In this document: positions 1-64,000 of the stretch, one piece after another
How the letters are laid out: the number at the start of each line of letters is the position of its first letter
Position numbering within the stretch: the first letter of the stretch is position 1
Origin: Actinomycetota bacterium
Lineage (GTDB): Bacteria; Actinomycetota; Acidimicrobiia; Spongiisociales; UBA5794
Direction: 5' to 3'
DNA length: 64,000 nucleotides
Assembly: GCA_013151445.1 (NCBI GenBank)
Contig: JAADIG010000005.1
Coordinates: forward strand, 30,838 to 94,837
Notes under the pieces: model-generated
Databases searched by the model: none
What the model saw: only the letters and a program-made list of their open reading frames with translations
What the model was told of the DNA's origin: nothing
Program-made: the position numbers and the translations under genes

Positions 1-363
1 GTGCTGAACCGTCTCGAACGTCCGGTTTTCGGCACCGAGGTTCTGGGAGTTGGGATCGCCTACAAACCGGATATAGCCGACGATCGAGAATCCGCCTCGA
101 TCGAAGTCCTCCGCGAACTCGAAAAACGTGGTGCCCGGATCTCGGTCATTGACCCGGTCGTCGGCAAGGAACGTGTCGAGAGCCACGGTTTCACGTTTGT
201 TGACCCAGATGCCGATCTTTCGGTGTTCTCGCTTGCGGTCGTCCTCACGGACCATCGTGTTCTGGACCTGGCTGACATAGCCACACAGGTTGAAGCTGTC
301 CTCGACACGAGGGGAGCGTTTCGCAAACTTGGGACGATCCCCGACAACGTCGAAGTGCTGTGA
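1..363 (+). CDS. UDP-glucose/GDP-mannose dehydrogenase family protein, C-terminal fragment (5' end outside window)
   Basis: Translation 'GVGIAYKPDIADDRESASIEVLRELEKRGARISVIDPVV' matches the C-terminal domain of nucleotide-sugar 6-dehydrogenases. TGA stop at 361-363 overlaps the GTG start of the next gene. Confidence 0.6.
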   Translation: MLNRLERPVFGTEVLGVGIAYKPDIADDRESASIEVLRELEKRGARISVIDPVVGKERVESHGFTFVDPDADLSVFSLAVVLTDHRVLDLADIATQVEAVLDTRGAFRKLGTIPDNVEVL

Positions 364-1418
364 ACGGCCGCCGCCGAGTGCTCGTCGCTTCCTCGGTTCA
401 CCCACCCGACGATCCGCGCATCCGATGGAAGCTTATCGAGAGCCTACGCTCCGACTTTGATGTCATCTACTCGACCCGAGGCATCCCATCCGACCCCATG
501 GGTTTTGAGGTGCGAGTACTGAGTGGCGGGCGGATTCGCCGCACCGCGGCGACGTGGTGGCGTCTCGTGAGGGGTCAGTACGATGTGGCCAGCATCCATG
601 ATCCCGAGTTGCTGCCGGGTGCGATCGCTGCACGTCTGCTGGGTCGCACGATTGTGTTCGATATGCACGAGGACATCGTTGCTCAGATCCGTAGTAGAAA
701 GAAGATTCCCCGGTTTCTGCGACCAGTCGTAGCGCACGGTGTCGGCTGGATAGTTGCGGTCTCGGAACGTCTCATGGCGTTCACGCTGGCCGAGGACGGG
801 TACCACCGAGCGGTTAACAAGCCGCATCCTGTGTTCGCCAACTTCTTGCCGCGGATCTCTCTCGACCCGCGCACACCGACACCGGCGTCTGGTGTCGTGT
901 ATCTCGGCGACATCACCGAAGCCCGCGGTGCCGCGGTGCTCATCGACGCTCTGGAGGGAACCGGTCTCGGTCTCCATCTCGTCGGACGTTGTGCCGATGA
1001 GCTTGCCGGACGTCTGCGGAAGCAAGCCGACCTCGCCGATGTTGACCTTACCCTGCATGGGTTTGTGCCCCATGCTGATGCCCTTGCACTCATCGCACAC
1101 CACCACGTTGGGGTGAGTCCGCTGCTCGACGAACCCAACTATCGGGAATCGTTGCCGACGAAACTACTCGAATACGCCGCGATCGGGCTACCGGTCGTTG
1201 CTTCGGATCTACCCGGCACCCGAGTGATCGCCGAGGATCTCGTTGGTGTGGAGCTGGTCGCGCCAGGTGACGCAAACGCACTGCGAGTAGCTATCGAGTC
1301 GGTTGTCGACGACGTCTCTTTACGCCAGCGGGTTGCCAACGACGTCCAACGTGTCCGCCAAAAGTACCAGTGGCCGGCGGCGGAGGTTGTCGATTTCTAT
1401 GCCTCGTTGGGTCGCTGA
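360..1418 (+). CDS. Glycosyltransferase family 4 (GT-B, 'group 1') protein
   Basis: C-terminal motif 'ESLPTKLLEYAAIGLPVVASDLPG' is typical of GT1/GT4 retaining glycosyltransferases. GTG start shares a GTGA overlap with the upstream dehydrogenase. Confidence 0.8.
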   Translation: MNGRRRVLVASSVHPPDDPRIRWKLIESLRSDFDVIYSTRGIPSDPMGFEVRVLSGGRIRRTAATWWRLVRGQYDVASIHDPELLPGAIAARLLGRTIVFDMHEDIVAQIRSRKKIPRFLRPVVAHGVGWIVAVSERLMAFTLAEDGYHRAVNKPHPVFANFLPRISLDPRTPTPASGVVYLGDITEARGAAVLIDALEGTGLGLHLVGRCADELAGRLRKQADLADVDLTLHGFVPHADALALIAHHHVGVSPLLDEPNYRESLPTKLLEYAAIGLPVVASDLPGTRVIAEDLVGVELVAPGDANALRVAIESVVDDVSLRQRVANDVQRVRQKYQWPAAEVVDFYASLGR

Positions 1419-2983
1419 CGCCGGCCGACTAAGAAACCCGCCCCCCACGCAAAGTGCATGGTGGCTACCGCCGCCGCGAACCCGAGCGCTGCTTTGTCGC
1501 GAGTCTTGTAGAACCAGATAACGGTACCCGAGTAGATCGCAACCTCGTACACCGCACTCAGTGCGTAGAACGGCAGTCGTGTTCCCGACAGAGCCAGTAT
1601 CCCGGTGCCGAGGAACCCTATGACCAACGCCGGGGGAGCAAGTTGACGCAGGCGCATCGGAGCCTTGCCGCTCGTTATCACATGGCGTTTCCAGGCCCCG
1701 TACTGCCAATACTGCGATGCGAGTGCACGTAACGAGCGTCTCGGTCGGTAGACCACCGCCAGGGACGGGTCGAACCACACCTCATGTCCGGCTGCCCGCA
1801 ACCTTGCGTTCAGTTCGTAATCCTGGTTTCGGATCAGGGTCTCATCGAAATGGCCGACGGCATCAAGTTTCTTGCGGTCGAACACGCCGAGATACACCGT
1901 ATCCGTGGGACCCTCGATGCCACCGTATCGGAAGGCCGCGTCCCCGACGCCAATTCGAGATGTCATGGCGTAGGCAATGGTTCGCTGCATGGCCGAGATT
2001 CCCTCGGCGCGCTGCATGCCGCCCACATTCCCCGCACCGGTTCGCTGCAGGGTTGCGACTGCCTCAGCCACGTACGTGGCTGGCAGTTCCGTCTGTGCGT
2101 CGCAGCGGACGATGACATCGCCTGAAGTCGCCCGTATCGCGAGGTTGAGACCGACTGGTGTCGTTCCCCCCGGGTTGTCAACAACCCGCACACGCGAGTC
2201 CTGGGCGGCTCTTGCCGCAATGATGCGCCGGGTGTCATCCGTGGACGCTCCGTCAGCGATCACAATTTCGGTGATTGCGGTGTACGTCTGGCTGGCGATT
2301 GCATCGAGGGCTGCCCCGATGTAGGCACCACCGTTGCGCACCGGGATGATGACGCTTACCTGGAGTTGAGTTTCGCCTGTGGTCGGCCCGGTGTTGGCGG
2401 AATCCCACCGCTCATGGCGTGGGAGTGGCGGATACTTGTCCGTCGCCTCGAGCCCCTGTGCCTTCGATAACCATGCATCGCCAACATCGCCGAACGGCTC
2501 ATGGCGCTCTTGTGCATGGAGCATCAATTCTGCGGCCGAGGTCCGGGCCTTGTCGATCACCCGTTCGGGATAGTTCAGCGTCTTGAGGTGTTCGAGGAAC
2601 TCGTCCTCGTCATCGAGCTCCACCGTCTCGGTGTTTCTGTGTCGGAGCACGTCGAGGTCGAGGTCGACCATTTTCACCCACCCGTCGCCCCACTCTGGTG
2701 GTGTACAAACATCGATGTACAGGTTGAGGTCCGAACCACTCTGGAACACCGCGGACCACCATCCACTATGCGGGATTACCTTCACCCATGTGCTTGATGC
2801 CTGTGACGGTGTTTCGCTACCGCGCTGGGTCGCGGTCCCGGCGGGCGCCCAGAACCACCGACCGTACTCGTCCTCTCCGAGCGCATACATCTGATAATGC
2901 CAATGCGGCTTGTCGGGCCATTTTCTGAAGTCGATGTCGATAATTTCCACAAGACTCCCGGAGCGAGTAGCGAACGATGCCAA
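1397..2983 (-). CDS. Fusion protein: N-terminal ~200 aa DUF402/FomD-like domain, central GT2 glycosyltransferase domain, C-terminal transmembrane segments
   Basis: GT2 motifs 'VSVIIPVRNG', 'DGASTDDT' and 'RCDAQ' sit in residues ~207-400. The N-terminal region 'HWHYQMYALGEDEYG...LYIDVCTP...MVDLDLDV' resembles DUF402 (FomD-like nucleotide phosphohydrolase fold). Two hydrophobic helices lie at the C-terminus. TTG start at 2983. Confidence 0.7.
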   Translation of the reverse strand: MASFATRSGSLVEIIDIDFRKWPDKPHWHYQMYALGEDEYGRWFWAPAGTATQRGSETPSQASSTWVKVIPHSGWWSAVFQSGSDLNLYIDVCTPPEWGDGWVKMVDLDLDVLRHRNTETVELDDEDEFLEHLKTLNYPERVIDKARTSAAELMLHAQERHEPFGDVGDAWLSKAQGLEATDKYPPLPRHERWDSANTGPTTGETQLQVSVIIPVRNGGAYIGAALDAIASQTYTAITEIVIADGASTDDTRRIIAARAAQDSRVRVVDNPGGTTPVGLNLAIRATSGDVIVRCDAQTELPATYVAEAVATLQRTGAGNVGGMQRAEGISAMQRTIAYAMTSRIGVGDAAFRYGGIEGPTDTVYLGVFDRKKLDAVGHFDETLIRNQDYELNARLRAAGHEVWFDPSLAVVYRPRRSLRALASQYWQYGAWKRHVITSGKAPMRLRQLAPPALVIGFLGTGILALSGTRLPFYALSAVYEVAIYSGTVIWFYKTRDKAALGFAAAVATMHFAWGAGFLVGRRQRPNEA

Positions 2984-3009
2984 ACGATAGTGAGGTGGGT
3001 TCCGTTAAC

Positions 3010-3045
3010 GAGAGAAGGTGGACCCTGACAGGTCCACCTTCTCTC
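3010..3045 (-). terminator. Perfect 15-bp stem / 6-nt loop hairpin downstream of korB (no U-tract)
   Basis: GAGAGAAGGTGGACC-ctgaca-GGTCCACCTTCTCTC (3010-3024 / 3031-3045) lies 25 nt after the korB stop, between korB and the GT2 fusion gene start. Confidence 0.45.
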
Positions 3046-3069
3046 CTGTAAATCGCGGGTAACAGGGTC

Positions 3070-4089
3070 CTAGGTGACTGTCCACGTACCGCCGCTTGCC
3101 AGCAGATCCCCAAGGTCACCGGGGCCTTGTTTGGCTTGGGCATCCACGAGTTGTCGGGTGACCTCGGCTTCGTACGTGGGGCGAGGAACGTCGCGAAAGA
3201 CACCAACCGGGGTCGGACCGTACGGTCCGTGGCTCAACCGGCTGATCGCAAAGGCGACCGACGGGTCCGGCTGGTTGACGTCGTGAACATGGATCGCATC
3301 CAATCCCACGTCGGCGACCTTGACGATTGCGGCACCCGTACTTGTAATGACGATGCCGTTTTCGTCGTCCTTGCCAAACACGATGGGTGCTCCGTGTTTG
3401 AGGTACACCCGGTTGGCTACCTTTTCATCCTTAGCGGTCAACTGGATAAACGCCTTGTCGTTGAACACGTTGCAGTTCTGGTAGATCTCGATGAACGCCG
3501 TCCCCTTGTGTCCGTAGGCGGCCGTAAGGATGTCCGCGGTCATATTGCGGTCCATGTCAATCGTTCGGGCCACAAACGATGCTTCGGCACCGAGGGCGAG
3601 GCTCACCGGGTTGAACGGGTAGTCGATCGACCCCATCGGGCTCGTCTTGGTCCGCTTCCCAACCTCGGAGGTCGGCGAGTACTGACCCTTGGTGAGTCCG
3701 TAGATCTGGTTGTTGAACAGCAGGATCTTCAGATTGACGTTGCGGCGCAGCGCATGGATCAGATGGTTGCCACCAATGGACAGTGCATCACCGTCGCCGG
3801 TGATGACCCAGACATGAAGATCCGGGTTGGCGGTGGCAATACCGGAGGCGAATGCGGGCGCTCGGCCGTGGATAGTGTGCATGCCGTAGGTGTCCATGTA
3901 GTACGGGAACCGTGAAGAACATCCGATACCGGCGACGAAGACATGTTTTTCCTTGTCGACGTCGTCGAGCGTCGCGAGAAAGTTCTGCACCGACGCAAGG
4001 ATCGTGTAGTCACCACAGCCGGGGCACCACTTGACCTCTTGGTCGCTCTGGAAGTCCGAGCGTTGGTAGCGTGTTGCTGTTGCGCTCAT
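3070..4089 (-). CDS. korB: 2-oxoglutarate:ferredoxin oxidoreductase, beta subunit (TPP-binding)
   Basis: 'KWCPGCGDYTI' Cys motif and 'VITGDGDALSIGGNHLIHALRRNVNLKILLFNNQIYGLTKGQ' TPP-binding region. 4-nt overlap with korA. Confidence 0.9.
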   Translation of the reverse strand: MSATATRYQRSDFQSDQEVKWCPGCGDYTILASVQNFLATLDDVDKEKHVFVAGIGCSSRFPYYMDTYGMHTIHGRAPAFASGIATANPDLHVWVITGDGDALSIGGNHLIHALRRNVNLKILLFNNQIYGLTKGQYSPTSEVGKRTKTSPMGSIDYPFNPVSLALGAEASFVARTIDMDRNMTADILTAAYGHKGTAFIEIYQNCNVFNDKAFIQLTAKDEKVANRVYLKHGAPIVFGKDDENGIVITSTGAAIVKVADVGLDAIHVHDVNQPDPSVAFAISRLSHGPYGPTPVGVFRDVPRPTYEAEVTRQLVDAQAKQGPGDLGDLLASGGTWTVT

Positions 4090-5960
4090 GTGCGGTCTCC
4101 TTCGATGGTCGCAACGATTCGGGCCTGAATCTCGGTCGCCTTGAACGGCACACCCATGATCTTGGGATACGACTCGATCGGGATGAGGTACTCGGCCTGG
4201 AGCAGTTTGCTGAGCTGCCCTCGGTTGAGTTCCGGCACGATGACGTGTTTGTACGACCGTAGGACGCTGCCCAGATTCGCTGGGAACGGGAAGAGGTGGC
4301 GCAAATGTGCCGATGCCACGCTGTTGTACCCGGCCTGTTGGGCACGCAATACGCCCGCCCTAATCGACCCGTAGGTGCCGCCCCAACCGAGCACGAGAAC
4401 GTCTCCGTTCTCGGGTCCTTCGACAGTGACCGGCGGAATATCCTTTGCGATTCCGGCGATCTTTCGCTCCCGCAGTTCGGTCATCGCGGCATGATTCTCG
4501 GGAACGTAGTTGACGTTGCCGGTCTCGACCTGCTTCTCGAGTCCGCCGAGGCGATGCTCGAGGCCCGGTGTTCCGGGGATCGCCCACGGACGGGCCAGGA
4601 ATTCGTTTCGTTTGTACGGCAAGAACTCACCGTCTTCACCGTTCGGCTCCGTCGCAAAGCTCACCGGCATCTCCGGAAGGCTCGCAACGTCGGGCAACAT
4701 CCACGGTTCTGATGAGTTGGCGACAAAACCGTCTGACAACAAAATGACCGGTGTCATGTATTTGAGGGCGATTCTGCACGCCTCAATCGCTGTAGAAAAC
4801 GCATCTCCGGGACTCGCCGCGGCAATCACCGGCAGTGGCGACTCGCCATGCCGTCCGTAGATCGCGGACATCAGGTCGGCCTGTTCCGTCTTTGTTGGGA
4901 TACCCGTCGACGGACCAGCACGTTGTACGTTGACGATGACAAGGGGGAGTTCCATCATCAGTGCGAGCGAGATGGTTTCGCTCTTGAGCGCAACCCCGGG
5001 ACCGCTCGTGCCGGTTGCCGCGAGGTGACCAGCGAACGATGCTCCCACCGAAATCCCGGCAGCTGCGATCTCGTCTTCGGCCTGGAAGGTCTTGACGCCG
5101 AAATGCTTCTGGCGCGCCAGCTCCTCCAAAACACCCGAAGCCGGAGTAATCGGATACGAACCGAAGAACAGCGGAAGTTTCGCCAACTGTGCAGCGGCGA
5201 TCAGTCCCCAGGCGAGTGCCTTGTTGCCCGTGATGTTCGTATAAGTTCCTGCGGGCATCTTTGCCGGCGGCACGTCATACTTGTAGTGCACTGCATCGGT
5301 CGTGATGCCGTAGTTGTAACCAGCCTTGAGGGCCATCGTGTTCGCTTTTCCAACCGGTTGGTCGGCGCCGAACTTCTTATCGATCCAGTCGGTGATCGGG
5401 TCGAGTGTGCGGCCAAACATCCATGTGATGAGGCCCAGGGCGAAGAAATTCTTCGAGCGCAGCGTTGCCCGGCCGCGCACCCCGCTGTCCACGACTGCGA
5501 GTTTGGTGAGTTCCTCCATCGGGACGGATAGGACGTTGTATTGGTCAAGCGTCCCATCCTCGCGCGGATCTACGTCGTACCCGCATTTCGCAAAGTTTCG
5601 TTCGTTGAACGCGTCGGAGTTGAGGATGAGCAGTCCGGCCTCTTCGACGTCCGCAAGGTTCGCCATGAGTGCCGCTGGATTCATCGCGACCAACACGTCG
5701 GGTGCATCCCCGGGGGTGAGGATGTCAAAGTCGGCGATGTGGATTTGGAAAGAGGAAACTCCCGCTACCGTGCCGGCGGGGGCCCGGATCTCAGCCGGGA
5801 AACTCGGGAAAGTGGCCAAGTCGTTTCCGAACAAGGCTGACGCGTCGGTGAAGCGCGTCCCTGCGAGCTGCATGCCGTCGCCAGAGTCTCCAGCGAACCG
5901 GATGACGATCCGGTCTCTGTGTTGCACCTCTGGGTCGGCCAGTAACGTGTCTTGTGTCAC
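4086..5960 (-). CDS. korA: 2-oxoglutarate:ferredoxin oxidoreductase, alpha subunit (fused gamma-alpha type)
   Basis: N-terminus 'RIVIRFAGDSGDGMQLAG' and overall similarity to the mycobacterial KorA family. GTG start at 5960 preceded by AGGAG. Confidence 0.9.
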   Translation of the reverse strand: MTQDTLLADPEVQHRDRIVIRFAGDSGDGMQLAGTRFTDASALFGNDLATFPSFPAEIRAPAGTVAGVSSFQIHIADFDILTPGDAPDVLVAMNPAALMANLADVEEAGLLILNSDAFNERNFAKCGYDVDPREDGTLDQYNVLSVPMEELTKLAVVDSGVRGRATLRSKNFFALGLITWMFGRTLDPITDWIDKKFGADQPVGKANTMALKAGYNYGITTDAVHYKYDVPPAKMPAGTYTNITGNKALAWGLIAAAQLAKLPLFFGSYPITPASGVLEELARQKHFGVKTFQAEDEIAAAGISVGASFAGHLAATGTSGPGVALKSETISLALMMELPLVIVNVQRAGPSTGIPTKTEQADLMSAIYGRHGESPLPVIAAASPGDAFSTAIEACRIALKYMTPVILLSDGFVANSSEPWMLPDVASLPEMPVSFATEPNGEDGEFLPYKRNEFLARPWAIPGTPGLEHRLGGLEKQVETGNVNYVPENHAAMTELRERKIAGIAKDIPPVTVEGPENGDVLVLGWGGTYGSIRAGVLRAQQAGYNSVASAHLRHLFPFPANLGSVLRSYKHVIVPELNRGQLSKLLQAEYLIPIESYPKIMGVPFKATEIQARIVATIEGDRT

Positions 5961-6029
5961 CGTACTCTGCTCCTTGATACACCGAGGGGGTTCCCCGGCA
6001 GTTCATCTGGTATGTCGGCATGTGGACGC

Positions 6030-6064
6030 GAAAAAGACAGGGCTTTTGCAAGATTGCAAGCCCC
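6030..6064 (-). terminator. Rho-independent terminator of the amidase gene
   Basis: Minus-strand reading gives GGGGCTTGCAATCTTGCAAAAGCCC followed by TGTCTTTTTCG: a stem-loop plus T-tract about 34 nt after the amidase stop (6097). Confidence 0.6.
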
Positions 6065-6096
6065 GTCTCGACTCCGCCTATTCCCGATTGATATAT

Positions 6097-7470
6097 TCAT
6101 TGTGGCCTGCGATAGACACAGATGCCTGCGTTCTCGAGTTGTGCTGCGATCGCCAGCAGACGCCGCTCACTCCATGGTGATCCGACGAGTTGAATCGCCA
6201 TGGGGGGTGATGTCCCAAGAACACTTGCAGGCAGTGTAAACCCTGGAAGGCCGACTTCGTTAACCATTGCGCTGAAGCGGGCTATCGGGGCCCTGTAGTG
6301 CACTGTCTCCCCACTGCTCAGCGTGACCTCCGACGAGCCGATGGATTTACGAATCACCCCGGTCGCGGGGGTGATGAGCGCGTCGACCGTGTCGAGAACC
6401 CGTTCGAATTCATCACCGAGACGCCGGCGCTGAGAAAGGGCCGTGAGGTAGTCCGCTCCCGTGGCGGTGAGCGTCCGGGCGAGGCGGTCACGCACATTGG
6501 GTCCATACTTCTCCGGCGTCGCGAGGAGCCGAGCGCGATGCACGTCGGCCACTTCCCAGTATCCGGACGGTGTGCCGGTGTTCGTCGGAGCGAGCGATGG
6601 GGCCACGATGTCGACGAGGGTGACACCCGCGTGCGCCAGGGCGTCAAGTGCTGCGTGCCATCCCTGTGCGACGTCGGCCGTGACCCGGGAGTCATCGACC
6701 CAGGGACGGGGAACACCGAGCGTGATCGTGTCGAGTGGGGGAGCAGGCACTGGTTCCTCAATGGGCCTGTCGACCGTCCAGGGGTCGCTTGCATCGGGTC
6801 CGGCGATCACCCGATAAATCGATTCAATGTCGGCGACGGTGCGGGCGAGTGGACCCACCGTGTCGAGTGACGTCGCCAGCGGGTACACCCCGCTGATGGG
6901 GACGCGGCCGTGGGTGACCTTAAGTCCGAAAATGCCGCAAAGTGCTGCCGGGACACGGACCGAACCACCGGTGTCCGTTCCCAAAGCGAACGAGCATACG
7001 CCTGCCGCAACCGCGGCGGCGCTTCCACCCGACGAACCACCGACTGACAGGGAAGTGTCCCACGGGTTCCGGACCGGGCCGAACCAGTGGTTTTCAGAAT
7101 CGAAACCAAAGGCATATTCATGGAGTCCGGTACGCCCGGTCGGCACCGCACCGGCGGCTATGAGGCGGGCGACGACCGGTGCGTCCGCGGTCGGAAACAC
7201 CGGCTCGAACGACCCCCCGCAGGTGTTGGGGAGTCCCTCCTGGTCGATGAGGTCCTTGACCGCAAACGTCGCCCCGGAGAGCGGTCGGTCGCTGGCCTGG
7301 GTCCGCGCAATCGTGAGCGCATGAGTGCGGTCTATCAACGTAAATGCGTTCAGCTTGGGTTGGCTCGCCGCTGCCCTGTCGAGGGAGTCCTCTACGAGTT
7401 CGGCGACAGTTCGTTCGCCGGACCCAACGAGGCGGGAAGCCTCCGCTGCTGTCGGTGCGAACGATGTCAT
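6097..7470 (-). CDS. Amidase (amidase-signature family, GatA-like)
   Basis: AS-family signature 'GGSSGGSAAAVAAGVCSFALGTDTGGSVRVPAALCG' with the Ser-cisSer-Lys triad region. Confidence 0.85.
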   Translation of the reverse strand: MTSFAPTAAEASRLVGSGERTVAELVEDSLDRAAASQPKLNAFTLIDRTHALTIARTQASDRPLSGATFAVKDLIDQEGLPNTCGGSFEPVFPTADAPVVARLIAAGAVPTGRTGLHEYAFGFDSENHWFGPVRNPWDTSLSVGGSSGGSAAAVAAGVCSFALGTDTGGSVRVPAALCGIFGLKVTHGRVPISGVYPLATSLDTVGPLARTVADIESIYRVIAGPDASDPWTVDRPIEEPVPAPPLDTITLGVPRPWVDDSRVTADVAQGWHAALDALAHAGVTLVDIVAPSLAPTNTGTPSGYWEVADVHRARLLATPEKYGPNVRDRLARTLTATGADYLTALSQRRRLGDEFERVLDTVDALITPATGVIRKSIGSSEVTLSSGETVHYRAPIARFSAMVNEVGLPGFTLPASVLGTSPPMAIQLVGSPWSERRLLAIAAQLENAGICVYRRPQ

Positions 7471-7480
7471 CAGACGCTCA

Positions 7481-8602
7481 TCATTCGTAGGTCAGTATCC
7501 GGTTATCGGGGAACACCGATATCCATGGGATACCCCGGGGCAGTTCGATCGGGTCGCCATTGGAATCAACGAGATGGAACGGTTCGTCGATCGAGTCTCG
7601 CACCCAGGTCCCTTCAACGACTCCGCCGTCGTAGAACACCACGGCACGGTTGGTGCCAACGGTATCGAGCGCCGGTACCGACGATCCGGATTGTCCGCCG
7701 CGTGGAGACGCCGTGTAGCGGGTTGCGAACAGCACAACAAGGGTGTCGGCGGCGATCTGGGTTTCTTCCCCCGACTCGGAAACCTCGTTCGCCTCAAGTG
7801 TCCCGTTGAACCTGACGTATCGGGCCCCGTCCCACTCCCACCGTACCTCGGGAAAATCGGACCAATCGAGCGTGATTTCGCTCGCCGAACCCACTGGCGT
7901 TGTCGGTGCATCCGAGAAGTTGAACATCGGGGGAGGGGGTTCATTCGGTAGGCTGCGTCGGTCGGCCTCGACCCGCATCTTGGTGGTATCTCCGTAGAGA
8001 TTGTGAGGTGCCGAGCGTGACGAAATGCGGAACGTCGTGACACCCTCACCCAGTAACTTCACCCCGGCCTGGTTGAACTTCCCCTGCACCCAACTTTGGG
8101 CGCCCGATATCTGCAGCGGCCCACCAAGGGGCTTGAGGAGTGTCGGGTCGGTCGGGCGGCCCGAGCGAATCGGTCCGATATAGGACGTATCGGAGCTCTG
8201 GAACAGGACGATGAATCTGGTGAGTCCACCCTCGACGAGCAACTCGTAGATCGCATCCGCTTGGTTGAGGCTGGACTGTGGTCGCGCCTTGGGGTGGTTA
8301 TCAATCTTGACGGCGATGACCCGGCGGTTCAGGAGTGCGGCATCGGTGACACCGAGCCCGTTCATCGGTGAAGGCTCGCCAACCAGTTTGGGAAGCGTTG
8401 AAGTCGTCGAGGTCGTCGTGGTCGGCGCTGCGGTCGTGGTTGGTGCCGATGTTGACGTCTCCGACGGAGAAGTTGTCGCCGGTGCAGCGGACGTTGTGGT
8501 TGGCGCAGTGCTCCCGCCGCATGCAGTAGCGAGGACAGCAAAAGTAAGAAGGAGCGAGGAAATGCGTATGCGGCTCACGGCGAGCGAGTGTAACCCGCTC
8601 AC
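7481..8602 (-). CDS. DUF3048-family secreted lipoprotein
   Basis: Signal peptide ending '...AVLATAC' followed by a Thr/Ser/Pro/Ala-rich linker. Remainder matches DUF3048 N- and C-terminal domains ('AVKIDNHP', 'RSGRPTD'). Confidence 0.6.
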   Translation of the reverse strand: MSGLHSLAVSRIRISSLLLTFAVLATACGGSTAPTTTSAAPATTSPSETSTSAPTTTAAPTTTTSTTSTLPKLVGEPSPMNGLGVTDAALLNRRVIAVKIDNHPKARPQSSLNQADAIYELLVEGGLTRFIVLFQSSDTSYIGPIRSGRPTDPTLLKPLGGPLQISGAQSWVQGKFNQAGVKLLGEGVTTFRISSRSAPHNLYGDTTKMRVEADRRSLPNEPPPPMFNFSDAPTTPVGSASEITLDWSDFPEVRWEWDGARYVRFNGTLEANEVSESGEETQIAADTLVVLFATRYTASPRGGQSGSSVPALDTVGTNRAVVFYDGGVVEGTWVRDSIDEPFHLVDSNGDPIELPRGIPWISVFPDNRILTYE

Positions 8603-8633
8603 TGCACTACGTCATACCGGGTGCCCCGCGACA

Positions 8634-8639
8634 TATAAT
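8634..8639 (+). promoter_or_regulatory. Consensus -10 hexamer TATAAT placed for a leaderless transcript of the downstream DNA-alkylation repair gene
   Basis: TATAAT at 8634-8639 is 6 nt before the ATG at 8646 with no Shine-Dalgarno sequence between. Leaderless mRNAs are common in Actinobacteria. Confidence 0.35.
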
Positions 8640-8645
8640 TCCACC

Positions 8646-9332
8646 ATGTCCGAGCTCACGCGGTTTGTTGAAACGAGGCTGTCCACAGCCGCCAATGCTG
8701 AGAAAGCCGCAGGTATGACGCGATACATGAAGTCGTCCATGCCTTTTTACGGTGTTCAAAAACCGGGTCGGGATCTCGTCCTGCGTGAGCTGAAGAATGC
8801 CTTTCGGCCTGAGGATTCGCGGGAGTATCACAACGCGGTTCTGGAACTGTGGGGTCTGGCTCATCGCGAGGAGAAGTACCTGGCCATCGCGTACGCCCAA
8901 ACGTTCACGGAGTTCGTCACCATCGACCACCTTGATCTATTCGAGCGGTTGGTACGCGAGGGGGCGTGGTGGGATTTTGTCGACGACATCGCAATTCGCC
9001 TTGTGGGTGTGGTACTTCGTGACGAACCTGAACGGGTTGGCCGAGTGATGGACGACTGGATCTCCGATCCGGACCTGTGGATTCGGCGCACCGCAATAAT
9101 CTGTCAGTTGAAACACAAGACGTTGACAGACCAAGAGCGGCTGTTCCGCTTCTGCCTCGACCGGGGTGGTGAAACCGAGTTCTTCATTCGTAAAGCGATC
9201 GGTTGGGCGTTGCGCGAATACGCCAAAACGGCTCCGGAGGCGGTCACCGGGTTTCTGCTTGACCATGCGTCCGTCTGGTCTGGGTTGACATTTCGCGAGG
9301 CCGCGAAGCATCTCGACATTGACCGCCCCTGA
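8646..9332 (+). CDS. DNA alkylation repair protein (AlkD/AlkC-like HEAT-repeat fold; DNA_alkylation family)
   Basis: 'MSELTRFVETRLS...KYMKSSMPFYGV...WWD...WIRRTAIICQL...FIRKAIGWALREYAK' is typical of PF08713. The ORF-track start at 8265 was rejected because it overlaps the DUF3048 gene. Confidence 0.75.
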   Translation: MSELTRFVETRLSTAANAEKAAGMTRYMKSSMPFYGVQKPGRDLVLRELKNAFRPEDSREYHNAVLELWGLAHREEKYLAIAYAQTFTEFVTIDHLDLFERLVREGAWWDFVDDIAIRLVGVVLRDEPERVGRVMDDWISDPDLWIRRTAIICQLKHKTLTDQERLFRFCLDRGGETEFFIRKAIGWALREYAKTAPEAVTGFLLDHASVWSGLTFREAAKHLDIDRP

Positions 9333-9334
9333 AA

Positions 9335-9359
9335 CCTGCTCAAAGGCAGAACGAGCAGG
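9335..9359. terminator. Hairpin between convergent alkylation-repair gene and sodX (putative bidirectional terminator)
   Basis: CCTGCTC-aaaggcagaac-GAGCAGG, 7-bp stem, in the 33-nt gap between the two stop codons. Confidence 0.3.
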
Positions 9360-9365
9360 ATGACG

Positions 9366-9854
9366 CTAAAGGCGCTGGCGGTGTCGGAGTGGCCAGTACA
9401 CGGCCGTGACTTTCCACAGAGTGTTTGAGCCGTCAACCGGGCCAAATGTGCGCGAGTCGGCGAGGGTGAGCGAACGAGCGTCGCTCAGTACAAAAATATC
9501 ATCCGGCCCGAGATGCCATTCACCGTCGGGGTGGGTCGGTCCGTCGGCCCATGGTTCGGCGAGCACACTGCCATCGATGTGGACCTGGCCTGCGCTGATG
9601 TCGATCGTTTCGCCTGGCAGACCTATCACCCGCTTCACGACGTCCATTTCTGGGTGCTCGGGGTGTTGCACGATTACGACATCACCCCGATTGGGTCGGC
9701 GAGTGAGACGGGTCGCCATCACAAAATCGTCGGGAGCCAACGTTGGCATCATCGACCCTTCCTTGATCAGGTAGCGACGCACGCGTCCCTTCAGCAGGCC
9801 GATCGCTAGAGCGGTAACTGCGAGCAGTCCGGCGACGTTTCTCCGTGTTCTCAT
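9366..9854 (-). CDS. sodX: Signal-peptidase-I-like (S26) protease, putative Ni-SOD maturation protease SodX
   Basis: S26 motifs 'SMMPTL' and 'KRVIGLPGETI'. Divergently adjacent to sodN, as in Streptomyces where SodX removes the SodN leader. ATG at 9854. Confidence 0.7.
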   Translation of the reverse strand: MRTRRNVAGLLAVTALAIGLLKGRVRRYLIKEGSMMPTLAPDDFVMATRLTRRPNRGDVVIVQHPEHPEMDVVKRVIGLPGETIDISAGQVHIDGSVLAEPWADGPTHPDGEWHLGPDDIFVLSDARSLTLADSRTFGPVDGSNTLWKVTAVYWPLRHRQRL

Positions 9855-10021
9855 GGTGCTCCTGTTGCGGTCCCATGACCAGTCTACGTGGAACCATGCA
9901 CAGTTTCGGCGTCCAACGTCTCAGCATTGTGTCGTTCGCCCCACAACGAGATGCATGCGTCATGGGTCGGTGTGCGTGCGGTGTATTGTTGCCCTATCCA
10001 ACCGACCCCTGGAGGTACCTT

Positions 10022-10438
10022 ATGGGATTTTTCCGGCCCACCCGGACAGCACACGCACACTGCGACCTCTTCTGCGGCGTGTACGACCCAGCCCAGGCAA
10101 TGATCGAAGCAAAGTCAGTACTCAAAACCGCTGAAAAGTACCAGGCCTCAGACGACGACGTGTTTCGGGCTCGTTGCATCTCCATCAAGGAGGAACGCGC
10201 CGAACTGGTCAAACATCATCTCAGCGTGTTGTGGACGGACTTCTTCAAACCACACCACGTGGAGCAGTTCCCCGGTCTTCACGATCTGTTCTGGCGTGCA
10301 CTGAAGAAGGCATCGGACGCCAAGAAGTCCATGGACCCGGCAGTGGGACAGGAACTTATTGGTCTGATCGAGGAGATCGCCGTCGTGTTCTGGCAAACCG
10401 AAGAGTCCAAGGCCACGGGAGTGTATCCACCGGCGTAA
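10022..10438 (+). CDS. sodN: Nickel-containing superoxide dismutase precursor
   Basis: A 12-aa leader 'MGFFRPTRTAHA' precedes the Ni-hook 'HCDLFCGVYDPAQA'. The rest aligns to Streptomyces SodN from memory ('KHHLSVLWTDFFKP'). AGGAGG RBS upstream. Confidence 0.9.
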   Translation: MGFFRPTRTAHAHCDLFCGVYDPAQAMIEAKSVLKTAEKYQASDDDVFRARCISIKEERAELVKHHLSVLWTDFFKPHHVEQFPGLHDLFWRALKKASDAKKSMDPAVGQELIGLIEEIAVVFWQTEESKATGVYPPA

Positions 10439-10461
10439 AGCGCTATTCGACGATCGAGCGT

Positions 10462-10486
10462 GTGGGGTCGCCGCTGGCGGCCCCAC
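10462..10486. terminator. Hairpin between convergent sodN and murJ
   Basis: GTGGGG-tcgccgctggcgg-CCCCAC abuts the murJ stop (10487-10489). Confidence 0.3.
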
Positions 10487-12061
10487 CTACGCGTTCGAAC
10501 CCGCCCGTTGTGGTGTGCGGCTGAGCACACCCATGCCAAGCAGAGTCCCGAGTCCCGCCGCAACGTAGATTCCCCCTCCGAGAACGAGTGCAATCGCGGA
10601 ACCGGTCCAGCCGCCGACGGCAGACATCACAACCCGCGCAACCAGGAATGCAGCAATGGCGCCCACCACCGTCGGTGGGATCGCACGTCCGGCCCGGTCG
10701 ATGACACGGCCGACGCGGCCAGCGTTCCCATCGTCGCTGTACCAGAGGTACACCAATGCAGTGGTGTAGATTCCGATCGATATGACGGAGGCAACTGCCA
10801 CGCCGGCCAGACCGTACTCGGCCCGGAACATCACATAGATGGGTATCGCGACGATTGTCGAAACCGTCCCGACCGCCACCGGCACCCACATCTGCCGGCG
10901 GGCGTAGAACGACCGGGTGATGATCTGGAGGATGCCCCACATCGGAATCGAAAAGGCGTAGAAGAAGAGGGCGGTCCCGGAGGCGATGCTGTCTGCGTTG
11001 GTGAAGCTACCCCGCTGAAACTGTGTGCGCATGATGGGCTCCGCCAGTCCTGCGAGGAGGCCGGCGGCCAGGATCGAGAGCACAACCACCCACGAAACTG
11101 CCTTGTCAACCGTTGCGGCGAGCGCCCTTTGTTTGCCTTCGGCGAACAGGCGGGCAAGTGTCGGGTACGCCGCCACGCTGGCGGCCTGGGCGATCGCTCC
11201 GACCGGTACCAGCATCGTTCTCCTGGCGTACTGGAGACGGGTCTGGGCACCATCCCCGACGAGGTCGCCAAAGGCGCTCATGAAGGTTTCGTCGAGGACG
11301 ACGATCGATTGCCCGAGCATGAGCGGGAGCGCAATGATGGCATACTCTCGCAGCACCGGATGAGCCCAGGGGAGGGCAGGGTTGAGCCGCATACCGACAC
11401 GGCGGGCTCCCCACCACTGCACAGCAAAGTTGCCGATTGCGGCACCGATCAACGCTCCCCAAATGAACCCTTCCGGGTCCGGTGTTCCCGTCACGACCGC
11501 ATACAAAACGCCGCCGCTGATAATGCTCACGTTGTAGATGATGGGTGCCAGGGTGGGAATCCAAAAGACCCCTTTTGCATACTGCACGGCCGAGAAGAGG
11601 GCGCCGCTCACGAAAAAGATCTGCGCCGGCAGCACGATCCGAGTCAGTCGAATCGTGTTGATGACCTGCTCGGAAGTGAAGTCGGGATAGAGCTCGTTGA
11701 TGATTCGCGGAGCCAAGACCCAACCGACAACGGTCAGTGCCGAGATCCCTATAACAAGTGGGCGGATGATGGCGGTGAGAGCATCCCATCCGCCCTCCTC
11801 ATCGTCGTTGGCGAGATATCGGGAGAAGATGGGGATGAAGGTGATCGAGAGAAATCCACCTGCGAGCAGGTAATTCATGAAGTCCGGAATTCGGAACGCG
11901 GCGACATACTGGTCGGTGACTTGAGTGGCACCAAGCAGTTGGGCGAAGATCACCTCCCGCAGTTGACCCAACACGCGCGAGATAATGACACCACCCGACA
12001 CGACAAGTGCGGCGGTGCCGAGATGGTTGGTGGACCTGAACAGCTTCTTCACAGAGAGCAA
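10487..12061 (-). CDS. murJ: Lipid II flippase MurJ (MviN)
   Basis: N-terminal 'SRVLGQLREVIFAQLLGATQVTDQYVAAFRIPDFMNYLLAGGFLSITFIPIF' is the MurJ/MOP-superfamily signature. Polytopic membrane protein of ~520 aa. Confidence 0.85.
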   Translation of the reverse strand: MLSVKKLFRSTNHLGTAALVVSGGVIISRVLGQLREVIFAQLLGATQVTDQYVAAFRIPDFMNYLLAGGFLSITFIPIFSRYLANDDEEGGWDALTAIIRPLVIGISALTVVGWVLAPRIINELYPDFTSEQVINTIRLTRIVLPAQIFFVSGALFSAVQYAKGVFWIPTLAPIIYNVSIISGGVLYAVVTGTPDPEGFIWGALIGAAIGNFAVQWWGARRVGMRLNPALPWAHPVLREYAIIALPLMLGQSIVVLDETFMSAFGDLVGDGAQTRLQYARRTMLVPVGAIAQAASVAAYPTLARLFAEGKQRALAATVDKAVSWVVVLSILAAGLLAGLAEPIMRTQFQRGSFTNADSIASGTALFFYAFSIPMWGILQIITRSFYARRQMWVPVAVGTVSTIVAIPIYVMFRAEYGLAGVAVASVISIGIYTTALVYLWYSDDGNAGRVGRVIDRAGRAIPPTVVGAIAAFLVARVVMSAVGGWTGSAIALVLGGGIYVAAGLGTLLGMGVLSRTPQRAGSNA

Positions 12062-12089
12062 GCTAGCGCCATACTTCCCAGATGAGCGG

Positions 12090-12839
12090 TTAGACGTTGT
12101 CGCGGCGGCTCAGCAACAAACCGAGGATGATCGTGAGTACGGCACCCGTACCGACGACTTGGATCACCGCTCCCGGCAGGTTGAGCTCCAGTGTCCCGAT
12201 CGTGTCGAGCACCGCGGACCTGCGGAAGTTGGATGGCAGCAGAGCTCCGCCACCCGCAAGACCGACCCGCCACGGTGACGACGATGCCATAGCGGGTACC
12301 GCCGAGATGATGACGTTCTCCATCAGGATCAGATACGAAAGCGCAAGGATGGTCGCACGACGCGTGAGGTACCCCAACGGGGTGACAAGTGACGTGTAGA
12401 GGGTTGCCGAGAGCACCCCACTCACGATCAGGCCAACGGTGGGTCCACCAACTCCGCCGCGCACCGCATAGGTGATCCCCAGGAGAATTGCACCAAAAGC
12501 CGCAAACGAAGAAGCTGCTGCGGCGGTAGCAGTGATTTTCGCTCCCGCAATCGTAAAACGCGAGATTGGCCGCAGTGTGAGAAACGACAGTGTCTTGTCT
12601 GTTCGCTCGTCACCCAACACCCCGCTTGCCAGGACAATGGCGATGATCGGAACCACCAATTTCAGCAGGGTTTCGACAGCGATGCCGAGGAAAAGCTCCT
12701 CGGGAGAGTCCGCCGATGACGCAGGTATGAGGGCAACGAGGACGGCGGGCAGGAGCGTGATGAGGCCAAACCCGATGATCCTCTTGCGTGTGAACAACTG
12801 GCGAAGGCTGGTGACGAAGATTGCGCGGAATGCAATCAT
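12090..12839 (-). CDS. ABC-2 family transporter permease
   Basis: 6-TM hydrophobic profile, no ATPase motifs, 4-nt overlap with the upstream ATPase gene. Confidence 0.6.
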   Translation of the reverse strand: MIAFRAIFVTSLRQLFTRKRIIGFGLITLLPAVLVALIPASSADSPEELFLGIAVETLLKLVVPIIAIVLASGVLGDERTDKTLSFLTLRPISRFTIAGAKITATAAAASSFAAFGAILLGITYAVRGGVGGPTVGLIVSGVLSATLYTSLVTPLGYLTRRATILALSYLILMENVIISAVPAMASSSPWRVGLAGGGALLPSNFRRSAVLDTIGTLELNLPGAVIQVVGTGAVLTIILGLLLSRRDNV

Positions 12840-13786
12840 CGGCTTGCTTTCACGAGATAGCGGAACACACTCTCAAGGGACTCGTCGACCGGTTCGAACC
12901 TCGTTACCCGAGCGTCGAGGTCCGCGGCGATGCGGGGCAGCGCGTTCCCTACCGAACTGAGGTCCGTCGTTTCGATCCGAAGTCCTCGTTCCAATACGTC
13001 GATCCCGGACACAGTGTCAAGCGACAGCAGCGCGGCGGCGACCTGGCGCGGCGTGTCGGTATCTATACGCACCTGGTAGGGAATGTCCGACATGGCCGCA
13101 CGGATGGCGTGGATATCCCCGGCGGCGGCGAGCTTGCCGTCAACCATTGCGATGACCCTGGTGGCAAGCCGTTCGACTTCCTGGAGGACATGGGAGGAAA
13201 TAATGATCGTGTGACCGGATGCTGCGAGCTCCTTGAAGAGGTCGATGAGCGAGGCTCTACGCACCGGGTCGGTTCCGTTGAGTGGTTCGTCAAGGACCAG
13301 GACCCTTGGGTTGTGAACGAGCGCGGCAGCGACCTTCGCACGTTGGCGCATACCCTTGGAATAGTCTGAGATGAGTCGGTCGGCGGGCTCTAGCATCTCG
13401 ACACGCCGCAGCGCTTCGGTGACGGCGCTCTCACCGAGTTCACCGTCGGTGAGATTGGCTGCGTAGCGCACGAACTGACGTGCAGTCAGGAACGGATACA
13501 CCGCGTCGTCCTCGGGGACAAAGGCAACGTCCTTGAACACCGTTGGTGCTCTGCGAGGGTCTTCGCCAAACATGGAAACCGAGCCCTGGGATGGTGAGGT
13601 GAGACCCATCATCATGCGTAGGAGGGTCGTCTTGCCGGCGCCGTTTGGTCCGAGCAGGCCGGTGATACCGGGCCCGAACGAGCATGTGACATCCGAGACC
13701 GCGACCTTGTTACCGAACCACTTCGATACCCCCCGCACTTCAATCGTCGCATCAGATACGAGGGCCGCGTTCGTACCGACAGTCAT
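12836..13786 (-). CDS. ABC transporter ATP-binding protein (ABC-2 type, with C-terminal DUF4162-like extension)
   Basis: Walker A 'GPNGAGKTTLLRMM', signature 'YSKGMRQR', Walker B 'VLVLDEP'. Confidence 0.85.
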   Translation of the reverse strand: MTVGTNAALVSDATIEVRGVSKWFGNKVAVSDVTCSFGPGITGLLGPNGAGKTTLLRMMMGLTSPSQGSVSMFGEDPRRAPTVFKDVAFVPEDDAVYPFLTARQFVRYAANLTDGELGESAVTEALRRVEMLEPADRLISDYSKGMRQRAKVAAALVHNPRVLVLDEPLNGTDPVRRASLIDLFKELAASGHTIIISSHVLQEVERLATRVIAMVDGKLAAAGDIHAIRAAMSDIPYQVRIDTDTPRQVAAALLSLDTVSGIDVLERGLRIETTDLSSVGNALPRIAADLDARVTRFEPVDESLESVFRYLVKASR

Positions 13787-14664
13787 AGTTCCCTCCGGTA
13801 TCTACGCAGGACAACATAGGCCACAATCACCGTGGTGACGAGGAGGGACGCGGCTGCGCTCCACAGCGGGAGTCCTGCCTGGAAGAACGTTCTGTTGCTG
13901 AGATCAAACACCCAGTCACGCACGGTGCCGCCAAGTGCTCCGATACCCAGGAGTGGTGCAAGTGATGCCCCGGGAACATCGGAGTGTGTGAGTGCCTCGG
14001 CGACTCCGTCGAGCAACGCAAGCCCGATGATGATCATGCCCGCCGCCATCCCGGTCCGTTTGGCGTAGGCAGCGACGAGGAAGGCCGGCACACCAAAGGC
14101 AACCACGTACCCGACCGAGGCCGCCAGGATTCGCAGGACCTCACCCGAATCCGAGACCATGGCCGAGAACAGTCCCGACGGGTCGAGTGCCGCAAGACCG
14201 ACGAACAGCACTAACTGGGGAAGCACCAGGAACGCGAACATCAACAGGGCCAGGGAACCGCCCCGGGCAATGAGGTAATCCGCGGCGGAAACCGGCCGCG
14301 ATGAATACACCGCAAGAACGTTGTCGCGCCGATCGGGGATCATGACGGCCGGCGCCGCGAGGGCTATGAACAACAGGCTGAGCGTGGAAATCAGGTCGAA
14401 GTACGTCGCGTGGGATCCCAGGAGATCCGTCGAGTCGAGGTTGAGTTCGGACTTGAAGACGAAGGCGATACCGACGAGCACAACGGCCGGTGTCATGGCT
14501 GCGAGGATGAGGCCCATCGGCATGATCTTGCTGCGGGCCTTGCGTCCGATACCGAGAGCTCGTTTGATACCGTCTTTGGTGATAGCCCGCATCGCACCGC
14601 TGCGGCCGAGCCGCTCACCCTCGTGTGGTGTATATCCGAGGTCGTAGATTTGGCCGGTCGTCAT
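13783..14664 (-). CDS. ABC-2 family transporter permease (second pair)
   Basis: Multi-TM profile. Translationally coupled between two ABC ATPase genes. Confidence 0.55.
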   Translation of the reverse strand: MTTGQIYDLGYTPHEGERLGRSGAMRAITKDGIKRALGIGRKARSKIMPMGLILAAMTPAVVLVGIAFVFKSELNLDSTDLLGSHATYFDLISTLSLLFIALAAPAVMIPDRRDNVLAVYSSRPVSAADYLIARGGSLALLMFAFLVLPQLVLFVGLAALDPSGLFSAMVSDSGEVLRILAASVGYVVAFGVPAFLVAAYAKRTGMAAGMIIIGLALLDGVAEALTHSDVPGASLAPLLGIGALGGTVRDWVFDLSNRTFFQAGLPLWSAAASLLVTTVIVAYVVLRRYRREL

Positions 14665-15570
14665 GCGTCGCCGCTTTCGAGGAAGAGATCTTCGAGCGAT
14701 GTCTGTTTTGCAGTAAGACGGCGCATGCCAGTGTGGGTGTCGGCGAGCGCATCACGGATGAGGACGTCGGTGTCCGTGTCGGCAGGCGACGTGACGAGCA
14801 AACTTGTCGGTTGGGTCTCAACCTCGGCACCTCGGGACCGGAGTGCCTGGGCAACGGCCTGGGAATCGCCCAGTACCTCAAGCTCGAGTGTGTTTGACGA
14901 AACAATCCGGTCAATCGGTCCGTTGCGGAGCAGCTTGCCGCCGTCGAGCATGACCACCCAGTCGCAGGTTCGTTCGATGTCGCTGAGCACATGACTTGAG
15001 ACGAGTACATGGATTCCGAACGTCCCGAGTCGGGTGATGAGGTGCAGCATTTCGTCGCGGCCCTCAGGGTCGAGGCCCGCCGTTGGTTCGTCAAGAAACA
15101 CAAGGTCGGGATCATGGACGATTGCTTGGGCCAGCATGGCTCGTTGTTTCATGCCGGTCGAAAAGTCACCGAGTGCCCGAAAGCGCTCTTCGTGGAGTCC
15201 GACGAGTGTGAGTACGTCCGAGGCACGTTGCTTCGCAGCCTTGGTGGGGATTCCGGCAAGTTCCGCCGCGTACACCATGAAATCGGCCGCGGTTTGGTCA
15301 AGCGGCAATGTGCTGCCCTCCGCCATATACCCGACCCGGGCTCTCATCTCGATCAACTCACGAGGAATGTCGTGCCCGAGGACGCGAACTGTGCCGGTTG
15401 TCGGCCGCAGAATCCCGAGGAGTATCCTGATGAGGGTGCTCTTGCCTGCACCGTTCGCACCAACCAAACCTATTGAACCGGGGGGAACGTTGACGTCAAG
15501 GTTGTCGAGAGCGACCACGTTGCCGTAACGATGTCCGAGGCCGCTAAGTTCGATGAGGGGATGTTCCATA
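14661..15570 (-). CDS. ABC transporter ATP-binding protein (second pair)
   Basis: Walker A 'GANGAGKSTLIRIL', 'FSTGMKQR', 'LVFLDEPTAGLD'. Start placed at ATG 15570 ('MEHPLIELSGL'). The 69-aa S/P/R-rich extension reaching 15776 was judged non-coding. Confidence 0.85.
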
Positions 15571-15763
15571 GATGGATACGTTACCTGGTTATGGCTGACC
15601 GGAGGGCTGGTGGCGCCGCGGTTTCGTGTACTGAGCCACGATGCGGGATGCGAGATGATGTGTCCATCAGGTAATACCCTGAGGTGACTCCGGGGTGAAG
15701 TAGCAGAGGATGGGTTGGCGGGGCGGTGGTGATCGTTGTTGCTGGCAGCAGTAGCCTGGTCGG

Positions 15764-16468
15764 GTGGATATCGCACTCACCGTCCCAGCAGCGCTAATTT
15801 CGATAGGGTTCGCCGTGCGGATGGTGCGAGACTATGTGCGCCGGCCGCGCCCCCATGCGGCGGTATGGGCAGGTGCCTTCGCAACGTACGCACTCGCCAC
15901 CGCGGCGCTGGCGTGGGCCACGATGTTTGGCTGGACGCCTGCGATCTTTCGGGTGTTTTACCTGTTCGGTGCAATCGTCAACGTCCCCCTGTTGGCAATA
16001 GGGTCGGTGTATCTTGTTTTTGGTGATGCAAAGGGGCGGGCAGCTGCGACCGTGGCAGCCATCGTCATAATCCTGGGCGCTTTCGCAGTGCTGCTGGCCC
16101 CCGTCGACGTCACCGAATTGGGCACCGCGACCCCTGCCGGATCGGACGTCTATGCAAAGACCTTTAACGCCGGCAACGCCAACCTTCCCGGTCCGCGTCT
16201 GTTCGCAGGTGTCGCCGGCGGTGTTGCCGCGATCGTGGTGGTAGGCCTTGCGGTGGCCTCCGCCGCAAAGTGGTGGCGGCGGAATCCCCGCCTCGCCAAG
16301 GGGAACGTACTGATAGCCGTCGGAACCCTGATCCCGGCCTTCGGCGGGTCTATGACAGCGTTCGGCGATGCCGGTGGGCTCGCCGCCTCGCTCCTTGCAG
16401 GCATCGCAACACTGTGGTGGGGATACACACTGGCCTCGACCGCACGACACCCTGTCACGTCTTCCTGA
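15764..16468 (+). CDS. Hypothetical integral membrane protein
   Basis: About 6 predicted TM helices and Ala/Gly-rich. No recognisable catalytic motif. Confidence 0.45.
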   Translation: MDIALTVPAALISIGFAVRMVRDYVRRPRPHAAVWAGAFATYALATAALAWATMFGWTPAIFRVFYLFGAIVNVPLLAIGSVYLVFGDAKGRAAATVAAIVIILGAFAVLLAPVDVTELGTATPAGSDVYAKTFNAGNANLPGPRLFAGVAGGVAAIVVVGLAVASAAKWWRRNPRLAKGNVLIAVGTLIPAFGGSMTAFGDAGGLAASLLAGIATLWWGYTLASTARHPVTSS

Positions 16469-16490
16469 GCGCACTATGTCATCTCTGCGT

Positions 16491-16518
16491 TTGACGTTTA
16501 TTACTGTGTCCGTACCAT
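16491..16518 (+). promoter_or_regulatory. Putative sigma-A-type promoter upstream of deoC
   Basis: TTGACG (16491-16496), 16-nt spacer, TACCAT (16513-16518; fits the actinobacterial TANNNT). Sits in the only AT-richer stretch of the intergenic region. Confidence 0.3.
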
Positions 16519-16562
16519 TCACGTCACAGGCAACGAATATCTATGAATAGGTCCGAGTCATC

Positions 16563-17489
16563 GTGTTGACCCAGCCCGCCACAACTCAATCGCTGCGTAC
16601 CTTGGTCCGGTCGGTACCAACCGTCGACGAAGTTGCTGCCAAGGAACGCGTGGCGGCCCTTGGGAAACGGTCCATCAAGAAGGAATCGAAGCTGTCCGCG
16701 CTGCGTATGGTAATTTCGATGATGGACCTCACCACGCTTGAGGGGAAGGACACTCCGGGGAAAGTGCGCCAGCTTTGCTCCAAGGGCATGCGACCCGATC
16801 CCACCCGGCAGGACCTACCTACCGTTGCCGCGATCTGTGTGTATCCGGCCCACATTGCAACTGCCCGCGCTGCTCTCGGCGATAGCGGGGTGAAGGTCGC
16901 AAGTGTCGCTACGTACTTTCCGTCCGGACAGGTCAGCCTTGAGGTAAAGGTCGACGACGTTCGTGAGGCCGTGAAAGCAGGTGCGGACGAAATCGACATG
17001 GTGATCGACCGTGGCGCGTTCCTCGCTGGTGACTACCTCAAGGTGTTCGAGGAGATCCTCGCCGTGCGCGCGGCATGCGGTGACGCCCACCTCAAGGTCA
17101 TTCTCGAAACCGGCGAGTTGGGCACTCTTGACAACGTCCGCCGAGCCTCGGCCATTGCAATGGCGGGAGGGGCCCATTTCATTAAGACATCAACCGGAAA
17201 GGTGTCACCAGCCGCAACGCTGCCCGTGACCCTGGTCATGCTTGAGGCGATCAGAGAACATCACGCTGCGACTGGTGAAATGATTGGGATGAAACCGGCG
17301 GGCGGGATCCGCACAGCAAAGGACTCCATCAAGTACCTTGTGCTCCTCAGCGAAACGTTGGGTTCGGCGTGGATGTCGAACGAGTGGTTCCGCTTCGGAG
17401 CATCGAGCCTCCTCAATGATGTCCTGATGCAGATCCGGTGGCTTGAAACCGGCCGCTACCAGTCCCCCGACTACTTCACGAAGGACTGA
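16563..17489 (+). CDS. deoC: Deoxyribose-phosphate aldolase (long, ~310-aa form)
   Basis: 'ICVYPAHI', 'DMVIDRGAFLAGD', 'HLKVILETGEL' and 'FIKTSTGK' (Schiff-base lysine region). GTG start. Confidence 0.85.
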   Translation: MLTQPATTQSLRTLVRSVPTVDEVAAKERVAALGKRSIKKESKLSALRMVISMMDLTTLEGKDTPGKVRQLCSKGMRPDPTRQDLPTVAAICVYPAHIATARAALGDSGVKVASVATYFPSGQVSLEVKVDDVREAVKAGADEIDMVIDRGAFLAGDYLKVFEEILAVRAACGDAHLKVILETGELGTLDNVRRASAIAMAGGAHFIKTSTGKVSPAATLPVTLVMLEAIREHHAATGEMIGMKPAGGIRTAKDSIKYLVLLSETLGSAWMSNEWFRFGASSLLNDVLMQIRWLETGRYQSPDYFTKD

Positions 17490-17491
17490 AA

Positions 17492-18961
17492 ATGACCGAC
17501 CATACGATCGAAAAGGGAATCGAATGGGAGTACGCCCCGTCGGTTCAGGGTGCCGAGATGGTATCGATCGCTTCGACCTACGGGCTGTTCATCGACGGTG
17601 CGTTTGTTGACCCGACCGACGGGGAAATGTTCCCCACCATCAACCCGGCCACCGAGGAGCAGCTCTCTTCGGTAGCGGCCGCGGGAGTCGCCGATATCGA
17701 CCTTGCCGTGAAGGCAGCGCGCAGCGCATTCGAGAACGTATGGGGACCGATGAAACCCGCGGAGCGGGCCAAGTACCTGTATCGCATCGCCCGGCTCCTC
17801 CAGGAACGGGCCCGTGAGTTTGCCATTCTCGAGACCCTCGACGGTGGAAAGCCGATAAAGGAGTCGCGTGATATCGACATTCCCCTCGTCGCGGCATACT
17901 TCTTCTACTACGCGGGGTGGGCCGACAAGCTTGATTACGCCTTCCCCGGCATTGACCCGAAGCCGATCGGTGTAGCTGGGCAGATCATTCCATGGAACTT
18001 CCCGATGTTGATGCTTGCATGGAAAATCGCTCCGGCACTTGCCGCCGGAAACACCGTTGTGCTCAAACCCGCCGAAACGACACCTCTCACTGCTCTACTT
18101 TTTGCCCAGCTCTGTGCCGAGGCTGGTTTGCCCGACGGTGTTGTAAATATTGTGACGGGGGATGGCCGAACCGGGGCAGCCATTGTGGAACATCCGGATA
18201 TCGACAAGATCGCATTTACCGGATCGACCGGTGTCGGCAAGGCAATCAGGCGCGCAATCGCCGGAACCGGGAAGAAACTCACACTTGAGCTCGGTGGCAA
18301 GGGTGCCCACATTGTTTTCGATGACGCCCCACTCGACCAGGCCGTCGAAGGGGTTATCAATGGGATCTTCTTCAACCAGGGCCACGTTTGTTGCGCCGGC
18401 TCTCGACTTCTTGTTCAGGAGAGCATTCGTGACCAACTCCTTGACAAACTTCGGTCTCGGCTCGACACCCTCCGAGTTGGCAACCCACTCGACAAGAATA
18501 CTGACGTCGGGGCAATCAACTCGGCTGCCCAGCTACAACGGATCGAGGCCCTCGTTGCGAGCGGTCGCGACGCTGGCGTCGAAATGTTCCAGTCCTCATG
18601 TGACCTGCCGACGAAGGGGTTCTGGTATGCGCCGACTGTGTTCACCGATGTTTCCCAGAGTCACCGCATTGCCCAGGAGGAGATCTTTGGTCCGGTACTG
18701 GCAACCATGACCTTCCGCACGCCCGACGAGGCGATCGAGAAGGCCAACAACACTCCCTACGGCCTTTCCGCTGGAGTGTGGACCACCAAGGGTTCCCGGA
18801 TTCTCTGGATGGCCGACCGTTTGCGTGCCGGCGTTGTGTGGGCCAACACGTTCAACAAGTTCGATCCGACTTCACCGTTCGGTGGGTACAAGGAATCGGG
18901 CTTCGGCCGCGAGGGAGGCCGCCACGGGCTGCTTCCGTATCTTGAGGGGCCGTGGTCATGA
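17492..18961 (+). CDS. NAD(P)-dependent aldehyde dehydrogenase
   Basis: Catalytic motifs 'LELGGKGAHIVFDDA' (Glu) and 'FFNQGHVCCAGSRLLV' (Cys). Starts 2 nt after the deoC stop. Confidence 0.9.
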   Translation: MTDHTIEKGIEWEYAPSVQGAEMVSIASTYGLFIDGAFVDPTDGEMFPTINPATEEQLSSVAAAGVADIDLAVKAARSAFENVWGPMKPAERAKYLYRIARLLQERAREFAILETLDGGKPIKESRDIDIPLVAAYFFYYAGWADKLDYAFPGIDPKPIGVAGQIIPWNFPMLMLAWKIAPALAAGNTVVLKPAETTPLTALLFAQLCAEAGLPDGVVNIVTGDGRTGAAIVEHPDIDKIAFTGSTGVGKAIRRAIAGTGKKLTLELGGKGAHIVFDDAPLDQAVEGVINGIFFNQGHVCCAGSRLLVQESIRDQLLDKLRSRLDTLRVGNPLDKNTDVGAINSAAQLQRIEALVASGRDAGVEMFQSSCDLPTKGFWYAPTVFTDVSQSHRIAQEEIFGPVLATMTFRTPDEAIEKANNTPYGLSAGVWTTKGSRILWMADRLRAGVVWANTFNKFDPTSPFGGYKESGFGREGGRHGLLPYLEGPWS

Positions 18962-19818
18962 GTCGCATCGATGTTCGCAAAACCGCCAAGCTCTACATAA
19001 ATGGGGCCTTTGTGCGCTCCGAGTCCGGTCGGGTGTACTCGGTTGAGCATGCCGACGGATCGGCGGTCGTTCGCGTCAGCCAGGGCTCTCGCAAGGATCT
19101 GCGCGACGCCGTGCGCGGGTCGCGCTCAGCCCAGACCGGGTGGGCAGAGCGCACCGGGTATAACCGCGGTCAGATCCTCTACCGAATCGCCGAGATCATG
19201 GAGGAGCGTCGCGACACATTCGTCGATCGTCTGCTCACCGGCGGCATGAGTGACGATGCGGCAGAAGCCGAACTCGACGCCTCCGTGGATCGACTGGTCT
19301 GGTACGCCGGATGGGCCGACAAGTTCGCTCAGGTCTTTGGCAATCTCAACCCCGTTGCTGGTCCATTCTTCAACATTTCCGCCCCCGAGCCGACCGGTCT
19401 GGTAGGTGTCGTGCTCGCCGACGCCTCACCGCTGCTGGGGATTGTGTCGAGGGTTGCTCCGATCATCGTGTCCGGCAACACCGCGGTCGTTGTTGTTGGT
19501 GGTCCGCGTCCGCTTGCCTCCATCGCCCTCACTGAGGTCCTGGCAACGGCCGACGTCCCGGCCGGTGTTGTCAACATCATCACCGGAGATGCCCAGGAAC
19601 TCGGTCCCGTGTTGGCCAACCATATGGATGTCAACGCTCTCGACATCGTCGGTGTCGAGCCGACACTTGCGGCTGCGATGACACGTGATGCGGCGGAGAA
19701 CGTCAAACGGGTCACCGTGGAAGCGGAACCACAGTTCATGGATGAAGCCGCGCAGAGTCCGTATATCATCGCCAAGTTTGTTGAAACCAAGACGGTATGG
19801 CACCCCAAGGGCGTCTGA
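18958..19818 (+). CDS. Truncated aldehyde-dehydrogenase-like protein (N-terminal NAD-binding half only; lacks catalytic Cys/Glu region)
   Basis: Aligns to the ALDH N-terminal/cofactor domain ('LYINGAFV', 'AGWADK', 'VVLADASPLLGIV', 'GDAQELG') but ends at ~287 aa. ATGA overlap with the upstream ALDH stop. Confidence 0.6.
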   Translation: MSRIDVRKTAKLYINGAFVRSESGRVYSVEHADGSAVVRVSQGSRKDLRDAVRGSRSAQTGWAERTGYNRGQILYRIAEIMEERRDTFVDRLLTGGMSDDAAEAELDASVDRLVWYAGWADKFAQVFGNLNPVAGPFFNISAPEPTGLVGVVLADASPLLGIVSRVAPIIVSGNTAVVVVGGPRPLASIALTEVLATADVPAGVVNIITGDAQELGPVLANHMDVNALDIVGVEPTLAAAMTRDAAENVKRVTVEAEPQFMDEAAQSPYIIAKFVETKTVWHPKGV

Positions 19819-20288
19819 AGTACCCGGCGGCGCTGCCTGAGGCGGTGCGGTCTTCATCCAACGATCGAGCTCGAAAACCCCGATGGTTCTTGTCTTCTCG
19901 CATCATTGCTCAACTGACCGGGTTTGCTCTCGTGGTGAGCGCCTGTACCGGGGGTACCGTGGCACCTCCGGCGGAAGTGGACTCCTGTAGCGGGCTGGTC
20001 CTCGTTGGAATCGATCTCGTTGAGCGATGGGTCGAGAGCGTCGAGAACCTACCCGTTGAGGTCATGACTGGTGACGCCCCACCGCCGCAGAACGTCGCCG
20101 ATCTGATCGCGACCGGGGCAGAACTTGATCAGCGTGCCGCTGCTCTGGGCTGCGGCCTCGAAGAGCTCAACGCCGCGATCGCCGACGGAACTGCGGACCT
20201 CGCAACCGATGATCCTGCGGCGGCCCTCGTACTCAGGATCGTGCGAGAGACGTCGTTCGTCAACGCCCCGGACCCTGGAAACGGTTGA
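19797..20288 (+). CDS. Hypothetical lipoprotein (start uncertain: ATG 19797 or GTG 19845)
   Basis: 'RKPRWFLSSRIIAQLTGFALVVSAC' looks like a signal peptide plus lipobox. No known domain. 3' end overlaps the convergent pgl. Confidence 0.35.
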   Translation: MAPQGRLKYPAALPEAVRSSSNDRARKPRWFLSSRIIAQLTGFALVVSACTGGTVAPPAEVDSCSGLVLVGIDLVERWVESVENLPVEVMTGDAPPPQNVADLIATGAELDQRAAALGCGLEELNAAIADGTADLATDDPAAALVLRIVRETSFVNAPDPGNG

Positions 20289-20949
20289 GCAGTCCGGCGG
20301 CAGCTTCATCGAGTAACCATGTCACCCGTTGCGCCCGTGCGGCAACACGCTGAGCCGGATGCGCAACGTTGTGATCGATGATCTCTTTGATCCGGTCCGC
20401 CTTCCCAGCACCCGCCACCAGGAACACAACGTGATCTGCCCGGTCCAGCCTCGAGAAAGTTGCGGTCAAGCGCCAGGTGTCCTTCTGGTCGACCCAGTTT
20501 GCGATGTAGGCATCGTGTGTGCTGCGGAGGCCCTCGGTGTGGGGAAACAGCGATGCGGTGTGCCCATCATCACCGATACCGAGGAGGACCAGGCCGGGTG
20601 CCGGCAGGATGTCCGTGTAAGCAGCCGCAGCCTCCTGCGGTGTTGCAAGCGATGTATCGGGGGCGACGAACCGGACATGTGTCGGGTCCGTCAGCAAGTT
20701 TCGAACCATCGCCGTATTCGAGTCTGGATGGTCGACGGGCACCCACCGTTCATCTCCGAGCCAGCACGTGACGGAGTCCCACGGCAGATCTCTCGTTGTT
20801 AGCTCGCGGTACAGATCGGCGGGGGTCGACCCGCCAGCGAGACCGAGCGATGGTGCCGCTGCGGAGAGTATGTACTCCGCAACGAGATCAGCGCCTGCGC
20901 TGGCGATTGCGTCACGGGATTGCAAGATTCGAACACTCATACTGACCAC
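20260..20949 (-). CDS. pgl: 6-phosphogluconolactonase
   Basis: 'LGLAGGSTP...LY', 'WLGDERWVP' and 'LLGIGDDGHTASLFP' are the Pgl/DevB signature. Confidence 0.75.
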   Translation of the reverse strand: MVSMSVRILQSRDAIASAGADLVAEYILSAAAPSLGLAGGSTPADLYRELTTRDLPWDSVTCWLGDERWVPVDHPDSNTAMVRNLLTDPTHVRFVAPDTSLATPQEAAAAYTDILPAPGLVLLGIGDDGHTASLFPHTEGLRSTHDAYIANWVDQKDTWRLTATFSRLDRADHVVFLVAGAGKADRIKEIIDHNVAHPAQRVAARAQRVTWLLDEAAAGLLNRFQGPGR

Positions 20950-20997
20950 GTTAGACCACCGAGCTGTAGGAGGGTTCAGCGCCGGTAGTGTTGTCGG

Positions 20998-21702
20998 ATG
21001 GCACGAAGGCTCACGATCAAGTCACCGATCGGGAAGGTTGAGGCACGATTGGTGATGCCGGCGAACCCTCGCCCGGTCGGCGTTTTGCTCGCTCATGGTG
21101 CGGGAGCCGGTCAGGACCACCCCTTCATGGTGACCCTGCGGGATGCCATTGCATCCTTCGGATATCCGACCATGACGTTCAACTACCACTACATCGAGCG
21201 TGGATCCAGGGCCCCGGACCGTCCCCCGAAACTGCTTGCGGTCCACCGCGCTGCCGCGGATCGTCTGGCGACCTATTGCGACGCGGTGGTGATCGCCGGC
21301 AAGTCCATGGGATCTCGCATGGGAACACATCTCGTTGGGGACGAGGGCTGGGATGCGGCTGGTGTTGTGTGTTTCGGGTATCCGCTGGTCCCGATCGGCA
21401 AGAGCGAGGTGCGACCGACCGATCATCTCGGACGAATCGCCTGTCCCCAGCTCTTCTTCGCTGGCACGAGAGACCGGCTGTCGCCGCCGGATCGGATGTC
21501 CGCTGCGCTCGCAGCTATCGCCGCTGCCCGACTGGTTGTCGTCGACGGTGCCGACCATGGTTTCCATGTCCTGAAGCGGTCGGGCCGCACGGACCGTGAC
21601 GTGGTGGACCAACTCTCGGTAACAACAGCACGGTGGCTCGCGACACCACACCCGGCCGAGGATCGGGAGACGGGCGTACCGTTCGGTTCCCCGGAGTTCT
21701 AG
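20998..21702 (+). CDS. Alpha/beta-hydrolase fold protein (KANL3/Tex30-like, unknown substrate)
   Basis: 'VGVLLAHGAGAGQDHPFM' and 'IAGKSMGSRMG' nucleophile elbow. ~230 aa. Confidence 0.6.
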   Translation: MARRLTIKSPIGKVEARLVMPANPRPVGVLLAHGAGAGQDHPFMVTLRDAIASFGYPTMTFNYHYIERGSRAPDRPPKLLAVHRAAADRLATYCDAVVIAGKSMGSRMGTHLVGDEGWDAAGVVCFGYPLVPIGKSEVRPTDHLGRIACPQLFFAGTRDRLSPPDRMSAALAAIAAARLVVVDGADHGFHVLKRSGRTDRDVVDQLSVTTARWLATPHPAEDRETGVPFGSPEF

Positions 21703-22586
21703 AGATTCTCTGGAGCCCGGTACTCGGCATCGATCGCAACACCGCTGCGCGTGTGCACTGTCCACACGGAACCCTTGCGCCATTCGAGCGGACCATCGAT
21801 GACGCCCTCGGCAACGAGTTTCCCGATGTAGGCACCGATGATGTCGCCATGGCTACATACCGCCGCCTGCTCACCGACCATCAGGGTGATAAATCGGGCC
21901 AGGTCATCGCCCGAGGAACCTTCGGTGAGTTCCGTTTCACGTTCGAGAGGCAGACCCACCTCGTCGGCGTATCCGCCGACTGTTTGACGGCAGCGTTTCA
22001 GTTTCGAAGACGCCACTCGCGAGACCGGCTGTTTGGCAAGCCAGTTCTCTATCGCCGAGACCTGTTTGTATCCGCGTAGGCTCAGCGGACGTTTAAGGTC
22101 GGGACCCTTCCACGTATCGCGGACCCCGGCATGGGCGTGGCGCACGAGGTACACAGTGCCTGCCGTCGGGTCCTTGATATGGCGTGCTGCCGTCTCGACG
22201 AGGGCTCGGTCACGCGTATAACTGAGACGTTTCAGCACCTTCTTCTTGGGAAGCCAAGCAATCTCGGCGACCTCGTCGTTCGCTTCGAACGAGCCGGTCG
22301 TCGCCTGCATCAGCCAGTATCGAACAAGTTTGGAGTTCTGGTTCTGGGTCTTGTATAGGACGCCGCCGAGGAACGGTCCAACAGCGACGGAGAATCCAGT
22401 TTCCTCGCGGACTTCGCGGATTGCACAGTCACGAAACTTTTCCCCCGGGTCGAGTTTCCCTTTGGGAATCGACCAGTCGTTGTACCCCGGTCGGAACGCC
22501 ACGAGAAACTCGGTGGAGCCCTTGTGCGACCGATATACGACACCACCCGCTGCATGTATTCTCGCCGCCGGTGTGGTTTCGCTCAC
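21699..22586 (-). CDS. mutT1: Nudix hydrolase fused to a histidine-phosphatase (SixA-like) domain, MutT1-like
   Basis: Nudix box 'GKLDPGEKFRDCAIREVREETG'. C-terminal 'VYLVRHAHAG...SHGD' histidine-phosphatase motifs. GTG start at 22586 forms a GTGA overlap with the ppk1 stop. Adjacent to ppk1, matching the ppk1-mutT1 pairing I recall from mycobacteria. Confidence 0.7.
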   Translation of the reverse strand: MSETTPAARIHAAGGVVYRSHKGSTEFLVAFRPGYNDWSIPKGKLDPGEKFRDCAIREVREETGFSVAVGPFLGGVLYKTQNQNSKLVRYWLMQATTGSFEANDEVAEIAWLPKKKVLKRLSYTRDRALVETAARHIKDPTAGTVYLVRHAHAGVRDTWKGPDLKRPLSLRGYKQVSAIENWLAKQPVSRVASSKLKRCRQTVGGYADEVGLPLERETELTEGSSGDDLARFITLMVGEQAAVCSHGDIIGAYIGKLVAEGVIDGPLEWRKGSVWTVHTRSGVAIDAEYRAPENL

Positions 22587-24667
22587 CGGCTGTCGGCTCC
22601 CCGTGTCCGTTCGAGAGCAGCCTCCATGAGGGACGCGTGGGTACCGATCCCACCCATGTGGGGGACGGGCTGCCACTCTCCGTTGGTTTGCTGCCACGCA
22701 AGCGTGTCGTCGGTGAGCAGCGTGTCAATGATCCCGTCCACGCGGTCCTGCAGGCTCGGGTCGGTGATCGGGGCGAGGACCTCGACGCGGGCGTTGAGGT
22801 TGCGCTGCATCATGTCGGCAGACCCGAGGTAATACTCGGCACCATCACCGACGGTGCCGAAACGGATGATCCTCGAGTGCTCGAGAAATCGTCCAACGAT
22901 CGAACGGAGCGTGATGTTCTGAGACAGACCTGGAACGCCGGCCCGAACGCCGCAAACGCCTCGCACAATAAGCTCGACGCGACATCCCGCTGCCGATGCC
23001 GCATAGAGTTCGTCGATGATGTCGGGATCGATGAGGTGGTTCAGCTTCATCAGGATTCGCCCGTCGACGCCGCGGTTGGCCTGCTGTCGGATTCGCCGCG
23101 TGATTTCCTCGCGCAGATGGTGGGGCGCTACCAGGAGTTTGCGGTACTGAGGTGCAGCGGCGAACCCGGTGAGTGCGTTAAACAGTTCGGAGAGGTCCGC
23201 GCCAATGTCTGGGTCCGCGGTGAACAATCCAAGGTCCTCGTACAGCCGGGCCGTGTTCGGGTTGTAGTTGCCGGTGCCGATGTGTGCGTAGCGTTTCAAC
23301 CCTTCGCGTTCACGGCGAATGACGAGAAGGGTTTTCGTATGAGTCTTTAACCCCGGAACGCCATAGACGACGTGTACACCAGCGGACTCCAGCAGCTTTG
23401 CCCAACTGATGTTGGCAGCCTCATCGAATCGTGCCTTGAGTTCCACCAGAACCACGACTTGCTTGCCGGCCTCGGCGGCGGCGATGAGTGAGCGGACGAT
23501 TGCCTCCTCGCCGCCCAGCGCTGGATCGACGGGTATGGACGTCCGGTAGAGGGTCTGTTTGATGGCGAGAACGTTCGGGTCCTGTGCCGCCTGGGCGAGG
23601 AAGGCCCCGGTGGACGTCGCAAATGACTCGTACGGGTGATGTACAAGAATGTCGCCCTTGGAGATCTCCGCAAAAAAGTCGGTGGGCCGGTCGCCATGGT
23701 CGGCGATCCGCGGCTGGGTGGTGGGTGTCCACGGATCGTCCTTGAGCTCGGGTCTTGAGAGGTTGTAGATATCCCAAAGCCCCCCAAGATCAAGCGGTGT
23801 CGTTCGTCGGAACACGTTGGCACTTGAAACGCCAAGCTCCGTCGCGAGAAGATTGAGAATCGAGTCGCTCATTCGTCCGTCGATTTCAAGACGCACCGCG
23901 GTTGCTGAGCGTTGTCGGAACCGAAGGACCGATTCCATTGCCTCAAGGAGGTCTTTTGCCTCTTCCTCCTCCACGGCAATGTCGGCGTTGCGGGTCACTC
24001 GGAAAAAGAAGTGGTCGACGATCTTGCTGCCGGAGAAGAGTTGGTGGAGGTGTGCACCGATCACTTGCTCAAGGGGCACAAAGCGTTCTTCGTCTCGAAT
24101 CCGAATGAAACGCGCAAGGATTCCCGGCACTTTTACCCTCGCAAACTCCGTGTCGGAGGTCTTCGGTCGTTCCAACTCGACCGCGAGGTTCAGGGAAAGG
24201 TTCGAGATGAATGGGAACGGGTGCGACGGGTCGACGGCGAGTGGTGTGAGCACCGGATAGATTTCTTCGTCAAACGTGGTCGAGAGATAGGCCCGGTCCT
24301 CATCGGAGAGATCGCTGTAATCAGTGAGGTGGATACCTTCGTGTTCGAGGGCCGGGAACAGTTCATCGTTGACCAGGCGATCGATCCGGCCGATGAGGCC
24401 TTTGCCAGCCTCGTGGATCGCATCGAGCTGCTCTCGCGGCGACATACCGTCAGCGGGTCGACGTCCCACACCGGTGACGTGGTGCTCAAGGAGTCCGGCG
24501 ACACGGACCTGGTAGAACTCGTCGAGGTTCTGCGATACGATCGCGACAAATTTCACCCGCTCGAGCAGCGGTGTTGCTTTATTCTCGGCGAGTGCGAGAA
24601 CCCGCGACTGGAACTCAAGCTGTGACAGTTCCCGGTTGATATAACTGCTGGGTTCGTGGGCTGTCAT
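22583..24667 (-). CDS. ppk: Polyphosphate kinase 1
   Basis: Full-length PPK1 (~694 aa) with conserved 'FVAIVSQNLDEFYQVRV' N-domain and two PLD-like C-domains. Confidence 0.95.
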   Translation of the reverse strand: MTAHEPSSYINRELSQLEFQSRVLALAENKATPLLERVKFVAIVSQNLDEFYQVRVAGLLEHHVTGVGRRPADGMSPREQLDAIHEAGKGLIGRIDRLVNDELFPALEHEGIHLTDYSDLSDEDRAYLSTTFDEEIYPVLTPLAVDPSHPFPFISNLSLNLAVELERPKTSDTEFARVKVPGILARFIRIRDEERFVPLEQVIGAHLHQLFSGSKIVDHFFFRVTRNADIAVEEEEAKDLLEAMESVLRFRQRSATAVRLEIDGRMSDSILNLLATELGVSSANVFRRTTPLDLGGLWDIYNLSRPELKDDPWTPTTQPRIADHGDRPTDFFAEISKGDILVHHPYESFATSTGAFLAQAAQDPNVLAIKQTLYRTSIPVDPALGGEEAIVRSLIAAAEAGKQVVVLVELKARFDEAANISWAKLLESAGVHVVYGVPGLKTHTKTLLVIRREREGLKRYAHIGTGNYNPNTARLYEDLGLFTADPDIGADLSELFNALTGFAAAPQYRKLLVAPHHLREEITRRIRQQANRGVDGRILMKLNHLIDPDIIDELYAASAAGCRVELIVRGVCGVRAGVPGLSQNITLRSIVGRFLEHSRIIRFGTVGDGAEYYLGSADMMQRNLNARVEVLAPITDPSLQDRVDGIIDTLLTDDTLAWQQTNGEWQPVPHMGGIGTHASLMEAALERTRGADSR

Positions 24668-24702
24668 GAAATCCTTTGCAACCGTGAATCCATCGTACCT
24701 CT

Positions 24703-25182
24703 CTAACGTCGGTCGTCGGTATCCGTGTCCGTACGAAAATTCCGATCCTCGATGGCAAGAACCTTGTCGAGCCGTCTGCGATACCGGTCACGGTTCCAGA
24801 ACGTCGCCGCGAGGAACGATTCCGCAATTTCGAGAGCGAGTGCACCGCCCGTGACCCGGGCGGCGAGGGCAACCATATTGGCGTCGTCGTGCTCAACGGC
24901 TTGGTGTGCGGTGTACGTATCGTTGCCTTGGAAACACCGAATGCCGCGGATCTTGTTCGCCGCTATGCATGCACCGGCGCCGGAGCCACAGATCACGATT
25001 GCTCGTTCGCCGTGATTGTCGAGGAGGGCGAGGGCCGTTGCCTCAGCAAAGTCCGGATAGTCCACTGGTTCCGTGCTCGACGTACCGACGTCGTGGACTT
25101 CGTGCCCCGCCTCGATAAGCAAGGGGATCAACTCTTGTTTCAGTGGGAATCCAGCATGGTCGGACCCAACAACTATTCGCAC
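24703..25182 (-). CDS. rpiB: Ribose-5-phosphate isomerase B
   Basis: 'MRIVVGSDHAGFPLK' and 'AIVICGSGAGACIAANK' RpiB/LacAB signature. Confidence 0.9.
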   Translation of the reverse strand: MRIVVGSDHAGFPLKQELIPLLIEAGHEVHDVGTSSTEPVDYPDFAEATALALLDNHGERAIVICGSGAGACIAANKIRGIRCFQGNDTYTAHQAVEHDDANMVALAARVTGGALALEIAESFLAATFWNRDRYRRRLDKVLAIEDRNFRTDTDTDDRR

Positions 25183-25267
25183 AGACCGGCTCCTTTTGGC
25201 GACAACCAGACACTACTCAGACCAGCTCCGAATCAGCGAGTCTGCCCGCAGGTAGCTGCTGTCTTGT

Positions 25268-25792
25268 GTGTACATTGGCTCCGTGAGAAAAGTTGCTGTT
25301 GCATTTCTGCTCCTGGTGGCGGCCTGTGGTTCGGGTACTACCGCACCGGTCGTTGGAGTCGTCGACACCGTGTGTGTCGACTCGTTCTGCGTGGACGTAC
25401 CCCAGGGATGGTCAATCTCGGATCAGGGTTCAAACTTTGCGGTCCTCACAAATCCGCTTGATCCACAGGCCCTACTCACGATTGCGCCGATGAACATGGA
25501 GGGAGTCGCCACGGCCGGTGGCAGACAGTGGCCTATCTCGAAATCGGATCTGGTCGAGGTGAGGTGGGCCGTAGTCGAAGAAGGCCGTGCGGAAGTGCGG
25601 TCCGTCGAGCCTCAACTCGACGGGTCGATAGATAGTTATGTAGTGCTCCCCGACGGTTACGCATGGCATCGTCTCGTTACGATCGATTCCCCGAGGGCAT
25701 ACTCCATCGAGCTTCGGGCCTCCGACCGAAGCTGGCGCACTCACGCCGATATCGTTCGGCAGTCGTTTCGGCTAACTGATTCAGGGCAGTAG
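25268..25792 (+). CDS. Hypothetical lipoprotein
   Basis: Signal peptide with lipobox 'LLVAACGS'. No known domain. Confidence 0.5.
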   Translation: MYIGSVRKVAVAFLLLVAACGSGTTAPVVGVVDTVCVDSFCVDVPQGWSISDQGSNFAVLTNPLDPQALLTIAPMNMEGVATAGGRQWPISKSDLVEVRWAVVEEGRAEVRSVEPQLDGSIDSYVVLPDGYAWHRLVTIDSPRAYSIELRASDRSWRTHADIVRQSFRLTDSGQ

Positions 25793-25818
25793 TCCTCTGC
25801 GTACGAGCCGAGGGGCCG

Positions 25819-25824
25819 TAGAAT
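25819..25824 (+). promoter_or_regulatory. -10 hexamer TAGAAT positioned for a leaderless murA transcript
   Basis: TAGAAT is 7 nt upstream of the murA ATG (25832) with no SD sequence. Confidence 0.3.
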
Positions 25825-25831
25825 CGATCCA

Positions 25832-27088
25832 ATGGAAGCGTTGCAAATCACCGGTGGGATACCTCTGAACGGTTCCATCGGTGTGCTCGGAGCGAAGAAC
25901 GCGGTCCTCAAGCACCTCGTCGCGACGTTGTTGGCTCCCGGTACCCATGTCCTGAGCAACGTACCGGACATCGTGGATGTCAGATTGATGTGCGAAGTTC
26001 TTGAACATGTTGGCGCACGATGTGTCGCCGACGGGACCACCAGGACCGTCACCGTTCCCGAGGTGCTTTCGGCCGAAGCACCCCTGGACGTGGTTCGCAA
26101 GATGCGTGCGTCGATCCTGGTGCTTGGGGCCCTGCTTACCCGTGTCGGCAGTGTGAGAATTGCTCTCCCCGGCGGTGACGACTTTGGCACGCGTCCGATC
26201 GATATGCATCTCGACGGTCTTGCCAGGTTGGGGGCCGAGTTCGAGAGCCGCGACGGAGTCCTCTATGGGGAGGCGCCTCGTGGGCTCATCGGTGCCGACG
26301 TCGACCTCGGGTTCCCTTCCGTCGGGGCCACCGAGAACATACTGCTTGCTGCCGTCATGGCGAAGGGGACAACCGTCCTTACGAACGCGGCGCGTGAACC
26401 CGAACTCGAGGACCTGGCGAGTTATCTGACAGCAATGGGGGCCAAGGTCGTTGGTGCCGGCACGTCCCGGATCGAGATTCATGGTGTACCGGAGCTTGTT
26501 GCGGCGACCTACTCGGTGGTTCCTGATCGTCTCGAAGCGGGGACCTACTTGCTGGCGGGCGCTGCGTCGCGGGGCGAGGTCACTGTCGTCAATTGTGTGC
26601 CCGACCACCTTCGTATGGAGCTCTCGAAGATGCGGGCCGCCGGTTGTGATGTCACGATCGGTGAATCCACGATCACGGTGTCGGGACCCGAGCGCCCAAC
26701 CGCGGTCGATTTTGCAACACTGCCGTATCCGGGGTTCCACACCGATATGCATCCCCAGATGGTGGCCTTTTTGGCATCCGGTGACGGTACATCGATCATG
26801 ACCGAGAACCTGTACTCGGGTCGGTTTCGCTACATCGAGATGCTCAACAGGATGGGCGCCGCGATCCGCACGGATGGCCAACATGTCGTTATCGATGGTC
26901 AGAGCACCCTGGTTGGAGCGACGGTCGACGCGTGCGATATCCGTGCCGGTGCCGCGATGGTGATCGCTGCCCTGGCTGCTGCGGGTACCACCACCATTGT
27001 TGATGCGAGCCACCTTGATCGGGGATATACGGACCTCGAACCGAAGCTGAAATCTCTGGGGGCCACGATTGCGCGCATCGCTCTTTAG
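25832..27088 (+). CDS. murA: UDP-N-acetylglucosamine 1-carboxyvinyltransferase
   Basis: EPT family 'GGIPLNGSIGVLGAKNAVLKHL' and active-site Cys region 'LPGGDDFGTRPIDMH'. 418 aa. Confidence 0.95.
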   Translation: MEALQITGGIPLNGSIGVLGAKNAVLKHLVATLLAPGTHVLSNVPDIVDVRLMCEVLEHVGARCVADGTTRTVTVPEVLSAEAPLDVVRKMRASILVLGALLTRVGSVRIALPGGDDFGTRPIDMHLDGLARLGAEFESRDGVLYGEAPRGLIGADVDLGFPSVGATENILLAAVMAKGTTVLTNAAREPELEDLASYLTAMGAKVVGAGTSRIEIHGVPELVAATYSVVPDRLEAGTYLLAGAASRGEVTVVNCVPDHLRMELSKMRAAGCDVTIGESTITVSGPERPTAVDFATLPYPGFHTDMHPQMVAFLASGDGTSIMTENLYSGRFRYIEMLNRMGAAIRTDGQHVVIDGQSTLVGATVDACDIRAGAAMVIAALAAAGTTTIVDASHLDRGYTDLEPKLKSLGATIARIAL

Positions 27089-27092
27089 GACG

Positions 27093-28484
27093 ATGTCGGT
27101 TGATGCCGGGGTCCGGCAGTCTCGCGGATCGTCCACGCTTCACCGGTGGGGGTTTGTTTTTGTGGTCGTCACGGTCCTTGTTGGATCCGTATCGCCGGTC
27201 CGCGCCGAGTCGCATGCGGGCGGGAATGCGATAGCCGACATCGCCATTGTGCCCCGCATCGGCACCGAGATTGTCTGGCGAAACCGTAGTTATGTCGGGG
27301 AGCTGGATATTGCCACGGCGGGGACGAACCTATCTCTGGTCGAAGAGGTCGCACTCGACGCCTACCTGCGGGGTATCCACGAGGTTCCGCTCTCCTGGCC
27401 AGACGAGACGCTCGCAGCTCAGGTCGTTGCCGCACGAACCTACCTGGCGTGGACGATGGATCGGGGCCGGTCCTCCTCGGGGAGGAAGTATGACTTCGAC
27501 ATCTGTGCGACGACCCAATGCCAGGTATACGGCGGCAGTAGCCCGGGCGAGTCCGCGGATGAAATACGCTGGGATGAAGCTATCGCACGGACCTCGCGAG
27601 AGATTCTTCTCTATGAAGACGCTCCTGCACAGGCCCTGTACTCGTCGAGCGCAGGGGCCCGCACGCGCGCCATTCAGGACATCTGGGCGGCGACCGCCAA
27701 ACCCTATCTGCAGGCAGTCGACTCGCCCGAACTTGAGGTCACACCGTTTCGCTCGTGGACCGTGGAGGTCCCTGCGGAGGCATTTCGGAGGGTGGTTGGC
27801 CAAGCAGGGTTCGTTGTCGGTGGCGTTATTTCCAGGGTCGTGGTCGTCGGACCGGGTGAAGGACTGGGTCCGGAACGTGTCGAGATCCAATCCGAACTTG
27901 GTGTGACCTCAATCCCGGTTTCACGAATCCGCGGGATTTTCAACAAATACGGTCCTGCTCTGTATCCGGGTTTGTTTCCGGGTCCCCGTCCGTCCGGTAG
28001 AAGATGGCCACAGACCATCCTGTCCTATACGTTCGAGACATCGCTGACCGGGGAACCGACGGCCGAGCGGTCCGGTCTTGCCCCCTTTTTGCCAGCATCT
28101 GACCTGCCATCTCCGCTCATGGTCGTCTTCGATGGTGAGGGCTGGGGACACGCGATCGGGATGTCGCAGTGGGGGATCAAGGCGATGGGAGACCAAGGGT
28201 GGACCTATGACGACATGCTGGCGCACTATTACAGCGGTCTCCGGCCCGAGGATGGCGGCCAGTACATTCCCGACACTGTGAGGATTGGTCTGACGTGGAA
28301 ATCACCGACTCTTGAATTCGAGGCGACGGGTTCGTTCGACCTCTGGATTAACGGTACGTTCGCCGGTGTTCTTCCCGCCGGTCGGTGGCAGTTCGACCGG
28401 TCATCGTCGGGCATTCGTCTGACGCCTCCCGAGGGTGCCGAGTTCATCACCGCTCGTGTGACGAACCGTTACTGGCCACGTTAG
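27093..28484 (+). CDS. SpoIID/LytB-domain protein (secreted peptidoglycan-remodelling factor)
   Basis: Signal peptide 'FVFVVVTVLVGSVSPVRA'. SpoIID motifs 'YLRGIHEVPLSW', 'AARTYLAW' and 'DICATTQCQVYGG'. Start moved to the ATG after the murA stop. Confidence 0.75.
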   Translation: MSVDAGVRQSRGSSTLHRWGFVFVVVTVLVGSVSPVRAESHAGGNAIADIAIVPRIGTEIVWRNRSYVGELDIATAGTNLSLVEEVALDAYLRGIHEVPLSWPDETLAAQVVAARTYLAWTMDRGRSSSGRKYDFDICATTQCQVYGGSSPGESADEIRWDEAIARTSREILLYEDAPAQALYSSSAGARTRAIQDIWAATAKPYLQAVDSPELEVTPFRSWTVEVPAEAFRRVVGQAGFVVGGVISRVVVVGPGEGLGPERVEIQSELGVTSIPVSRIRGIFNKYGPALYPGLFPGPRPSGRRWPQTILSYTFETSLTGEPTAERSGLAPFLPASDLPSPLMVVFDGEGWGHAIGMSQWGIKAMGDQGWTYDDMLAHYYSGLRPEDGGQYIPDTVRIGLTWKSPTLEFEATGSFDLWINGTFAGVLPAGRWQFDRSSSGIRLTPPEGAEFITARVTNRYWPR

Positions 28485-28569
28485 GGCACCAGATATCGCC
28501 GCGGCACACCCCCTGGAGATCGTCGTCGGGAGCCCAAAGTATGGCGAAACGGGTTTCGAACGGTCGGGT

Positions 28570-28923
28570 TTGCCGTACAATACCGACACCATTCAAGGGA
28601 TGTACATGCCAGAGAACGAGCACATGCAGTCAGCAATGATCTCCGTTGCATCGCCGAGCGACCTCACGCTCCTCGGCCCCGCACCGCAGACCGACGTCGT
28701 CATCGACGAGGATCTGTTGAACGAGACGCTCGACTATATTCGCCCGGCTCTTCAGGCCGATGGCGGCGACATGATTCTCCTCGGAACCGAGGGCGGCCGT
28801 GTGACGCTACAGCTCGTGGGGTCATGCGACGGGTGCTCGCTCGTCTCTATGACCCTGACCGCCGGTATTGAACGGATCCTCATGGATCGTGTCCCCGGTG
28901 TTCTTGAGGTCATTGCTCTCTAG
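28570..28923 (+). CDS. NifU-like (Nfu C-terminal domain) Fe-S cluster protein (start may be a downstream ATG)
   Basis: 'LDYIRPALQADGGDMILLGTEGGRVTLQLVGSCDGCSLVSMTLTAGIERIL' carries the Nfu CxxC motif. Confidence 0.7.
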   Translation: MPYNTDTIQGMYMPENEHMQSAMISVASPSDLTLLGPAPQTDVVIDEDLLNETLDYIRPALQADGGDMILLGTEGGRVTLQLVGSCDGCSLVSMTLTAGIERILMDRVPGVLEVIAL

Positions 28924-28962
28924 TTCCCGCCGCTAGGCAGACCGTCTTGTAGGCTCACCGTC

Positions 28963-29913
28963 ATGCCCATACCGATTGATAGTGCCGTTTTGCTTGCAGC
29001 TGCCCGTCGCGGTGATCGCCGCTCGCTTGCTCGGTTGATCACGGGTGTCGAAGGTTCGGGGGAGAACTCCCGAACGATAATGTCGACGGTGTACGCGGAC
29101 ACGGGTCGTGCCTGGACGACCGGGATGACCGGCTCCCCGGGTGCCGGCAAGTCGACGCTCACGAATCACCTAATCCGCCACGCCCGGGCCACTGGCAACA
29201 CCGTCGGTGTTGTCGCGGTTGACCCGTCGAGTCCCTTCACGGGTGGAGCGATTCTCGGTGACCGGGTGCGGATGCAGGATCACATTGAGGACCCGGGTGT
29301 GTACATTCGGTCGATGGCATCGCGCGGCCAACTCGGGGGGCTTGCCGCCGCGACGTCGCGGGTCGTTATGGTGCTCGACGCTCTCGGGTTTGATGACGTT
29401 CTTGTCGAGACGGTCGGGGTGGGGCAAGCCGAGGTCGACATCGCCTCGAATGTTGATACGACAGTGGTGGTTGTGAACCCGCGCTGGGGTGATGCGGTAC
29501 AGACCGCCAAGGCTGGTCTGCTTGAGATTGGTGACGTTTTCGTCGTCAACAAGGCTGACCGCCCCGGAGTCGACGAGACCGTACGCGACCTCAACGCCAT
29601 GGTAGATCTCGGCGAATCTCAACCCTGGCGACCACCGATCGTGACGTGTGTTGCTCTCACAGGTGACGGCACCTCCGACGTGTGGGATGCGGTCGCAGCG
29701 CATCGAACATTTCTGGAGCGAGGCGCCAAGAACGAGGAGCGGCGCATGCGTAGACGGTCGGAGTTCTACCGCGCCTTGATGAGTCGGTATACCGAGCGGG
29801 CTACACAGCTCATTGCTTCGACTGCGGGACAAACCAAGGGCGACGCGGTCGCCAACCTAGAGCTCGATCCATGGACCGCCGCTGACGAACTCGCTTGGGA
29901 AGTGATTCGATAG
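28963..29913 (+). CDS. meaB: Methylmalonyl-CoA-mutase-associated G-protein chaperone MeaB/ArgK
   Basis: P-loop 'GSPGAGKSTL', 'AVDPSSPFTGGAILGDRVRM', 'VVNKAD'. Confidence 0.9.
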   Translation: MPIPIDSAVLLAAARRGDRRSLARLITGVEGSGENSRTIMSTVYADTGRAWTTGMTGSPGAGKSTLTNHLIRHARATGNTVGVVAVDPSSPFTGGAILGDRVRMQDHIEDPGVYIRSMASRGQLGGLAAATSRVVMVLDALGFDDVLVETVGVGQAEVDIASNVDTTVVVVNPRWGDAVQTAKAGLLEIGDVFVVNKADRPGVDETVRDLNAMVDLGESQPWRPPIVTCVALTGDGTSDVWDAVAAHRTFLERGAKNEERRMRRRSEFYRALMSRYTERATQLIASTAGQTKGDAVANLELDPWTAADELAWEVIR

Positions 29914-29989
29914 ACCCGGGTCCTCGTTCGTTCGACCGGGCCGGTAGTCCGCGGGTACGGATCGCCACTAGATTGGGGGCACAGTCGTC

Positions 29990-30772
29990 TTGCGGAGGTC
30001 ACTCATGAGTCTGGTCCACTACGAAATCATCGGCGCCGTTGCCAAGATAACCCTGGATCGGCCCCCGGTTAATGCCCTTTCCGGCGAGCTTATCGCCGAC
30101 ATCGACGAGGCAATTGCCCGGGCGCAGGCCGACGAGATTCGTGCGGTCGTGATCACTGGCACGAAGCACTTCGCTGCCGGGGCGGACATCAAGAGGTTTG
30201 TCGACGCCTTTGATTCGGATGGGGACGAGCCGATAGCGTCGAACTTGTCGGGTGTTGTGCGTCGTTTGGAACAACTCGAAAAGCCGGTCATTGCAGCCAT
30301 CCAGGGGTATGCCCTTGGTGGGGGTTTCGAACTCGCGATGGGGGCAGACTTCCGCTACGTCGCCGAGTCGGCCAAGGTTGGCCAACCGGAGATCTTGCTC
30401 GGGATTATTCCCGGTGCGGGGGGTACCCAACGCCTGCAACGCCTCGCTGGATACCAGGTCGCTAAGGACCTCAACATGAGTGGGCGCCAAGTCGGTGCCG
30501 AGGAGGCCGTTGCGCTTCACATTGCCGACAAGGTTTGCCGAGACGACGAACTGGTTGATGTAGCGATGAGTGACGCGCAGCGGTGGGCCACCGGGCCGAC
30601 CAAGGCGTACTCTGCGGTGAAACGGGCCATGGGCGACGGGTACGGACGTCCGATTGACGAGGCGATGGCCGTCGAACGTGATGCGTTCGAGGCGGTGTTC
30701 CGCACGGGTGATGCAAAGCTCGGGATTCTTGCGTTTGTCAATAAGGAGAAGCCAGATTTCGGTGGAAGCTGA
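29990..30772 (+). CDS. Enoyl-CoA hydratase/isomerase (crotonase family)
   Basis: 'ITLDRPPVNAL', 'VITGTKHFAAGADI', 'IAAIQGYALGGGFELAMGADFR' oxyanion-hole motifs. Confidence 0.85.
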   Translation: MRRSLMSLVHYEIIGAVAKITLDRPPVNALSGELIADIDEAIARAQADEIRAVVITGTKHFAAGADIKRFVDAFDSDGDEPIASNLSGVVRRLEQLEKPVIAAIQGYALGGGFELAMGADFRYVAESAKVGQPEILLGIIPGAGGTQRLQRLAGYQVAKDLNMSGRQVGAEEAVALHIADKVCRDDELVDVAMSDAQRWATGPTKAYSAVKRAMGDGYGRPIDEAMAVERDAFEAVFRTGDAKLGILAFVNKEKPDFGGS

Positions 30773-30868
30773 GCGGGGGCGCCGTACTTGGACCGCTAGA
30801 ATGGCTAAACGCCGCGAGGGTCGGGGACGGGTTCGCGATTTGTTGGTACGAAACAGGACGGAGTGGGT

Positions 30869-31267
30869 ATGAAGATCGTCGTCGGATTCATCGACAGTCC
30901 CGAGGGCAACGCTGCGATTGACAAAGCAATCGAGGAAGCGATGCTGCGCAACGCAAGTCTCGTCGTTGTCCATTCGAAGCTCGGTGGACGTCACGACAAG
31001 GCCGAGGACTATATCGCGATGAACAACGCGCTTGAGGACCTTGCCCGGAGGCTGGTTAGCGCCGGTGTCGAGCACGAAATCCACGAGTATGTGAGGGGCG
31101 ACAAACCTGCCGAGGACCTCATCCAGGCCGTGGAAGACTACGACGCGGAGCTGATCGTTATTGGTATTCGAGAACGGTCCGCCACCGGAAAAATGCTTCT
31201 CGGGTCGAACGCCCTCGATATCCTCCACTACTCGCCTGTTCCGGTTCTTTGTGTGAAAGCGAAGTAA
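30869..31267 (+). CDS. Universal stress protein (UspA family)
   Basis: 'KIVVGFIDSPEG' and C-terminal 'GSNALDILHYSPVPVLCV' ATP-binding motif. ATG 30869 preceded by GGAGTGGG. A TAGAAT -10 candidate sits at 30797-30802. Confidence 0.8.
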   Translation: MKIVVGFIDSPEGNAAIDKAIEEAMLRNASLVVVHSKLGGRHDKAEDYIAMNNALEDLARRLVSAGVEHEIHEYVRGDKPAEDLIQAVEDYDAELIVIGIRERSATGKMLLGSNALDILHYSPVPVLCVKAK

Positions 31268-31294
31268 CGACCCGGCTGACCCGAGGGGCCGGGG

Positions 31295-32326
31295 TCACGG
31301 GGCGGCTTTGCGACTCGCCCGCAGTTGATTGAGTCGCAAGCCAAGCGCACGGATCACTCCCTGCGGAAACGCGAGGAACAGCACGATGAGCAGAATCCCA
31401 TCAGCGATAAGGCGTAGCTGGCTATACGACGCGAGAACTTCGCCGAGGTAGGTAAACACGGCGGCTCCGACCACGGGACCCAGTACCGTCCCGATGCCAC
31501 CGAATACCAGCATGACGAGCGCGGGGACGTCAACGTGGACGAACGTAAACGTGGCGGGGCTGATGAATCCTTCGACGTGGGCCCACAGCGCACCAGCGAA
31601 CCCGAGCATCCCGCCCCCGATTGCCCCGGCGTAGATGCGGTACCTTGCGACGTTGATTCCCGTGAGTTCGGCGGCGATTTCGTCGTCCCTGAGCGCCCGA
31701 AACGCCCAACCTATGTGCGATCGGTGCAGCAGCACATACCCAATGAGATAGATCAGGACGAGGATCAGAAACACGTAGTACGGGGGGATCTGGTTGCGGA
31801 GGAAAGTATCCGAGCCGGCATCGACCACGATTCCTGTCTCACCGCCGGTGAGACCCCGCTGACCGAGCAGCAGATTGTCGAACGCCAGCGAGAACGTCAG
31901 CGTGATGATCCCGGTGAAAATGATTCCCAGGGATCGTCGTACCGCGATCCAGCTGAACGCACCACCGATGAACATCGATAATCCGCTTGCCAGCACCATC
32001 GTGAGCGGGAATGGCACACCGAGGCGGTCGCTGATGATGGCCGACGTGTAGGCACCGACGCCGGCAAGGGCGCCGACAGCAAGGAAGAGTTGATTGGTGC
32101 TTCCAAAGATCAGGTTGAACGCGATCGCATACGAAGCAAAGAGCAGACCGGTGATGGCGACACCCATGAGGGTTCGAGAGCCACCGATCCAAATTGGCAC
32201 AAGGGCGAGGGCCAGGCCGGCAGCGGCGATCGCGAGAAAGGTTCGTCGACTGGATTCCCTGCTGATCGTCCCCGGTGGTGGGTGGTTCGCGGACTGTTCG
32301 CTCACTGGACGTTCGTCGGCCGTCAT
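31295..32326 (-). CDS. livM: Branched-chain amino-acid-type ABC importer permease (LivM family)
   Basis: LivM-like polytopic permease. Last gene of a 5-gene importer operon. Confidence 0.8.
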   Translation of the reverse strand: MTADERPVSEQSANHPPPGTISRESSRRTFLAIAAAGLALALVPIWIGGSRTLMGVAITGLLFASYAIAFNLIFGSTNQLFLAVGALAGVGAYTSAIISDRLGVPFPLTMVLASGLSMFIGGAFSWIAVRRSLGIIFTGIITLTFSLAFDNLLLGQRGLTGGETGIVVDAGSDTFLRNQIPPYYVFLILVLIYLIGYVLLHRSHIGWAFRALRDDEIAAELTGINVARYRIYAGAIGGGMLGFAGALWAHVEGFISPATFTFVHVDVPALVMLVFGGIGTVLGPVVGAAVFTYLGEVLASYSQLRLIADGILLIVLFLAFPQGVIRALGLRLNQLRASRKAAP

Positions 32327-33180
32327 GCCTTCGCTCCGAACAGTCCCGACGGGCGCACCACGATGGTGAGCGCGGCGGCCGCCAGCAGGATGATCGTCGT
32401 GACGTAGGAGCCGATGTAGAACGAACTCATGGCATTGACCACTCCCAAGATGAGACCGGCGAGGAACGCCCCGCGGATGCTACCGAGGCCTCCGACGACG
32501 GTGACCAGCAGTGCGGTGATCGTGAAGTCGAACCCGGCGCTAATCGGCACCGGGCTGGTCATTGCCTGGGTGGTGGCGAAGAGGCCCGCAAGTACGCCGC
32601 TCAACGCAAAGATCAATGTGCGCACTGCTGCCGGGTTCACACCGCACAGCCGTGCACCGACCTCGTCTTGGATTACCGACCGCGCCGCCTTACCGGTTGT
32701 CGTGGTGCGGAAAAAGAAGATCAACGCACCGCCAGCCAGGAGCGTTATCGCCGAGGCAAGCAGGCTCCCGGCCCGCATTCTCACACCCAATATGGAGACC
32801 GGGTCCCAATCGATGTTGAGACTCAGGGCCTCGATGGGGTACCGCCAGACGAGAAATCCGTCGATGATGAAAGCAACACCGATTGTCAGGAGCAGACTGA
32901 GGAGCACACGGTCTTCGTCGTCGCGTTTGTAGACGGGTTTGAGGATCGTAAAGTTGAGCAGGAGGGCGATCGCGACCGCTGCGGAGATGCCAGCTAGCAC
33001 CGCCGGTCCAGTTGCCAGCCCCGACCGCATCGTGATCGACATCACGATTGCCGCAACAACAGCTAACTGCCCGTACGCAAGGTTGAGGACGCCGCCGATC
33101 CCGTACACGACCGTCAGTCCGACACCGAGGAGCCCGAATTGGAGTCCGAGCACTATGCCGTCGAGGATCACCGCTGTCAT
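32323..33180 (-). CDS. livH: Branched-chain amino-acid-type ABC importer permease (LivH family)
   Basis: LivH-like N-terminus 'ILDGIVLGLQFGLLGVGLTVVYG'. 4-nt overlaps on both sides. Confidence 0.8.
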   Translation of the reverse strand: MTAVILDGIVLGLQFGLLGVGLTVVYGIGGVLNLAYGQLAVVAAIVMSITMRSGLATGPAVLAGISAAVAIALLLNFTILKPVYKRDDEDRVLLSLLLTIGVAFIIDGFLVWRYPIEALSLNIDWDPVSILGVRMRAGSLLASAITLLAGGALIFFFRTTTTGKAARSVIQDEVGARLCGVNPAAVRTLIFALSGVLAGLFATTQAMTSPVPISAGFDFTITALLVTVVGGLGSIRGAFLAGLILGVVNAMSSFYIGSYVTTIILLAAAALTIVVRPSGLFGAKA

Positions 33181-33875
33181 ACAACCCCCAGGTAGGCGCG
33201 TTGGACAGTGGGGTTCCCTCGTAGGTCGCTTGCCAGACCTTCGAGCTGTATCTCACCGTTCTCCAATACATACCCTCGGTCGGCGATACCAAGGACCAGG
33301 GGGACCTGCTGTTCGGCGACGAGAATCGTCATGCCCTGTCCGCGGAGCGCGGCGAGGGACTCGTAGGCTTGGGCGGCGAGTCTCGGGGCAAGCCCCGTCG
33401 TTGGTTCGTCGAGGATGAGAAGTTGCGGGTTTGCCATCAACGCCCGGCCAACGGCGAGCATTTGCTGTTCCCCGCCGCTCATCGTTCCCGCTGCCTGATG
33501 GCGTCTCTCGGCGAGCCGGGGAAAGAGGTCGAGTACCAACGCATGCTGATCTGGGTCGGGACGATGCGGAAAGGCACCAAGTGCGAGGTTCTCTGCGACA
33601 GTCATTTCCGGGAAAAGGTGTCGTTGTGCAGGTACAAACGCGATGCCAGATCGGGCGATCTCATGGACCGCCAGGTTCGTGATCGATGTGCCCGCATATT
33701 GAACGTTACCGGAGGACACCGGTAGAAGGCCACAGATCGCCCTGAGGAGGGTGGTCTTGCCGGCCCCGTTCGATCCGATAATCGCAACTGCTTCGCCCTC
33801 TCGTACGTTGACCGACACATCCAGGACGACGGCCTTGGCGTCATATCCCGCCGACAGGTTTGACACCTCAAGCAT
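33177..33875 (-). CDS. livF: ABC transporter ATP-binding protein (LivF family)
   Basis: 'GSNGAGKTTLLRAI', 'MSGGEQQMLAVGRAL', 'LLILDEPTTGLAP'. Confidence 0.85.
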   Translation of the reverse strand: MLEVSNLSAGYDAKAVVLDVSVNVREGEAVAIIGSNGAGKTTLLRAICGLLPVSSGNVQYAGTSITNLAVHEIARSGIAFVPAQRHLFPEMTVAENLALGAFPHRPDPDQHALVLDLFPRLAERRHQAAGTMSGGEQQMLAVGRALMANPQLLILDEPTTGLAPRLAAQAYESLAALRGQGMTILVAEQQVPLVLGIADRGYVLENGEIQLEGLASDLRGNPTVQRAYLGVV

Positions 33876-34611
33876 TCTTGTGCGCTTCCTTGCCGAGGTA
33901 TGCCTCGATCACGGCCGCATCGCGCATCACTACTTCGGGCTCACCGTCGGCGAGCAGTCTTCCGAAGTCCAGGACGGCGATCCGCTCCGCAAGGCTCATC
34001 ACCGCCTTCATCACATGTTCCACCCAGATGACGGTCACACCGAAGCGATCGCGGGCGGTACGGATCATGTCGATGGAGGAGTGTGTCTCCGTATCGTTCA
34101 GACCGGCCATAACCTCGTCGAGGAGGAGTAGTCGCGGTCGACCGGCGAGCGCACGAGCGAGGTCGACATACCGTTGCTCGTGGAGGTTCAACTCGTCGAT
34201 TGCACAACCGGCCTTGCCGATGAGGCCCACAAACTCCAACATCGTGCTCGCCTCAGCGAAGGCTTCGGCCTCTGGTTTTCGTTCGGTTCTGTTGCCAAAC
34301 ATGGCACCCACCATGACGTTCTCGTGAACGGTGAGTGAATGGAACACCCTCGGGGTTTGTAGAACCATTGCGACACCCATCTGGCGGATCCGATGTGTCG
34401 ACAGGCGCGTGATGTCGGTGTCTTCCCATGTGATCGAACCGCTGGTTGGCTGCAACAGTCCGCTGATCGACTTGAGCAGTGTGCTCTTGCCCGCACCGTT
34501 GGGGCCGACGATGGCGAGAATCTCACCATCGTCGACCCGAAACGTCACTCCATCGAGGGCCGGGAGGCCACCGAAGTGTTTGTGTAGGTCGTCGAGTTCA
34601 AGCAGTGCCAC
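33868..34611 (-). CDS. livG: ABC transporter ATP-binding protein (LivG family)
   Basis: 'GPNGAGKSTLLKSI' and 'LLLLDEVMAGLN' with the LivG-type insert. Confidence 0.85.
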   Translation of the reverse strand: MALLELDDLHKHFGGLPALDGVTFRVDDGEILAIVGPNGAGKSTLLKSISGLLQPTSGSITWEDTDITRLSTHRIRQMGVAMVLQTPRVFHSLTVHENVMVGAMFGNRTERKPEAEAFAEASTMLEFVGLIGKAGCAIDELNLHEQRYVDLARALAGRPRLLLLDEVMAGLNDTETHSSIDMIRTARDRFGVTVIWVEHVMKAVMSLAERIAVLDFGRLLADGEPEVVMRDAAVIEAYLGKEAHKNA

Positions 34612-34619
34612 CCGCTTTA

Positions 34620-35864
34620 CTATGGCACATACGGGGTGAGCGGATCTGACAAGAGCAGCAGTTCCGGATACCAGTTCGCACCCGGATTCACCCCGTCGGG
34701 TGGTTCTTGTTCACGGATCACCACGAACGTGACCTGGGCGGCGGCTAGCTCACCCCATTCGGTCCACTGCAAGGGGAACGAGTAGCCGGGAATGTCAAAC
34801 GTATTGGCGTGCAGGTACTTTGCGACCTCTACCGGGTCGTCGCCGACGGCGCCAACTGCCTCGGCCACCGCTTGCACGATTCCGTACCCTGCAACTGCGT
34901 CATCCTCCATGAACGTGTTCTCGGAGAACGCCAGGTAACGACGAGCGAGATCCTGGTACTCGGCGCTGTCATAGTTCACACAAGCAAAGTCGGCGTAGCG
35001 ATCAAAGGCCTGGTCGCCAACAGCACCGACGATCAGTCCCAAGGGGTTCCACGAACCCGTCACCGGGACATCCATCCCGAAGTCATCGGACTGCTTTGTG
35101 ATCGACACGCCTCCTGGTGGGTGGCCGGTCGCCACGATGATTTGTGCACCAAAGTCCTGGAGTCGTCGCAGATACGCCGCAAAGTCCTTCTCCGGCACCG
35201 GGGCTACCTCGATTTGGAGTTCGACACCGTCGACGCCGGCGAATTCGGTTTCCAGAGCGGACTTCACTGCCTGTCCCCAGGCATAGTCAGCAACGATGGC
35301 GCCTACCTTGGTGACCCCGGTGGCGGCCACATACTGTGCGACTGGACCGGCGATCATAGGTGCTGCGGGAAGACAAGTGCGGAACGTGTACCGGCTATCC
35401 GTCGTGAGGATGGCATCAGAACCGGCCTTGACGAGGAAGAGCGGTACCTTGAGCTCTTCCGCTAGGCGCGATGTCGAGAGTCCGACATCGCTCGAGATTG
35501 TGCCACCGATGGCCACGACCCCGTCTTCTACGAGGCGCTCAAAACCACTCGCACCCTCTTCCGGGTTCGACTGGTCGTCGCGCTCGATGAGTTCGATCAT
35601 GCGGCCGTCGACGCCGCCGGCTGCATTAATTTCCTCAACCGCGAGCCGCATTCCGTCGCGGGCCGATACACCCCAAGGGGCGAATGTGGCGGTCAGCGAT
35701 GTGAGTAGCCCAATTTTGATGGGACCAGTATCCGCTGTTGTTGCAGTCGGTGCCTCTGTACTGCCGGCAGTTGTGTTGGTGGTTTCGTTTCCTGCACTGC
35801 ATGCGCTGACGACGAGTGCTAGTGCCAGGGTAAAGCTCAGTGTCTTGAGCCAGGAACGTTTCAT
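34620..35864 (-). CDS. ABC importer periplasmic substrate-binding lipoprotein (Leu/Ile/Val-binding-protein family, type I PBP)
   Basis: Lipobox 'ALVVSACSAG'. 'IKIGLLTSLTATFAPWGVSARDGMRLAVEEINAAGGVDGR' is typical of the LivJ/LivK family. The ligand may be an organic acid rather than an amino acid. Confidence 0.75.
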   Translation of the reverse strand: MKRSWLKTLSFTLALALVVSACSAGNETTNTTAGSTEAPTATTADTGPIKIGLLTSLTATFAPWGVSARDGMRLAVEEINAAGGVDGRMIELIERDDQSNPEEGASGFERLVEDGVVAIGGTISSDVGLSTSRLAEELKVPLFLVKAGSDAILTTDSRYTFRTCLPAAPMIAGPVAQYVAATGVTKVGAIVADYAWGQAVKSALETEFAGVDGVELQIEVAPVPEKDFAAYLRRLQDFGAQIIVATGHPPGGVSITKQSDDFGMDVPVTGSWNPLGLIVGAVGDQAFDRYADFACVNYDSAEYQDLARRYLAFSENTFMEDDAVAGYGIVQAVAEAVGAVGDDPVEVAKYLHANTFDIPGYSFPLQWTEWGELAAAQVTFVVIREQEPPDGVNPGANWYPELLLLSDPLTPYVP

Positions 35865-36018
35865 AGTCTTGCCCTCCTGTACCTCGATGGACGCTTAGCG
35901 ACGAAACCACGAGGCCCCGCCGGATCCCCAACCTACCGGTGAAACGGAGGTCGGGGGCACAGCCACCATAGCAATCAACATTGAGCGATGTAGGGGGACA
36001 ATTACCGTCGGCACCCGC

Positions 36019-37596
36019 CTAGGGCAGTAGCGTCCGCAGTTTGAATCGCTGAATCTTGCCCGTCGCGGTCTTCGGCAGGTCGTCCACAAATTCGATCCAA
36101 CGGGGATACTTGTATGGGGCAAGACCCTTCTTGCACAACGTCCGAAGTTCGTTCTCCAGGTCCTCGTTTGCTGCTGCTGGATCGGTGAGGACGACAATCG
36201 CCGACGGTTTCAGCAGACCAGCATCGTCGAGGCGACCGACAATTGCGGCCTCCAGAACGAGGGGATGTTCCATGAGCTTCGCCTCGATCTCGAACGGCGA
36301 TGTCCAGATCCCGCCGACCTTCATCATGTCGTCACTGCGACCCTGGTAGTAGTAGTACCCACTCTCGTCGCTGACGTAGGTGTCGCCGGTGTCGAGCCAA
36401 TCGTCACCGTACATCGTCGCTTCGGTCTTCTCCGGGTTGTTCCAGTAGGCCCGGGCCGCCGATTGGCCGCGAACCAGCAGACGACCCGCCGTACCAGTCG
36501 ACACCTCATTTCCGCTTTCGTCGACGATGCGAGCCTCGTAGCCGGGAACCGGTTTCCCCGTGGCCCCGGGACGGATGTCGTCTGGCAGGTTGGAGATAAA
36601 GATGTGGAGAAGTTCTGTTGAGCCAATCCCATCAAGAATGTCGAGGCCGGTGCGTTCCTTCCAGCGGTGCAGAATGTCAGGGGGGAGCGCCTCGCCGGCG
36701 GAGACGCACTGCCTCACGGAGGACATGTCGGGGTTCAGCCCGTCGTATCCGGCGAGCTGGGCGGCGTAGAGGGTGGGGACTCCGAAGTAGAGCGTCGGTC
36801 GGAACCGGTCAATGACATCGAACGTGGTCTCCGGTGTCGGGCGACCGTCGAACAGAACGGCAGTGCCACCCACCCAGAGGGGAAACGTCATGCCATTCCC
36901 GAGACCGTAGGCAAAAAACAGCTTGGCCGCCGAGAAGAAGACATCCTCGTTGGTCACACCCAGAGTTTCGATACCGTAGCGCTGTGATGTCACCACCATG
37001 TCGCGGTGGAGATGGATCGTTCCTTTGGGATTCCCTGTCGATCCGGATGAGTACAGCCAGAAGCAGTCATCGAGAGCCGTACTGGGTGCGGGCTCAAGTT
37101 CGGGAGATGCCGCGTTGAGAAGTGACCGTAGTGTCTTCCCGTCGCCCTCGGTAGGAATCCGATGGGCGGGGCCGGGTGCCACCGCCTCCAATGCCGGGAG
37201 AATCTCGCTGTCATATTCGGGCGACCAAACCACGGCCGCCGCCGCTGAGTCCGCAATGACGAACTCGTAGTCCTTCGAACGCAGGAGCGTATTGAGCGGT
37301 ACTGGGATAAACCCAGCCTTGATCGCTCCCCAGAACACATAGACAAACCAAGGGTCGTCCTTGACCACCATGAGCACTCGGTCACCCGGGGTGAGCCCCA
37401 GGTCTTTGAGTACGTTGCCGGCCCTGTTCACACCTTGGACGAGCTCTCGGTATGTGACCTCTTCTCCCCGGGTAGTCCGTATGGCGACCTTGTCGGCGCG
37501 TCCCTCGGTGATGTGCCGGTCGATGAACGGCACGGCAACGTTGAAGGTTGGGGCGAAGGTCAGATCCTCCGCTGTCACAGCCACGGTGTGCTCCAT
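36019..37596 (-). CDS. AMP-dependent aryl/acyl-CoA ligase (benzoate/4-hydroxybenzoate-CoA ligase-like)
   Basis: AMP-binding motifs 'LYSSGSTGNPKG', 'GYGITE'-like 'GIGSTELLHI', 'YWNNPEKT' and C-terminal 'LPKTATGKIQR'. Confidence 0.85.
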   Translation of the reverse strand: MEHTVAVTAEDLTFAPTFNVAVPFIDRHITEGRADKVAIRTTRGEEVTYRELVQGVNRAGNVLKDLGLTPGDRVLMVVKDDPWFVYVFWGAIKAGFIPVPLNTLLRSKDYEFVIADSAAAAVVWSPEYDSEILPALEAVAPGPAHRIPTEGDGKTLRSLLNAASPELEPAPSTALDDCFWLYSSGSTGNPKGTIHLHRDMVVTSQRYGIETLGVTNEDVFFSAAKLFFAYGLGNGMTFPLWVGGTAVLFDGRPTPETTFDVIDRFRPTLYFGVPTLYAAQLAGYDGLNPDMSSVRQCVSAGEALPPDILHRWKERTGLDILDGIGSTELLHIFISNLPDDIRPGATGKPVPGYEARIVDESGNEVSTGTAGRLLVRGQSAARAYWNNPEKTEATMYGDDWLDTGDTYVSDESGYYYYQGRSDDMMKVGGIWTSPFEIEAKLMEHPLVLEAAIVGRLDDAGLLKPSAIVVLTDPAAANEDLENELRTLCKKGLAPYKYPRWIEFVDDLPKTATGKIQRFKLRTLLP

Positions 37597-37745
37597 CAGG
37601 ACTCCTGTCTCTCAACGCCTTACACAGGTGGGTTCAACCGCCACCGTAGCAGTACGTCCGCATGGTGGTTGCTTGAGCGCCGGTCCAGATCCGTTCCGGT
37701 ACACGACGCACCCGAGAGCAGCATCGCAGCGGGTCCGCCGAGGTG

Positions 37746-38210
37746 TCAGGCGGGCAGGGTCCCGTGGTTCGTCGCGATCTGGGTTTCGAGATCTCGCAGG
37801 TTGCGTTCCCAGATTCGAGTAATGATCGGACGCGCAAGGAGCTCCCCCAGGCGACCACCGAGGCGGTGGGCCAGCCCGATCGACTCTTGCCACGTCACGG
37901 TTGTGAGTGACGGACCCATCTCGTCGAGCATGAAGGTGCCGGTTCCCGAGACGACCCCGGAATGCCGAACCGCAAGGTCGCTTGGTTCGTTCCATGCTGT
38001 GAACTCGATGCGGTCGGTTGTGGCAAACGGACCGACTCGCGTCGGGACATCGACGATCGTGCCGACACCGGTGTGTTGGCTCGTCATGAACTCGATCGAC
38101 GTGGCCTCTTTCATCCACGACGCATGCGAGGCAATGTCGGCGAGGCGTTCCCAAACGACCTGTCGCGGGAAGGCCATAGAACGAACGACGGTGATGGTGG
38201 TTGGCATCAT
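37746..38210 (-). CDS. SRPBCC (Bet v1-like / polyketide-cyclase-like) family protein
   Basis: ~150 aa; 'ITVVRSMAFPRQVVWERLADIASHASWM' is a typical SRPBCC N-terminus. Confidence 0.6.
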   Translation of the reverse strand: MMPTTITVVRSMAFPRQVVWERLADIASHASWMKEATSIEFMTSQHTGVGTIVDVPTRVGPFATTDRIEFTAWNEPSDLAVRHSGVVSGTGTFMLDEMGPSLTTVTWQESIGLAHRLGGRLGELLARPIITRIWERNLRDLETQIATNHGTLPA

Positions 38211-38321
38211 GTCAGTTTATGCGGGGTGGGTGTTTAGCGGAGGTTCAGAGGGTTCCCGGGATGGATTCATGTTGGGAACCCGCGGACTCCGCAGTCGATT
38301 CTGCGCACTACTATTTTCGCC

Positions 38322-39464
38322 ATGGATCCGAACCCCTGGCCACGACGGTACAAAGTCATCGTTCTCGTATCACTGGCCGTCACGGTCCTTGTTCTCGGTA
38401 CCAAGGTTGTGCAGTTCAGCCAGAAAATCGGGACGGACATGTTCAGCCAGCACATCATCGAGGTGAGCTACGACATAGATGTGCTCGGTGTCGGAGGGGG
38501 ACGAATCACGCTGCCACGTACCGCGGCAACGGAGAGGGTTGGGTTGTGGAGCATCGAGTCGGAGTCTGCCCAGGGTCAGGTTGCTGAGATCATTTCGATC
38601 ACTGACTCCGAGGTGGAACGGGTTTTCATGGCGACGGAGGGCGAGTTCTCCGGCGGCGACAAGGTTCGGCTGTTGGGCGACGTCTACTTTGGCGACCCGA
38701 AGGAAGCGCTCAACATCACGTTCGAGACGGTGCGCGCAATCTCGCCCCTTGGTATCAATCCGGCATGGTACGTCGACGGCGACGGAGAGACCTGGGTGAT
38801 CTATGTCCATGGTCGCACCGGAAGTGGCCGCGGCGAGGCCCTGAGGTTCCTGCCCGCACTGAAGGAAGAGCGGCTTCCCGTTCTCGTGATCTCCTATCGA
38901 TCAGATGGTCTGGCACCCGAGGCTCCCGCCGCTTCGGTCGGGTGGGGATACGACGAATGGCTCGATATCAAGGCCGCGGTGCGTTTCGCCGAGTCCGAAG
39001 GGGCCAAGCGTGTGGTTCTTTTCGGTTCGGACCTTGGGGCGAACGCAATCATGACGTACCTGCACGAGGCCGGCGACCTCACACCTGTCGCCGGTGTTGT
39101 CCTTGAGGGCCCCGTGCTCGATGTCCAGGCAACCGTTGACCGTGCTGCCGCGGAGTTCGGTATTCCCGGCATCCTCCGACCGTTCACATCGGGTTTGGTG
39201 CGCGTGCGGTACGGGATCGACTGGCCCGATGTTGATCAGATTGATCGGGCGAGCCAGTTTGATGTCCCAATCTTGCTACTGGCCGGTACCGAAGATCCTC
39301 TCACTCCCATGTCCGCGGTGGAGCAGTTCGCTGCGGCGGTGCCGGACGATCTGGTGACCTTGGTGACGTTCGAGGGCGGTTTGCCGGGGACGTTGTGGAA
39401 CGTGGATCCCGATGTTTACGAGGCCGCGGTGTTGGAGTTCATCACTCGGCTCATTGCGAGCTGA
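38322..39464 (+). CDS. Membrane-anchored alpha/beta hydrolase
   Basis: N-terminal TM 'VIVLVSLAVTVLVLG'. 'WVIYVHGRTGS' and 'VVLFGSDLGANAIM' nucleophile elbow (GxSxG). Confidence 0.6.
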   Translation: MDPNPWPRRYKVIVLVSLAVTVLVLGTKVVQFSQKIGTDMFSQHIIEVSYDIDVLGVGGGRITLPRTAATERVGLWSIESESAQGQVAEIISITDSEVERVFMATEGEFSGGDKVRLLGDVYFGDPKEALNITFETVRAISPLGINPAWYVDGDGETWVIYVHGRTGSGRGEALRFLPALKEERLPVLVISYRSDGLAPEAPAASVGWGYDEWLDIKAAVRFAESEGAKRVVLFGSDLGANAIMTYLHEAGDLTPVAGVVLEGPVLDVQATVDRAAAEFGIPGILRPFTSGLVRVRYGIDWPDVDQIDRASQFDVPILLLAGTEDPLTPMSAVEQFAAAVPDDLVTLVTFEGGLPGTLWNVDPDVYEAAVLEFITRLIAS

Positions 39465-39711
39465 CAGGTCCCGTCCGTAGGGCTGTCTGGACCTGGTCCA
39501 CTGAGGGATTCACCAGTGCGGTATCACCGATCACGACGGTGGGGACGGTTTCGCTGCCGTGTGCAAACGAACGTACTGTCGCTGCCGCATCGGGGTCCTC
39601 CCAGATGTTTACTCGACGGTGGGGTACCCCTGCCTGATCGAGCTGCGCGAAGAGCCTGGCACAAAACCCGCATCCGGGTCGCCAGTACACGATAGGTTCT
39701 TGGGTAGTCAT
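39451..39711 (-). CDS. Mycoredoxin / glutaredoxin-like small thiol-disulfide oxidoreductase
   Basis: 86 aa; 'IVYWRPGCGFCARL' CxxC active site and 'TVPTVVIGD' glutaredoxin-fold motif. Confidence 0.65.
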   Translation of the reverse strand: MTTQEPIVYWRPGCGFCARLFAQLDQAGVPHRRVNIWEDPDAAATVRSFAHGSETVPTVVIGDTALVNPSVDQVQTALRTGPVSSQ

Positions 39712-39763
39712 ACTCGCATCCGATCCGGCAATGCTGGTTGGGAAAGCTGGCAGAATAGCTGCA

Positions 39764-40894
39764 ATGTTGTACCTCGATCATGCTGCGACAACGGTCATGC
39801 GGGCCGAGGTCCGTGACGCCATGGCCCCGTTCCTCGACGACGTCTATGGGAACCCATCGGGCATCCATGGTATTTCACGTCGCGTCAAGAATGCGATTGA
39901 AGAGGCGCGCGAGGAGATTGCGGGGATCCTCGGAGCTACTCGGCCGCTCGAAATCGTGTTTACCGCCGGAGGTACCGAGGCCGACAACCTGGCCGTCGCA
40001 GGGATGGTGTTCGGACCCGATCGTCGATCGAAGACGGTGACCGTCGCAACCGAGCATGAGGCCGTGCTGGAGACCGTCGGTTTTCTCCACCGTCTCGGGC
40101 ACGCGGTGGACATCGTCGGAGTTGACGCGTTGGGCCGGGTTGACCTCGATGGGTTGGTCGGGGTGATCGACACCGATACCGCGGTCGTCTCGGTGATGGC
40201 GGCGAACAACGAAACCGGTGTCATCCATCCGATCGCGGCGATCTCGGAGATCGCACATGCCGCTGGTGCTGTCATGCACACCGACGCGGTGCAGGCGTTC
40301 ATCTCTGAGGAGATCACCGTTGCCGCGACCGGTGCGGACCTGATCTCCCTTGCTGCACACAAGTTTGGCGGGCCGATGGGAGTCGGTCTGTTGTACGTGA
40401 GGAACGGCGTGGTCCTGGAGCCGGTCCTACACGGTGGCGGCCAGGAACTTGGGCGCCGTTCCGGAACCCTGAACGCGGCTGGGATCGTCGGTCTGGCGAC
40501 CGCCATGCGATCGACGGTCGATGATCGGGAGAACTTCCGGCACCGGGTTGGGGATGCCCGCGACGCGTTTGAGGATGTTCTTATCGAGGCCTTCCCCGAC
40601 ATTCGGCGTAACGCCCCAACGGACACGAGGCTCGTGCAGCACGCCCACCTCAGAATTCCTGGTGTTCGTGCGGAGACACTACTCATCCGGCTCGACCAGA
40701 ACGGTCTTGCCGCGGCTGCCGGTTCGGCGTGCCAGTCGGGGGCTCTTGACATGTCGCATGTTCTCCAGGCGATGGGGATGGCCGGAGCAGAAGCGGACGA
40801 GTGTGTGCGATTCACCTTCGGATGGGTGAACTCGAAGGCTGACGGTTTGGAGGCTGCCCGTCGGGTTATCGAGACGGTTCGAGGGCTGCAATGA
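39764..40894 (+). CDS. iscS: Cysteine desulfurase (class V aminotransferase, IscS/NifS-like)
   Basis: 'LYLDHAATT', PLP-Lys region 'SLAAHKFGGPMGVG' and 'SACQSGALD' active-site Cys loop. Start set at the ATG of 'MLYLDHAATT'. Confidence 0.9.
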   Translation: MLYLDHAATTVMRAEVRDAMAPFLDDVYGNPSGIHGISRRVKNAIEEAREEIAGILGATRPLEIVFTAGGTEADNLAVAGMVFGPDRRSKTVTVATEHEAVLETVGFLHRLGHAVDIVGVDALGRVDLDGLVGVIDTDTAVVSVMAANNETGVIHPIAAISEIAHAAGAVMHTDAVQAFISEEITVAATGADLISLAAHKFGGPMGVGLLYVRNGVVLEPVLHGGGQELGRRSGTLNAAGIVGLATAMRSTVDDRENFRHRVGDARDAFEDVLIEAFPDIRRNAPTDTRLVQHAHLRIPGVRAETLLIRLDQNGLAAAAGSACQSGALDMSHVLQAMGMAGAEADECVRFTFGWVNSKADGLEAARRVIETVRGLQ

Positions 40895-41961
40895 AGGCCC
40901 TTGTTGCGATGTCCGGTGGAGTCGATTCGTCGGTTGCCGCGGCACTGATGCTCGAGGCGGGTTATGACGTCATCGGTGTGACCCTCAAACAATGGGAGGG
41001 TGCCGATGGTGAAATGCCGACAGCGGGATGCTGCACCGTTGGTGACGCCGAAGACGCTCGGCGTGCCGCCGCACAGCTCGATATCCCGTATTACGTACTC
41101 GACTATGTGGATGAGTTCACCGAAAAGGTTGTGCGTCGGTTCGGCGAAATCTATATGCAGGGCCGGACGCCGAACCCCTGTATCGAGTGCAACCGAACGG
41201 TACGTTTCCATGCTCTTCTGGACCGGACGACGGAGCTTGGCTGTGACATTCTTGTCACCGGTCATCACGCCCGGGTAACCCATGACGCCGACGGGTATCA
41301 CTTGCGTCGGGGACATGACGATGGCAAGGACCAGAGTTATGTTCTACATATGCTCGGCCAGGACGAATTGTCCCGGATCCAACTCCCGATCGGGGAGATC
41401 ACAAAAACCGAAGTTCGGGATCGGGCGCGTCGTCTTGGACTCAGAACCGCCGACAAACCGGACAGTCAGGACCTGTGTTTCGTCGGAGATGGGGACTACC
41501 GCAGCTTTTTGAGAGAATATTTCCCCGAGACCGTAATCCCGGGAAAAGTTGTGACCACCGAGGGAGAGGTCGTCGCAGACCATGCCGGTACGATCGATTT
41601 CACGATAGGTCAGCGTAAGGGACTTGGTGTTGCCGTCGGAGAGCCTCGCTACGTCGTGGACATTGAACCGCAAACCGCGGTCGTCACTATCGGCCGCAGG
41701 GAGGATCTTCTCGCCGGGGGCTGTCTGGTTGAGGAACTGACCTTCGTCTCCGGGAGTCCACCGACCGACGCCGCGGTTGCAGTGAAGATCCGCTATCGGT
41801 CGAACCCGATTGATGCCACCCTTGAACTCTCAGGAGACCAGTCTGTACTACGGTTCGCATCGCCCCAGATCGGGGTCGCTCCCGGGCAGGCAGCGGTGCT
41901 CTACAGGGACGATGAAGTACTTGGCGGTGGGACGATTTCCGCAGCGATTCCGTGTCTATAG
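40891..41961 (+). CDS. mnmA: tRNA-specific 2-thiouridylase MnmA/TrmU
   Basis: PP-loop 'VAMSGGVDSSVAA' and 'CCTVGDAEDARRAAAQLDIPYYVLD'. 4-nt overlap with iscS. Confidence 0.9.
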   Translation: MKALVAMSGGVDSSVAAALMLEAGYDVIGVTLKQWEGADGEMPTAGCCTVGDAEDARRAAAQLDIPYYVLDYVDEFTEKVVRRFGEIYMQGRTPNPCIECNRTVRFHALLDRTTELGCDILVTGHHARVTHDADGYHLRRGHDDGKDQSYVLHMLGQDELSRIQLPIGEITKTEVRDRARRLGLRTADKPDSQDLCFVGDGDYRSFLREYFPETVIPGKVVTTEGEVVADHAGTIDFTIGQRKGLGVAVGEPRYVVDIEPQTAVVTIGRREDLLAGGCLVEELTFVSGSPPTDAAVAVKIRYRSNPIDATLELSGDQSVLRFASPQIGVAPGQAAVLYRDDEVLGGGTISAAIPCL

Positions 41962-42887
41962 AAGTCACCGGGGTGGGGTCGCTGCCGCACACCGACATTG
42001 TCGATGCCGGCACCTTCGTGAGGTCCACCACGACGGTGCCGTATGTGCCACAGCTTCCCAATCGGCACACGTCCGAGGGCATGTTGGTGCAGTGGGGCGA
42101 CGGTCTCGTCGGTTGCGGTGCGGCCGGGGCCTATGCACTGTCATACGGTGAGCCGCCCGGAGACCGCGACGAAGCAACTCTCACTGCGCGGGAGTTTCTT
42201 GTGACAACCGAGGCGCCGGTCATCAAGACGCAGGCGACCGGGCCGATCACGCTCGGATTGGCCATGCTTGCGGGTGGTGTTGACTCGACGACACTGTGGG
42301 ACGCTCTGGTTCCGAGTCTGATCGGCCGCATCGATGAGCACATCGCGTTGATTCGTGCACTCGCCCCCAACGCGGCGATTGTTCTCATTCTCGACGAACC
42401 TTCGCTGATTGCGTGGGGGTCCGAGCGGGGTGCGGATGCCGATCTTGGTTTGGTACGCGATGTGCTGGGTGCGGTGATGGACGGTGTCTCCATCCGCCCC
42501 GGGATTCACTGCTGTGGCGATCCGGATTGGGGGCTCATCGCGGAGTTGGAACCGCGATGGTTCTCGTGGGATATCGCGGCGCTTGGAGTCGGTTTTTCCG
42601 ACCGTGTGGAACAGGTTGCCGCCGCGATTGCCGGGGGTAGTCGTGTGATGTGGGGGGTCACCCCAACCGTTCTGATGCCCATGCCAAGCCTTGATGCCAT
42701 GCTCGGCCGATATCGGCTTGCAATGGCACGCCTCGTCGTGGAGGGCGCCCCACTGGGGCCGATGCATGACAATGCCTGGTACACCCCTGCGTGTGGCCTT
42801 GCGGGTGGCACGATCGGAAACGCCGAGCATGTCATGGAGCTCGTCAACCAGGTCGTCGACGAAATCCATCACGCCGACGTGCTGTAG
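41952..42887 (+). CDS. Cobalamin-independent methionine-synthase (MetE C-terminal/UroD-like) domain protein, stand-alone
   Basis: ~310 aa with the (βα)8-barrel pattern of MetE-like proteins ('LILDEPSL', 'GIHCCGD'). Overlaps the mnmA 3' end by 10 nt. I recall a comparable hypothetical gene beside ligA in mycobacteria. Confidence 0.5.
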   Translation: MSIEVTGVGSLPHTDIVDAGTFVRSTTTVPYVPQLPNRHTSEGMLVQWGDGLVGCGAAGAYALSYGEPPGDRDEATLTAREFLVTTEAPVIKTQATGPITLGLAMLAGGVDSTTLWDALVPSLIGRIDEHIALIRALAPNAAIVLILDEPSLIAWGSERGADADLGLVRDVLGAVMDGVSIRPGIHCCGDPDWGLIAELEPRWFSWDIAALGVGFSDRVEQVAAAIAGGSRVMWGVTPTVLMPMPSLDAMLGRYRLAMARLVVEGAPLGPMHDNAWYTPACGLAGGTIGNAEHVMELVNQVVDEIHHADVL

Positions 42888-43045
42888 CTTGATGGGGTGG
42901 TCACAACACGTCAGGGCGGCGACCCCGGGGCGTCATGCCGGGGTACGCGCAGCCCGAACGTTTCGTACCGGCGTGAGCCTCGGTATTGGTTAGCGGTATT
43001 CGATTTCCTGGGAACAATCCCGAAGTGATGGGTGTAGTTGATGGT

Positions 43046-44212
43046 ATGAAACGTTTTCGTCTTGCCGGTGTTGTTGTCGTATTTGTCGTGATCGTTGCTG
43101 CCTGTACGACCGAGACGAAGGATGCGCCGCTTGTGCTCCTGGATAAGGAGGGCGCTGTCGCAATCGTTGCCCCCGATGGTGAGGAGGTCGGGCGTTTTGA
43201 GCCGCAGGATGGGGCGCAGTACTTCCAACCCATCTGGGCTTCTGCGGACACGGTCGTTCGGGCGCAGATCGCCCCCGGGGATAACCGCCTGATCGCGACC
43301 CGGGTCGGTGGGGAAGAGGTCTGGAGTATTCAGTTTGCTACCGCACCCTTCTTCTACCTTGCGTCACCCGACCCCGCGATAACCACGGTCGTTTCGCTGC
43401 GCAACAACGATCAAGCCGCCGGACTTATTGCCGAAGTGGTCGACGGCTCCCTACCGGTAGAGGTCGTCGGCGAGGAAGCACCGTTCTACATGACGTGGGC
43501 ACCCGATGGTGCCGGGTTGGCGACCCACGCCGGGGGCAGCCGGCTGGATGTTCGTACCACTACGACCGAAACGATTGGCGACCCCACCGGGGGGTTCCAG
43601 GCACCGGTGTGGCTCAACGATGGTCTCGTCACCCTTCGTACCGAGGGTGTTCGCACGTTCCTCGCCGTCTGGGACGGTGAGTCCTTCACCGATGTTGCCA
43701 GGGTCCGTGGTTCGGCACGCTTTGTGGGCGCCGGTCATCGGGTTGCAATTCAATCGACCGTTGTCGGAAACGAGAATGGAATCGCCGCTGGCGCACATGT
43801 CATTCCCGCAGTGCGCCCCGGACCTTTGAGCGTTGTTGACCTTGAGGACGGTTCGGTCACGGTGATAGTGTCGGAGCCGATTCCGGTGTTTCAATGGGAC
43901 TCGACCGGTACCCGGCTGTTGTACCTGACGCTGGTCGACAGCCCCGATCCGTCCGTTGCGTGGCGGGTGTGGGAGGACGGAGAAATCACCGAGTTCGAGC
44001 CGTTCAGTCCGGAGTTGTCATGGCTTCAGGTATTCGGTCCGTTTGCGGACCAGTACGCACAGTCTGTGTCGCTGTGGTCCCCGGACGGATCGGCATTCGC
44101 CTATCCGGCAGCCGTTGATGGCGCTTCCCGGATCCTTGTTCAAGACATTGGTGAAGAGCTACCCCGTGACATAGCTGCTGGTGTGTGGGTTGCCTGGGCA
44201 CCCGGGGAGTGA
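43046..44212 (+). CDS. Lipoprotein with TolB-like β-propeller repeats
   Basis: Signal peptide/lipobox 'VVVFVVIVAAC'. Repeated 'W(A/S)PDG(S/A)...' β-propeller blades. Confidence 0.5.
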   Translation: MKRFRLAGVVVVFVVIVAACTTETKDAPLVLLDKEGAVAIVAPDGEEVGRFEPQDGAQYFQPIWASADTVVRAQIAPGDNRLIATRVGGEEVWSIQFATAPFFYLASPDPAITTVVSLRNNDQAAGLIAEVVDGSLPVEVVGEEAPFYMTWAPDGAGLATHAGGSRLDVRTTTTETIGDPTGGFQAPVWLNDGLVTLRTEGVRTFLAVWDGESFTDVARVRGSARFVGAGHRVAIQSTVVGNENGIAAGAHVIPAVRPGPLSVVDLEDGSVTVIVSEPIPVFQWDSTGTRLLYLTLVDSPDPSVAWRVWEDGEITEFEPFSPELSWLQVFGPFADQYAQSVSLWSPDGSAFAYPAAVDGASRILVQDIGEELPRDIAAGVWVAWAPGE

Positions 44213-44262
44213 GCCGATCCAGGCTGGCGCAATCCGTGGGTGATGTCGCATCCTTGTTGTAG

Positions 44263-46311
<2,049 letters not shown>

Positions 46312-46313
46312 CC

Positions 46314-46328
46314 CGGCGAGTGTCGCCG
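46314..46328. terminator. Short hairpin between convergent ligA and RDD gene
   Basis: CGGCGA-gtg-TCGCCG, 3 nt after the ligA stop. Confidence 0.2.
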
Positions 46329-46332
46329 CCGA

Positions 46333-47160
46333 TCAACCCGGAATCTCATTCGATTCGTGATGAGCCAGTGGGCTGGGTCTTCCCCGGCGACGCTCGGAGC
46401 GTATCCCCCGTGATCGCTCGCTGGCGACGATCGCGGCAACGATGAGGTCATCACCTTTAACGCGGCGATGTTCCGTGAGCGCCGGTTGCAACAGTTCCGT
46501 GAGTTGACTCCGAACCGTGTTTCGAGCCGCCGAACTCAGCGTTGTTCGTCGGTTCACATACTCCTTTGCCACCCGGTAGCTGGCATCGGTCACCAGGGCC
46601 GAGTCGACGTGGCGCACGAGGCGCATCGCTCCCGACGTGACGATCGGGCGTTGGGGGCGCGGGAGCCGGACGACGACCGTACCCGCAACCGTGTCGCCGA
46701 GCCGTTGGTTCAGCGGTGACATCAGCATGGCCCAGAGGCCGATCGGCGGAAACATGTCGAGGAACCGCATGAGCGTACGGATCGTCGTTGCTTGTACCGT
46801 CGGGGGGCGCGCCTCCAGGGAAATTACTTGGAGGCTGCACAGCTTGCGACCGGGGGTCTGGCCCTCACGTTTGATGTCGAAGTACGCCCAGTAGCCGAAC
46901 AGAATGGCGATCGCGACCGAAGAAAGAACGACCAGCACGACGGTGCTGCCCCCACCAACAAAGAGTATCGACGCGAGCACGGCGAACACTGCGACCTCTA
47001 TCAGGTAGACCAGGCCGAGGTCGATCAAGGCAGCAATGAGCCGCGAGCCGACGCCCGCGATCTGGAGCGGGAACGTGAAGCCTTCGGGTGTCGTAACCGA
47101 GTGTGTAGTGTGCAACATGTGTCCGGGCCAACAGTACCTCCAACCATCACTGAAAACCAC
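46333..47160 (-). CDS. RDD-family membrane protein (start 47160 or internal ATG 47118)
   Basis: 'IAGVGSRLIAALIDLGLVYLI' and 'GQTPGRKLCSLQVI' are RDD (PF06271) hallmarks. C-terminal cytoplasmic tail. Confidence 0.6.
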   Translation of the reverse strand: MVFSDGWRYCWPGHMLHTTHSVTTPEGFTFPLQIAGVGSRLIAALIDLGLVYLIEVAVFAVLASILFVGGGSTVVLVVLSSVAIAILFGYWAYFDIKREGQTPGRKLCSLQVISLEARPPTVQATTIRTLMRFLDMFPPIGLWAMLMSPLNQRLGDTVAGTVVVRLPRPQRPIVTSGAMRLVRHVDSALVTDASYRVAKEYVNRRTTLSSAARNTVRSQLTELLQPALTEHRRVKGDDLIVAAIVASERSRGIRSERRRGRPSPLAHHESNEIPG

Positions 47161-48102
47161 GACAGTGTCGAGCGTGAGCTCATTGGTCGAGTCGAACGGG
47201 TCAAGGCGTCGCGCAAAGACAGCTTTGACAACGCCATCGAGATTGGCCGCCTCTACCGGGGCGTAACCGCCGAAGCCGCTGCGCTCGCGGATCCCAATTC
47301 GGGGGACTCCGACCGGCTCCGATCTGCCATCACCGAGGGTTACCGTTATGTGTACGGCGCACAGCCGTTCACCGACGGGTTCAAGACGTTTTTCGGGTCG
47401 ACGTTCTGGCTCGCCATTGCACGTCGGCGAAAGTTGATCAAATGGATCATGATCGCGCTCTTCGTATTTGCGGGACTCGGGGCCTTGTGGGCGGCTCTCG
47501 ACCCGAGCGCCGCAGCGACGCTCGTACCCGATATCTTCGGAAGCGCTCTCGACCCGGGTTCGACAGGAACGGCCACGCAGATGTCACCGGGTGAGCAAGT
47601 GCAGTTCGCACAGGAGCTGTTTGTCAACAATTTCCGGGTGACGTTGATGGCGTTTGTCGCGGGGATCGCTTTCGGTTTGCCATCGATATATCTGCTGGCG
47701 TACAACTCGGTGCTGCTCGGTGTGGTTGGCCAGCTCCTCGTGGCGCAGGGCGACGGAGCCTTCTTTCTCGAACTTGTTGCTGGCCACGGCCCCATCGAAC
47801 TCACGTCGATCGCGTTGGGAGTCGCCGCTGGATTTGCGATGGGTTGGGCACTCGTCGATCCCGGACTCAGGTCACGCGGTCAGGCTCTGCGTGAGGAGGC
47901 TTCGTATGCCATCGTGATAGCCGTTGGCACTGCACCGTGGTTGTTGCTCGCCGCAGTGATCGAGTCGTTTGTGTCACGAGTCGGACTATCTGCGGCACCG
48001 GTTGTGGCCGTCGGGTTGACGACCGTGGTCATCTTTTGGCGGCTGGTGTGGACCCGCGGGATCATACCCTTGCGCGATCTTTCAGATCTAAGTAGTGCTT
48101 GA
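47119..48102 (+). CDS. SpoIIM-like / DUF95 polytopic membrane protein (start uncertain)
   Basis: Cytoplasmic N-domain then 6 TM helices ('FRVTLMAFVAGIAFGLPSIYLLAYNSVLLGVVG'), typical of 'stage II sporulation protein M'-annotated actinobacterial proteins. The ORF-track start at 46792 overlaps the RDD gene; the GTG at 47119 was chosen instead. Confidence 0.5.
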   Translation: MSGPTVPPTITENHDSVERELIGRVERVKASRKDSFDNAIEIGRLYRGVTAEAAALADPNSGDSDRLRSAITEGYRYVYGAQPFTDGFKTFFGSTFWLAIARRRKLIKWIMIALFVFAGLGALWAALDPSAAATLVPDIFGSALDPGSTGTATQMSPGEQVQFAQELFVNNFRVTLMAFVAGIAFGLPSIYLLAYNSVLLGVVGQLLVAQGDGAFFLELVAGHGPIELTSIALGVAAGFAMGWALVDPGLRSRGQALREEASYAIVIAVGTAPWLLLAAVIESFVSRVGLSAAPVVAVGLTTVVIFWRLVWTRGIIPLRDLSDLSSA

Positions 48103-49300
48103 CACACGCGATCGGTAGGTCCGCGGCACGCAGCACAATCGGTTGGGCACCAAGATTCTTGAGCTGGTCAACGACTTCGAGCTGTTGGTTGAGTGCTTCG
48201 TGGGCAGCGACGCTGACGAACGCATCGAAGGTTGTCTCGGGATCGGTCAGCGTTGCATCCTCCAGCTCCGGGTCTATGGAAGACACGACGGCAACAGAGT
48301 GATGTCGAGCGAGAAGGGGCACCGCCCTCAGCAGAGCTTGTGAGGCGGCGGCGTCGAGGAGATCGGTGAAGATCAGCACAAAGGACCGCTTGGCTCTGAT
48401 TGCGATTTGGAGGGGTTCGTCGAACCGAGTGTTGTTGGTTGTGGGTTCGAGAGCGTGCAGTCCGCGCATCAGGGCCTCGCCACCGCGGCGACGGGGTGCG
48501 AGATGGTGGGTTAGCGACCGATCGAACGTCATGAATCCAACACGATCGCCAATGGTATCGGCGACATAGCCGACGGCGACTGCCGCGTCGATAGCGGCAT
48601 CCAGACGGGTCTTGCCACCGAGGTCGCCGCCCATCAGTCTGCCCTGGTCGATGAGACACAGTACGTTGCGGTCCTGTTCGAAGTTGAAGACGTTCGTCAT
48701 TGGCTGACCGGTGCGCAGCATGGCGCGCCAATTGATGTGGCGAAAGTCGTCGCCCGGCACGTATTCGCGAACCGAGTCGAAGGCGGTTCCGAGCCCGATG
48801 CGGCGGGTAACCCGCTCTCCTTGGCGCAGCGAGCCTCTCGCTACGGCATGCGCAATCCGACGTGCGGTGATGACGTCCGGGAATACGGTGATCGTCACTG
48901 CGGCCCGTGGCTGGTGGGTCCACGCACCCAGGCCCCAGCGTCCGAATGAACGCACAACAACCGACGGAAGTCGATGTGCGCCCCGTCGGGTCGCTACGAG
49001 CGTGAACGTGGTTGCTGAGGTAGGTCCCTGTGGGCGAACCGTAATGTCCGGAGTGCCGGGCTGGCGGAGCTGAAAGCGGTGCTGCGTCGCGACCGTGTAT
49101 TCGACCTTCGCTTCATACCCCCGGGCGAGGTGCTGCGGGATCTCCCCCGTGATGAGCGGGGGGTTGCGTACCTCGAGAGCGTCGACGACCGTGAGGGTTA
49201 TGACGAGGAGAACGGCGATACTCCCTGCGATCCCACCGAACGGGATCGCGAGGAGTGCGGCGCCAGCGGTCGCCAATGCGGATCGGGCTGTGGGCATCAC
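48062..49300 (-). CDS. DUF58-domain protein (vWA-like partner of MoxR ATPase)
   Basis: Two N-terminal TM helices, then a DUF58 core ('YVPGDDFRHINWRAMLRTGQPMTNVF', 'LIFTDLLDAAAS'). Start overlaps the moxR stop. Confidence 0.65.
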   Translation of the reverse strand: MMPTARSALATAGAALLAIPFGGIAGSIAVLLVITLTVVDALEVRNPPLITGEIPQHLARGYEAKVEYTVATQHRFQLRQPGTPDITVRPQGPTSATTFTLVATRRGAHRLPSVVVRSFGRWGLGAWTHQPRAAVTITVFPDVITARRIAHAVARGSLRQGERVTRRIGLGTAFDSVREYVPGDDFRHINWRAMLRTGQPMTNVFNFEQDRNVLCLIDQGRLMGGDLGGKTRLDAAIDAAVAVGYVADTIGDRVGFMTFDRSLTHHLAPRRRGGEALMRGLHALEPTTNNTRFDEPLQIAIRAKRSFVLIFTDLLDAAASQALLRAVPLLARHHSVAVVSSIDPELEDATLTDPETTFDAFVSVAAHEALNQQLEVVDQLKNLGAQPIVLRAADLPIACVKHYLDLKDRARV

Positions 49301-50226
49301 TTTGGGACGGGGACCTTGTCGAGGGTTTCGCTCACCGCGCTTGTCGCGCTGTATCGGTCTAGCTCGGCTTCGGGTCTGATAATTATTCGATGCGCGAGCA
49401 CGATGTTCGCCACGGCCTTGACGTCGTCGGGTGTCACGAAGTCCCGCCCGATTAGGCGTGCCGCGGCCTTGGCCGCCGCCAGCAGGTGGACGCCGGCACG
49501 CGGTGAGGCCCCGACCTCGACGTTTGCTAGCTGGCGAGAGAACCGCACGACCGACGCGACGTATTCGATCACCTCCGGCGAGACCCTGGTGTTTGCTACT
49601 GACGTGCGCATCGATGCGATGTCTTGCGAGGTCGCGACCGCCTTGACGTGGGAAACGGACGTGTCCTTCACGCCGCTGCGTGGCAGCGCGAGTAGGGCGC
49701 GCTCAGCTTCTTCGGACGGGTACGAAAGGACGAGCTTGAAGAGGAACCGATCAAGCTGTGCTTCGGGCAGGGGATAGGTGCCCTCGTACTCGATCGGGTT
49801 CTGTGTCGCTACTACGAGGAACGGATCGGGTAGCGGATGGCGTACACCGTCGACGGTGACATGCCCCTCCTGCATGCCTTCCAAGAGTGCACTCTGGGTC
49901 TTTGGGGGAGTTCGGTTGATCTCGTCGGCGAGTACAGCGTTGTGGAAAATCGGGCCCTTTCGGAACGAAAGCTTGGCACCGTCGAGTGCCAAGGTCCCGG
50001 TGATATCCGACGGCAACATGTCGGGGGTGAATTGGATTCGTCCAAAATCGAGTCCCAATGCTGCTGCGACGGTGCGGGCAACAAGTGTCTTCGCTACGCC
50101 CGGCGGTCCCTCGATGAGTACATGGCCTTCGACGCTCAGCGCCATCAGCAAGATATCGACCGTCGCCGACGCCTCGACAACGACCTGCTCAACTGCTTCG
50201 ATGACACGGGTACGTAGTTGGTTCAT
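49297..50226 (-). CDS. moxR: MoxR-family AAA+ ATPase
   Basis: Walker A 'GPPGVAKTLVARTVA', Walker B 'VLADEINRTPPKTQSALLEGMQE' and 'FLVVATQNPIEYEGTYPLPEAQLDRF' are diagnostic of the MoxR (MRP subfamily) ATPases. Confidence 0.9.
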   Translation of the reverse strand: MNQLRTRVIEAVEQVVVEASATVDILLMALSVEGHVLIEGPPGVAKTLVARTVAAALGLDFGRIQFTPDMLPSDITGTLALDGAKLSFRKGPIFHNAVLADEINRTPPKTQSALLEGMQEGHVTVDGVRHPLPDPFLVVATQNPIEYEGTYPLPEAQLDRFLFKLVLSYPSEEAERALLALPRSGVKDTSVSHVKAVATSQDIASMRTSVANTRVSPEVIEYVASVVRFSRQLANVEVGASPRAGVHLLAAAKAAARLIGRDFVTPDDVKAVANIVLAHRIIIRPEAELDRYSATSAVSETLDKVPVPK

Positions 50227-51356
50227 CCTCGGTCCTTCCTCATGGTTCTTTTTGATCTCAAAACTTGTGCGAGGGCTTGCGCAGTGGGGAGAAGTGGCGA
50301 AACCGAACTCAGGGCAAGGTTTATTTTCTGGTCCGGGACACCGGCCCGGCGCCCGGCCTCGCGCAGGTCGGCGGGATCGTTGCTTGCTGCTCGCCGTTGG
50401 AGTTCGCGCCGCAGCCGCATCCCAAGATAAGCGCCTGCGGGTCGGCGGGCATCTTCGATGCGTGCGAGGCGGGTTCCGAGCGCCGTTGCGTATTGAGATC
50501 GCGAAGGTTCAAGAGTGCGTTTGTTGCGCTCGATTGGTCCGAAGCGTGAGGTCGCCGACACGGCATACACGAATGCGGCGACACCGAGCAGCAGCAGCGT
50601 AGTTTTGATGTTCCGCGGGAGCGTTGCGAAACCGGTGGTTGGGCTCGGCGGTGTGACCGGTTCGTAGAAGAAAACCGGCTGGTCGGGTGCTCCGGCAACG
50701 AGTAGTGGGAGGCTGGCGTTATCAGCGTTGTACAGCCATCGGTTTGTGAGCAGGTCCGGATCTGCGAGGAACCAGGCAATTCCCTTCCCGATGGCGTCGG
50801 CGGCAACCGATGCACCGTCGGCGGTCACAACGACCGGGAGGGCGTCGCCAAGATCCGTGAACTGGCGGATGCCGGCTACGGGGCCACGGAGCATTGCGAG
50901 TTCGATACGTTCATCCAGCAGGCCATCAACTGTGACTTGAACCTGTGCCTGGACCGTCGTGGGTGAGGTTATCCGCGGTGCGACGGTGAGTGGTGGTGGT
51001 GCCCCAGCGAGGGCGAACACAACGTTGACGCCCGAACCGATGAGCTCCTCGAGTTGAGTTATCTCGGCGGCATCGAACGCGTGGATGCCGGCGATGAACA
51101 CCGTGGATCCCGGCGACACCGCAAGTGTGGATGTTGAAGGAAGGTCGGGTAGGCGGCGTATTGGGTGATCCTGTTCAAGGAGTGCATAAAGGTTGTCGAG
51201 CCCCGCGAGGGATGTGTCGTACGTTGACCACGGCACTGACTGTGTCGTTGGGGTCGGTGTTGGGGGGAAGAGTGTGATGTAGAGGCCCGCAAACAGTACG
51301 AAACCAACGGGAACCGTCCACACGACGTTCCAAAAGCCCTCCCGGCGGCGCTTCAT
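50223..51356 (-). CDS. DUF4350-domain protein (N-terminal TM anchor)
   Basis: TM 'VVWTVPVGFVLFAGLYITLF' then an extracytoplasmic domain resembling DUF4350. ATGA overlaps at both ends. Confidence 0.5.
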   Translation of the reverse strand: MKRRREGFWNVVWTVPVGFVLFAGLYITLFPPTPTPTTQSVPWSTYDTSLAGLDNLYALLEQDHPIRRLPDLPSTSTLAVSPGSTVFIAGIHAFDAAEITQLEELIGSGVNVVFALAGAPPPLTVAPRITSPTTVQAQVQVTVDGLLDERIELAMLRGPVAGIRQFTDLGDALPVVVTADGASVAADAIGKGIAWFLADPDLLTNRWLYNADNASLPLLVAGAPDQPVFFYEPVTPPSPTTGFATLPRNIKTTLLLLGVAAFVYAVSATSRFGPIERNKRTLEPSRSQYATALGTRLARIEDARRPAGAYLGMRLRRELQRRAASNDPADLREAGRRAGVPDQKINLALSSVSPLLPTAQALAQVLRSKRTMRKDRG

Positions 51357-52030
51357 GACGGATCCTCCGCAAGGATCTCGGCCCACACTTGTTCAAGATC
51401 GTCGGCCATGGTCTTGGTTGCTGGACGTTCGGCGTAGACAACGGTGTCGAAGTCCTGCGCAACCCGACTGGCGAGCGGATGACGGCTCGTTCGCCGAAGA
51501 GTGTCCGCGGTGGCTGTGGTGTGGTCGGTGATCTTTCCCCGCTCCTCCATTGCGGCGAGTCCCCATCGGAACCAGAGACGGACGGCGCTGGCGTAATCAC
51601 CGCCGTCTGCGGCCTCTTGCGCATCGTCGGCGTAGGTGCGGCGCTGCACATCCAGATTTGGGGCCGCGTCGGGCGACGCCCGTACGGCCGCCGGTTTCTT
51701 GCGGCCCTTGCGGGTCCGTACGAAGACGACCACAAGGGCGATACCGAGGGCGGCGATCAGGAAGTAGGCGAGGAACGTGCCATCGCCCGCCGCAGGCGGT
51801 CGTGCGGGAGACTCGAAGTTGTTGGGTTCTTGCTGGGTCGTTCCGGCAACATCGAGTCGAGTCAGCGTGTCGATGCGCTCCACGGCTGCCTCCGGGGATG
51901 CCTCTCCCAGGATCGTATCCATGTCTACCGAGCGACCGTCAACCTCCGTCACCGCCCGCAGTTGATCGAACGCGCCGGGGTCTGTCTGTGCGTTCTCGGC
52001 CAGGTCGACAAGTTCTTGGCTGGTAATCAT
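51353..52030 (-). CDS. DUF4129-domain protein (single TM, C-terminal DUF4129)
   Basis: TM 'FLAYFLIAALGIALVVVFV', then C-terminal 'AVRLWFRWGLAAMEERGKI...TADTLRRT' typical of DUF4129. Start set at ATG 52030, which forms an ATGA overlap with the upstream membrane gene's stop. Confidence 0.5.
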   Translation of the reverse strand: MITSQELVDLAENAQTDPGAFDQLRAVTEVDGRSVDMDTILGEASPEAAVERIDTLTRLDVAGTTQQEPNNFESPARPPAAGDGTFLAYFLIAALGIALVVVFVRTRKGRKKPAAVRASPDAAPNLDVQRRTYADDAQEAADGGDYASAVRLWFRWGLAAMEERGKITDHTTATADTLRRTSRHPLASRVAQDFDTVVYAERPATKTMADDLEQVWAEILAEDPS

Positions 52031-52842
52031 GGCGTCGGTGGGCTGGGTTGGGCGGCCGTCCGGGCCCTGTTGACTCTCTCCAGGAGGTCGAGGCCATCTC
52101 TTCTTGCGATACCGTCCGATACAAGCGATACCGAAATAGCGCCGATGGTTCCCAGTGCTGTTGACGCAACCAGGATGAAGACCGGAGCGATGATGGCCAG
52201 CACAGGAGTCGGTGGAGGATTCTCGGTGATCCATGCGAATGCCACACCGTAGGTCCCGACACCGAGACCGACGATCACGAGTGCGGTCACAAGGACGACC
52301 CAGAGGACCTTGAACACTCGACGGGTTGCGAGGTGGAACGACCGGGTCAGCGTTGCAACGTACCCCTTGTCCTCTCGGACGAGGATGCCAGGGATATGCA
52401 GCACGAGCGGGAGCGGTAGCAACAGGACCGTACCGACAGCCATCGTCGCGGCCAAGGACAAGTTCTTGATGGGGATTGCGAGGCCAAGGGTTCTGAATAG
52501 CTCTCGTGCTGAGCGGCGGCGACCGGTACGAACGTCTTCGGCGACGTATGCAGCCCCAATGATTTGGAAAGCAAACACGAGTGCAAGCAGCGAGAAGTCG
52601 ACGGCGTCAGGGTGCAGTCGTCCTGTTTGAACCGCCCCTTCGAGGTTGATACCTGTGGCTGGTCCGGACCAGTTACGGATGATTGCCACAATCGTGTACA
52701 CCGATCCGATCGCTAACGTCACTCGTGTCATCGTGCCTAGTGATCGACGCCATAGGGCGAATCCCACATCTATGACTTCACCGATTTCGAGCGGTCTATC
52801 CGGCGGCTGTTCCTGGGTCGTCCCTAACACGGCGCTCAGCAT
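52027..52842 (-). CDS. Hypothetical polytopic membrane protein (first gene of the MoxR-associated block)
   Basis: About 6 TM helices. Start set at 'MLSAVLG' (ATG 52842), 20 nt after the egtD stop. Confidence 0.45.
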   Translation of the reverse strand: MLSAVLGTTQEQPPDRPLEIGEVIDVGFALWRRSLGTMTRVTLAIGSVYTIVAIIRNWSGPATGINLEGAVQTGRLHPDAVDFSLLALVFAFQIIGAAYVAEDVRTGRRRSARELFRTLGLAIPIKNLSLAATMAVGTVLLLPLPLVLHIPGILVREDKGYVATLTRSFHLATRRVFKVLWVVLVTALVIVGLGVGTYGVAFAWITENPPPTPVLAIIAPVFILVASTALGTIGAISVSLVSDGIARRDGLDLLERVNRARTAAQPSPPTP

Positions 52843-52861
52843 ATCAGCGCCGCGCCTCGTT

Positions 52862-53893
52862 TCACTGGCGCGGCCGATGAAGCTTCCAGGGACGCTGCCG
52901 GGAGACAGGTTTGGGCTGCAGCAAAGCAACCGCAAATCTATCCTCGGTGTCGGTCCACCACCCACCGACGGACAGTCCCGCGGCGGATGCTTCGGCGACT
53001 ACGACGTCATACCGGAACTTGCAGGACACTTCGTCGTGGATTTCCTCGCCCTTTGCGAGGTGAATCGTGAGATCGAGGTCGGCGACTGTCACGTCCATGG
53101 CGCGGGTTGCTCGCAGTCCCATGGCGACACACTCGCTTGCAGCAACCCATTTCACGACGTACTCGAACTCATCGACTGGGAAGTTGGCGCCGAGTTCCCT
53201 GTTGAGAACGTGGAGGATGTTCTTGTTGAACTCTGCGGTAACACCAGCGCTGTCGTTGTATGCGGCTAGGAGCGTCTCGACATCCTTCACGAGATCAAGA
53301 CCTACGAGGAGGCCGTCAGCCGGTTCGAGTACGGCCCCGACCGAGCGATAGAACTCGACTCTCTCCTGGGACCGAAAATTCCCGATCGTCGACCCGAGGA
53401 ACGTCACGAGCCGGCGTCCGGAGTGTGGGATTTTCGGGAGATCCGAGGGGAAATCACCCACGAGACCTTCGATTGTCAGCCAGGGATAGTGTCCACTCAA
53501 AGTCTCTGCGGCGTCGCGAATCGCTGCCTCGGAGATATCGAACGGAACGTAGAGTGTTCCGGTCCCCGCCCGGCGGAGGGCCTCAAGCAACAATCGGGTT
53601 TTGACCGAGTATCCAGACCCGAGCTCGACGAGCTCCACGGGTTTGATCGCATCCATCATTTCGTCCGCATACAACGTGAGAATCTCCGCTTCGGCCCGGG
53701 TGAGGTAGTACTCCGGGAGTCGGGTGATGTCTTCAAACAGCTCCGACCCGCGGGCGTCGTAGAAGTATTTTGACGAGAGTTGTTTTGGTGTTCCGATCAA
53801 CCCCTGGCGAGTATCCGCGGCGAGTTCAGCACCGACGTTCGACGGAGGTGACAGCCTCCGGATCGAGGGTGCAGTTTCAAGCTGTCCAGTCAT
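52862..53893 (-). CDS. egtD: L-histidine N-alpha-methyltransferase (ergothioneine biosynthesis)
   Basis: '[34 protein letters not shown]', '[14 protein letters not shown]' SAM-binding and 'FLGSTIGNF' EgtD motifs. Start at ATG 53893 forms an ATGA overlap with the egtC stop. Confidence 0.85.
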   Translation of the reverse strand: [343 protein letters not shown]

Positions 53894-54660
53894 AGCCCCT
53901 CCAGCGGGTGCGTGGTGATTCCCTGTGATGTGAGATGGACGAGGTGATGCTCCGGGACCGGCTCCCAAGCTCGCAGGTCGTCCAACGGTTCCGAGACCAC
54001 CCACGATCCGGTCGATTGTTGAACGGTATATAAACTATTCAGCGGGGCATTCACGGAGTGGCGCACCGCAACTATGCCGGTTCCGTCACCTACGACGAGA
54101 TTCATTGTTGCGTCAGAGCCGTTCTCGGCGACAAGCCCGCCGACGAAGTTCAGTGCTTCGGTCGTGGCGTCAACGAGGTTTCCCTCATAACGATCGACGA
54201 CGGTGAGGAAGATGGCCAGTGAATCGTTGATGGTATGCAGTTGCTCATAGGTGTCCGCGGAGAGTGAGCTCAACAGGCTACGTCCCAGAGCACCACGGAA
54301 CCCCGTGATGCGGCCATTGTGTACCGCGGCCAAATCACCAACAACAAATGGTGCAACGTTTGCTGGACCGATCGCAATGCCGGCACTCGCCGAGCGAACC
54401 GCTGCGATCAGCATTCCGGAGGTGAGACGTTCCGAGAGAGCGGGCAGGTTGGCATCCTGCCAGGGTGCGAGCGGTGTGACGTAGCGCAGTGGTGTGCGGT
54501 CCCCACCGTCCCACCAGGCCACCCCCGTTCCGTCGACGTTGACGGAGCCATGGATCTGCTCGCGCGGCTGATACGCCTGTTTCTCAAGCGAGTGAGGCGC
54601 TCGGTAGAGTGCCTCGGCGAGCGGAATCGCATCCCCAACATACGCAGCTAGACGGCACAT
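53890..54660 (-). CDS. egtC: Gamma-glutamyl-hercynylcysteine sulfoxide hydrolase (class II glutamine-amidotransferase fold)
   Basis: Begins 'MCRLAAYVGD' (Ntn-hydrolase Cys2 nucleophile), ~256 aa, positioned between egtB and egtD. The ORF-track start at 55497 was rejected (overlaps egtB). Confidence 0.8.
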   Translation of the reverse strand: MCRLAAYVGDAIPLAEALYRAPHSLEKQAYQPREQIHGSVNVDGTGVAWWDGGDRTPLRYVTPLAPWQDANLPALSERLTSGMLIAAVRSASAGIAIGPANVAPFVVGDLAAVHNGRITGFRGALGRSLLSSLSADTYEQLHTINDSLAIFLTVVDRYEGNLVDATTEALNFVGGLVAENGSDATMNLVVGDGTGIVAVRHSVNAPLNSLYTVQQSTGSWVVSEPLDDLRAWEPVPEHHLVHLTSQGITTHPLEGL

Positions 54661-54661
54661 C

Positions 54662-55999
54662 TCAGATGTCCCAGGCCAATCTGATACCGGCGAAGATCTG
54701 ACGGCGGATTGGGTAGTCCCAGTTGCGGAACGTTGTGCGTGCCGTCGACTTCGATGTCGCCCACGACGCTCCCCGCAACACCCTGTAGTCCTCACCGAAG
54801 AACACTTCGGAGTACTCCGGGTACGGAAACATCGTGTAGCCGGGGTACGGCTCGAAGAACGACGTCGTCCACTCATATCCATCGCCCAGCATCTGTTCGA
54901 CACCGTATGCGCTCGCCCCGGCCGGATAACTTCCGACTGGAGCCGGACCCCAGCCACGATGGCCAAGGTTGGCGTGGTCGGTCGTCGGCGCAGTCTCGCC
55001 CCATGGATAACTTCGTGTGGTTGCTGTCTCCGGGTCCCATGCCGCGGCCTTTTCCCACTCGACCTCCGTTGGAAGGCGTGCACCGAGGGAGCGGGCGAAC
55101 GCCTCCGCTTCGTGAAAGCTGACGTGCTCGACCGGTTCGGCAGGATCGAGAGAGGTGATGTGGCCAAAGCGCCGTACGAGCCATCCGCCGTCGAGATCGG
55201 GAATCCAGCCCTGGGGTGCCGCATGGCCCTGCTCGGTGATCCAATCCCAACCATCTGCGGTCCAAAGTTCCTGACGTTGATAGCCCCCTGCCCGAACGAA
55301 TTCGCTGTAACGAGCAACGGTAACCGGGAATTTGTCGATGGCGAACGTGTCGACGTTGATCGCATGGGCGGGGCGTTCGTTGTCGTACGTGTGTGTGCGG
55401 TCGTCCGTTCCGAGGCTGAACGTTCCACCGGGAATTGTGACCCGGGCGGCGTCGTCCACGGCGTCGGTACGGCGCGGCAGGCGTCGTGGAGTGGCAATCA
55501 CATAGGGGGCCAGATCGTCGCGCAGGTCCAGTGCTTGAAGCACCGTCTCTTGATGTTGAGCCTCGTGCTGGGCAACCATCGACCACACGAACCCGTTCGC
55601 CAGCAGGGGTGTGTCTGGATCTAGATCTGTGTGCCGGAGAAGGTCCAGTGCTTCGCCGCGCACATTGTCCATATATGTGGCGGCTTCGCGGCGATCGAGA
55701 ATGGGCAGATCCGCCCGCACCCACCGCGGGTTGTCAAAAGGGTTGTAGAGACCATCAAGGTCGGGGTCGTGGGCCGCACGTCCATCGAGTTCGCGAAGTA
55801 GCCAGTATTCCTCGAAGTTGGCTACGTGTCCCATATCCCAAACAATCGGGGACATGAGTGAATTGAACTGTCGGTGGAGGTCATCGTCGGTGAGGGCATC
55901 GGTCATCTGGAACGTGCGACTCCGGATGGTGGAGAGCATCGATTCGAGGTCTGTCCGGCGTGCGGCGTGCGCGGCCCCCCGGTTCGGGGCGGCAGTCAT
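54662..55999 (-). CDS. egtB: Hercynine oxygenase / sulfoxide synthase (DinB_2 + FGE-sulfatase domains)
   Basis: 'SPIVWDMGHVANFEEYWLL' iron-binding DinB_2 motif and the C-terminal FGE-like domain ('GGSWATS', 'RNWDYP'). The egtC start codon follows 2 nt after the stop. Confidence 0.85.
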   Translation of the reverse strand: MTAAPNRGAAHAARRTDLESMLSTIRSRTFQMTDALTDDDLHRQFNSLMSPIVWDMGHVANFEEYWLLRELDGRAAHDPDLDGLYNPFDNPRWVRADLPILDRREAATYMDNVRGEALDLLRHTDLDPDTPLLANGFVWSMVAQHEAQHQETVLQALDLRDDLAPYVIATPRRLPRRTDAVDDAARVTIPGGTFSLGTDDRTHTYDNERPAHAINVDTFAIDKFPVTVARYSEFVRAGGYQRQELWTADGWDWITEQGHAAPQGWIPDLDGGWLVRRFGHITSLDPAEPVEHVSFHEAEAFARSLGARLPTEVEWEKAAAWDPETATTRSYPWGETAPTTDHANLGHRGWGPAPVGSYPAGASAYGVEQMLGDGYEWTTSFFEPYPGYTMFPYPEYSEVFFGEDYRVLRGASWATSKSTARTTFRNWDYPIRRQIFAGIRLAWDI

Positions 56000-56054
56000 C
56001 TGGTGGGCCTTCCTTGGTGGGTTAATGCGAGTACCAACATAGCGATTCGCTGAG

Positions 56055-57488
56055 CTATTCCTGTATGGGGACGGCGTTCGCCTGGGGAACTCGCATATCG
56101 ACCAGTTTGTCCGGGTTCATGATCCCGAGGGGATCGAGGGCACCCTTGATCAATCGCATGAGGTCGAGTTCCTCAGCTGCGACGACATCGGCGAAACGGC
56201 GCATCTTCTTTTGGCCGAGACCATGTTCGGCGCTGATTGTGCCGCCGAGATCCAGGGCGGTTGTTTCGATCACGCGCATGATGTCGGACCCGTACCCTGC
56301 GAACTCCTGTGGCTCCATGGAATCGGGCCGTACGACGTTGTAGTGGATGTTGCCATCCCCGACGTGGCCGAAGGTAACGATCTCGGCATCGGGGAGCAAG
56401 GCCCGGACACCCGCATCGGTGACCGTAACGAATTCGGCAACCGCACCGACGGCGACCCCGGTGTCTCCCTTGATACACGTCGGATCTTCAATCAACGCGG
56501 CAGGGATGCCCTCCCGGATTTCCCACAGGGTCCTTTCCTGCTGATCATCAGCTGCAATCACAGCATCCTCGACAACCCCGTCCGCATTGGCTTGTGCAAG
56601 CACATCCAGCAGGGTCTCTTCGAGGGGTATCCGGTCCGACGTTGCGGTCACAACGACGAGTATGTGCCACTCATGAGATCCGGCGAGTGGTGCCCGACGC
56701 CCGTTGAGGTAACGTTCGACGGCGTTGCGGTTCATGAGCTCAAAGGTTGACAGGAACTCATCGAGCTCGGTACGGCATCGGCTGAGAAGATCGACTGCGG
56801 CTGCACACGAGGCCACGCCGATCCAGGCGGTCCTTTGGAGTTTTGGCGCAGGGAACAAGCGGAGCTTTGCTGCGGTGATGATGCCGAGTGTTCCCTCGGC
56901 GCCAAGAAACAGCTGTTTCAGGTCGTAGCCGGTGTTGTCCTTGGGGAGACGATTAAGTCCGTTCCATACGGCACCGTTCGCCAAAACGACTTCCAGGCCG
57001 AGCACCAGATTACGAGCCATGCCGTATCGGATGACGTTGGTCCCTCCCGCGTTGGTGCTGAGATTGCCACCAACTTGGCTACTCAATCCGGCATGTCGAA
57101 GCGGAAACAGTCGGTTGTTGTTCGAAGCTAGCTCTTGGAGCTCCACGAGTAGATAACCAGCCTCGACCGTCACTGTGTTTGATACCAAGTCGATATCGCG
57201 CACTGTGCGCATCTTTTCCAGGGACACTACGACACTCTGTTCATCATCCACCGGTACGGCCCCGCCGACGAGGCCACTGTTGCCGCCGCGAGGAACGATG
57301 CTGACTTCGGCTGCCGCGCACGAACGCACAATCTCGACGAGTTCACTCGTCGTTCGGGGACGCATGACGGCCAACGGAACACCGTGATAGTTCTTGGTGG
57401 CATCCGCCGCATACTGCTCGTTGTCCGCCACTGGCAACGGGCCGTCACCGATGCCACCGAGGGTCACTAACAAGGCATTGCTGGGCAT
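56055..57488 (-). CDS. FAD-linked oxidase (GlcD / D-lactate dehydrogenase-like, FAD_binding_4 + FAD-oxidase_C)
   Basis: 'VSIVPRGGNSGLVGGAVP' FAD-binding motif and C-terminal 'SAEHGLGQKKM'. Start set at 'MPSNALLV' (ATG 57488). The upstream 69-aa extension was judged non-coding. Confidence 0.8.
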   Translation of the reverse strand: MPSNALLVTLGGIGDGPLPVADNEQYAADATKNYHGVPLAVMRPRTTSELVEIVRSCAAAEVSIVPRGGNSGLVGGAVPVDDEQSVVVSLEKMRTVRDIDLVSNTVTVEAGYLLVELQELASNNNRLFPLRHAGLSSQVGGNLSTNAGGTNVIRYGMARNLVLGLEVVLANGAVWNGLNRLPKDNTGYDLKQLFLGAEGTLGIITAAKLRLFPAPKLQRTAWIGVASCAAAVDLLSRCRTELDEFLSTFELMNRNAVERYLNGRRAPLAGSHEWHILVVVTATSDRIPLEETLLDVLAQANADGVVEDAVIAADDQQERTLWEIREGIPAALIEDPTCIKGDTGVAVGAVAEFVTVTDAGVRALLPDAEIVTFGHVGDGNIHYNVVRPDSMEPQEFAGYGSDIMRVIETTALDLGGTISAEHGLGQKKMRRFADVVAAEELDLMRLIKGALDPLGIMNPDKLVDMRVPQANAVPIQE

Positions 57489-57529
57489 GGGATCTCTCTC
57501 CGTTTGCTGCTCTCGCTGGCAGCCGTCTC

Positions 57530-58654
57530 CTATGGTTGGGGTCGAGCTGAGAATACGACCTGAAGGCGTGCTTCGTCGCGTACTGAGACGAAACCCCTCA
57601 TACTCGGTGGGCTGAAGCCAAAGTCGGTAATCGCGATGTTCGTGGTGCCGAGGATTTGGAGGGCACCATCGGCGATGCGACCTTCGATATCCCACACCAC
57701 CTCACGGCTTGTGCCCATGATTGTCAGCTCCCCGGTGATCGACGTCGTGAAGGTTTCGCCAGTAACGATTCCGGGTGGTACCTCGAATCCACTCGTCGTG
57801 AATACTGCGTTGGGATTCGAAGTGAACAGCCGGGCGACGTTACGGTCGCGTCGGCTTTGGTCCGAACGGAAGGACGTGAGGTCGATGGTGATCTCGGAGA
57901 TACCATCGAGATCGATCGTTCCGCCCAGCGTATCGGTGCGTCCAACTGCGACAGTTTCGAGGTTATTGGAGAGGAACACCTCGGGGACGGTATAGGTTGC
58001 TTCACCGTCACGAATGGAGAACGTCCGTGCTGTGAGCGGATCGATCGCCGTCTGTGCGTTGGGAGAATCCGTGTTGAGATCGTCGAGGGCGAGGTTGCCC
58101 GACTCGACATCGATGACACCCTGGAATCCCACACCCACGGCGAGGGCAACGACGGGTAAGGCAATGAGGGCGCCTTGGGGCACCGACACCGATCCCAGGC
58201 CCGTCAACATATACGCTGTTCCAAAGAAGATGATGCCGGCCAGGGGCGCCCCGAATGTGATCATGTTGTCAAGAAACGCAACCTGGACCGCGACCAGCCC
58301 CACCAACACAATCAGAAACCCGACTCCCATGGCGCGCCAAAGGTCCTTGTGCGCCCGTTGCTGAGCCTCTTCCGCCTGGCGGCGAGTCCGTTCGGCGTCG
58401 CGTTTGGCTCTCGTTCCCGAACGTTTCTTTCGCAACGTGTTCGGTTTGTTCTGTTCCGCGAGCATCTTGCTAGTGATTCGGTCGTTGAGCAAAGCACCAA
58501 TAACACCGATGATCAGGGCCCCGATGACAACAGTGAGGGTGTTCATCAGGATCGGATCCGGGGATCGCAGGGGAATGGATAGCGCCGCAGCCACCAGGCC
58601 GGTTGTTGCCCCGATAGCGAGGCCTCGAAGGACTGGCTGGGTGTTCGTTGACAT
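57530..58654 (-). CDS. Membrane-anchored YceI-like domain protein
   Basis: Two N-terminal TM helices, a Lys/Arg/Glu-rich coiled segment, another TM, and a C-terminal β-rich YceI-like domain ('ISEITIDLTSFRSDQSRRDRNV', 'TGELTIMGTSREV'). Start at 'MSTNTQPVLRG' (ATG 58654). Confidence 0.55.
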   Translation of the reverse strand: MSTNTQPVLRGLAIGATTGLVAAALSIPLRSPDPILMNTLTVVIGALIIGVIGALLNDRITSKMLAEQNKPNTLRKKRSGTRAKRDAERTRRQAEEAQQRAHKDLWRAMGVGFLIVLVGLVAVQVAFLDNMITFGAPLAGIIFFGTAYMLTGLGSVSVPQGALIALPVVALAVGVGFQGVIDVESGNLALDDLNTDSPNAQTAIDPLTARTFSIRDGEATYTVPEVFLSNNLETVAVGRTDTLGGTIDLDGISEITIDLTSFRSDQSRRDRNVARLFTSNPNAVFTTSGFEVPPGIVTGETFTTSITGELTIMGTSREVVWDIEGRIADGALQILGTTNIAITDFGFSPPSMRGFVSVRDEARLQVVFSARPQP

Positions 58655-58670
58655 GGGTTCCTTCCGCACC

Positions 58671-58683
58671 GGACACGGTGTCC
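58671..58683. promoter_or_regulatory. 13-bp perfect palindrome GGACACGGTGTCC just upstream of the YceI-like gene's RBS
   Basis: GGACAC-G-GTGTCC lies 17-29 nt upstream of the start codon and is followed by GGAAGG. Could be an operator site. Confidence 0.25.
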
Positions 58684-58769
58684 ATCCGTGATGATCGGGC
58701 CAGTATGGCCGAATGCCGTGACTTAGTTTGCGGATCCGACCCAGCGCCGTTGCGTGGGTGCTGTGTGGG

Positions 58770-61142
58770 CTATCTGATCTCGCGTGCGAAGAGGTCAATT
58801 GTGTCTTTGAGCTGTGGCTCACGTTCGTAATTGCTGTGCGACTCGTAGGGGAACAGAGGTGCGAGGGCTTCGAGGACACGAATATCGGCTTCCGGGTCCG
58901 GTGGTGACAATGTGCCGCCGGGTGCTACAAACACCTTCCGGCCGATGTAGTCGGTCGGGCGCCACAGGTTGCGCCACGCTTGGGTACCGGTTGAGCGAAG
59001 AGTGGCGAGCCGGTCTCTGAGTGCATCGAAGAGGCCGGGGGTGCCAAAGTTTTCGGGGAAGAACCGGCCGTAAAGAGTGCTGAGTGGGGACCCGAACGTG
59101 ACGAGGCCGACCCTGGTCAGCGATTCTGCGGGCAACCTTTGGGAGGGTCCGGCAATGGCTGCGTAACTGTTGGGCTCGATGGTGTCGGTACCGTCGGTGG
59201 TGGGACCTACGGTGTTCGGCAGGTTGAATCCGACCTGTTCGCGTTCGGCAGCTATCTGGACCAGGGCAGCGAACGCAATGACGGTTCCCTGTGAATGTGC
59301 AGACACGATCACCGACTTTCCCGCAAGGAGGTGATGTCGGACGCGATCCCGGAACTCTGGAACTGCTCGCTCGGCATAACAGGGTGCTGCAAGAGGATGG
59401 AAACGACGTGGCCAAAAGCTCAGCACATCCCAAACCTTGCCGAGCTGACGGCGGCTGGCACGAGATTGTGCGTTCTTCCGAATCAACTGGACGCCCGGGA
59501 ACACGTAAAGGACAATGATGACTGCTGCCGCGGGGTGAAGAAAGCTCAGTCCCTCGATTCCCAGTAGAGGAGCGGCAAAGGCGCCGTCTGGTCCTGCGGA
59601 CACGTTGAACCCACCGATCCACCCCTGAACGAACGTCGTGATGAGCAGAATGGTTACAAGAAGCAGAATCAGCCCGTCTCCACGCGATGGAAGTTTTGCG
59701 AGGACCCGGGCTTTCGCCACCGCCCGGACCCATGCACTCTCCCGATCTGAGAGCGTATTGCGCCGATCGAAGTAGTCCGCGCGGACCGCGGCGGAAGGTT
59801 TTGTCGAGAGGCGCAGGTACAGGAGCAGCGTGATCGCGCTGAGGATCATCGAAACGATGAGGATATCGATGAGTACGATGTCAAAGCCGTTGTCGGCAAC
59901 CCACTGTGCCCCTCGTAATGCCCTTCCGAGTACATGAGCGATGGCGACGAACCCTGCTCCCGCGATCGTGATCGAAAGACCCGCGGCGAGTGCGGGAAAC
60001 AACCACAGCCAGCCACCGAGATTGGCGTGGTCATCGAGTAGGAACCGGCGGTAGAACATCAGGCCGAGGGTGAGTACACCGACAATGTAGAACACCATCG
60101 ACAGCCCCCGGATCGCATCGAGGTACCCCAGCGGTGTCGTGATCGTGTTGTCGATGAGACCGCTGGCGAGCGTGACGAGACCGTAGCCAGATATCCCGAG
60201 GAGAACATGGGTACCCGTCCACGCTGCCTGTCGTCTTGTGTCTTGCACCGCGGTGTGATTCCGGTCGCCAGCATCACGGAATCTTTCGGGGCCGCTGAGC
60301 CACCAGAGGGCCACCACGACTGCGAGCATCACCGCGGAGATCGCAAACTGGGCACCTAGCGGTGGGGTGACCCATCCCATACGGGCGACAGCATGTCCGG
60401 CCGCCGCCCCAAGCAACAGCATCGTCAGCCCCAGGTGCCACCGAAACAGCCTCCGATGTTCCTCCCACCGGTACCAGAAGCCCTGGTTCTCCAGCGTCGT
60501 ATTACGACGCAGTCGGCTCGTGTCCGAGCGGCCTTGGTCCATCGAGCCTATGGCTCTGCGGGCCGGGTCCGCCTCGTATCCTTCAAGCTGATCCTGGCTG
60601 CGGAGGATGAACAGGAAAAGTCCGAGGATCAAAAATGCCGCAAGACCGATGCCGACGGTCACCAGCCAGACGGGGTTGGATCCGAACCATCCCACGGGTC
60701 CGACGTACCAACGACTCGAACACTCTGTCGTTGCTGCGCAACCGAAGGCAACGATTTCGGTCGTAAGCGTCGCAGTCCACATGACGTACACGGCCGTGAT
60801 TGCCAACCCGCCGAGTACTACTAGCAGCCGCCCCCACCACAGGCTCGATCGGACCCTCTCGTCGGGTGTGCCGCGTTCGTCGGCCGTGGGCTGGAACATC
60901 CATCCCGCCACGTTCATCAGGGTGAACGGAAGCAGTATCCACCACACTGCCGTGCTCGATGCGCCCGATGTGAGCCGACCCCATTCGTACGCTTCGATAT
61001 CCCGATCATCAGATGGGGGTACGTCAGGTTTGTAGAAACCCGCCGTTCGATCTCCCGCCGTTTGGGTAACGGGACCCCCGAGGATCTCCTGTGCGGTCGC
61101 ACCACCGACACCGCGGATCTCCAGCTGCACCGTTTGTGGCAT
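58770..61142 (-). CDS. Large polytopic membrane protein with C-terminal lipase/esterase-like alpha/beta-hydrolase domain
   Basis: The N-terminal ~560 aa contain at least 12 hydrophobic helices. The C-terminal ~230 aa carry the classic lipase pentapeptide 'GHSQG' in 'VIVSAHSQGTVIAF' plus 'VTFGSPL'. Confidence 0.55.
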   Translation of the reverse strand: MPQTVQLEIRGVGGATAQEILGGPVTQTAGDRTAGFYKPDVPPSDDRDIEAYEWGRLTSGASSTAVWWILLPFTLMNVAGWMFQPTADERGTPDERVRSSLWWGRLLVVLGGLAITAVYVMWTATLTTEIVAFGCAATTECSSRWYVGPVGWFGSNPVWLVTVGIGLAAFLILGLFLFILRSQDQLEGYEADPARRAIGSMDQGRSDTSRLRRNTTLENQGFWYRWEEHRRLFRWHLGLTMLLLGAAAGHAVARMGWVTPPLGAQFAISAVMLAVVVALWWLSGPERFRDAGDRNHTAVQDTRRQAAWTGTHVLLGISGYGLVTLASGLIDNTITTPLGYLDAIRGLSMVFYIVGVLTLGLMFYRRFLLDDHANLGGWLWLFPALAAGLSITIAGAGFVAIAHVLGRALRGAQWVADNGFDIVLIDILIVSMILSAITLLLYLRLSTKPSAAVRADYFDRRNTLSDRESAWVRAVAKARVLAKLPSRGDGLILLLVTILLITTFVQGWIGGFNVSAGPDGAFAAPLLGIEGLSFLHPAAAVIIVLYVFPGVQLIRKNAQSRASRRQLGKVWDVLSFWPRRFHPLAAPCYAERAVPEFRDRVRHHLLAGKSVIVSAHSQGTVIAFAALVQIAAEREQVGFNLPNTVGPTTDGTDTIEPNSYAAIAGPSQRLPAESLTRVGLVTFGSPLSTLYGRFFPENFGTPGLFDALRDRLATLRSTGTQAWRNLWRPTDYIGRKVFVAPGGTLSPPDPEADIRVLEALAPLFPYESHSNYEREPQLKDTIDLFAREIR

Positions 61143-61308
61143 ATTCCCTCGTTTCGCCGCCCATCACTGTACGCGAATATTGAGGGGTATCTCACCAGGT
61201 GGGGCACAGGTGGCGGATAGGTGTGGTCTTGGGAGACAGATGGCAGACCCTTGACGCTTCCGCCAGTATCTGCGGGAGGGGCTCAACTCCCGGGAGCCAT
61301 CCGCATCC

Positions 61309-61710
61309 CTACTGGACGCGGAACGTCCAGGTGAATTCACCGGTATCGGCCGATCCGACGATGCGGTTGTACACCACCGCGACGGAGTGGTCGCCAACGG
61401 GCCACGCTAGATTCCCCTCTTCGTCACTTGGACGCCATATGGTCACGCCGGTTGCTTGGGTGACGTTGAGAAACTCGGAGGGTATCTCAACGCCGTCAAC
61501 GAACAGCTGGATCTCGTAACCAACTTTCATGTCAACCATTACGGAGACCTGGCGTTGCACCGTGTCGCCCTGTCCAGGGGAGAAGCGCTCGACGGCATCC
61601 GGAACGACCGCCGCTCTTCCAGTAGGTGCGAAGAGGACAACACCGACAATGACACCGATGAGGGCAAGGCCGAGCAGGGTGAGGGTGATGCGGAAACGGG
61701 TCGAGTTCAT
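61309..61710 (-). CDS. Small membrane-anchored / secreted β-rich protein, unknown function
   Basis: N-terminal 'ITLTLLGLALIGVIVGVVLFA' signal/anchor, then ~100 aa with a β-strand pattern. No motif recognised. Confidence 0.4.
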   Translation of the reverse strand: MNSTRFRITLTLLGLALIGVIVGVVLFAPTGRAAVVPDAVERFSPGQGDTVQRQVSVMVDMKVGYEIQLFVDGVEIPSEFLNVTQATGVTIWRPSDEEGNLAWPVGDHSVAVVYNRIVGSADTGEFTWTFRVQ

Positions 61711-61767
61711 GGTGTCATTCTACGACCTGCGTATGCAACGCTGGCTCTGTGAGCTACCGTTGCGCCC

Positions 61768-62922
61768 ATGCGTATCAATCCCGTTCTCAGCGAGCTAGGC
61801 GAGTACAAGATCGCCGCCGTAAAAGAGATTGCCCGGGCGCTTCAAGCCGAGGGTAAGAACGTCATCGATTTTTCGATAGGTGACCCCCGCGAGCCGACAC
61901 CAGCGTTCATTACCGACGCACTCCACGATGCTATCCCAGCGGTGAGCCAGTATCCGGCGGCGGCCGGACTCCCCGAGTTTCGCGCGGCCGTCGCGGATTA
62001 CGTGCAACGGCGGTTTGGCGTTTCGGTCGATCCCGACACCCAGATCGTACCGACCTCGGGGTCCAAGGAGGCGGTGTTCAACACTCCGTTTGCGTTTTGT
62101 GATCCCGGTGCGAACGATGTCGTCGTGTATGGATCGCCGGGATATCCGATCTACGAACGCGGGGCCCGATTCGCCGGCGCCGAGGCGTACGCCGTTGAGC
62201 TATCTGGTGACTTCGTGTTACGCCACGACGACATTCCCGACGATATTTGGAGCCGCACCCGTCTCGTCTGGACGTGCACGCCTCATAACCCGACCGGGGC
62301 TGTCACTGCGGCTGGGGACCTTGGTGCGCTTCTGGATCGTTGTCGAACCAGCGATGCTTTGCTGCTGTCAGATGAGTGTTACATGGATGTGTACGAAGAA
62401 GAGCACTTCCCCGACGGTCCGACATCGACGCTTCAGGTCGCCGGGCCGGGCTGCCAGGGCGCCCTCGTGTACTTGTCGCTCTCGAAGCGGTCCGGCATGA
62501 CGGGGTACCGGTCCGGGGCGATCGTCGGTGATCCCGACGCGATTGCGGTGCTGAAGAACCTACGATCCACAACCGGCACTGCGGCACCGGAACACATCCA
62601 GAGGATGGCGGTGGCAGCCTGGGGGGACGATGTCCACGCCGAGGAACGTCGGGATGTGTTCGCCGCGAAACGTGCAGTGCTTCGTCAAGGATTTGAGCCG
62701 CTGGGTTACAAGGTCGTGGCATCCCAGGCTGGGCTGTATTTATGGATTGCGGTCGGTGACGACTTGGCCATGATGGATAGATTGTTGCAAAGTGGTGTTG
62801 TTGTTTCGGCTGGCCGGTTCTTCGGCGCCGGCGGTGAGGGTTACATTCGCCTCGCACTTGTCCCGACTCTCGAAGATTGCGCCAAGGCCGCGGAGGTGGT
62901 TCGCACATGTCTGAGTTCGTAA
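61768..62922 (+). CDS. dapC: PLP-dependent aminotransferase class I; by context N-succinyldiaminopimelate aminotransferase
   Basis: PLP-Lys motif 'LSKRSGMTGYRSG' and 'SGSKEAVFN'. Immediately upstream of, and overlapping, dapD-dapE. Confidence 0.7.
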   Translation: MRINPVLSELGEYKIAAVKEIARALQAEGKNVIDFSIGDPREPTPAFITDALHDAIPAVSQYPAAAGLPEFRAAVADYVQRRFGVSVDPDTQIVPTSGSKEAVFNTPFAFCDPGANDVVVYGSPGYPIYERGARFAGAEAYAVELSGDFVLRHDDIPDDIWSRTRLVWTCTPHNPTGAVTAAGDLGALLDRCRTSDALLLSDECYMDVYEEEHFPDGPTSTLQVAGPGCQGALVYLSLSKRSGMTGYRSGAIVGDPDAIAVLKNLRSTTGTAAPEHIQRMAVAAWGDDVHAEERRDVFAAKRAVLRQGFEPLGYKVVASQAGLYLWIAVGDDLAMMDRLLQSGVVVSAGRFFGAGGEGYIRLALVPTLEDCAKAAEVVRTCLSS

Positions 62923-63725
62923 CCGATAGGGAAGTTATCGAAGCCGCATATGCCGACCTCGACCTACTTGAGGAGGCTACCGAATCGGTGGAAAGGACCA
63001 TTGCACGTCTCGACCGCGGCGAGGTGCGCGTCGCCGAGCCCGCCGATGGTGACTGGGTCGTCAACCAATGGGTTAAACAGGCGATCTCGTTGTACTTCCG
63101 CATCGCAAAGCTGGAAACGTGGAGTCTTGGCATATTCGAGTTCTATGACAAGATCCCACCCAAGACCGGGTTGGAGGCATTCGGTGTGCGGGTCGTTCCC
63201 CCGGGTGTCATTCGTTACGGTGCGTTCTGCGAACCCGGTGTGGTTGTTATGCCGGGGTATGTCAACATCGGTGCGTATGTCGGGTCCGGAACCATGGTCG
63301 ACACCTGGGCGACCGTCGGATCTTGCGCCCAGATCGGCACGGGTGTGCATCTATCGGGTGGTGTCGGGATCGGTGGGGTTCTCGAACCGCCAGGGGCGTC
63401 ACCCGTCATCATCGAAGATGGGGCGTTCATAGGGAGCCGGTCGATTGTTGTCGAGGGGGTGCGCATTGGTGCCGGGGCGGTGCTCGGAGCAAATACGACG
63501 ATCACGAAATCGACTCCGATTATTGATGTGACGGGATCCGAACCAGTGGAAACTCGCGGAGTCGTTCCCCCCAACGCCGTGGTGGTCCCCGGTACTCGGC
63601 CAAAGCAATTCCCCGCAGGGACCTACGACCTGCAGTGTGCCCTCATTATCGGAGAGCGCTCTGGGTCGACGGATCGCAAGACATCGTTGAACGATGCGCT
63701 CCGCGTCTTCGGAGTGTCGGTATGA
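62907..63725 (+). CDS. dapD: 2,3,4,5-tetrahydropyridine-2,6-dicarboxylate N-succinyltransferase
   Basis: Left-handed β-helix hexapeptide repeats ('IGAYVGSGTMVDTWATVGSCAQIGTGVHLSGGVGIGGVLEP') and DapD N-domain. Start at ATG 62907, inside the 16-nt overlap with dapC. Confidence 0.85.
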   Translation: MSEFVTDREVIEAAYADLDLLEEATESVERTIARLDRGEVRVAEPADGDWVVNQWVKQAISLYFRIAKLETWSLGIFEFYDKIPPKTGLEAFGVRVVPPGVIRYGAFCEPGVVVMPGYVNIGAYVGSGTMVDTWATVGSCAQIGTGVHLSGGVGIGGVLEPPGASPVIIEDGAFIGSRSIVVEGVRIGAGAVLGANTTITKSTPIIDVTGSEPVETRGVVPPNAVVVPGTRPKQFPAGTYDLQCALIIGERSGSTDRKTSLNDALRVFGVSV

Positions 63726-64000
63726 CTCTTGTCGAGACGCTTGTTTGGCTTGTTAATACACCGTCGGTGACGGGCGATGAGGCACGTATCTGCACCGAGA
63801 TAGCCGATCGGCTCGGTGGTGTCTACACCAGCGACGAGATCGTCCGTGTGGGCAACTCGGTGGTGGTCGGTCGGCGTACCGGCAAACCCTTGATTGCGCT
63901 GTACGGCCACACCGATACCGTCCCAGTTCAAGACAACGCGACGGCCCGGCTTGAGGGGGAGCGCCTCTTCGGTCTGGGAACGTCAGACATGAAATCTGGT
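63722..64000 (+). CDS. dapE: Succinyl-diaminopimelate desuccinylase (M20 peptidase), N-terminal fragment
   Basis: 'LYGHTDTVPV' M20 metal-binding motif. ATGA overlap with dapD. 3' end outside window. Confidence 0.8.
   Translation, partial: MTLVETLVWLVNTPSVTGDEARICTEIADRLGGVYTSDEIVRVGNSVVVGRRTGKPLIALYGHTDTVPVQDNATARLEGERLFGLGTSDMKSG

Follow-up and report, generated by a model that had tools for sequence, protein, structure and literature searches.

A divergently oriented sodN and S26 peptidase gene pair

The locus lies within a 64-kb stretch of DNA, which was analysed as a whole and is referred to below as the window. It comprises a gene for a Ni-superoxide dismutase (NiSOD) precursor, sodN (10022-10438, plus strand; 138 aa plus stop), and a gene for an S26-family peptidase of 162 aa, the probable SodX (9366-9854, minus strand; assigned through Pfam PF10502 and its adjacency to sodN), with a shared intergenic region of 167 bp between them (9855-10021). 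The coordinates and sequences of the 2 genes and of the gap agree with those given in the initial annotation. The sodN product is an exact match to NOX21566.1 and, read directly, begins with MGFFRPTRTAHA followed by HCDLFCGVYDPAQA. It was recognized by Pfam Sod_Ni PF09055 (E = 6e-40, 137 bits against a cut-off of 25) as well as by TIGR02753 sodN (141 bits, above the cut-off of 90), and over the mature protein it is 55% identical to the NiSODs from Streptomyces for which crystal structures are available (PDB matches at 1e-37). For the genome itself, the locus is an ordinary one, consisting of an oxidative-stress enzyme and its maturation protease.

The first 12 codons of sodN (10022-10057, plus strand) encode a predicted leader, with Ala at positions −3 and −1 of the predicted cleavage site, which would separate MGFFRPTRTAHA from HCDLFCGVYDPA and was placed by analogy with the processing of SodN in S. 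coelicolor (PMC3919588). The predicted leader directly precedes His-Cys, the cleavable-leader layout of NiSODs, and leaders of 12 to 16 aa that end in A/V-x-A and are followed by HC were found in all relatives. The GGAGG ribosome-binding site of sodN (10011-10015, plus strand) belongs to a GGAGGT block that is invariant in alignment A2. A longer, GTG-started open reading frame (9845-10438) was rejected as a mechanical artefact, considering that relatives share both the Met-Gly-(Leu/Phe)-Phe start and the ribosome-binding site. The AF2 model of mature SodN (mean pLDDT 88.7) is a four-helix bundle, with helices at residues 11-30, 34-66, 74-90, and 94-112; its TM scores against 1T6U/3G50 are 0.85/0.92, and the top 16 Foldseek matches are all NiSODs (TM 0.83-0.85).

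Position 5 of the nickel hook and linked changes

The Ni-hook, His1-Cys2-Asp3-Leu4-Phe5-Cys6-Gly7-Val8-Tyr9, was read directly at positions 10058-10084 (plus strand). When compared with the full hook motif, H-C-x-x-P-C-G-x-Y, it matches at 8 positions and differs at position 5, where the codon TTC (10070-10072, plus strand; direct read) specifies Phe and the aligned residue in the Streptomyces NiSOD crystal structures is Pro. Direct reading and the Streptomyces alignment thus confirm the earlier description of a precursor with an intact His1/Cys2/Cys6 hook and Phe in place of the canonical Pro5. The 3 Ni ligands are invariant across 159 aligned sequences.

Given that Pro5 is present in the canonical motif and in all solved structures, and that 2 bases separate TTC from CCC, Phe5 might be suspected to stem from a sequencing or assembly error, or to be a private, possibly inactivating mutation. 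We consider this next to impossible. HCDLFCGVY was found in 118 of the 120 nearest protein clusters (90% identity), which represent independent samples, and the hook codons beside Phe5 vary synonymously among relatives, with TTC or TTT kept at position 5 itself. Furthermore, a scan of species genomes, which admitted any codon 5 not starting with C, recovered the Phe/Tyr/Met residue class in at least 119 loci/species; only Tyr (72), Phe (37), and Met (10) occupied position 5 among the matches listed, and the non-Pro5 species among these matches are mostly Acidimicrobiia and cultured Mycolicibacterium. Of the 50%-identity cluster representatives whose hook is intact, 88 carry Pro at position 5, 8 carry Tyr, 4 carry Phe, and 3 carry Met. 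The dN/dS of the window sodN versus its relatives is 0.03-0.09, with synonymous sites being saturated, and these values indicate that the non-Pro5 clade is under strong purifying selection. The sequencing error which the initial annotation had allowed for at this codon was rejected based on the cluster survey, the species-genome scan and dN/dS. Since Phe proved to be common in the clade when its frequency was surveyed, the substitution of the canonical Pro is real without being, as far as sequence data go, an oddity peculiar to this sequence; judging from these comparisons, Phe5 is the lineage-typical state of a large subfamily, the Phe/Tyr/Met-5 clade, and is neither an error nor a private mutation.

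The loss of Pro5 is accompanied by changes at residue 62 and at the C-terminus. Residue 62 is Tyr in 35 of the 39 Pro5 sequences and Phe in all 108 core non-Pro sequences; in the window SodN, it is encoded at 10241-10243 (plus strand), and Phe is invariant at this position in alignment A1. The window SodN retains the other second-sphere residues considered, Tyr9, Glu17 and Arg47, the latter 2 of which form hydrogen bonds with His1 in native NiSOD (PMC5722923). The C-terminal extension, KATGVYPPA (mature residues 118-126; 10409-10435, plus strand), is absent from the 117-aa Streptomyces enzyme and has no counterpart in the aligned Pro5 group. Within this tail, G121, Y123, P124, and P125 are invariant in alignment A1, and among the 108 core-clade sequences, conservation amounts to 107 for G121, 96 for V122, 107 for Y123, 104 for P124, and 101 for P125. 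The same 108 sequences share invariant His1, Cys2, Asp3, Leu4, Cys6, Gly7, Val8, Tyr9, Asp10, Pro11, and Ala12. According to these alignments, the hook of the subfamily is HCDL[F/Y/M]CGVYDPA, and the loss of Pro5, Phe62 and the 9-residue ...G-V-Y-P-P-A tail are perfectly linked in the main clade. In a neighbor-joining tree, which is too weak for counting how often the non-Pro state arose, the 126-aa Phe/Tyr proteins of the main clade group in a single contiguous block, with the 116-aa Met5 forms located elsewhere.

The subfamily was found in Acidimicrobiia, many Mycobacteriaceae and a few other groups. Its cultured hosts include Mycolicibacterium rhodesiae, M. hodleri, M. flavescens, and Ilumatobacter nonamiensis, and Acidimicrobiia are abundant members of marine, sponge, and sediment communities.

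The S26 neighbor and the shared intergenic region

The S26 neighbor, publicly named 'signal peptidase I' (NOX21565.1), matched Pfam Peptidase_S26 PF10502 (E = 7e-27) and carries a catalytic dyad composed of Ser34 in GSMMPT and Lys74 in VVKRVIG. The window contains no other S26 homologue. Its profile scores and public name would fit a general signal peptidase I (LepB) which lies beside sodN by chance, with SodN being matured by another enzyme: the protein scored 89.5 bits against TIGR02227 signal peptidase I (cut-off 47) and 42.8 bits against TIGR02754 SodX, below the cut-off of 63.25 and in a match spanning only residues 33-80. The same reading is favored by an N-terminal hydrophobic segment (residues 7-23), as in the signal peptidases of exported proteins; the charge, +3 before this segment and +5 after it, suggests that the catalytic domain faces the cytoplasm. 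Nevertheless, a chance neighbor of the LepB type is very unlikely in light of the genomic context. At 106 of the 116 non-Pro sodN loci, across classes, the gene next to sodN is a divergently oriented S26 gene, which supports the SodX role of the S26 neighbor, and in 4 further loci, all from Saccharimonadia, the S26 gene is located directly downstream of sodN on the same strand. The related loci L120-L122 display the same sodN/S26 synteny as the window. Moreover, most S26 partners in the clade resemble classical SodX in being short, with ~90 residues after the catalytic Ser and no hydrophobic segment. A catalytic-Ser motif was located by regex in 102 clade partners, 96 of which had both the Ser and the Lys motif; the other 13 of the 115 scanned ORFs had no catalytic-Ser motif by this search. 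Finally, 162 aa is far below the length of actinobacterial LepB, which in M. tuberculosis is about 290 aa. Thus, of the earlier identification of the neighbor as SodX, the S26 peptidase assignment and the association with sodN hold, whereas the SodX model itself is not passed, and the neighbor is probably the SodN leader peptidase SodX.

Within the intergenic region, GTATTGT (9983-9989, plus strand; TAnnGT core at 9984-9989), located 32 nt upstream of the ATG, is a putative −10-like element of sodN. Of 29 related loci, 26 have the pattern GTA[TG][TGC]GT at a distance of 34-56 nt before the start codon, as against a mean of 1.5 and a maximum of 5 in shuffled sequences, and the element is conserved in alignment A2, from which we infer a promoter function. 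Among relatives, upstream conservation is limited to this element and the ribosome-binding site, and sodN may accordingly be pictured as being expressed from the conserved −10-like promoter, with a short leader and a strong ribosome-binding site. A scan of the intergenic region for E. coli-type sigma-70 promoters yielded no match, the single terminator-like match of a terminator scan lies inside sodX and is at chance level, and no Rfam family reached the gathering threshold across the window, with only chance-level matches around the locus.

The 167-bp region was previously expected to hold a nickel-responsive box of the Nur/Fur type, and an operator of this or another kind, controlling both sodN and sodX, would be in line with the Ni-dependent expression of sodN in Streptomyces (PMC3919588). 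Small inverted repeats, one at 9950-9961 and another at 9961-9971 paired with 10001-10011, could also be read in this way. The expected box, however, did not materialize: when up to 3 mismatches were allowed, TTGCAA-N5-TTGCAA was still not matched anywhere in 9855-10021, and the 8 Nur-box-like sites observed in the whole window are fewer than the 11.3 expected by chance. The inverted repeats are not conserved in L120-L122, and conservation is confined to the −10-like element and the ribosome-binding site. The sodN gene of S. coelicolor likewise lacks a Nur box, and Nur is not bound there, acting indirectly via the small RNA s-SodF (PMC3919588). As for an s-SodF-like antisense RNA, complementarity to the sodN leader elsewhere in the window extends over 11 nt at most, which is about chance, with no stretch of 12 nt or more. 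A regex screen of the window ORFs, which is a weak test, revealed no Fur-like, NiCoT, Fe/Mn-SOD, or Cu/Zn-SOD signature. We regard a nickel-responsive operator in the 167-bp region as quite unlikely.

The nickel site of the clade and comparison with known systems

We consider it likely that the locus encodes a functional SodN precursor and a dedicated S26-type leader peptidase, SodX, which are transcribed divergently. By its sequence features, the locus is a real and probably active NiSOD/SodX pair from a variant subfamily which we did not find described: a literature search found no mention of HCDL[F/Y/M]CGVY or of a Pro5-less NiSOD, and the NiSOD entries found in a PDB search are only the Streptomyces Pro5 enzymes and their mutants, with no Phe/Tyr/Met-5 member. 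Barondeau in 2004 and Schmidt in 2008 reportedly described Pro5 as being cis in NiSOD crystal structures. In the window protein, SodX would remove the 12-residue leader after Ala-His-Ala and expose His1, and Ni would be coordinated by His1 through its free amine and imidazole, by Cys2 through its amide N and thiolate, and by the Cys6 thiolate. Both Ni binding and catalytic activity are known for model peptides in which the Leu4-Pro5 bond is trans (PMC5722923); the hook might likewise close through a trans Leu4-Phe5 bond, as in these active mimics, or through a rare non-proline cis bond. Residue 5, which is bulky, would lie together with residue 62 and the C-terminal tail at the end of the four-helix bundle where the hook is, and the three may make up a second shell of the Ni site that is packed anew. 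A bolder proposal, which we put forward as a possibility rather than as our expectation, is that the 3 linked changes amount to a structurally re-wired Ni site, with the hook closed without cis-proline, the tail folded over the hook, and Tyr123 (or Tyr5 in the Tyr-type proteins) replacing Tyr62 beside Tyr9. Because the AF2 monomer is of low confidence at both the hook (residues 1-7, pLDDT < 50) and the tail (residues 121-126, about 51), this packing is drawn solely from the bundle topology. If true, the re-wired site would mean that the NiSOD active site has been built in nature in a second way, which might differ in substrate gating or in its tolerance of peroxide.

With the cis-Pro5 turn and Tyr62 lost, the Phe/Tyr/Met-5 proteins could alternatively be SodN-like proteins that are poor or inactive SODs, or that differ in redox chemistry, in substrate access or in how they handle the metal. 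The replaced position 5, the Tyr62-to-Phe change and the new Tyr-containing tail all cluster at the active-site pole, and our literature search found no biochemistry on the clade. Mycobacteria possess other SODs, and the presence of the gene in cultured species is therefore no proof of activity. Against this stand the invariance of all Ni ligands and of the remaining hook, the strong purifying selection, and the maintenance at nearly every locus of the leader peptidase, which is needed only to expose His1 for Ni; in addition, catalysis is seen in Ni-peptide mimics whose bond preceding residue 5 is trans (PMC5722923). A departure from normal dismutase function is thus unlikely, and we infer that the enzyme of this locus is active.

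The motif H-C-x-x-P-C-G-x-Y serves as the diagnostic signature of NiSODs, and structural and mechanistic work has all been carried out on the Streptomyces Pro5 enzymes. The large and strongly conserved natural clade described here has neither Pro5 nor Tyr62 and carries a new conserved tail, and motif-based surveys of NiSODs may under-count it in Acidimicrobiia. It constitutes a natural experiment on debated points, namely, the role of the cis-Pro5 turn and that of the Tyr9/Tyr62 pair in gating and proton delivery, and its cultured hosts make it directly testable.

With the Nur/s-SodF system of S. coelicolor (PMC3919588), the locus shares a short 5′ leader, a strong ribosome-binding site and a divergent sodX, and it differs in that no Nur box, sodF or anti-sodN complement is detectable in the 64-kb window. 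Ni-hook maquettes of the HCDLPCGVY type show that residues 1, 2, and 6 are enough both for N2S2 coordination of Ni and for catalysis when the peptide bond ahead of residue 5 is trans (PMC5722923), but these peptides are synthetic, retain Pro5, work far more slowly than the enzyme, and lack a second shell of protein. The resemblance to SodX of the SCO5255 type (TIGR02754) consists in an S26 Ser/Lys peptidase encoded divergently beside sodN (PMC3919588) and in a SodN leader ending with small residues at −3 and −1, whereas the window peptidase scores below the TIGR02754 cut-off and above that for generic signal peptidase I, and is longer (162 aa), with a hydrophobic segment that is missing from most SodX partners in the clade. 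Finally, the window SodN has in common with the NiSODs of Streptomyces coelicolor and S. seoulensis (PDB 1T6U, 1Q0D) the leader, His1-Cys2...Cys6, Tyr9, Glu17, Arg47, and the four-helix bundle, and is set apart from them by Phe5 for Pro5, Phe62 for Tyr62, a leader of 12 rather than 14 aa, and a mature chain of 126 rather than 117 aa, ending in the GVYPPA tail.

The sodN gene and the residue at hook position 5

The Ni-superoxide dismutase (NiSOD) gene sodN occupies positions 10022-10438 (+ strand), with a GGAGG ribosome-binding site (10011-10015, +) located 6 nt before its ATG start codon, and encodes a 138-aa precursor which begins MGFFRPTRTAHA-HCDLFCGVYDPAQA. The product matches Pfam Sod_Ni (6e-40), scores 141 bits against a cut-off of 90 with the NCBIfam equivalog model sodN and aligns without gaps over 116 residues with the Streptomyces NiSOD crystal sequences (E ~1e-37). 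The alignment confirms that the sole difference in the Ni-hook (mature residues 1-9, HCDLFCGVY) is Phe in place of Pro5, encoded by a TTC codon read in the sequence at 10070-10072 (+). The observation made in the initial annotation, of sodN with this substitution, a divergent S26 gene and a 167-bp spacer, was therefore accurate in every detail. The exact public match, NOX21566.1, comes from an Actinobacteria MAG, and close relatives originate from hydrothermal-vent metagenomes. The public annotation of the window gene, 'superoxide dismutase, Ni', is correct. Public gene calls for some close relatives (P0001 and P0276) are 159 aa long due to the choice of an upstream in-frame start, and a GTG-start frame of like kind exists in the window (9845-10438, 197 aa). 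The latter was ruled out as the true sodN by the conserved ribosome-binding site and Met-Gly-x-Phe start, and the 138-aa call is therefore right.

Of the nearest 120 protein clusters (at 76-96% identity), drawn from many independent metagenomes and MAGs, 118 carry HCDLFCGVY; the 2 exceptions are one HCDLYCGVY and one Phe5 sequence with Ala for Gly7. Thus, the Phe is real, but the oddity is not private to the window. When 50%-identity representatives were searched exhaustively with HMMER, 792 related clusters emerged; of the 103 listed representatives whose hook is intact, 88 have Pro at residue 5, 8 have Tyr, 4 have Phe and 3 have Met. A degenerate DNA pattern, H-C-D-x-[codon not starting with C]-C-G-[V/I]-Y-D-P, was used to scan a single genome from each GTDB species and revealed at least 119 non-Pro loci, the clade being larger than this number, in which position 5 is exclusively Tyr (72; TAC/TAT), Phe (37; TTC/TTT) or Met (10; ATG). 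The hosts are mostly Acidimicrobiia, including the cultured Ilumatobacter nonamiensis, and cultured fast-growing Mycobacteriaceae account for many others (Mycolicibacterium rhodesiae, M. hodleri, M. flavescens, M. elephantis and M. agri as well as Mycobacterium yunnanensis, M. deserti and M. pinniadriaticum), with a few belonging to Saccharimonadia or Euzebya. The sodN genes from bins assigned to Gammaproteobacteria (L113), Myxococcota (L012), Micrococcales (L060) and Nanopelagicales (L096) group with Mycobacterium- or Acidimicrobiia-type sequences, reflecting either mis-binned contigs or horizontal transfer.

The window sodN is under purifying selection, with pairwise dN/dS of 0.03-0.09 against 3 relatives (synonymous sites being saturated), and the codons around Phe5 vary synonymously among relatives while TTC stays. 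A sequencing error at this codon, a doubt raised in the initial annotation, is ruled out by the closest clusters, the species loci and the dN/dS values; judging from these comparisons, Phe5 is a clade character.

Changes linked to the loss of Pro5

We aligned 159 mature SodN sequences, of which 39 have Pro5. Of the non-Pro sequences, 108 form the core clade (123-127 aa) and 12 fall outside it. In the core clade, hook residues 1-4 and 6-12, including the predicted Ni ligands, are invariant, and the window SodN retains Glu17 and Arg47, to which His1 is hydrogen-bonded in the native enzyme (PMC5722923). Two further changes accompany the loss of Pro5. Position 62 (S. coelicolor numbering) is Tyr in 35 of the 39 Pro5 sequences and Phe in all 108 core sequences (codon TTC at 10241-10243, +, in the window). 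Furthermore, the core clade carries a 9-residue C-terminal extension, K-x-x-G-V-Y-P-P-A (10409-10435, +, by alignment of mature SodN), which the Pro5 group lacks; its conservation is high (G121 in 107, V122 in 96, Y123 in 107, P124 in 104 and P125 in 101 of 108). Positions 23, 35, 56, 82 and 87 also separate the 2 groups. Within the core, Phe5 occurs with Lys83 (30/36) and Tyr5 with His83 (68/69), a pairing that may reflect contact or shared ancestry.

Met5 forms with a mature chain of 116 aa make up most of the 12 other non-Pro sequences, mostly with Tyr62 and without the tail. Because of these features, Pro5 was probably replaced more than once, as far as can be judged from the alignment; the neighbor-joining tree is too weak to count the events. 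A Met5 set of approximately 116 aa (L026, L032, L059, L061, L076, L090 and P0170), mostly with Tyr62 and Trp56 and without the tail, suggests an independent replacement.

AlphaFold2, run on an alignment of 33 clade members, predicted a confident four-helix bundle (mean pLDDT 88.7), the 16 best PDB matches of which are all Streptomyces NiSOD entries (TM 0.83-0.85 query-normalised, 0.91-0.95 target-normalised). Confidence is low for hook residues 1-7 (pLDDT <50) and the last 6 residues (~51), as expected for a metal-free monomer, given that the hook is disordered in apo crystal forms as well; hence, the model is silent on cis/trans geometry and tail packing. From the up-down-up-down topology, helix 1 (which follows the hook) and helix 3 would start at the same pole at which helix 2 (at residue 62) and helix 4 end, so that the tail would emerge beside the hook. 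Replacements of Pro5 are limited to large hydrophobic or aromatic residues and come with the change of Tyr62 to Phe and with a new tail, bearing Tyr, at that pole. This pattern suggests that the second shell around the Ni site has been re-packed, and speaks against neutral drift.

In the known enzyme, the cis Leu4-Pro5 bond reportedly helps to close the hook. Ni-peptide mimics with a trans Leu4-Pro5 bond nevertheless form the N2S2 site and are catalytic (PMC5722923); loss of Pro5 is therefore compatible with Ni binding. We infer that the leader of the window SodN would be cleaved after Ala12, that Ni would be bound by His1, Cys2 and Cys6, and that the processed protein would have SOD activity.

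The divergent S26 peptidase and neighboring genes

The divergent neighbor (9366-9854, - strand; 162 aa; Pfam 7e-27), publicly named 'signal peptidase I', is an S26 peptidase with Ser34 in GSMMPT and Lys74 in VVKRVIG. It scores 89.5 bits with the generic signal peptidase I model TIGR02227 (cut-off 47) but 42.8 bits with the SodX model TIGR02754, below the cut-off of 63.25. Its earlier designation as SodX holds for homology and linkage but not for this model. Using a profile built from the clade's partners on 116 non-Pro loci, we found that a divergent S26 gene directly adjoins sodN in 106; of the remaining loci, 4 have sodN at the edge of the retrieved DNA, and in 4, from Saccharimonadia, the S26 gene directly follows sodN on the same strand. 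The pair is common to 3 closer relatives, one of which also has murJ downstream, as in the window, and the 64-kb window contains no other S26 homologue. That the linkage holds so consistently in different classes supports the view that the peptidase is dedicated to maturation.

The partners are heterogeneous across the clade. Most of those in the Tyr5 clade are short, with approximately 90 residues after the catalytic Ser and without a hydrophobic N-terminus, whereas that of the window's subclade has a longer domain (~129 residues after Ser) and a hydrophobic N-terminal segment, VAGLLAVTALAIGLLKG. As SodN lacks an export signal, its processing by this peptidase would require the catalytic domain to lie on the cytoplasmic side, an orientation compatible with the charge balance around the segment (+3 before, +5 after). 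In one Acidimicrobiia sub-lineage with SodN leaders like MRQVT[I/V]AHA (L010, L011, L013, L021, L024, L029, L062, L071, L087, L115 and L119), the SodX-like gene encodes ~300 aa. In L062 (4438-5349), the additional C-terminal portion consists of an HhH-GPD base-excision DNA glycosylase domain (Pfam 4.5e-11), so that a protease fused to a DNA-repair domain is encoded next to an oxidative-stress gene. Just upstream of sodX in the window lies a DNA_alkylation repair gene (8655-9332, +; PF08713, 5.6e-58), and a gene of this family is also found near sodX in L121. Collectively, the DNA_alkylation neighbors and glycosylase fusions hint at a recurring link of DNA-repair genes with sodX. In three related loci, a TPMT/TehB-like methyltransferase gene separates sodX from the DNA_alkylation gene (L120, 2771-3388; L121, 2820-3425; L122, 719-1351); it is missing from the window, where only 33 bp (9333-9365) lie between the two. 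Downstream, sodN converges with the gene for the lipid II flippase MurJ (10487-12061, -); their stop codons are 48 bp apart, and a terminator-like hairpin was not detected in this interval. The sodN-murJ-ABC transporter order also occurs in L120.

The upstream region and comparison with known systems

In the 167-bp shared spacer (9855-10021), the initial annotation expected a nickel-responsive Nur/Fur-type element. No Nur box (TTGCAA-N5-TTGCAA) with up to 3 mismatches is present there, and the whole window holds 8 such sites versus 11.3 expected by chance. Rfam families and E. coli-type sigma-70 promoters were likewise not found. When 29 related upstream regions were compared and 4 sequences aligned, only 2 elements proved to be conserved, the GGAGG ribosome-binding site and GTA[T/G][T/G/C]GT, usually after (A)GT, which lies 34-56 nt upstream of the start codon in 26 of the 29 regions versus 1.5 in shuffles. 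We read its window copy, GTATTGT (9983-9989, +), as a putative actinobacterial TAnnnT-type -10 element, which would give a sodN leader of ~25 nt. A GATGCATGCGTC palindrome (9950-9961) and an 11-nt inverted repeat (9961-9971/10001-10011) flank this element; neither is conserved in the four-way alignment. The window spacer is longer than those of L120-L122 (94-124 bp), and in the alignment its extra 40-60 nt (~9895-9940) have no counterpart in these loci.

In S. coelicolor, Nur represses sodF, and a small RNA from the sodF 3'UTR pairs with the sodN leader and destabilises sodN mRNA (PMC3919588). Because Nur acts there through this sodF-derived RNA, the precedent does not predict a Nur box at sodN. 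Elsewhere in the 64-kb window, no stretch complementary to the sodN leader reaches 12 nt. NiSOD and SodX as such are well known. In the literature covered, we found no account of a subfamily without Pro5 that combines Phe at position 62 with the GVYPPA tail, although an earlier mention is possible. This subfamily should be of moderate interest to bioinorganic chemists and for metagenomic surveys of SOD types.

Follow-up and report, generated by a model that had tools for sequence, protein, structure and literature searches.

Mycobacterial-type ergothioneine synthesis relies for its middle steps on egtB, egtC and egtD, whose products trimethylate histidine (EgtD), attach gamma-glutamylcysteine to hercynine (EgtB) and cleave off the glutamate (EgtC). 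In mycobacteria, these genes lie within the egtA-egtB-egtC-egtD-egtE operon, which corresponds to Rv3700c-Rv3704c in Mycobacterium tuberculosis (PMC6154287) and to MSMEG_6250-6246 in M. smegmatis. M. tuberculosis also carries, at Rv3689-Rv3695 (PMC8191103), a cassette of seven genes that includes moxR2; the table in that source gives six of the seven, and the gene absent from it, Rv3690, was assigned here to DUF4129 by its position. These locus numbers set the two M. tuberculosis units about four to five genes apart and on opposite strands, and the statement in the initial annotation that the mycobacterial egt and moxR2 loci are neighbours yet separate is borne out by the two sources (PMC8191103, PMC6154287). 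With regard to function, MoxR ATPases are chaperones that work with VWA partners (PMC12067865), and the combination of DUF4350, MoxR and vWA proteins has been predicted to constitute a secretion or membrane-remodelling complex, with SpoIIM homologues adjoining vWA and COG0714 ATPases (Makarova et al. 2015, PMC5898192).

In the window, by which we mean the whole 64-kb stretch of DNA analysed here, the two units lie end to end. Inspection of open reading frames and their junctions outlined a minus-strand run of eight genes (egtB, egtC, egtD, a membrane-protein gene, DUF4129, DUF4350, moxR and DUF58) connected by five 4-nt stop/start overlaps, one 1-nt gap and one 19-nt gap. The 1-nt gap separates egtB from egtC (TGAgATG), an ATGA overlap joins egtC to egtD, and the 19-nt gap follows egtD. 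Beyond it, the junctions between the membrane gene and DUF4129, DUF4129 and DUF4350, and DUF4350 and moxR are all ATGA overlaps, and moxR and DUF58 share a GTGA overlap, which reads as TGATG if the ATG at 49297 is used. According to the gene calls, the remaining same-strand gaps in the stretch span 41-166 nt, indicating that the overlaps do not reflect dense packing of the genome as a whole. Open reading frames, junction reads and Pfam and NCBIfam searches hence confirm the gene identities, order and tight junctions initially described for this run.

The egt genes encode the same EgtB, EgtC and EgtD families as the mycobacterial operon (Rv3704c-Rv3700c), in the same B-C-D order and likewise with overlapping or abutting junctions. 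The egtB product (54662-55999, minus strand) scores 393.8 bits against the TIGR03440 equivalog cut-off of 360 in NCBIfam, presents both the DinB_2 and the FGE-sulfatase domains of Pfam, and is predicted to be hercynine/gamma-glutamylcysteine sulfoxide synthase. Similarly, the egtD product (52862-53893, minus strand) exceeds the TIGR03438 equivalog cut-off (338.4 against 290.9 bits), matches Pfam Methyltransf_33 with 351.5 bits and is the predicted L-histidine N-alpha-methyltransferase; its C-terminal tail, PWKLHRPR(Q/N/H), is specific to the clade described below. The egtC product (53890-54660, minus strand) scores 206.3 bits, 12 bits short of the TIGR03442 cut-off of 218.65, in a full-length match covering profile positions 1-250 of 251, and shows a weak match to Pfam GATase_4. 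It begins with Met-Cys, which points to an N-terminal nucleophile, and its sequence identifies it as a putative class-II (Ntn) glutamine amidohydrolase. The gene is kept between egtB and egtD in relatives, and an EgtC in the pathway indicates that it takes the gamma-glutamylcysteine route.

Apart from the EgtC shortfall and the EgtD tail, the window differs from the mycobacterial operon in that its egt genes run directly into an unrelated cassette and are not accompanied by the two outer genes. A tblastn search across the 64-kb window with an EgtA sequence (370.7 bits against the TIGR03444 cut-off of 370.8) returned nothing better than E = 0.2. The same applied to a search with an Aminotran_5 (EgtE-class) sequence, a weak stand-in for EgtE that reaches only 37 bits against the TIGR04343 cut-off of 400. 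The 64 kb thus do not contain a complete mycobacterial-type cluster, with egtA and egtE next to egtBCD, and the EgtA and EgtE functions would have to sit elsewhere in the genome. A gene encoding an FAD-linked oxidase is located upstream of egtB on the same strand. The 55-nt spacer preceding egtB (56000-56054, minus strand) contains a Shine-Dalgarno-like run, AAGGAAGG, 8 nt before the egtB ATG, and represents a possible promoter region, in which a consensus scan, a method that models actinobacterial promoters poorly, found no consensus promoter.

The five genes downstream of egtD and the two that adjoin them present the composition of the cassette: GPDPase_memb-like, DUF4129, DUF4350, MoxR and DUF58 genes, a SpoIIM-like gene on the opposite strand and then an RDD gene. 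The seven families, their order and their strands are those of Rv3689-Rv3695 and its orthologues, but the copies in the window are highly diverged, and the membrane and DUF4129 proteins fall under Pfam thresholds. The first gene (52027-52842, minus strand) encodes a protein with at least four hydrophobic segments, for which a Pfam search gave no match. Comparison by hhalign with the upstream membrane proteins of canonical loci, which match PF10110 in Pfam, yielded a 95.9% probability (E = 6.3e-9, 221 columns). Initially described as a polytopic membrane protein, it is indeed polytopic, and the profile match identifies it as a putative, diverged GPDPase_memb-like first cassette gene, in the position of Rv3689. 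The second protein (51353-52030, minus strand) combines a single transmembrane segment with a C-terminal, diverged DUF4129 domain. Its initial assignment to DUF4129 holds when its profile is compared with that of genuine DUF4129 proteins encoded next to DUF4350 (hhalign, 98.3% probability, E = 1.8e-14), which themselves pass Pfam with 31.9-37 bits against a cut-off of 24.8, but not by direct Pfam search, where the match reaches only E = 9.1.

The DUF4350 protein (50223-51356, minus strand) exceeds the cut-off of Pfam PF14258 and presents a GldG/GIFT-like fold. Two transmembrane segments, the first of them N-terminal, flank an extracytoplasmic domain, and the second is followed by a helical tail in the cytoplasm; the extracytoplasmic domain is GIFT/class-I-GATase-like and lacks the catalytic cysteine. 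Among 1.84 billion representatives, the closest DUF4350 protein outside the clade is 34% identical. The moxR product (49297-50226, minus strand) is a MoxR-family AAA+ ATPase with AAA_3 (198.9 bits) and AAA_lid_2 (71.1 bits) domains, a Walker A motif reading GPPGVAKT and a Walker B motif reading LADE, and, with DUF58 adjoining it, corresponds to the MRP-type, DUF58-associated class. The DUF58/VWA protein (48062-49300, minus strand) starts with a hydrophobic hairpin and matches DUF58 with 78.7 bits (cut-off 23.4) and VWA_2 with 33.5 bits (cut-off 27). Its VWA MIDAS motif departs from the intact DxSxS sequence: the window has DQGRLM at this site, and every canonical cassette has DxGRLM. This replacement across the cassette family suggests that the protein may lack the metal-dependent binding that characterises VWA domains.

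On the other side of DUF58, the gene for a SpoIIM-like polytopic membrane protein (47101-48102, plus strand, with a GTG start at 47101, 47110 or 47119; Pfam SpoIIM, 114 bits) is convergent with DUF58, their 3' ends overlapping by 41 nt, and keeps this position in all canonical loci. The gene for an RDD-family membrane protein (46333-47118, minus strand; Pfam RDD, 68.5 bits) lies head-to-head with it, and their start codons abut without intergenic DNA. Both had been proposed as partners adjoining the MoxR block, as these matches corroborate. The RDD gene is uncalled in the public annotation of the MAGs and was recovered here. Two peculiarities of the cassette are conserved: its SpoIIM-like and RDD genes start head-to-head, and DxGRLM takes the place of the MIDAS motif.

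The cassette is widespread in Actinomycetota, including M. tuberculosis, in agreement with the broad conservation initially attributed to the MoxR/DUF58/DUF4350/DUF4129/RDD/SpoIIM set: order and orientation are identical in all the metagenome loci with enough flanking sequence, and Rv3689-Rv3695 shares this order. A start codon at -4 in the moxR/DUF58 junction is available in 37 of 44 unrelated loci, which indicates that the cassette inherited its internal overlaps from its ancestral form. The archaeal and bacterial DUF4350 (arCOG01314)-MoxR-vWA system likewise combines a MoxR ATPase and a vWA protein with a DUF4350 protein that is anchored in the membrane and whose extracellular domain is GldG-like, a fold corroborated by the present analysis. 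In archaea, Ig-like S-layer proteins join this system, whereas the actinobacterial cassette has GPDPase_memb-like, DUF4129 and RDD partners. As in other MoxR AAA+/VWA chaperone systems (RavA-ViaA, the M. tuberculosis protein MoxR1, which helps to export RipA, and the MRP subfamily with DUF58), an AAA_3 ATPase is coupled to a DUF58/VWA protein, here through overlapping genes. The cassette differs from these chaperone pairs in the DxGRLM sequence.

Given that the membrane protein is the first cassette gene, the 19-nt gap (52843-52861, minus strand) coincides exactly with the boundary, or seam, at which the two otherwise independent units meet. The egt genes are here joined to the membrane-protein end of the cassette, whereas in M. 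tuberculosis they are found four genes past its RDD end. The seam was also identified in GCA_054033715.1, GCA_024280255.1 and two Logan assemblies, as well as in GCA_006240795.1 (EgtD 85% identical), JGI 3300085088 (EgtD 82%), ENA ERZ1742236 (membrane protein 77%) and SRR25425414 (membrane protein 74%). Its bearers form a narrow clade of uncultured hydrothermal-vent Actinomycetota, with membrane proteins at least 74% and EgtD proteins at least 82% identical. The length of 19 nt is fixed in every clade member, and the ends of the seam are conserved (TGAAA... and ...CTGATATG) around a variable middle. Among clade members, a GAGG motif in the seam occurs in the window only, and the spacer has no Shine-Dalgarno motif common to them; no conserved hairpin was detected at the seam among the members compared. 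A consensus scan, subject to the same poor modelling of actinobacterial promoters, identified no terminator-like or promoter-like site at the seam, and over positions 45500-58000 such sites are no commoner than in shuffled sequence. GC3 is uniform over both units (0.65-0.74), and composition is even across the seam. The conserved length and the lack of terminator-like or promoter-like sites and of a conserved hairpin make a single transcript reasonable, and the sequence suggests that egtB through DUF58 are probably transcribed as one. That the seam keeps its length while protein identity falls to about 74% would be consistent with co-expression being selected.

Conservation of the adjacency in related genomes, on which the initial annotation had staked its proposal, fails beyond this clade. 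None of four next-tier egtD loci (EgtD 61-64% identical) presents it, and their egtD genes are followed by a kinase gene, a convergent gene or cupin/MFS genes. A genome survey of egtD, based on a sample of 600 listed pattern matches to which the window's own genome does not belong, gave the same result: among the matches listed, a cassette gene was found downstream of egtD in 0 of 57 diverse loci with at least 5 kb of downstream sequence, and upstream in 0 of 62 with at least 5 kb of upstream sequence. From the side of the cassette, an egt gene was found upstream in none of 30 metagenome loci with more than 3 kb upstream, a sample obtained with a motif (RGRR[LF]GPPE) that is typical of high-GC soil actinomycetes and absent from the window's own protein. 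Elsewhere, different genes precede the cassette (acyl-CoA dehydrogenase, HD, Fic, M32 peptidase), at times on the same strand and at an equally short distance, as observed for acyl-CoA dehydrogenase (about 41 nt) and an HD/OB protein (about 12 nt).

Overall, the locus probably stems from a rearrangement, since fixed, that joined two ordinary units, each conserved on its own, end to end in a single narrow vent lineage, probably without a biochemical link. The neighbourhood was found nowhere else sampled, and it hence looks like a local accident of gene order, not a functional clue. The five same-strand cassette genes would have lost their separate upstream region in this clade and would most likely ride on the egt transcript, the juxtaposition resulting in co-expression of both units. 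Translation of the first cassette gene would probably rely on ribosomes arriving from egtD, 19 nt upstream, since the clade shares no Shine-Dalgarno motif in the spacer. The cassette itself may specify a membrane-embedded complex, whose membrane subunits would be assembled or remodelled by MoxR, as an AAA+ chaperone in the cytoplasm, together with DUF58 as its VWA-type partner. Among these subunits would be the DUF4350 protein, displaying its non-catalytic GIFT-like domain outside the cell.

It is unlikely, by comparison, that the fusion is adaptive and its co-transcription selected, either because cassette and ergothioneine belong to one stress regulon (defending, for instance, the envelope against oxidants or metals at vents) or because the cassette handles ergothioneine or a thiol-dependent client. 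MoxR/DUF58 operons, such as the Bat aerotolerance operon of Bacteroides, have been tied to oxidative stress, which, together with the exact conservation of the seam length in all clade members, argues for such a link. So does the independent closeness of the two units in M. tuberculosis, which could be a second, differently arranged proximity and more than coincidence. These points are countered by both surveys, by the nearest egtD relatives outside the clade, which lack the arrangement, and by the unrelated housekeeping genes that precede the cassette elsewhere. Furthermore, cysteine is absent altogether from four cassette proteins (membrane, DUF4129, DUF4350 and MoxR), the GATase nucleophile is missing from the DUF4350 fold, and none of the papers searched links ergothioneine and MoxR. 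The thiol-linked or envelope-stress role that had been read from the adjacency is left unsupported by its restriction to a narrow clade, the variable neighbours and the four cysteine-free proteins.

Separate transcription of the cassette, driven by a promoter within the 3' end of egtD or in the spacer and depriving the neighbourhood of regulatory meaning, seems quite improbable. The seam is the sole junction from egtC to DUF58 that is not a 4-nt overlap, its middle is unconserved and its GAGG motif is confined to the window, all of which would suit an independent start; embedded promoters are apparently used within the cassette, where the SpoIIM-like and RDD genes diverge without intergenic DNA. 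Yet the scan detected no sigma-70-like site at the seam, 19 nt is far below the nearby same-strand gaps, and a fixed spacer length without a common Shine-Dalgarno motif fits re-initiation by egtD ribosomes. Very improbable is the broader proposition that cassettes of the Rv3689-Rv3695 type are tied to low-molecular-weight thiol protection of the envelope, the vent fusion and the mycobacterial proximity being two independent traces of that tie. Lastly, an assembly or binning artefact joining unrelated contigs has a negligible probability: although every source is a metagenome assembly, the junction recurs, with sequence divergence, in at least eight independent assemblies (NCBI, JGI, ENA and Logan), which excludes a chimeric contig, and composition does not change across it.

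The components of this locus are ordinary and their arrangement is lineage-specific. As a by-product of the analysis, the membrane protein and the DUF4129 protein are now linked to the canonical cassette. At present, the finding serves mainly as a warning that genes tightly packed from stop to start across a seam need not share a function when the neighbourhood is limited to one shallow clade. If the co-expression were functional, it would offer a first clue to this seven-gene membrane/AAA+ cassette, which is conserved in most actinomycetes, M. tuberculosis among them, and, if a thiol link proved true, ergothioneine phenotypes would provide the first experimental handle on that cassette.

Analysis of window positions 46333-55999 revealed eight successive minus-strand ORFs, from egtB through DUF58: egtB (54662-55999), egtC (53890-54660), egtD (52862-53893), the genes for a 271-aa membrane protein (52027-52842) and a 225-aa DUF4129-like protein with a single transmembrane segment (51353-52030), DUF4350 (50223-51356), moxR (49297-50226) and DUF58 (48062-49300). 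They are followed by a plus-strand SpoIIM-like gene (about 47101/47119-48102) converging on DUF58 and by a minus-strand RDD gene (46333-47118) lying head-to-head with it. From egtB to DUF58, the junctions read, in order, TGAgATG (a 1-nt gap), ATGA, a 19-nt gap, three consecutive ATGA overlaps and GTGA. The initial annotation had described the egt genes and the MoxR/DUF58/DUF4350/DUF4129 block as one coupled operon, and both its gene order and its tight junctions are borne out by the ORFs and junction sequences. Most of its family calls were upheld with Pfam and NCBIfam models, except DUF4129, which Pfam alone does not support (E = 9.1).

No prominent promoter-like or terminator-like signals were detected. 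Rfam and tRNA scans returned no Rfam family or tRNA in the whole 64-kb window, and no riboswitch or leader RNA was identified by Rfam before egtB or at the 19-nt gap. GC3 is even over all genes of both units, so that composition gives no support to a horizontal acquisition of the egt block. Genes encoding a 133-aa protein, a 790-aa protein, YceI and an FAD-linked oxidase lie on the same strand 5' of egtB, with gaps of 41-166 nt. Within this upstream region (56055-61142), the oxidase is GlcD-like and the 790-aa protein has no Pfam match; the gene for the YceI-domain protein is absent from a relative at 85% identity (L085), which retains the remaining synteny.

Sequence comparison identifies the MoxR block as a known, conserved seven-gene cassette, encoding a GPDPase_memb-like membrane protein, DUF4129, DUF4350, MoxR, DUF58, SpoIIM-like and RDD proteins, and the 271-aa membrane protein as one of its members. 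Scanning of metagenome contigs with a DUF4350 anchor from a six-sequence alignment, a single motif biased towards canonical high-GC soil actinomycetes, yielded 80 loci. All those with sufficient flanks presented DUF4129, DUF4350, MoxR and DUF58 on one strand and the SpoIIM-like gene on the other, followed by RDD. The two genes preceding DUF4350 in these loci encode a polytopic protein matching GPDPase_memb (PF10110) and a protein above the DUF4129 threshold. Profile-profile comparison matched them, respectively, with the 271-aa (95.9% probability, E = 6e-9, 221 columns) and 225-aa (98.3% probability, E = 1.8e-14) proteins of the window. Since the membrane protein gene is the first of the cassette, the 19-nt gap (52843-52861) is the exact seam joining the egt unit to the cassette. 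The 4-nt overlaps within the cassette are ancestral; a start at -4 is possible for moxR/DUF58 in 37 of 44 unrelated loci, and for DUF4350/moxR in 24 of 57, with a -1 start possible in nine more.

The mycobacterial set comprises Rv3689 (membrane), Rv3691 (DUF4350), Rv3692 (MoxR), Rv3693 (DUF58), Rv3694c (SpoIIM) and Rv3695 (RDD) (PMC8191103); Rv3690, missing from the table in that study, is assigned to DUF4129 by position only. In the M. chelonae RNA-seq table, used here for orthologue mapping only, the cassette falls along with glpK, glpF and a padR-family gene, and egt genes are not listed (PMC8191103); this drop may be a regional event. A MoxR/DUF58 operon under SigF control in M. smegmatis (MSMEG_6606-6612) was also considered as a cassette counterpart, and showed no apparent correspondence.

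Among the cassette proteins, MoxR has intact Walker motifs, and DUF58 combines a hydrophobic N-terminal hairpin with a VWA-like domain in which the MIDAS position reads DxGRLM instead of DxSxS (48640-48660, residues about 218-223). The DxGRLM sequence is kept in every canonical locus inspected (L092-L160, from the metagenome scan), suggesting that the cassette DUF58 subfamily probably lacks the usual VWA metal binding. In the AlphaFold2 model of DUF4350 (pLDDT 81.6), an N-terminal transmembrane helix precedes an alpha/beta domain, which is followed by another transmembrane helix and an extended helical tail. At the distal end of the cassette, the start codons of the SpoIIM-like and RDD genes abut as CAT|GTG (47116-47121, within the site 47101-47121), and their projected 5' ends abut or overlap in all 29 unrelated cassette loci compared (-45 to +10 nt; L092-L166). 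A divergent pair lacking any intergenic DNA points to transcripts that are leaderless or to promoters inside the coding sequence of the partner. The 3' ends of DUF58 and the SpoIIM-like gene overlap by 41 nt (48062-48102), leaving no space for a terminator between them. The RDD gene is uncalled in the public annotation of the MAGs (about 15725-16507 in L001), where the SpoIIM-like ORF is stretched to 436 aa over the 5' part of RDD; its Pfam score (68.5 bits) and conserved position indicate that the gene is real.

The seam is exactly 19 nt long in all sequence types of a clade of vent Actinomycetota: four assemblies of the window's own species, GCA_006240795.1 (EgtD 85% identical), a JGI contig (EgtD 82% identical), and ENA and Logan contigs (membrane proteins 77% and 74% identical). 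An 11-bp hairpin at the start codon of the membrane protein gene (z = -1.86 in the window) is not kept in relatives and was discarded as a regulatory element. Among clade members the spacer is conserved at both ends and variable in the middle, and the GAGG motif of the window's spacer was not found in relatives; this pattern is more consistent with re-initiation by ribosomes translating egtD than with a separate ribosome-binding site. The window's proteins recur residue for residue in MAGs labelled "Actinobacteria/Actinomycetota bacterium" and in hydrothermal-vent metagenome records. The lineage is thinly sampled, and word-based searches with the membrane and DUF4350 proteins gave just four matches each, all at least 74% identical. 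When 1.84 billion representatives were scanned in full with HMMER, the next DUF4350 homologue beyond the clade was only 34% identical, with no lineage falling between the clade and the canonical cassettes.

Among the loci sampled, the survey of gene neighbourhoods confined the egt-cassette adjacency to this shallow clade. In the next tier of relatives (EgtD 61-64% identical), egtD is followed by a Ser/Thr kinase gene, a convergent gene, or cupin/MFS/YjeF_N genes. Among the matches listed in an EgtD scan of GTDB species genomes, a broad sample of 80 loci without the window's own species rather than a nearest-neighbour survey, no cassette gene was detected near egtD at E <= 1e-3, whether in the 57 loci that extend 5 kb or more downstream or in the 62 that extend as far upstream. 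Conversely, the 30 cassette loci with over 3 kb of upstream sequence all lacked egtB, egtC and egtD. Upstream genes of other cassettes encode an acyl-CoA dehydrogenase, an HD/OB protein, Fic, an M32 carboxypeptidase or a divergent HD protein, and some of these unrelated neighbours lie on the cassette strand at 12-41 nt. The statement that the mycobacterial egt operon and moxR2-type locus are separate neighbours proved correct, but the arrangement differs: in M. tuberculosis the egt operon (Rv3704c-Rv3700c; PMC6154287) lies four genes past the RDD end of the cassette, on the opposite strand, whereas in the window egtD adjoins the membrane-protein end.

The three Egt proteins belong, or very nearly belong, to their respective families by profile score. 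EgtB and EgtD score above the NCBIfam equivalog cut-offs, and EgtC gives a full-length match 12 bits under its cut-off and starts with Met-Cys, as expected of an Ntn amidohydrolase. EgtB lacks any cysteine. No homologue of egtA was found in the 64-kb window, nor any of an Aminotran_5 (EgtE-class) probe, itself a weak EgtE relative. Clade EgtD proteins end in a conserved basic tail, PWKLHRPR(Q/N/H), directly before the seam (52862-52900; also in L085, L086, L171 and L172), and next-tier proteins are some 10-13 residues shorter (328-333 vs 343 aa). Within about 5 kb after egtBCD, next-tier loci carry MFS, YjeF_N and an opposite-strand Aminotran_5 gene (L087, 7958-9016; L173, 4810-6015), the product of which scores 37 bits against the EgtE model TIGR04343 (cut-off 400) and could be an alternative C-S lyase. 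The closest EgtD among the GTDB species matches listed (64% identical) lies on CAXMPE010000129.1 (L005), from a MAG labelled Verrucomicrobiales, in the actinobacterial order egtB-egtC-egtD. Either mis-binning or horizontal transfer could explain this placement; as the contig stops within egtD, it is uninformative on the seam.

The observation made in the initial annotation is thus confirmed, and its interpretation is borne out in part. Two points, that the seam is exactly conserved and that both loci are independently close in mycobacteria, leave a low probability to the proposal that the fusion implies a thiol or envelope-stress function. This role is nevertheless unlikely and remains unsupported, because the association is limited to a shallow clade, the cassette has varied upstream neighbours elsewhere, four cassette proteins (membrane protein, DUF4129, DUF4350 and MoxR; 49297-52842) are cysteine-free, and our literature search found no paper linking ergothioneine with MoxR.

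Taken singly, the components are unexceptional representatives of known families, and their fused arrangement, for which no description was found in the literature searched, is a lineage-specific variant. The cassette would form a membrane complex, with the MoxR ATPase in the cytoplasm and its VWA partner assembling or remodelling membrane subunits; these may display a non-catalytic, possibly glycan-binding domain extracellularly. The co-purification of Rv3694c and Rv3695 with the divisome protein Rv0954 (PMC8093794) and the assistance of MoxR1 in RipA export (PMC12067865) provide two weak hints of an envelope connection. Transcription of the five cassette genes that share a strand would, in the vent clade, probably start at the egt promoter or at another one farther upstream.

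Follow-up and report, generated by a model that had tools for sequence, protein, structure and literature searches.

A known relative of the locus studied here is a mycobacterial gene cluster in which a membrane protein, one intervening gene, DUF4350, MoxR and DUF58 genes lie on one strand, with SpoIIM on the opposite strand, followed by RDD (PMC8191103, Table 4). It corresponds to Rv3689-Rv3695 in Mycobacterium tuberculosis (moxR2 being Rv3692), to MAB_0386c-MAB_0392c in M. abscessus and to BB28_RS01875-01900 in M. chelonae. In M. chelonae RNA-seq data the whole cluster was down together, and the neighbouring glpK, glpF and PadR genes were also down (PMC8191103), so this could reflect a deletion or regional effect and not shared regulation. 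In a co-immunoprecipitation from M. tuberculosis, the SpoIIM and RDD proteins (Rv3694c and Rv3695) came down together with Rv0954, a membrane protein associated with the divisome, although they make up just one list entry and their spectral counts are low (PMC8093794). In archaea, a neighbourhood of arCOG01314 (DUF4350), MoxR (COG0714) and vWA genes was predicted to encode a secretion or membrane-remodelling complex (Makarova, Galperin & Koonin 2015, PMC5898192). Bacteria and archaea that do not sporulate also carry SpoIIM homologues of unknown role, some of which adjoin vWA and COG0714 ATPase genes (PMC5898192). In Pseudomonas aeruginosa, PA2875, PA2874 and TgpA form a three-gene co-transcribed unit, whose last product is a membrane protein that has one domain in the periplasm and ends with a TM segment (PMC3507681). 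Full-text literature searches found no functional study of the cluster, only incidental mentions of Rv3689-Rv3695 and the 2015 computational prediction for archaea, which agrees with the preliminary description that no experimental function exists for this combination.

The window is a 64,000-nucleotide stretch from a distant, poorly sampled actinobacterial group, whose closest named relative is "bacterium BMS3Bbin02". Seven real genes, designated A to G, tile positions 46333-52842 around one MoxR ATPase with no non-coding base; genes A, B, C, D, E and G are on the minus strand and only gene F is on the plus strand. The seven genes had previously been assigned to 47119-52842, but that span contains six, the RDD gene (46333-47118) being outside it. 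The families, order and orientation match the Rv3689-Rv3695 locus, as compared by published annotation only. The block is the actinobacterial "Rv3689-Rv3695-type" MoxR system, a gene cluster already annotated and not new. It differs from the mycobacterial locus in that the window lineage is distant, its genes B and C are divergent, and the block is directly preceded by egtB-egtC-egtD.

Protein families and predicted topology

Pfam assignments were judged against the curated cut-offs, and gene callers in close relatives gave identical lengths (271/225/377/309/411-412 aa). Of the domains proposed earlier, DUF4350, AAA_3/MoxR, DUF58, SpoIIM and RDD scored above cut-off, while DUF4129 failed on the window protein. 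Topology was predicted from hydropathy and the positive-inside rule, together with the signal-like N-termini of some orthologues.

Gene A (52027-52842, minus strand) is an open reading frame with an ATG start and encodes a 271-aa polytopic membrane protein with at least four hydrophobic segments by hydropathy. The window protein has no Pfam match, while PF10110 (GPDPase_memb) was matched by 26 of 30 orthologues. Two motifs are kept, R-P..GE..D at the N-terminus and Y.DLR.R.EG.D at the C-terminus. We assign protein A to the GPDPase_memb (PF10110) / UPF0259-like superfamily, of which it is a divergent member.

Gene B (51353-52030, minus strand) encodes a 225-aa bitopic protein whose acidic N-terminal domain (1-61), predicted to lie outside, is followed by a TM segment (84-107), a basic cluster and a DUF4129 four-helix domain (123-221). 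The window protein itself gave E = 9.1 and 6.9 bits against Pfam DUF4129, below the cut-off of 24.8. In an alignment of its positional orthologues, however, 28 of 32 members matched DUF4129 (best 3.4e-11), and it is through these orthologues only that the DUF4129 assignment stands. Some orthologues have a signal-peptide-like N-terminus. The DUF4129 domain follows the TM segment and an RTRKGRKK cluster, and by the positive-inside rule it is therefore expected on the cytoplasmic side. The single TM segment of the preliminary description is retained, but its extracytoplasmic DUF4129 domain is predicted to be cytoplasmic.

Gene C (50223-51356, minus strand) encodes a 377-aa DUF4350 protein (37.9 bits, cut-off 30.4). 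It had been described with a single TM segment, but two hydrophobic segments were found (9-31 and 250-272), with TM1 predicted at 2-29 and TM2 at 248-270. Between them is a GIFT / class-I-glutamine-amidotransferase-like domain (54-231), predicted to be extracytoplasmic, which matches GIFT domains. After TM2 there is a conserved helical tail of ~100 aa (286-376), predicted to be cytoplasmic, with the motif RGRRLGPPE...LPPPR..Y in relatives. Genes B and C have in common a conserved helical domain after a TM segment and basic cluster. However, hhalign detected no similarity between the C tail and the DUF4129 domain, and therefore one common docking module is unsupported. The window lineage has lost conserved features of its relatives, among them the PRPL..L.WLGD segment of their B and the E..HGYG motif of their C, so function may differ in detail there.

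Gene D (49297-50226, minus strand) encodes a 309-aa MoxR-type AAA+ ATPase (Pfam AAA_3 3.3e-59, 198.9 bits; AAA_lid_2 6.6e-20). Its translation contains intact Walker A (GPPGVAKT, 40-47) and Walker B (D101-E102) motifs, sensor-1 N143 and R160, and no signal peptide. The nearest solved structure is 2r44_A (1.7e-70). Gene D bears on the possibility that the block is a sensing or thresholding switch, in which the C GIFT ectodomain or the B N-terminal domain would sense an envelope signal and MoxR-vWA would give an all-or-none cytoplasmic response. MoxR-vWA ternary conflict systems have been proposed to act in this way, and the Esr pathway of oral Actinomycetales has been shown to do so. B and C each join an outside domain to a conserved inside domain, and gene D weakly matches Pfam bpMoxR (31.8 bits, cut-off 27). 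In addition, a Schaalia MoxR-vWA pair relays an extracellular signal (2026 preprint, doi 10.64898/2026.09.08.750141). However, the AAA_3 match of gene D is far stronger, and the conserved block has no beta-propeller sensor, kinase, phosphatase, FHA domain, transcription factor or effector domain. PADLOC found no defence-system signature in the block and nothing beyond generic AAA similarity, and the cluster is single-copy, syntenic and housekeeping-like, not a variable island. A switch is thus quite improbable.

Gene E (48062-49300, minus strand) encodes a 412-aa DUF58 protein (Pfam DUF58 4.7e-22, 78.7 bits; VWA_2 6.9e-8) with an N-terminal hydrophobic hairpin (7-46, by hydropathy), a beta-rich region and a vWA-like domain. 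In this domain D218-x-G-R-L-M replaces the MIDAS motif DxSxS, and all 35 orthologues share DxGRLM with the window protein, as does a Rhizobium plasmid copy. With the MIDAS site lost, E probably binds its partners without a bridging metal. This bears on a classical reading, in which the pair would act as a chaperone that inserts a metal cofactor into an unlinked enzyme or activates it, as do NorQ/NorD, CoxD/E/F, CbbQ/O and MoxR for methanol dehydrogenase, and the membrane genes would be bystanders. An adjacent, translationally coupled MoxR and vWA-type partner is the hallmark of such systems. However, the metal site is lost in every member of the cluster type, no client enzyme gene is conserved nearby, and the five membrane genes are conserved as strictly as MoxR and DUF58. 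We consider such a chaperone very improbable here.

Gene F (47119-48102, plus strand) encodes a 327-aa SpoIIM-family polytopic membrane protein (Pfam SpoIIM 7.6e-33, 114.2 bits) with an N-terminal soluble region of ~105 aa; its start was chosen from ortholog lengths. Gene G (46333-47118, minus strand) encodes a 261-aa RDD-family polytopic membrane protein (Pfam RDD 9.5e-19, 68.5 bits) with a C-terminal soluble region of ~110 aa. Its homology to orthologues starts at residue 5-8, in support of the ATG at 47118.

Junctions, transcripts and co-conservation

The minus-strand genes A to D are joined by ATGA start/stop overlaps of the translational-coupling type at A/B (52027-52030; 4-nt overlap available in 15 of 31 orthologous loci), B/C (51353-51356; 29 of 35) and C/D (50223-50226; 28 of 38). 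The D/E junction (49297-49300, minus strand) is a GTGA overlap, with a 4-nt overlap in 27 of 33 loci, or TGATG with a 1-nt overlap if E begins at the ATG at 49297. Three of the four consecutive ATGA overlaps initially reported are therefore confirmed, but the MoxR/DUF58 junction is GTGA or TGATG. Genes E and F converge, with 3' ends that overlap by 41 nt (48062-48102), and such an overlap, of 4 to ~130 nt, is found in most orthologous loci.

Genes F and G diverge from abutting starts (47106-47121, both strands), the ATG of G at 47118 on the minus strand directly adjoining the GTG of F at 47119 on the plus strand. A -10-like TAGTGT at 47106-47111 (plus strand) is 7 nt ahead of this GTG, which suggests a leaderless F mRNA in the window lineage. 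Among 33 other loci, 25 have the two starts 0-6 nt apart and 20 have TANNNT 5-8 nt ahead of the RDD start (background for such spacing, 0.2%). Gene F is opposite in strand to A-E in 35 of 35 actinobacterial loci. F and G must thus be transcribed separately, by reason of strand and, in the case of G, of what appears to be its own -10-like element.

In 41 Actinomycetota loci every gene was present wherever the contig reaches, with constant order and orientation: A in 32/32, B in 37/37 (by profile), D in 38/38, E in 35/35, F in 34/34 and G in 32/32. Such constancy is more than chance would give. An iterated HMM applied to 44 loci placed a gene A homologue immediately upstream of B in 41, and the other 3 lie at contig ends. 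The flanks were not conserved across orthologous loci, the best flank family occurring in 9. The module also crosses phyla, as a Rhizobium plasmid carries DUF805 - DUF4129 - DUF4350-like - MoxR - DUF58 - SpoIIM - RDD, all co-directional.

The strand arrangement raises the question of whether there are two systems, an A-E operon beside unrelated SpoIIM-like and RDD genes whose adjacency is inherited synteny. The opposite strand of F and the -10-like element of G imply at least three transcripts, and at one locus (L045) A-E are followed by a transposase and F and G were not called. Against this, first, F (34/34) and G (32/32) are retained in loci of several Actinomycetota classes while the flanks vary. 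Secondly, SpoIIM and RDD of the Rhizobium plasmids are co-directional after DUF58, with overlapping junctions. Third, E/F overlap and F/G abut at the nucleotide level. Lastly, the occurrence profiles of F/G and A-E coincide in the sample examined. Two systems are therefore extremely improbable. Although F and G need their own transcripts, they are strictly co-conserved, and the earlier claim of a co-conserved module centred on MoxR/DUF58 stands, with all seven genes in each locus that reaches far enough and variable flanks.

Proposed working of the module

Our preferred reading, held tentatively and at a little short of an even chance, is that the block is one functional module in which cytoplasmic MoxR, through the membrane-tethered DUF58 protein, assembles or switches an envelope-facing membrane complex. 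The strict co-conservation and compactness of the block, its recurrence in a second phylum and the co-purification of Rv3694c and Rv3695 with Rv0954 speak for this reading. Protein E would bring the soluble AAA+ ring of MoxR (D) to the cytoplasmic side of the membrane. Its clients or partners would probably be the cytoplasmic parts of the co-encoded membrane proteins, namely the B DUF4129 bundle, the C helical tail and, in A, F and G, the soluble ends. Hydrolysis of ATP would assemble, disassemble or switch the membrane complex. Outside the cytoplasm, the C GIFT-type domain and the small B N-terminal domain are the only elements of any size, so the output is most likely at the cell envelope, where it may serve homeostasis of the membrane or wall or provide a scaffold for some envelope process. 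We infer that the complex is physical, that action runs in this direction and that the role is at the envelope. The earlier suggestion of a machine that chaperones or remodels a substrate in the membrane or periplasm is plausible as a putative function.

The same membrane proteins could instead form a transport or secretion apparatus, with A, F and G as the conduit, C as a GldG-like accessory and MoxR-DUF58 assembling or gating it. GldG is an accessory subunit of the GldFG gliding/T9SS-linked ABC transporter. The C ectodomain matches GIFT domains, and for the archaeal DUF4350-MoxR-vWA genes "a novel secretion system" was proposed, with GldG similarity by HHpred (PMC5898192). In addition, the three polytopic membrane proteins are strictly co-conserved. 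However, no ABC ATPase or permease, secretin or pore protein, or conserved cargo gene is present in the block or its flanks, and the archaeal S-layer and Ig-like partners are missing from the block. MoxR proteins are known as remodelling chaperones and not as translocation motors. Secretion is thus unlikely, and a membrane complex assembled or switched by MoxR remains our preferred reading.

Comparison with known systems

Several known systems resemble the block in part. The archaeal arCOG01314 system, of which a haloarchaeal plasmid (L048) is an example, shares with the block a DUF4350 membrane protein with a GldG/flavodoxin-like ectodomain, MoxR and a DUF58-type vWA protein. However, the archaeal neighbourhood also includes S-layer and Ig-like membrane proteins, the plasmid example has no recognisable DUF4129, SpoIIM or RDD genes, and the archaeal DUF58 has DHRHS at the MIDAS position where the block has DxGRLM. 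For gene C, the likeness to the GIFT proteins GldG, IFT52 and OST48/WBP1 is at the fold level only, with sub-threshold sequence-profile matches to IFT52 and GH42M (E 0.05-0.8). The partners of these proteins differ, and the window block has no ABC transporter. SpoIIM of the Bacillus DMP engulfment complex resembles gene F as a polytopic membrane scaffold with a SpoIIM domain, but there is no sporulation context around gene F.

The Bat (Bacteroides aerotolerance)-type operon, MoxR - DUF58 - DUF4381 - BatA - BatB - (BatC) - BatD, was found in Prevotella, Sinorhizobium and Pantoea plasmids. It shares the MoxR and DUF58 core, which is followed in Bat by small bitopic or membrane proteins. However, Bat operons additionally encode the vWA proteins BatA and BatB, a TPR protein and BatD, and they lack DUF4350, SpoIIM and RDD; their DUF58 retains the canonical DxSxS (DVSGS) in contrast to DxGRLM. 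The P. aeruginosa TgpA unit differs in that its outside domain is an active transglutaminase, tgpA is essential, and DUF4350, SpoIIM and RDD are absent. By Pfam architecture, PA2875 is presumably MoxR-like and PA2874 a DUF58 protein, and TgpA-like proteins presumably end in DUF4129. If so, DUF4129 would recur as the cytoplasmic end of membrane proteins linked to MoxR/DUF58.

Gene layout and family assignments

Seven genes wholly occupy positions 46333-52842 of the window, with zero non-coding bases between them (ORF listing and start-codon analysis). Genes A (GPDPase_memb-like, 52027-52842, 271 aa), B (DUF4129, 51353-52030, 225 aa), C (DUF4350, 50223-51356, 377 aa), D (MoxR, 49297-50226, 309 aa) and E (DUF58, 48062-49300, 412 aa) follow one another on the minus strand, F (SpoIIM, 47119-48102, 327 aa) lies on the plus strand and G (RDD, 46333-47118, 261 aa) again on the minus strand. 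The lengths of A-E are identical in public gene calls on relatives with 84-98% identity. The preliminary description had placed all seven genes within 47119-52842, which holds six of them and leaves the RDD gene just outside. It had also counted four ATGA overlaps; three are present (A/B, B/C and C/D), and the DUF58 partner gene, directly downstream of the MoxR gene, overlaps it with GTGA. E and F are convergent, with a 3' overlap of 41 nt, and the start codons of F (GTG, 47119) and G (ATG, 47118) abut.

The 327-aa start of F is backed by ortholog lengths. In the comparison locus L001 the public SpoIIM call (13255-14565, equivalent to window 46792-48102) extends to 436 aa and is antisense to the opening 327 nt of the RDD gene; with SpoIIM extended in this way the RDD gene is left uncalled. 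The 436-aa call probably reflects an error that annotation makes systematically with these back-to-back genes. The gene for LigA (NAD-dependent DNA ligase, 44266-46311, plus strand) is convergent with the RDD gene at a gap of 21 nt, and the same neighbour is found in L001.

Five of the domain assignments scored above the curated Pfam cut-offs. MoxR (D) matched AAA_3 with 198.9 bits (cut-off 27) and AAA_lid_2 with 71.1 bits; its nearest solved structure is 2r44_A (1.7e-70), and its translation has an intact Walker A motif (GPPGVAKT, 40-47) and Walker B motif (D101-E102). E matched DUF58 (PF01882) over residues 176-364 with 78.7 bits (cut-off 23.4), and VWA_2 was above cut-off too. DUF4350 (PF14258) in C scored 37.9 bits (cut-off 30.4), SpoIIM (PF01944) in F 114.2 bits (cut-off 26.9) and RDD (PF06271) in G 68.5 bits (cut-off 24.1). 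The sixth assignment, DUF4129, was recovered only through orthologues. The window B protein itself was below threshold against PF13559 (E = 9.1, 6.9 bits, cut-off 24.8). It is taken to be a divergent DUF4129 protein because its positional orthologues, which it matches by phmmer with E as low as 5e-18, do match this family: 28 of the 32 members of the B-orthologue alignment have a DUF4129 match, and a profile of B orthologues retrieved 1072 proteins, most of them annotated with PF13559. Gene A of the window has no Pfam match, and 26 of 30 positional A orthologues matched PF10110 (GPDPase_memb; best 3.7e-8), with weaker matches of A homologues to UPF0259 and DUF7847.

Other searches were less informative. 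In NCBIfam the six non-ATPase proteins had no specific family assignment. The PDB was searched by sequence with E and with profiles for A, B and C, without a significant match, and an exact-sequence lookup of the window C protein returned no record. Single-protein word-indexed searches with B and with C found four close relatives each.

Conservation and gene order in Actinomycetota

A HMMER search with C gave 534 representative homologues with whole-length matches. The C subset alignment sharing RGRRLGPPE was then used to scan the GTDB species, one genome each, and 41 loci were obtained from Thermoleophilia (Gaiellaceae, Solirubrobacteraceae, Baekduia), Acidimicrobiia, Actinomycetes and unclassified Actinomycetota. 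The seed motif [AS]RGRRLGPPE makes this a biased sample, limited to Actinomycetota that carry it. In phmmer and profile searches of the ORFs, the loci had A to E in that order on a single strand, followed by F on the other and then by G. Every gene was present in all loci reaching far enough: A in 32/32, B in 37/37, D in 38/38, E in 35/35, F in 34/34 and G in 32/32, and with an iterated HMM an A homologue was detected immediately upstream of B wherever the locus extends that far. A 4-nt start/stop overlap was available at A/B in 15 of 31 loci, at B/C in 29 of 35, at C/D in 28 of 38 and at D/E in 27 of 33. The same picture was seen in independent Pfam-annotated contigs (L046). The co-conserved seven-gene block proposed in the preliminary description is thus real and far beyond chance. 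We consider it highly probable that the seven genes form one functional system; that they share synteny and nothing more is hardly credible given these counts.

The flanks are not conserved, the commonest flank family occurring in nine loci, and therefore the module consists of exactly these seven genes. The block also contains neither SpoIID nor SpoIIP. A reading as an anti-phage or defence system was rejected, since PADLOC gave no specific match and flank families recur in at most nine loci. A second, shorter RDD-family paralogue lies directly downstream of G in about nine loci (L006, L010, L017, L019 and L035 included). In L045 (13645-15587) A-E are intact and F and G are not called: after A-E come genes for a DDE transposase and, in the place of F and G, for two unannotated proteins of 227 and 229 aa; this may be a disrupted or variant cluster.

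Directly upstream of A in the window, ergothioneine-type genes are found at 52862-55999 on the minus strand (EgtD-like Methyltransf_33, EgtC-like GATase_4, and EgtB-like DinB_2 plus FGE-sulfatase). The end of egtD is 19 nt from gene A on the same strand, and A-E may therefore be co-transcribed with egtBCD in the window lineage. A functional link to ergothioneine synthesis was set aside, as EgtD stands beside the block in none of the 41 other loci. In M. tuberculosis the egt genes (Rv3700c-Rv3704c) likewise stand a few genes away from Rv3689-Rv3695.

The junction between F and G has recurrent features. The two starts are 0-6 nt apart in 25 of 33 loci, with a spacing of 3 nt in 15. In 20 of 33 loci a TANNNT hexamer precedes the RDD start by 5-8 nt (background rate at this spacing, 0.2%), in 10 more by 9-10 nt, and it is retained where the F-G gap is 58-934 nt. 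For example, in L017 (12226-13161) and L019 (6333-7266) about 930 nt separate the SpoIIM and RDD starts, and TAGGTT stands directly before RDD. Across L004-L044 (e.g. L005 12201-12250) the plus strand of the junction conserves TCTA(G/C)GTTCA(T/C)nnn(G/A)TG, in which the first SpoIIM codons (Met-Asn-Leu/Val) also make up a -10-like TANNNT, 6-7 nt upstream of the start codon of RDD. This pattern fits a leaderless RDD mRNA with its -10 element within SpoIIM codons 2-3, and the SpoIIM coding sequence looks constrained by an opposite-strand promoter. In the window lineage the arrangement is reversed, with TAGTGT (47106-47111) 7 nt before the GTG of F, and here the SpoIIM mRNA is the one predicted to be leaderless. 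A sigma-70/terminator consensus scan of 45.5-58.5 kb gave nothing above shuffled expectation.

Predicted topology and possible mechanism

The DUF4350 protein (C) begins with MKRRRE and a TM segment, has a second TM at 248-270 and ends in a basic, highly conserved tail. Its AF2 model (pLDDT 81) has an alpha/beta domain (54-231) between the two TMs, with the GIFT or class-I-glutamine-amidotransferase-like fold, and a helical tail (286-376). The catalytic Cys-His-Glu triad of true amidotransferases is missing, and the C family alignment contains no invariant Cys, so that the ectodomain is likely to be a non-catalytic scaffold or binding domain. The possibility that the cytoplasmic tail is a second DUF4129 was rejected (hhalign probability 0.2).

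The B protein consists of an acidic N-terminal domain, one TM, the stretch RTRKGRKK and DUF4129. Several B orthologues have a signal-peptide-like N-terminal segment, which suggests that the N-terminus is outside and DUF4129 inside the cell. The preliminary description had given both DUF4129 and DUF4350 a single TM and an extracytoplasmic domain; this was wrong in part, as DUF4129 is predicted to be cytoplasmic and C has two TMs. The AF2 model of B shows a four-helix bundle (pLDDT 78, >90 within DUF4129), for which Foldseek returned nothing at E <= 1e-3. Residues A137, A140, R151, L152, F154, G157 and Y199 are invariant in the B family. This family lacks the HEPN RNase motif Rx4-6H and has no conserved His, and the likeness of the DUF4129 domain to HEPN is only a lead.

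The window proteins are themselves divergent. Before TM2, window C is without the near-invariant H235/G236 (motif E..HGYG), it has SRFGPIE where relatives have RGRRLGPPE, and window B is without the segment of about 40 residues (ILxERRF...PRPLxGxLxWLGD) found in relatives. B and C of the window lineage have lost features that relatives keep almost without exception.

The DUF58 protein (E) combines a hydrophobic hairpin at its N-terminus with a vWA-like domain. The canonical MIDAS, the metal site of vWA domains (DxSxS...T...D), is not preserved: DxSxS is replaced by D-x-G-R-L-M in window E, in 35/35 actinobacterial orthologues and in a Rhizobium copy, and the T of TRLD is kept. This DxGRLM sequence is characteristic of the cluster type and speaks against ligand binding through a metal bridge.

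The best-supported reading, which we hold tentatively, is a MoxR/DUF58-driven assembly or switching of an envelope-facing membrane complex. Membrane-tethered E would recruit MoxR, and MoxR would then work on the membrane proteins encoded in the block through their cytoplasmic domains and so assemble or switch a complex whose outside face would be the GIFT domain of C and whose role would be envelope-related. The chaperone or remodelling interpretation in the preliminary description appears reasonable. A chaperone inserting a cofactor into an unlinked enzyme is very improbable. A sensing switch of the Esr or ternary MoxR-vWA type has a precedent in Esr, the MoxR-vWA signalling pathway of oral Actinomycetales, and D gave a weak bpMoxR match (31.8 bits). 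We regard such a switch as improbable here: the block contains no beta-propeller, effector, kinase or FHA domain of the kind found in MoxR-vWA-beta-propeller ternary systems, no flank family recurs in more than nine loci, and PADLOC gave no specific match.

Comparison with known systems

The closest named counterpart of the block is the Rv3689-Rv3695-type cluster of M. chelonae, M. abscessus and M. tuberculosis, whose annotation agrees with the window in the seven families, in their order and in the strand pattern, SpoIIM being the gene that is turned the other way (PMC8191103). The M. chelonae gene annotated as membrane protein maps to MAB_0392c and Rv3689, DUF4350 to MAB_0390c and Rv3691, MoxR to MAB_0389c and Rv3692, DUF58 to MAB_0388c and Rv3693, SpoIIM to MAB_0387 and Rv3694c, and RDD to MAB_0386c and Rv3695 (PMC8191103 Table 4). 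An RNA-seq contrast with a double lysogen of M. chelonae shows the whole cluster down by 6-9 log2 units, and with it the neighbouring genes glpK and glpF, a KR-domain gene and the gene of a PadR regulator (PMC8191103). Because the neighbours glpK, glpF and PadR fall too, this drop was not taken as specific regulation, and it looks more like deletion or regional silencing than regulon control. Rv3694c and Rv3695 also appear in the co-IP list of the divisome-associated Rv0954 (PMC8093794). As the preliminary description had claimed, no functional study was found in the literature on DUF4129, on DUF4350, on MoxR with RDD and SpoIIM, or on the Rv and MAB locus tags.

Outside Actinomycetota, a tblastn search of plasmids with E gave 156 records. 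The Rhizobium plasmid L047 carries DUF805, DUF4129 (2.7e-5), DUF4350-like (profile 1e-8), MoxR (7e-78), DUF58 (5e-35), SpoIIM (1e-19) and RDD (7e-12) in this order, all co-directional with overlapping junctions. On a haloarchaeal plasmid, DUF58 is near MoxR-DUF4350, the neighbourhood of Makarova et al. 2015. The archaeal DUF4350-MoxR-vWA set was predicted to be a secretion or membrane-remodelling complex, and bacterial SpoIIM homologues were noted to adjoin vWA and COG0714 ATPase genes (Makarova et al., PMC5898192). Despite this prediction, we think it unlikely that the block is primarily a transport or secretion apparatus. Mycobacterial annotation already contains the cluster, and a 2015 paper dealt with its archaeal cousin; the window block therefore belongs to a known kind that is functionally uncharacterised.

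The cluster ranks among the most strictly conserved function-unassigned blocks in Actinomycetota. It matters medically because M. tuberculosis and M. abscessus carry it, and a version is found on Rhizobium symbiotic-type plasmids; the window itself gives no direct functional clue. A bolder and rather doubtful proposal is that the block specifies an inner-membrane machine not recognised before, which crosses phyla and represents a new envelope-biogenesis or secretion class. Its parts would be a GIFT ectoprotein, a HEPN-like DUF4129 adaptor, a MIDAS-less DUF58, MoxR, and polytopic subunits of the SpoIIM, RDD and GPDPase_memb types. If true, it would explain the role of moxR2 (Rv3689-Rv3695) in M. 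tuberculosis. The present analysis adds the seven-gene boundary, the predicted topologies, the GIFT-type ectodomain, a predicted cytoplasmic DUF4129 bundle and the unusual, predicted back-to-back promoter arrangement of the SpoIIM and RDD genes, features that make the function testable in tractable hosts.

The matches in Prevotella, Sinorhizobium and Pantoea (L049-L051) are classical Bat-type operons, including the Sinorhizobium and Pantoea plasmid loci that had been considered as a TgpA/DUF4129 context. In L050 and L051 the small membrane protein after DUF58 is DUF4381, and one B orthologue has a weak DUF4381 match (5.4e-4); DUF4129 and DUF4381 may be related or analogous adaptors. Bat-type operons have the vWA proteins BatA/BatB, the TPR protein BatC and BatD after MoxR-DUF58, none of which is present in the window block. 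In addition, a Bat-type DUF58 keeps DVSGS, whereas window E has DxGRLM, and this loss of the vWA metal site sets the cluster type apart from Bat-type MoxR operons.
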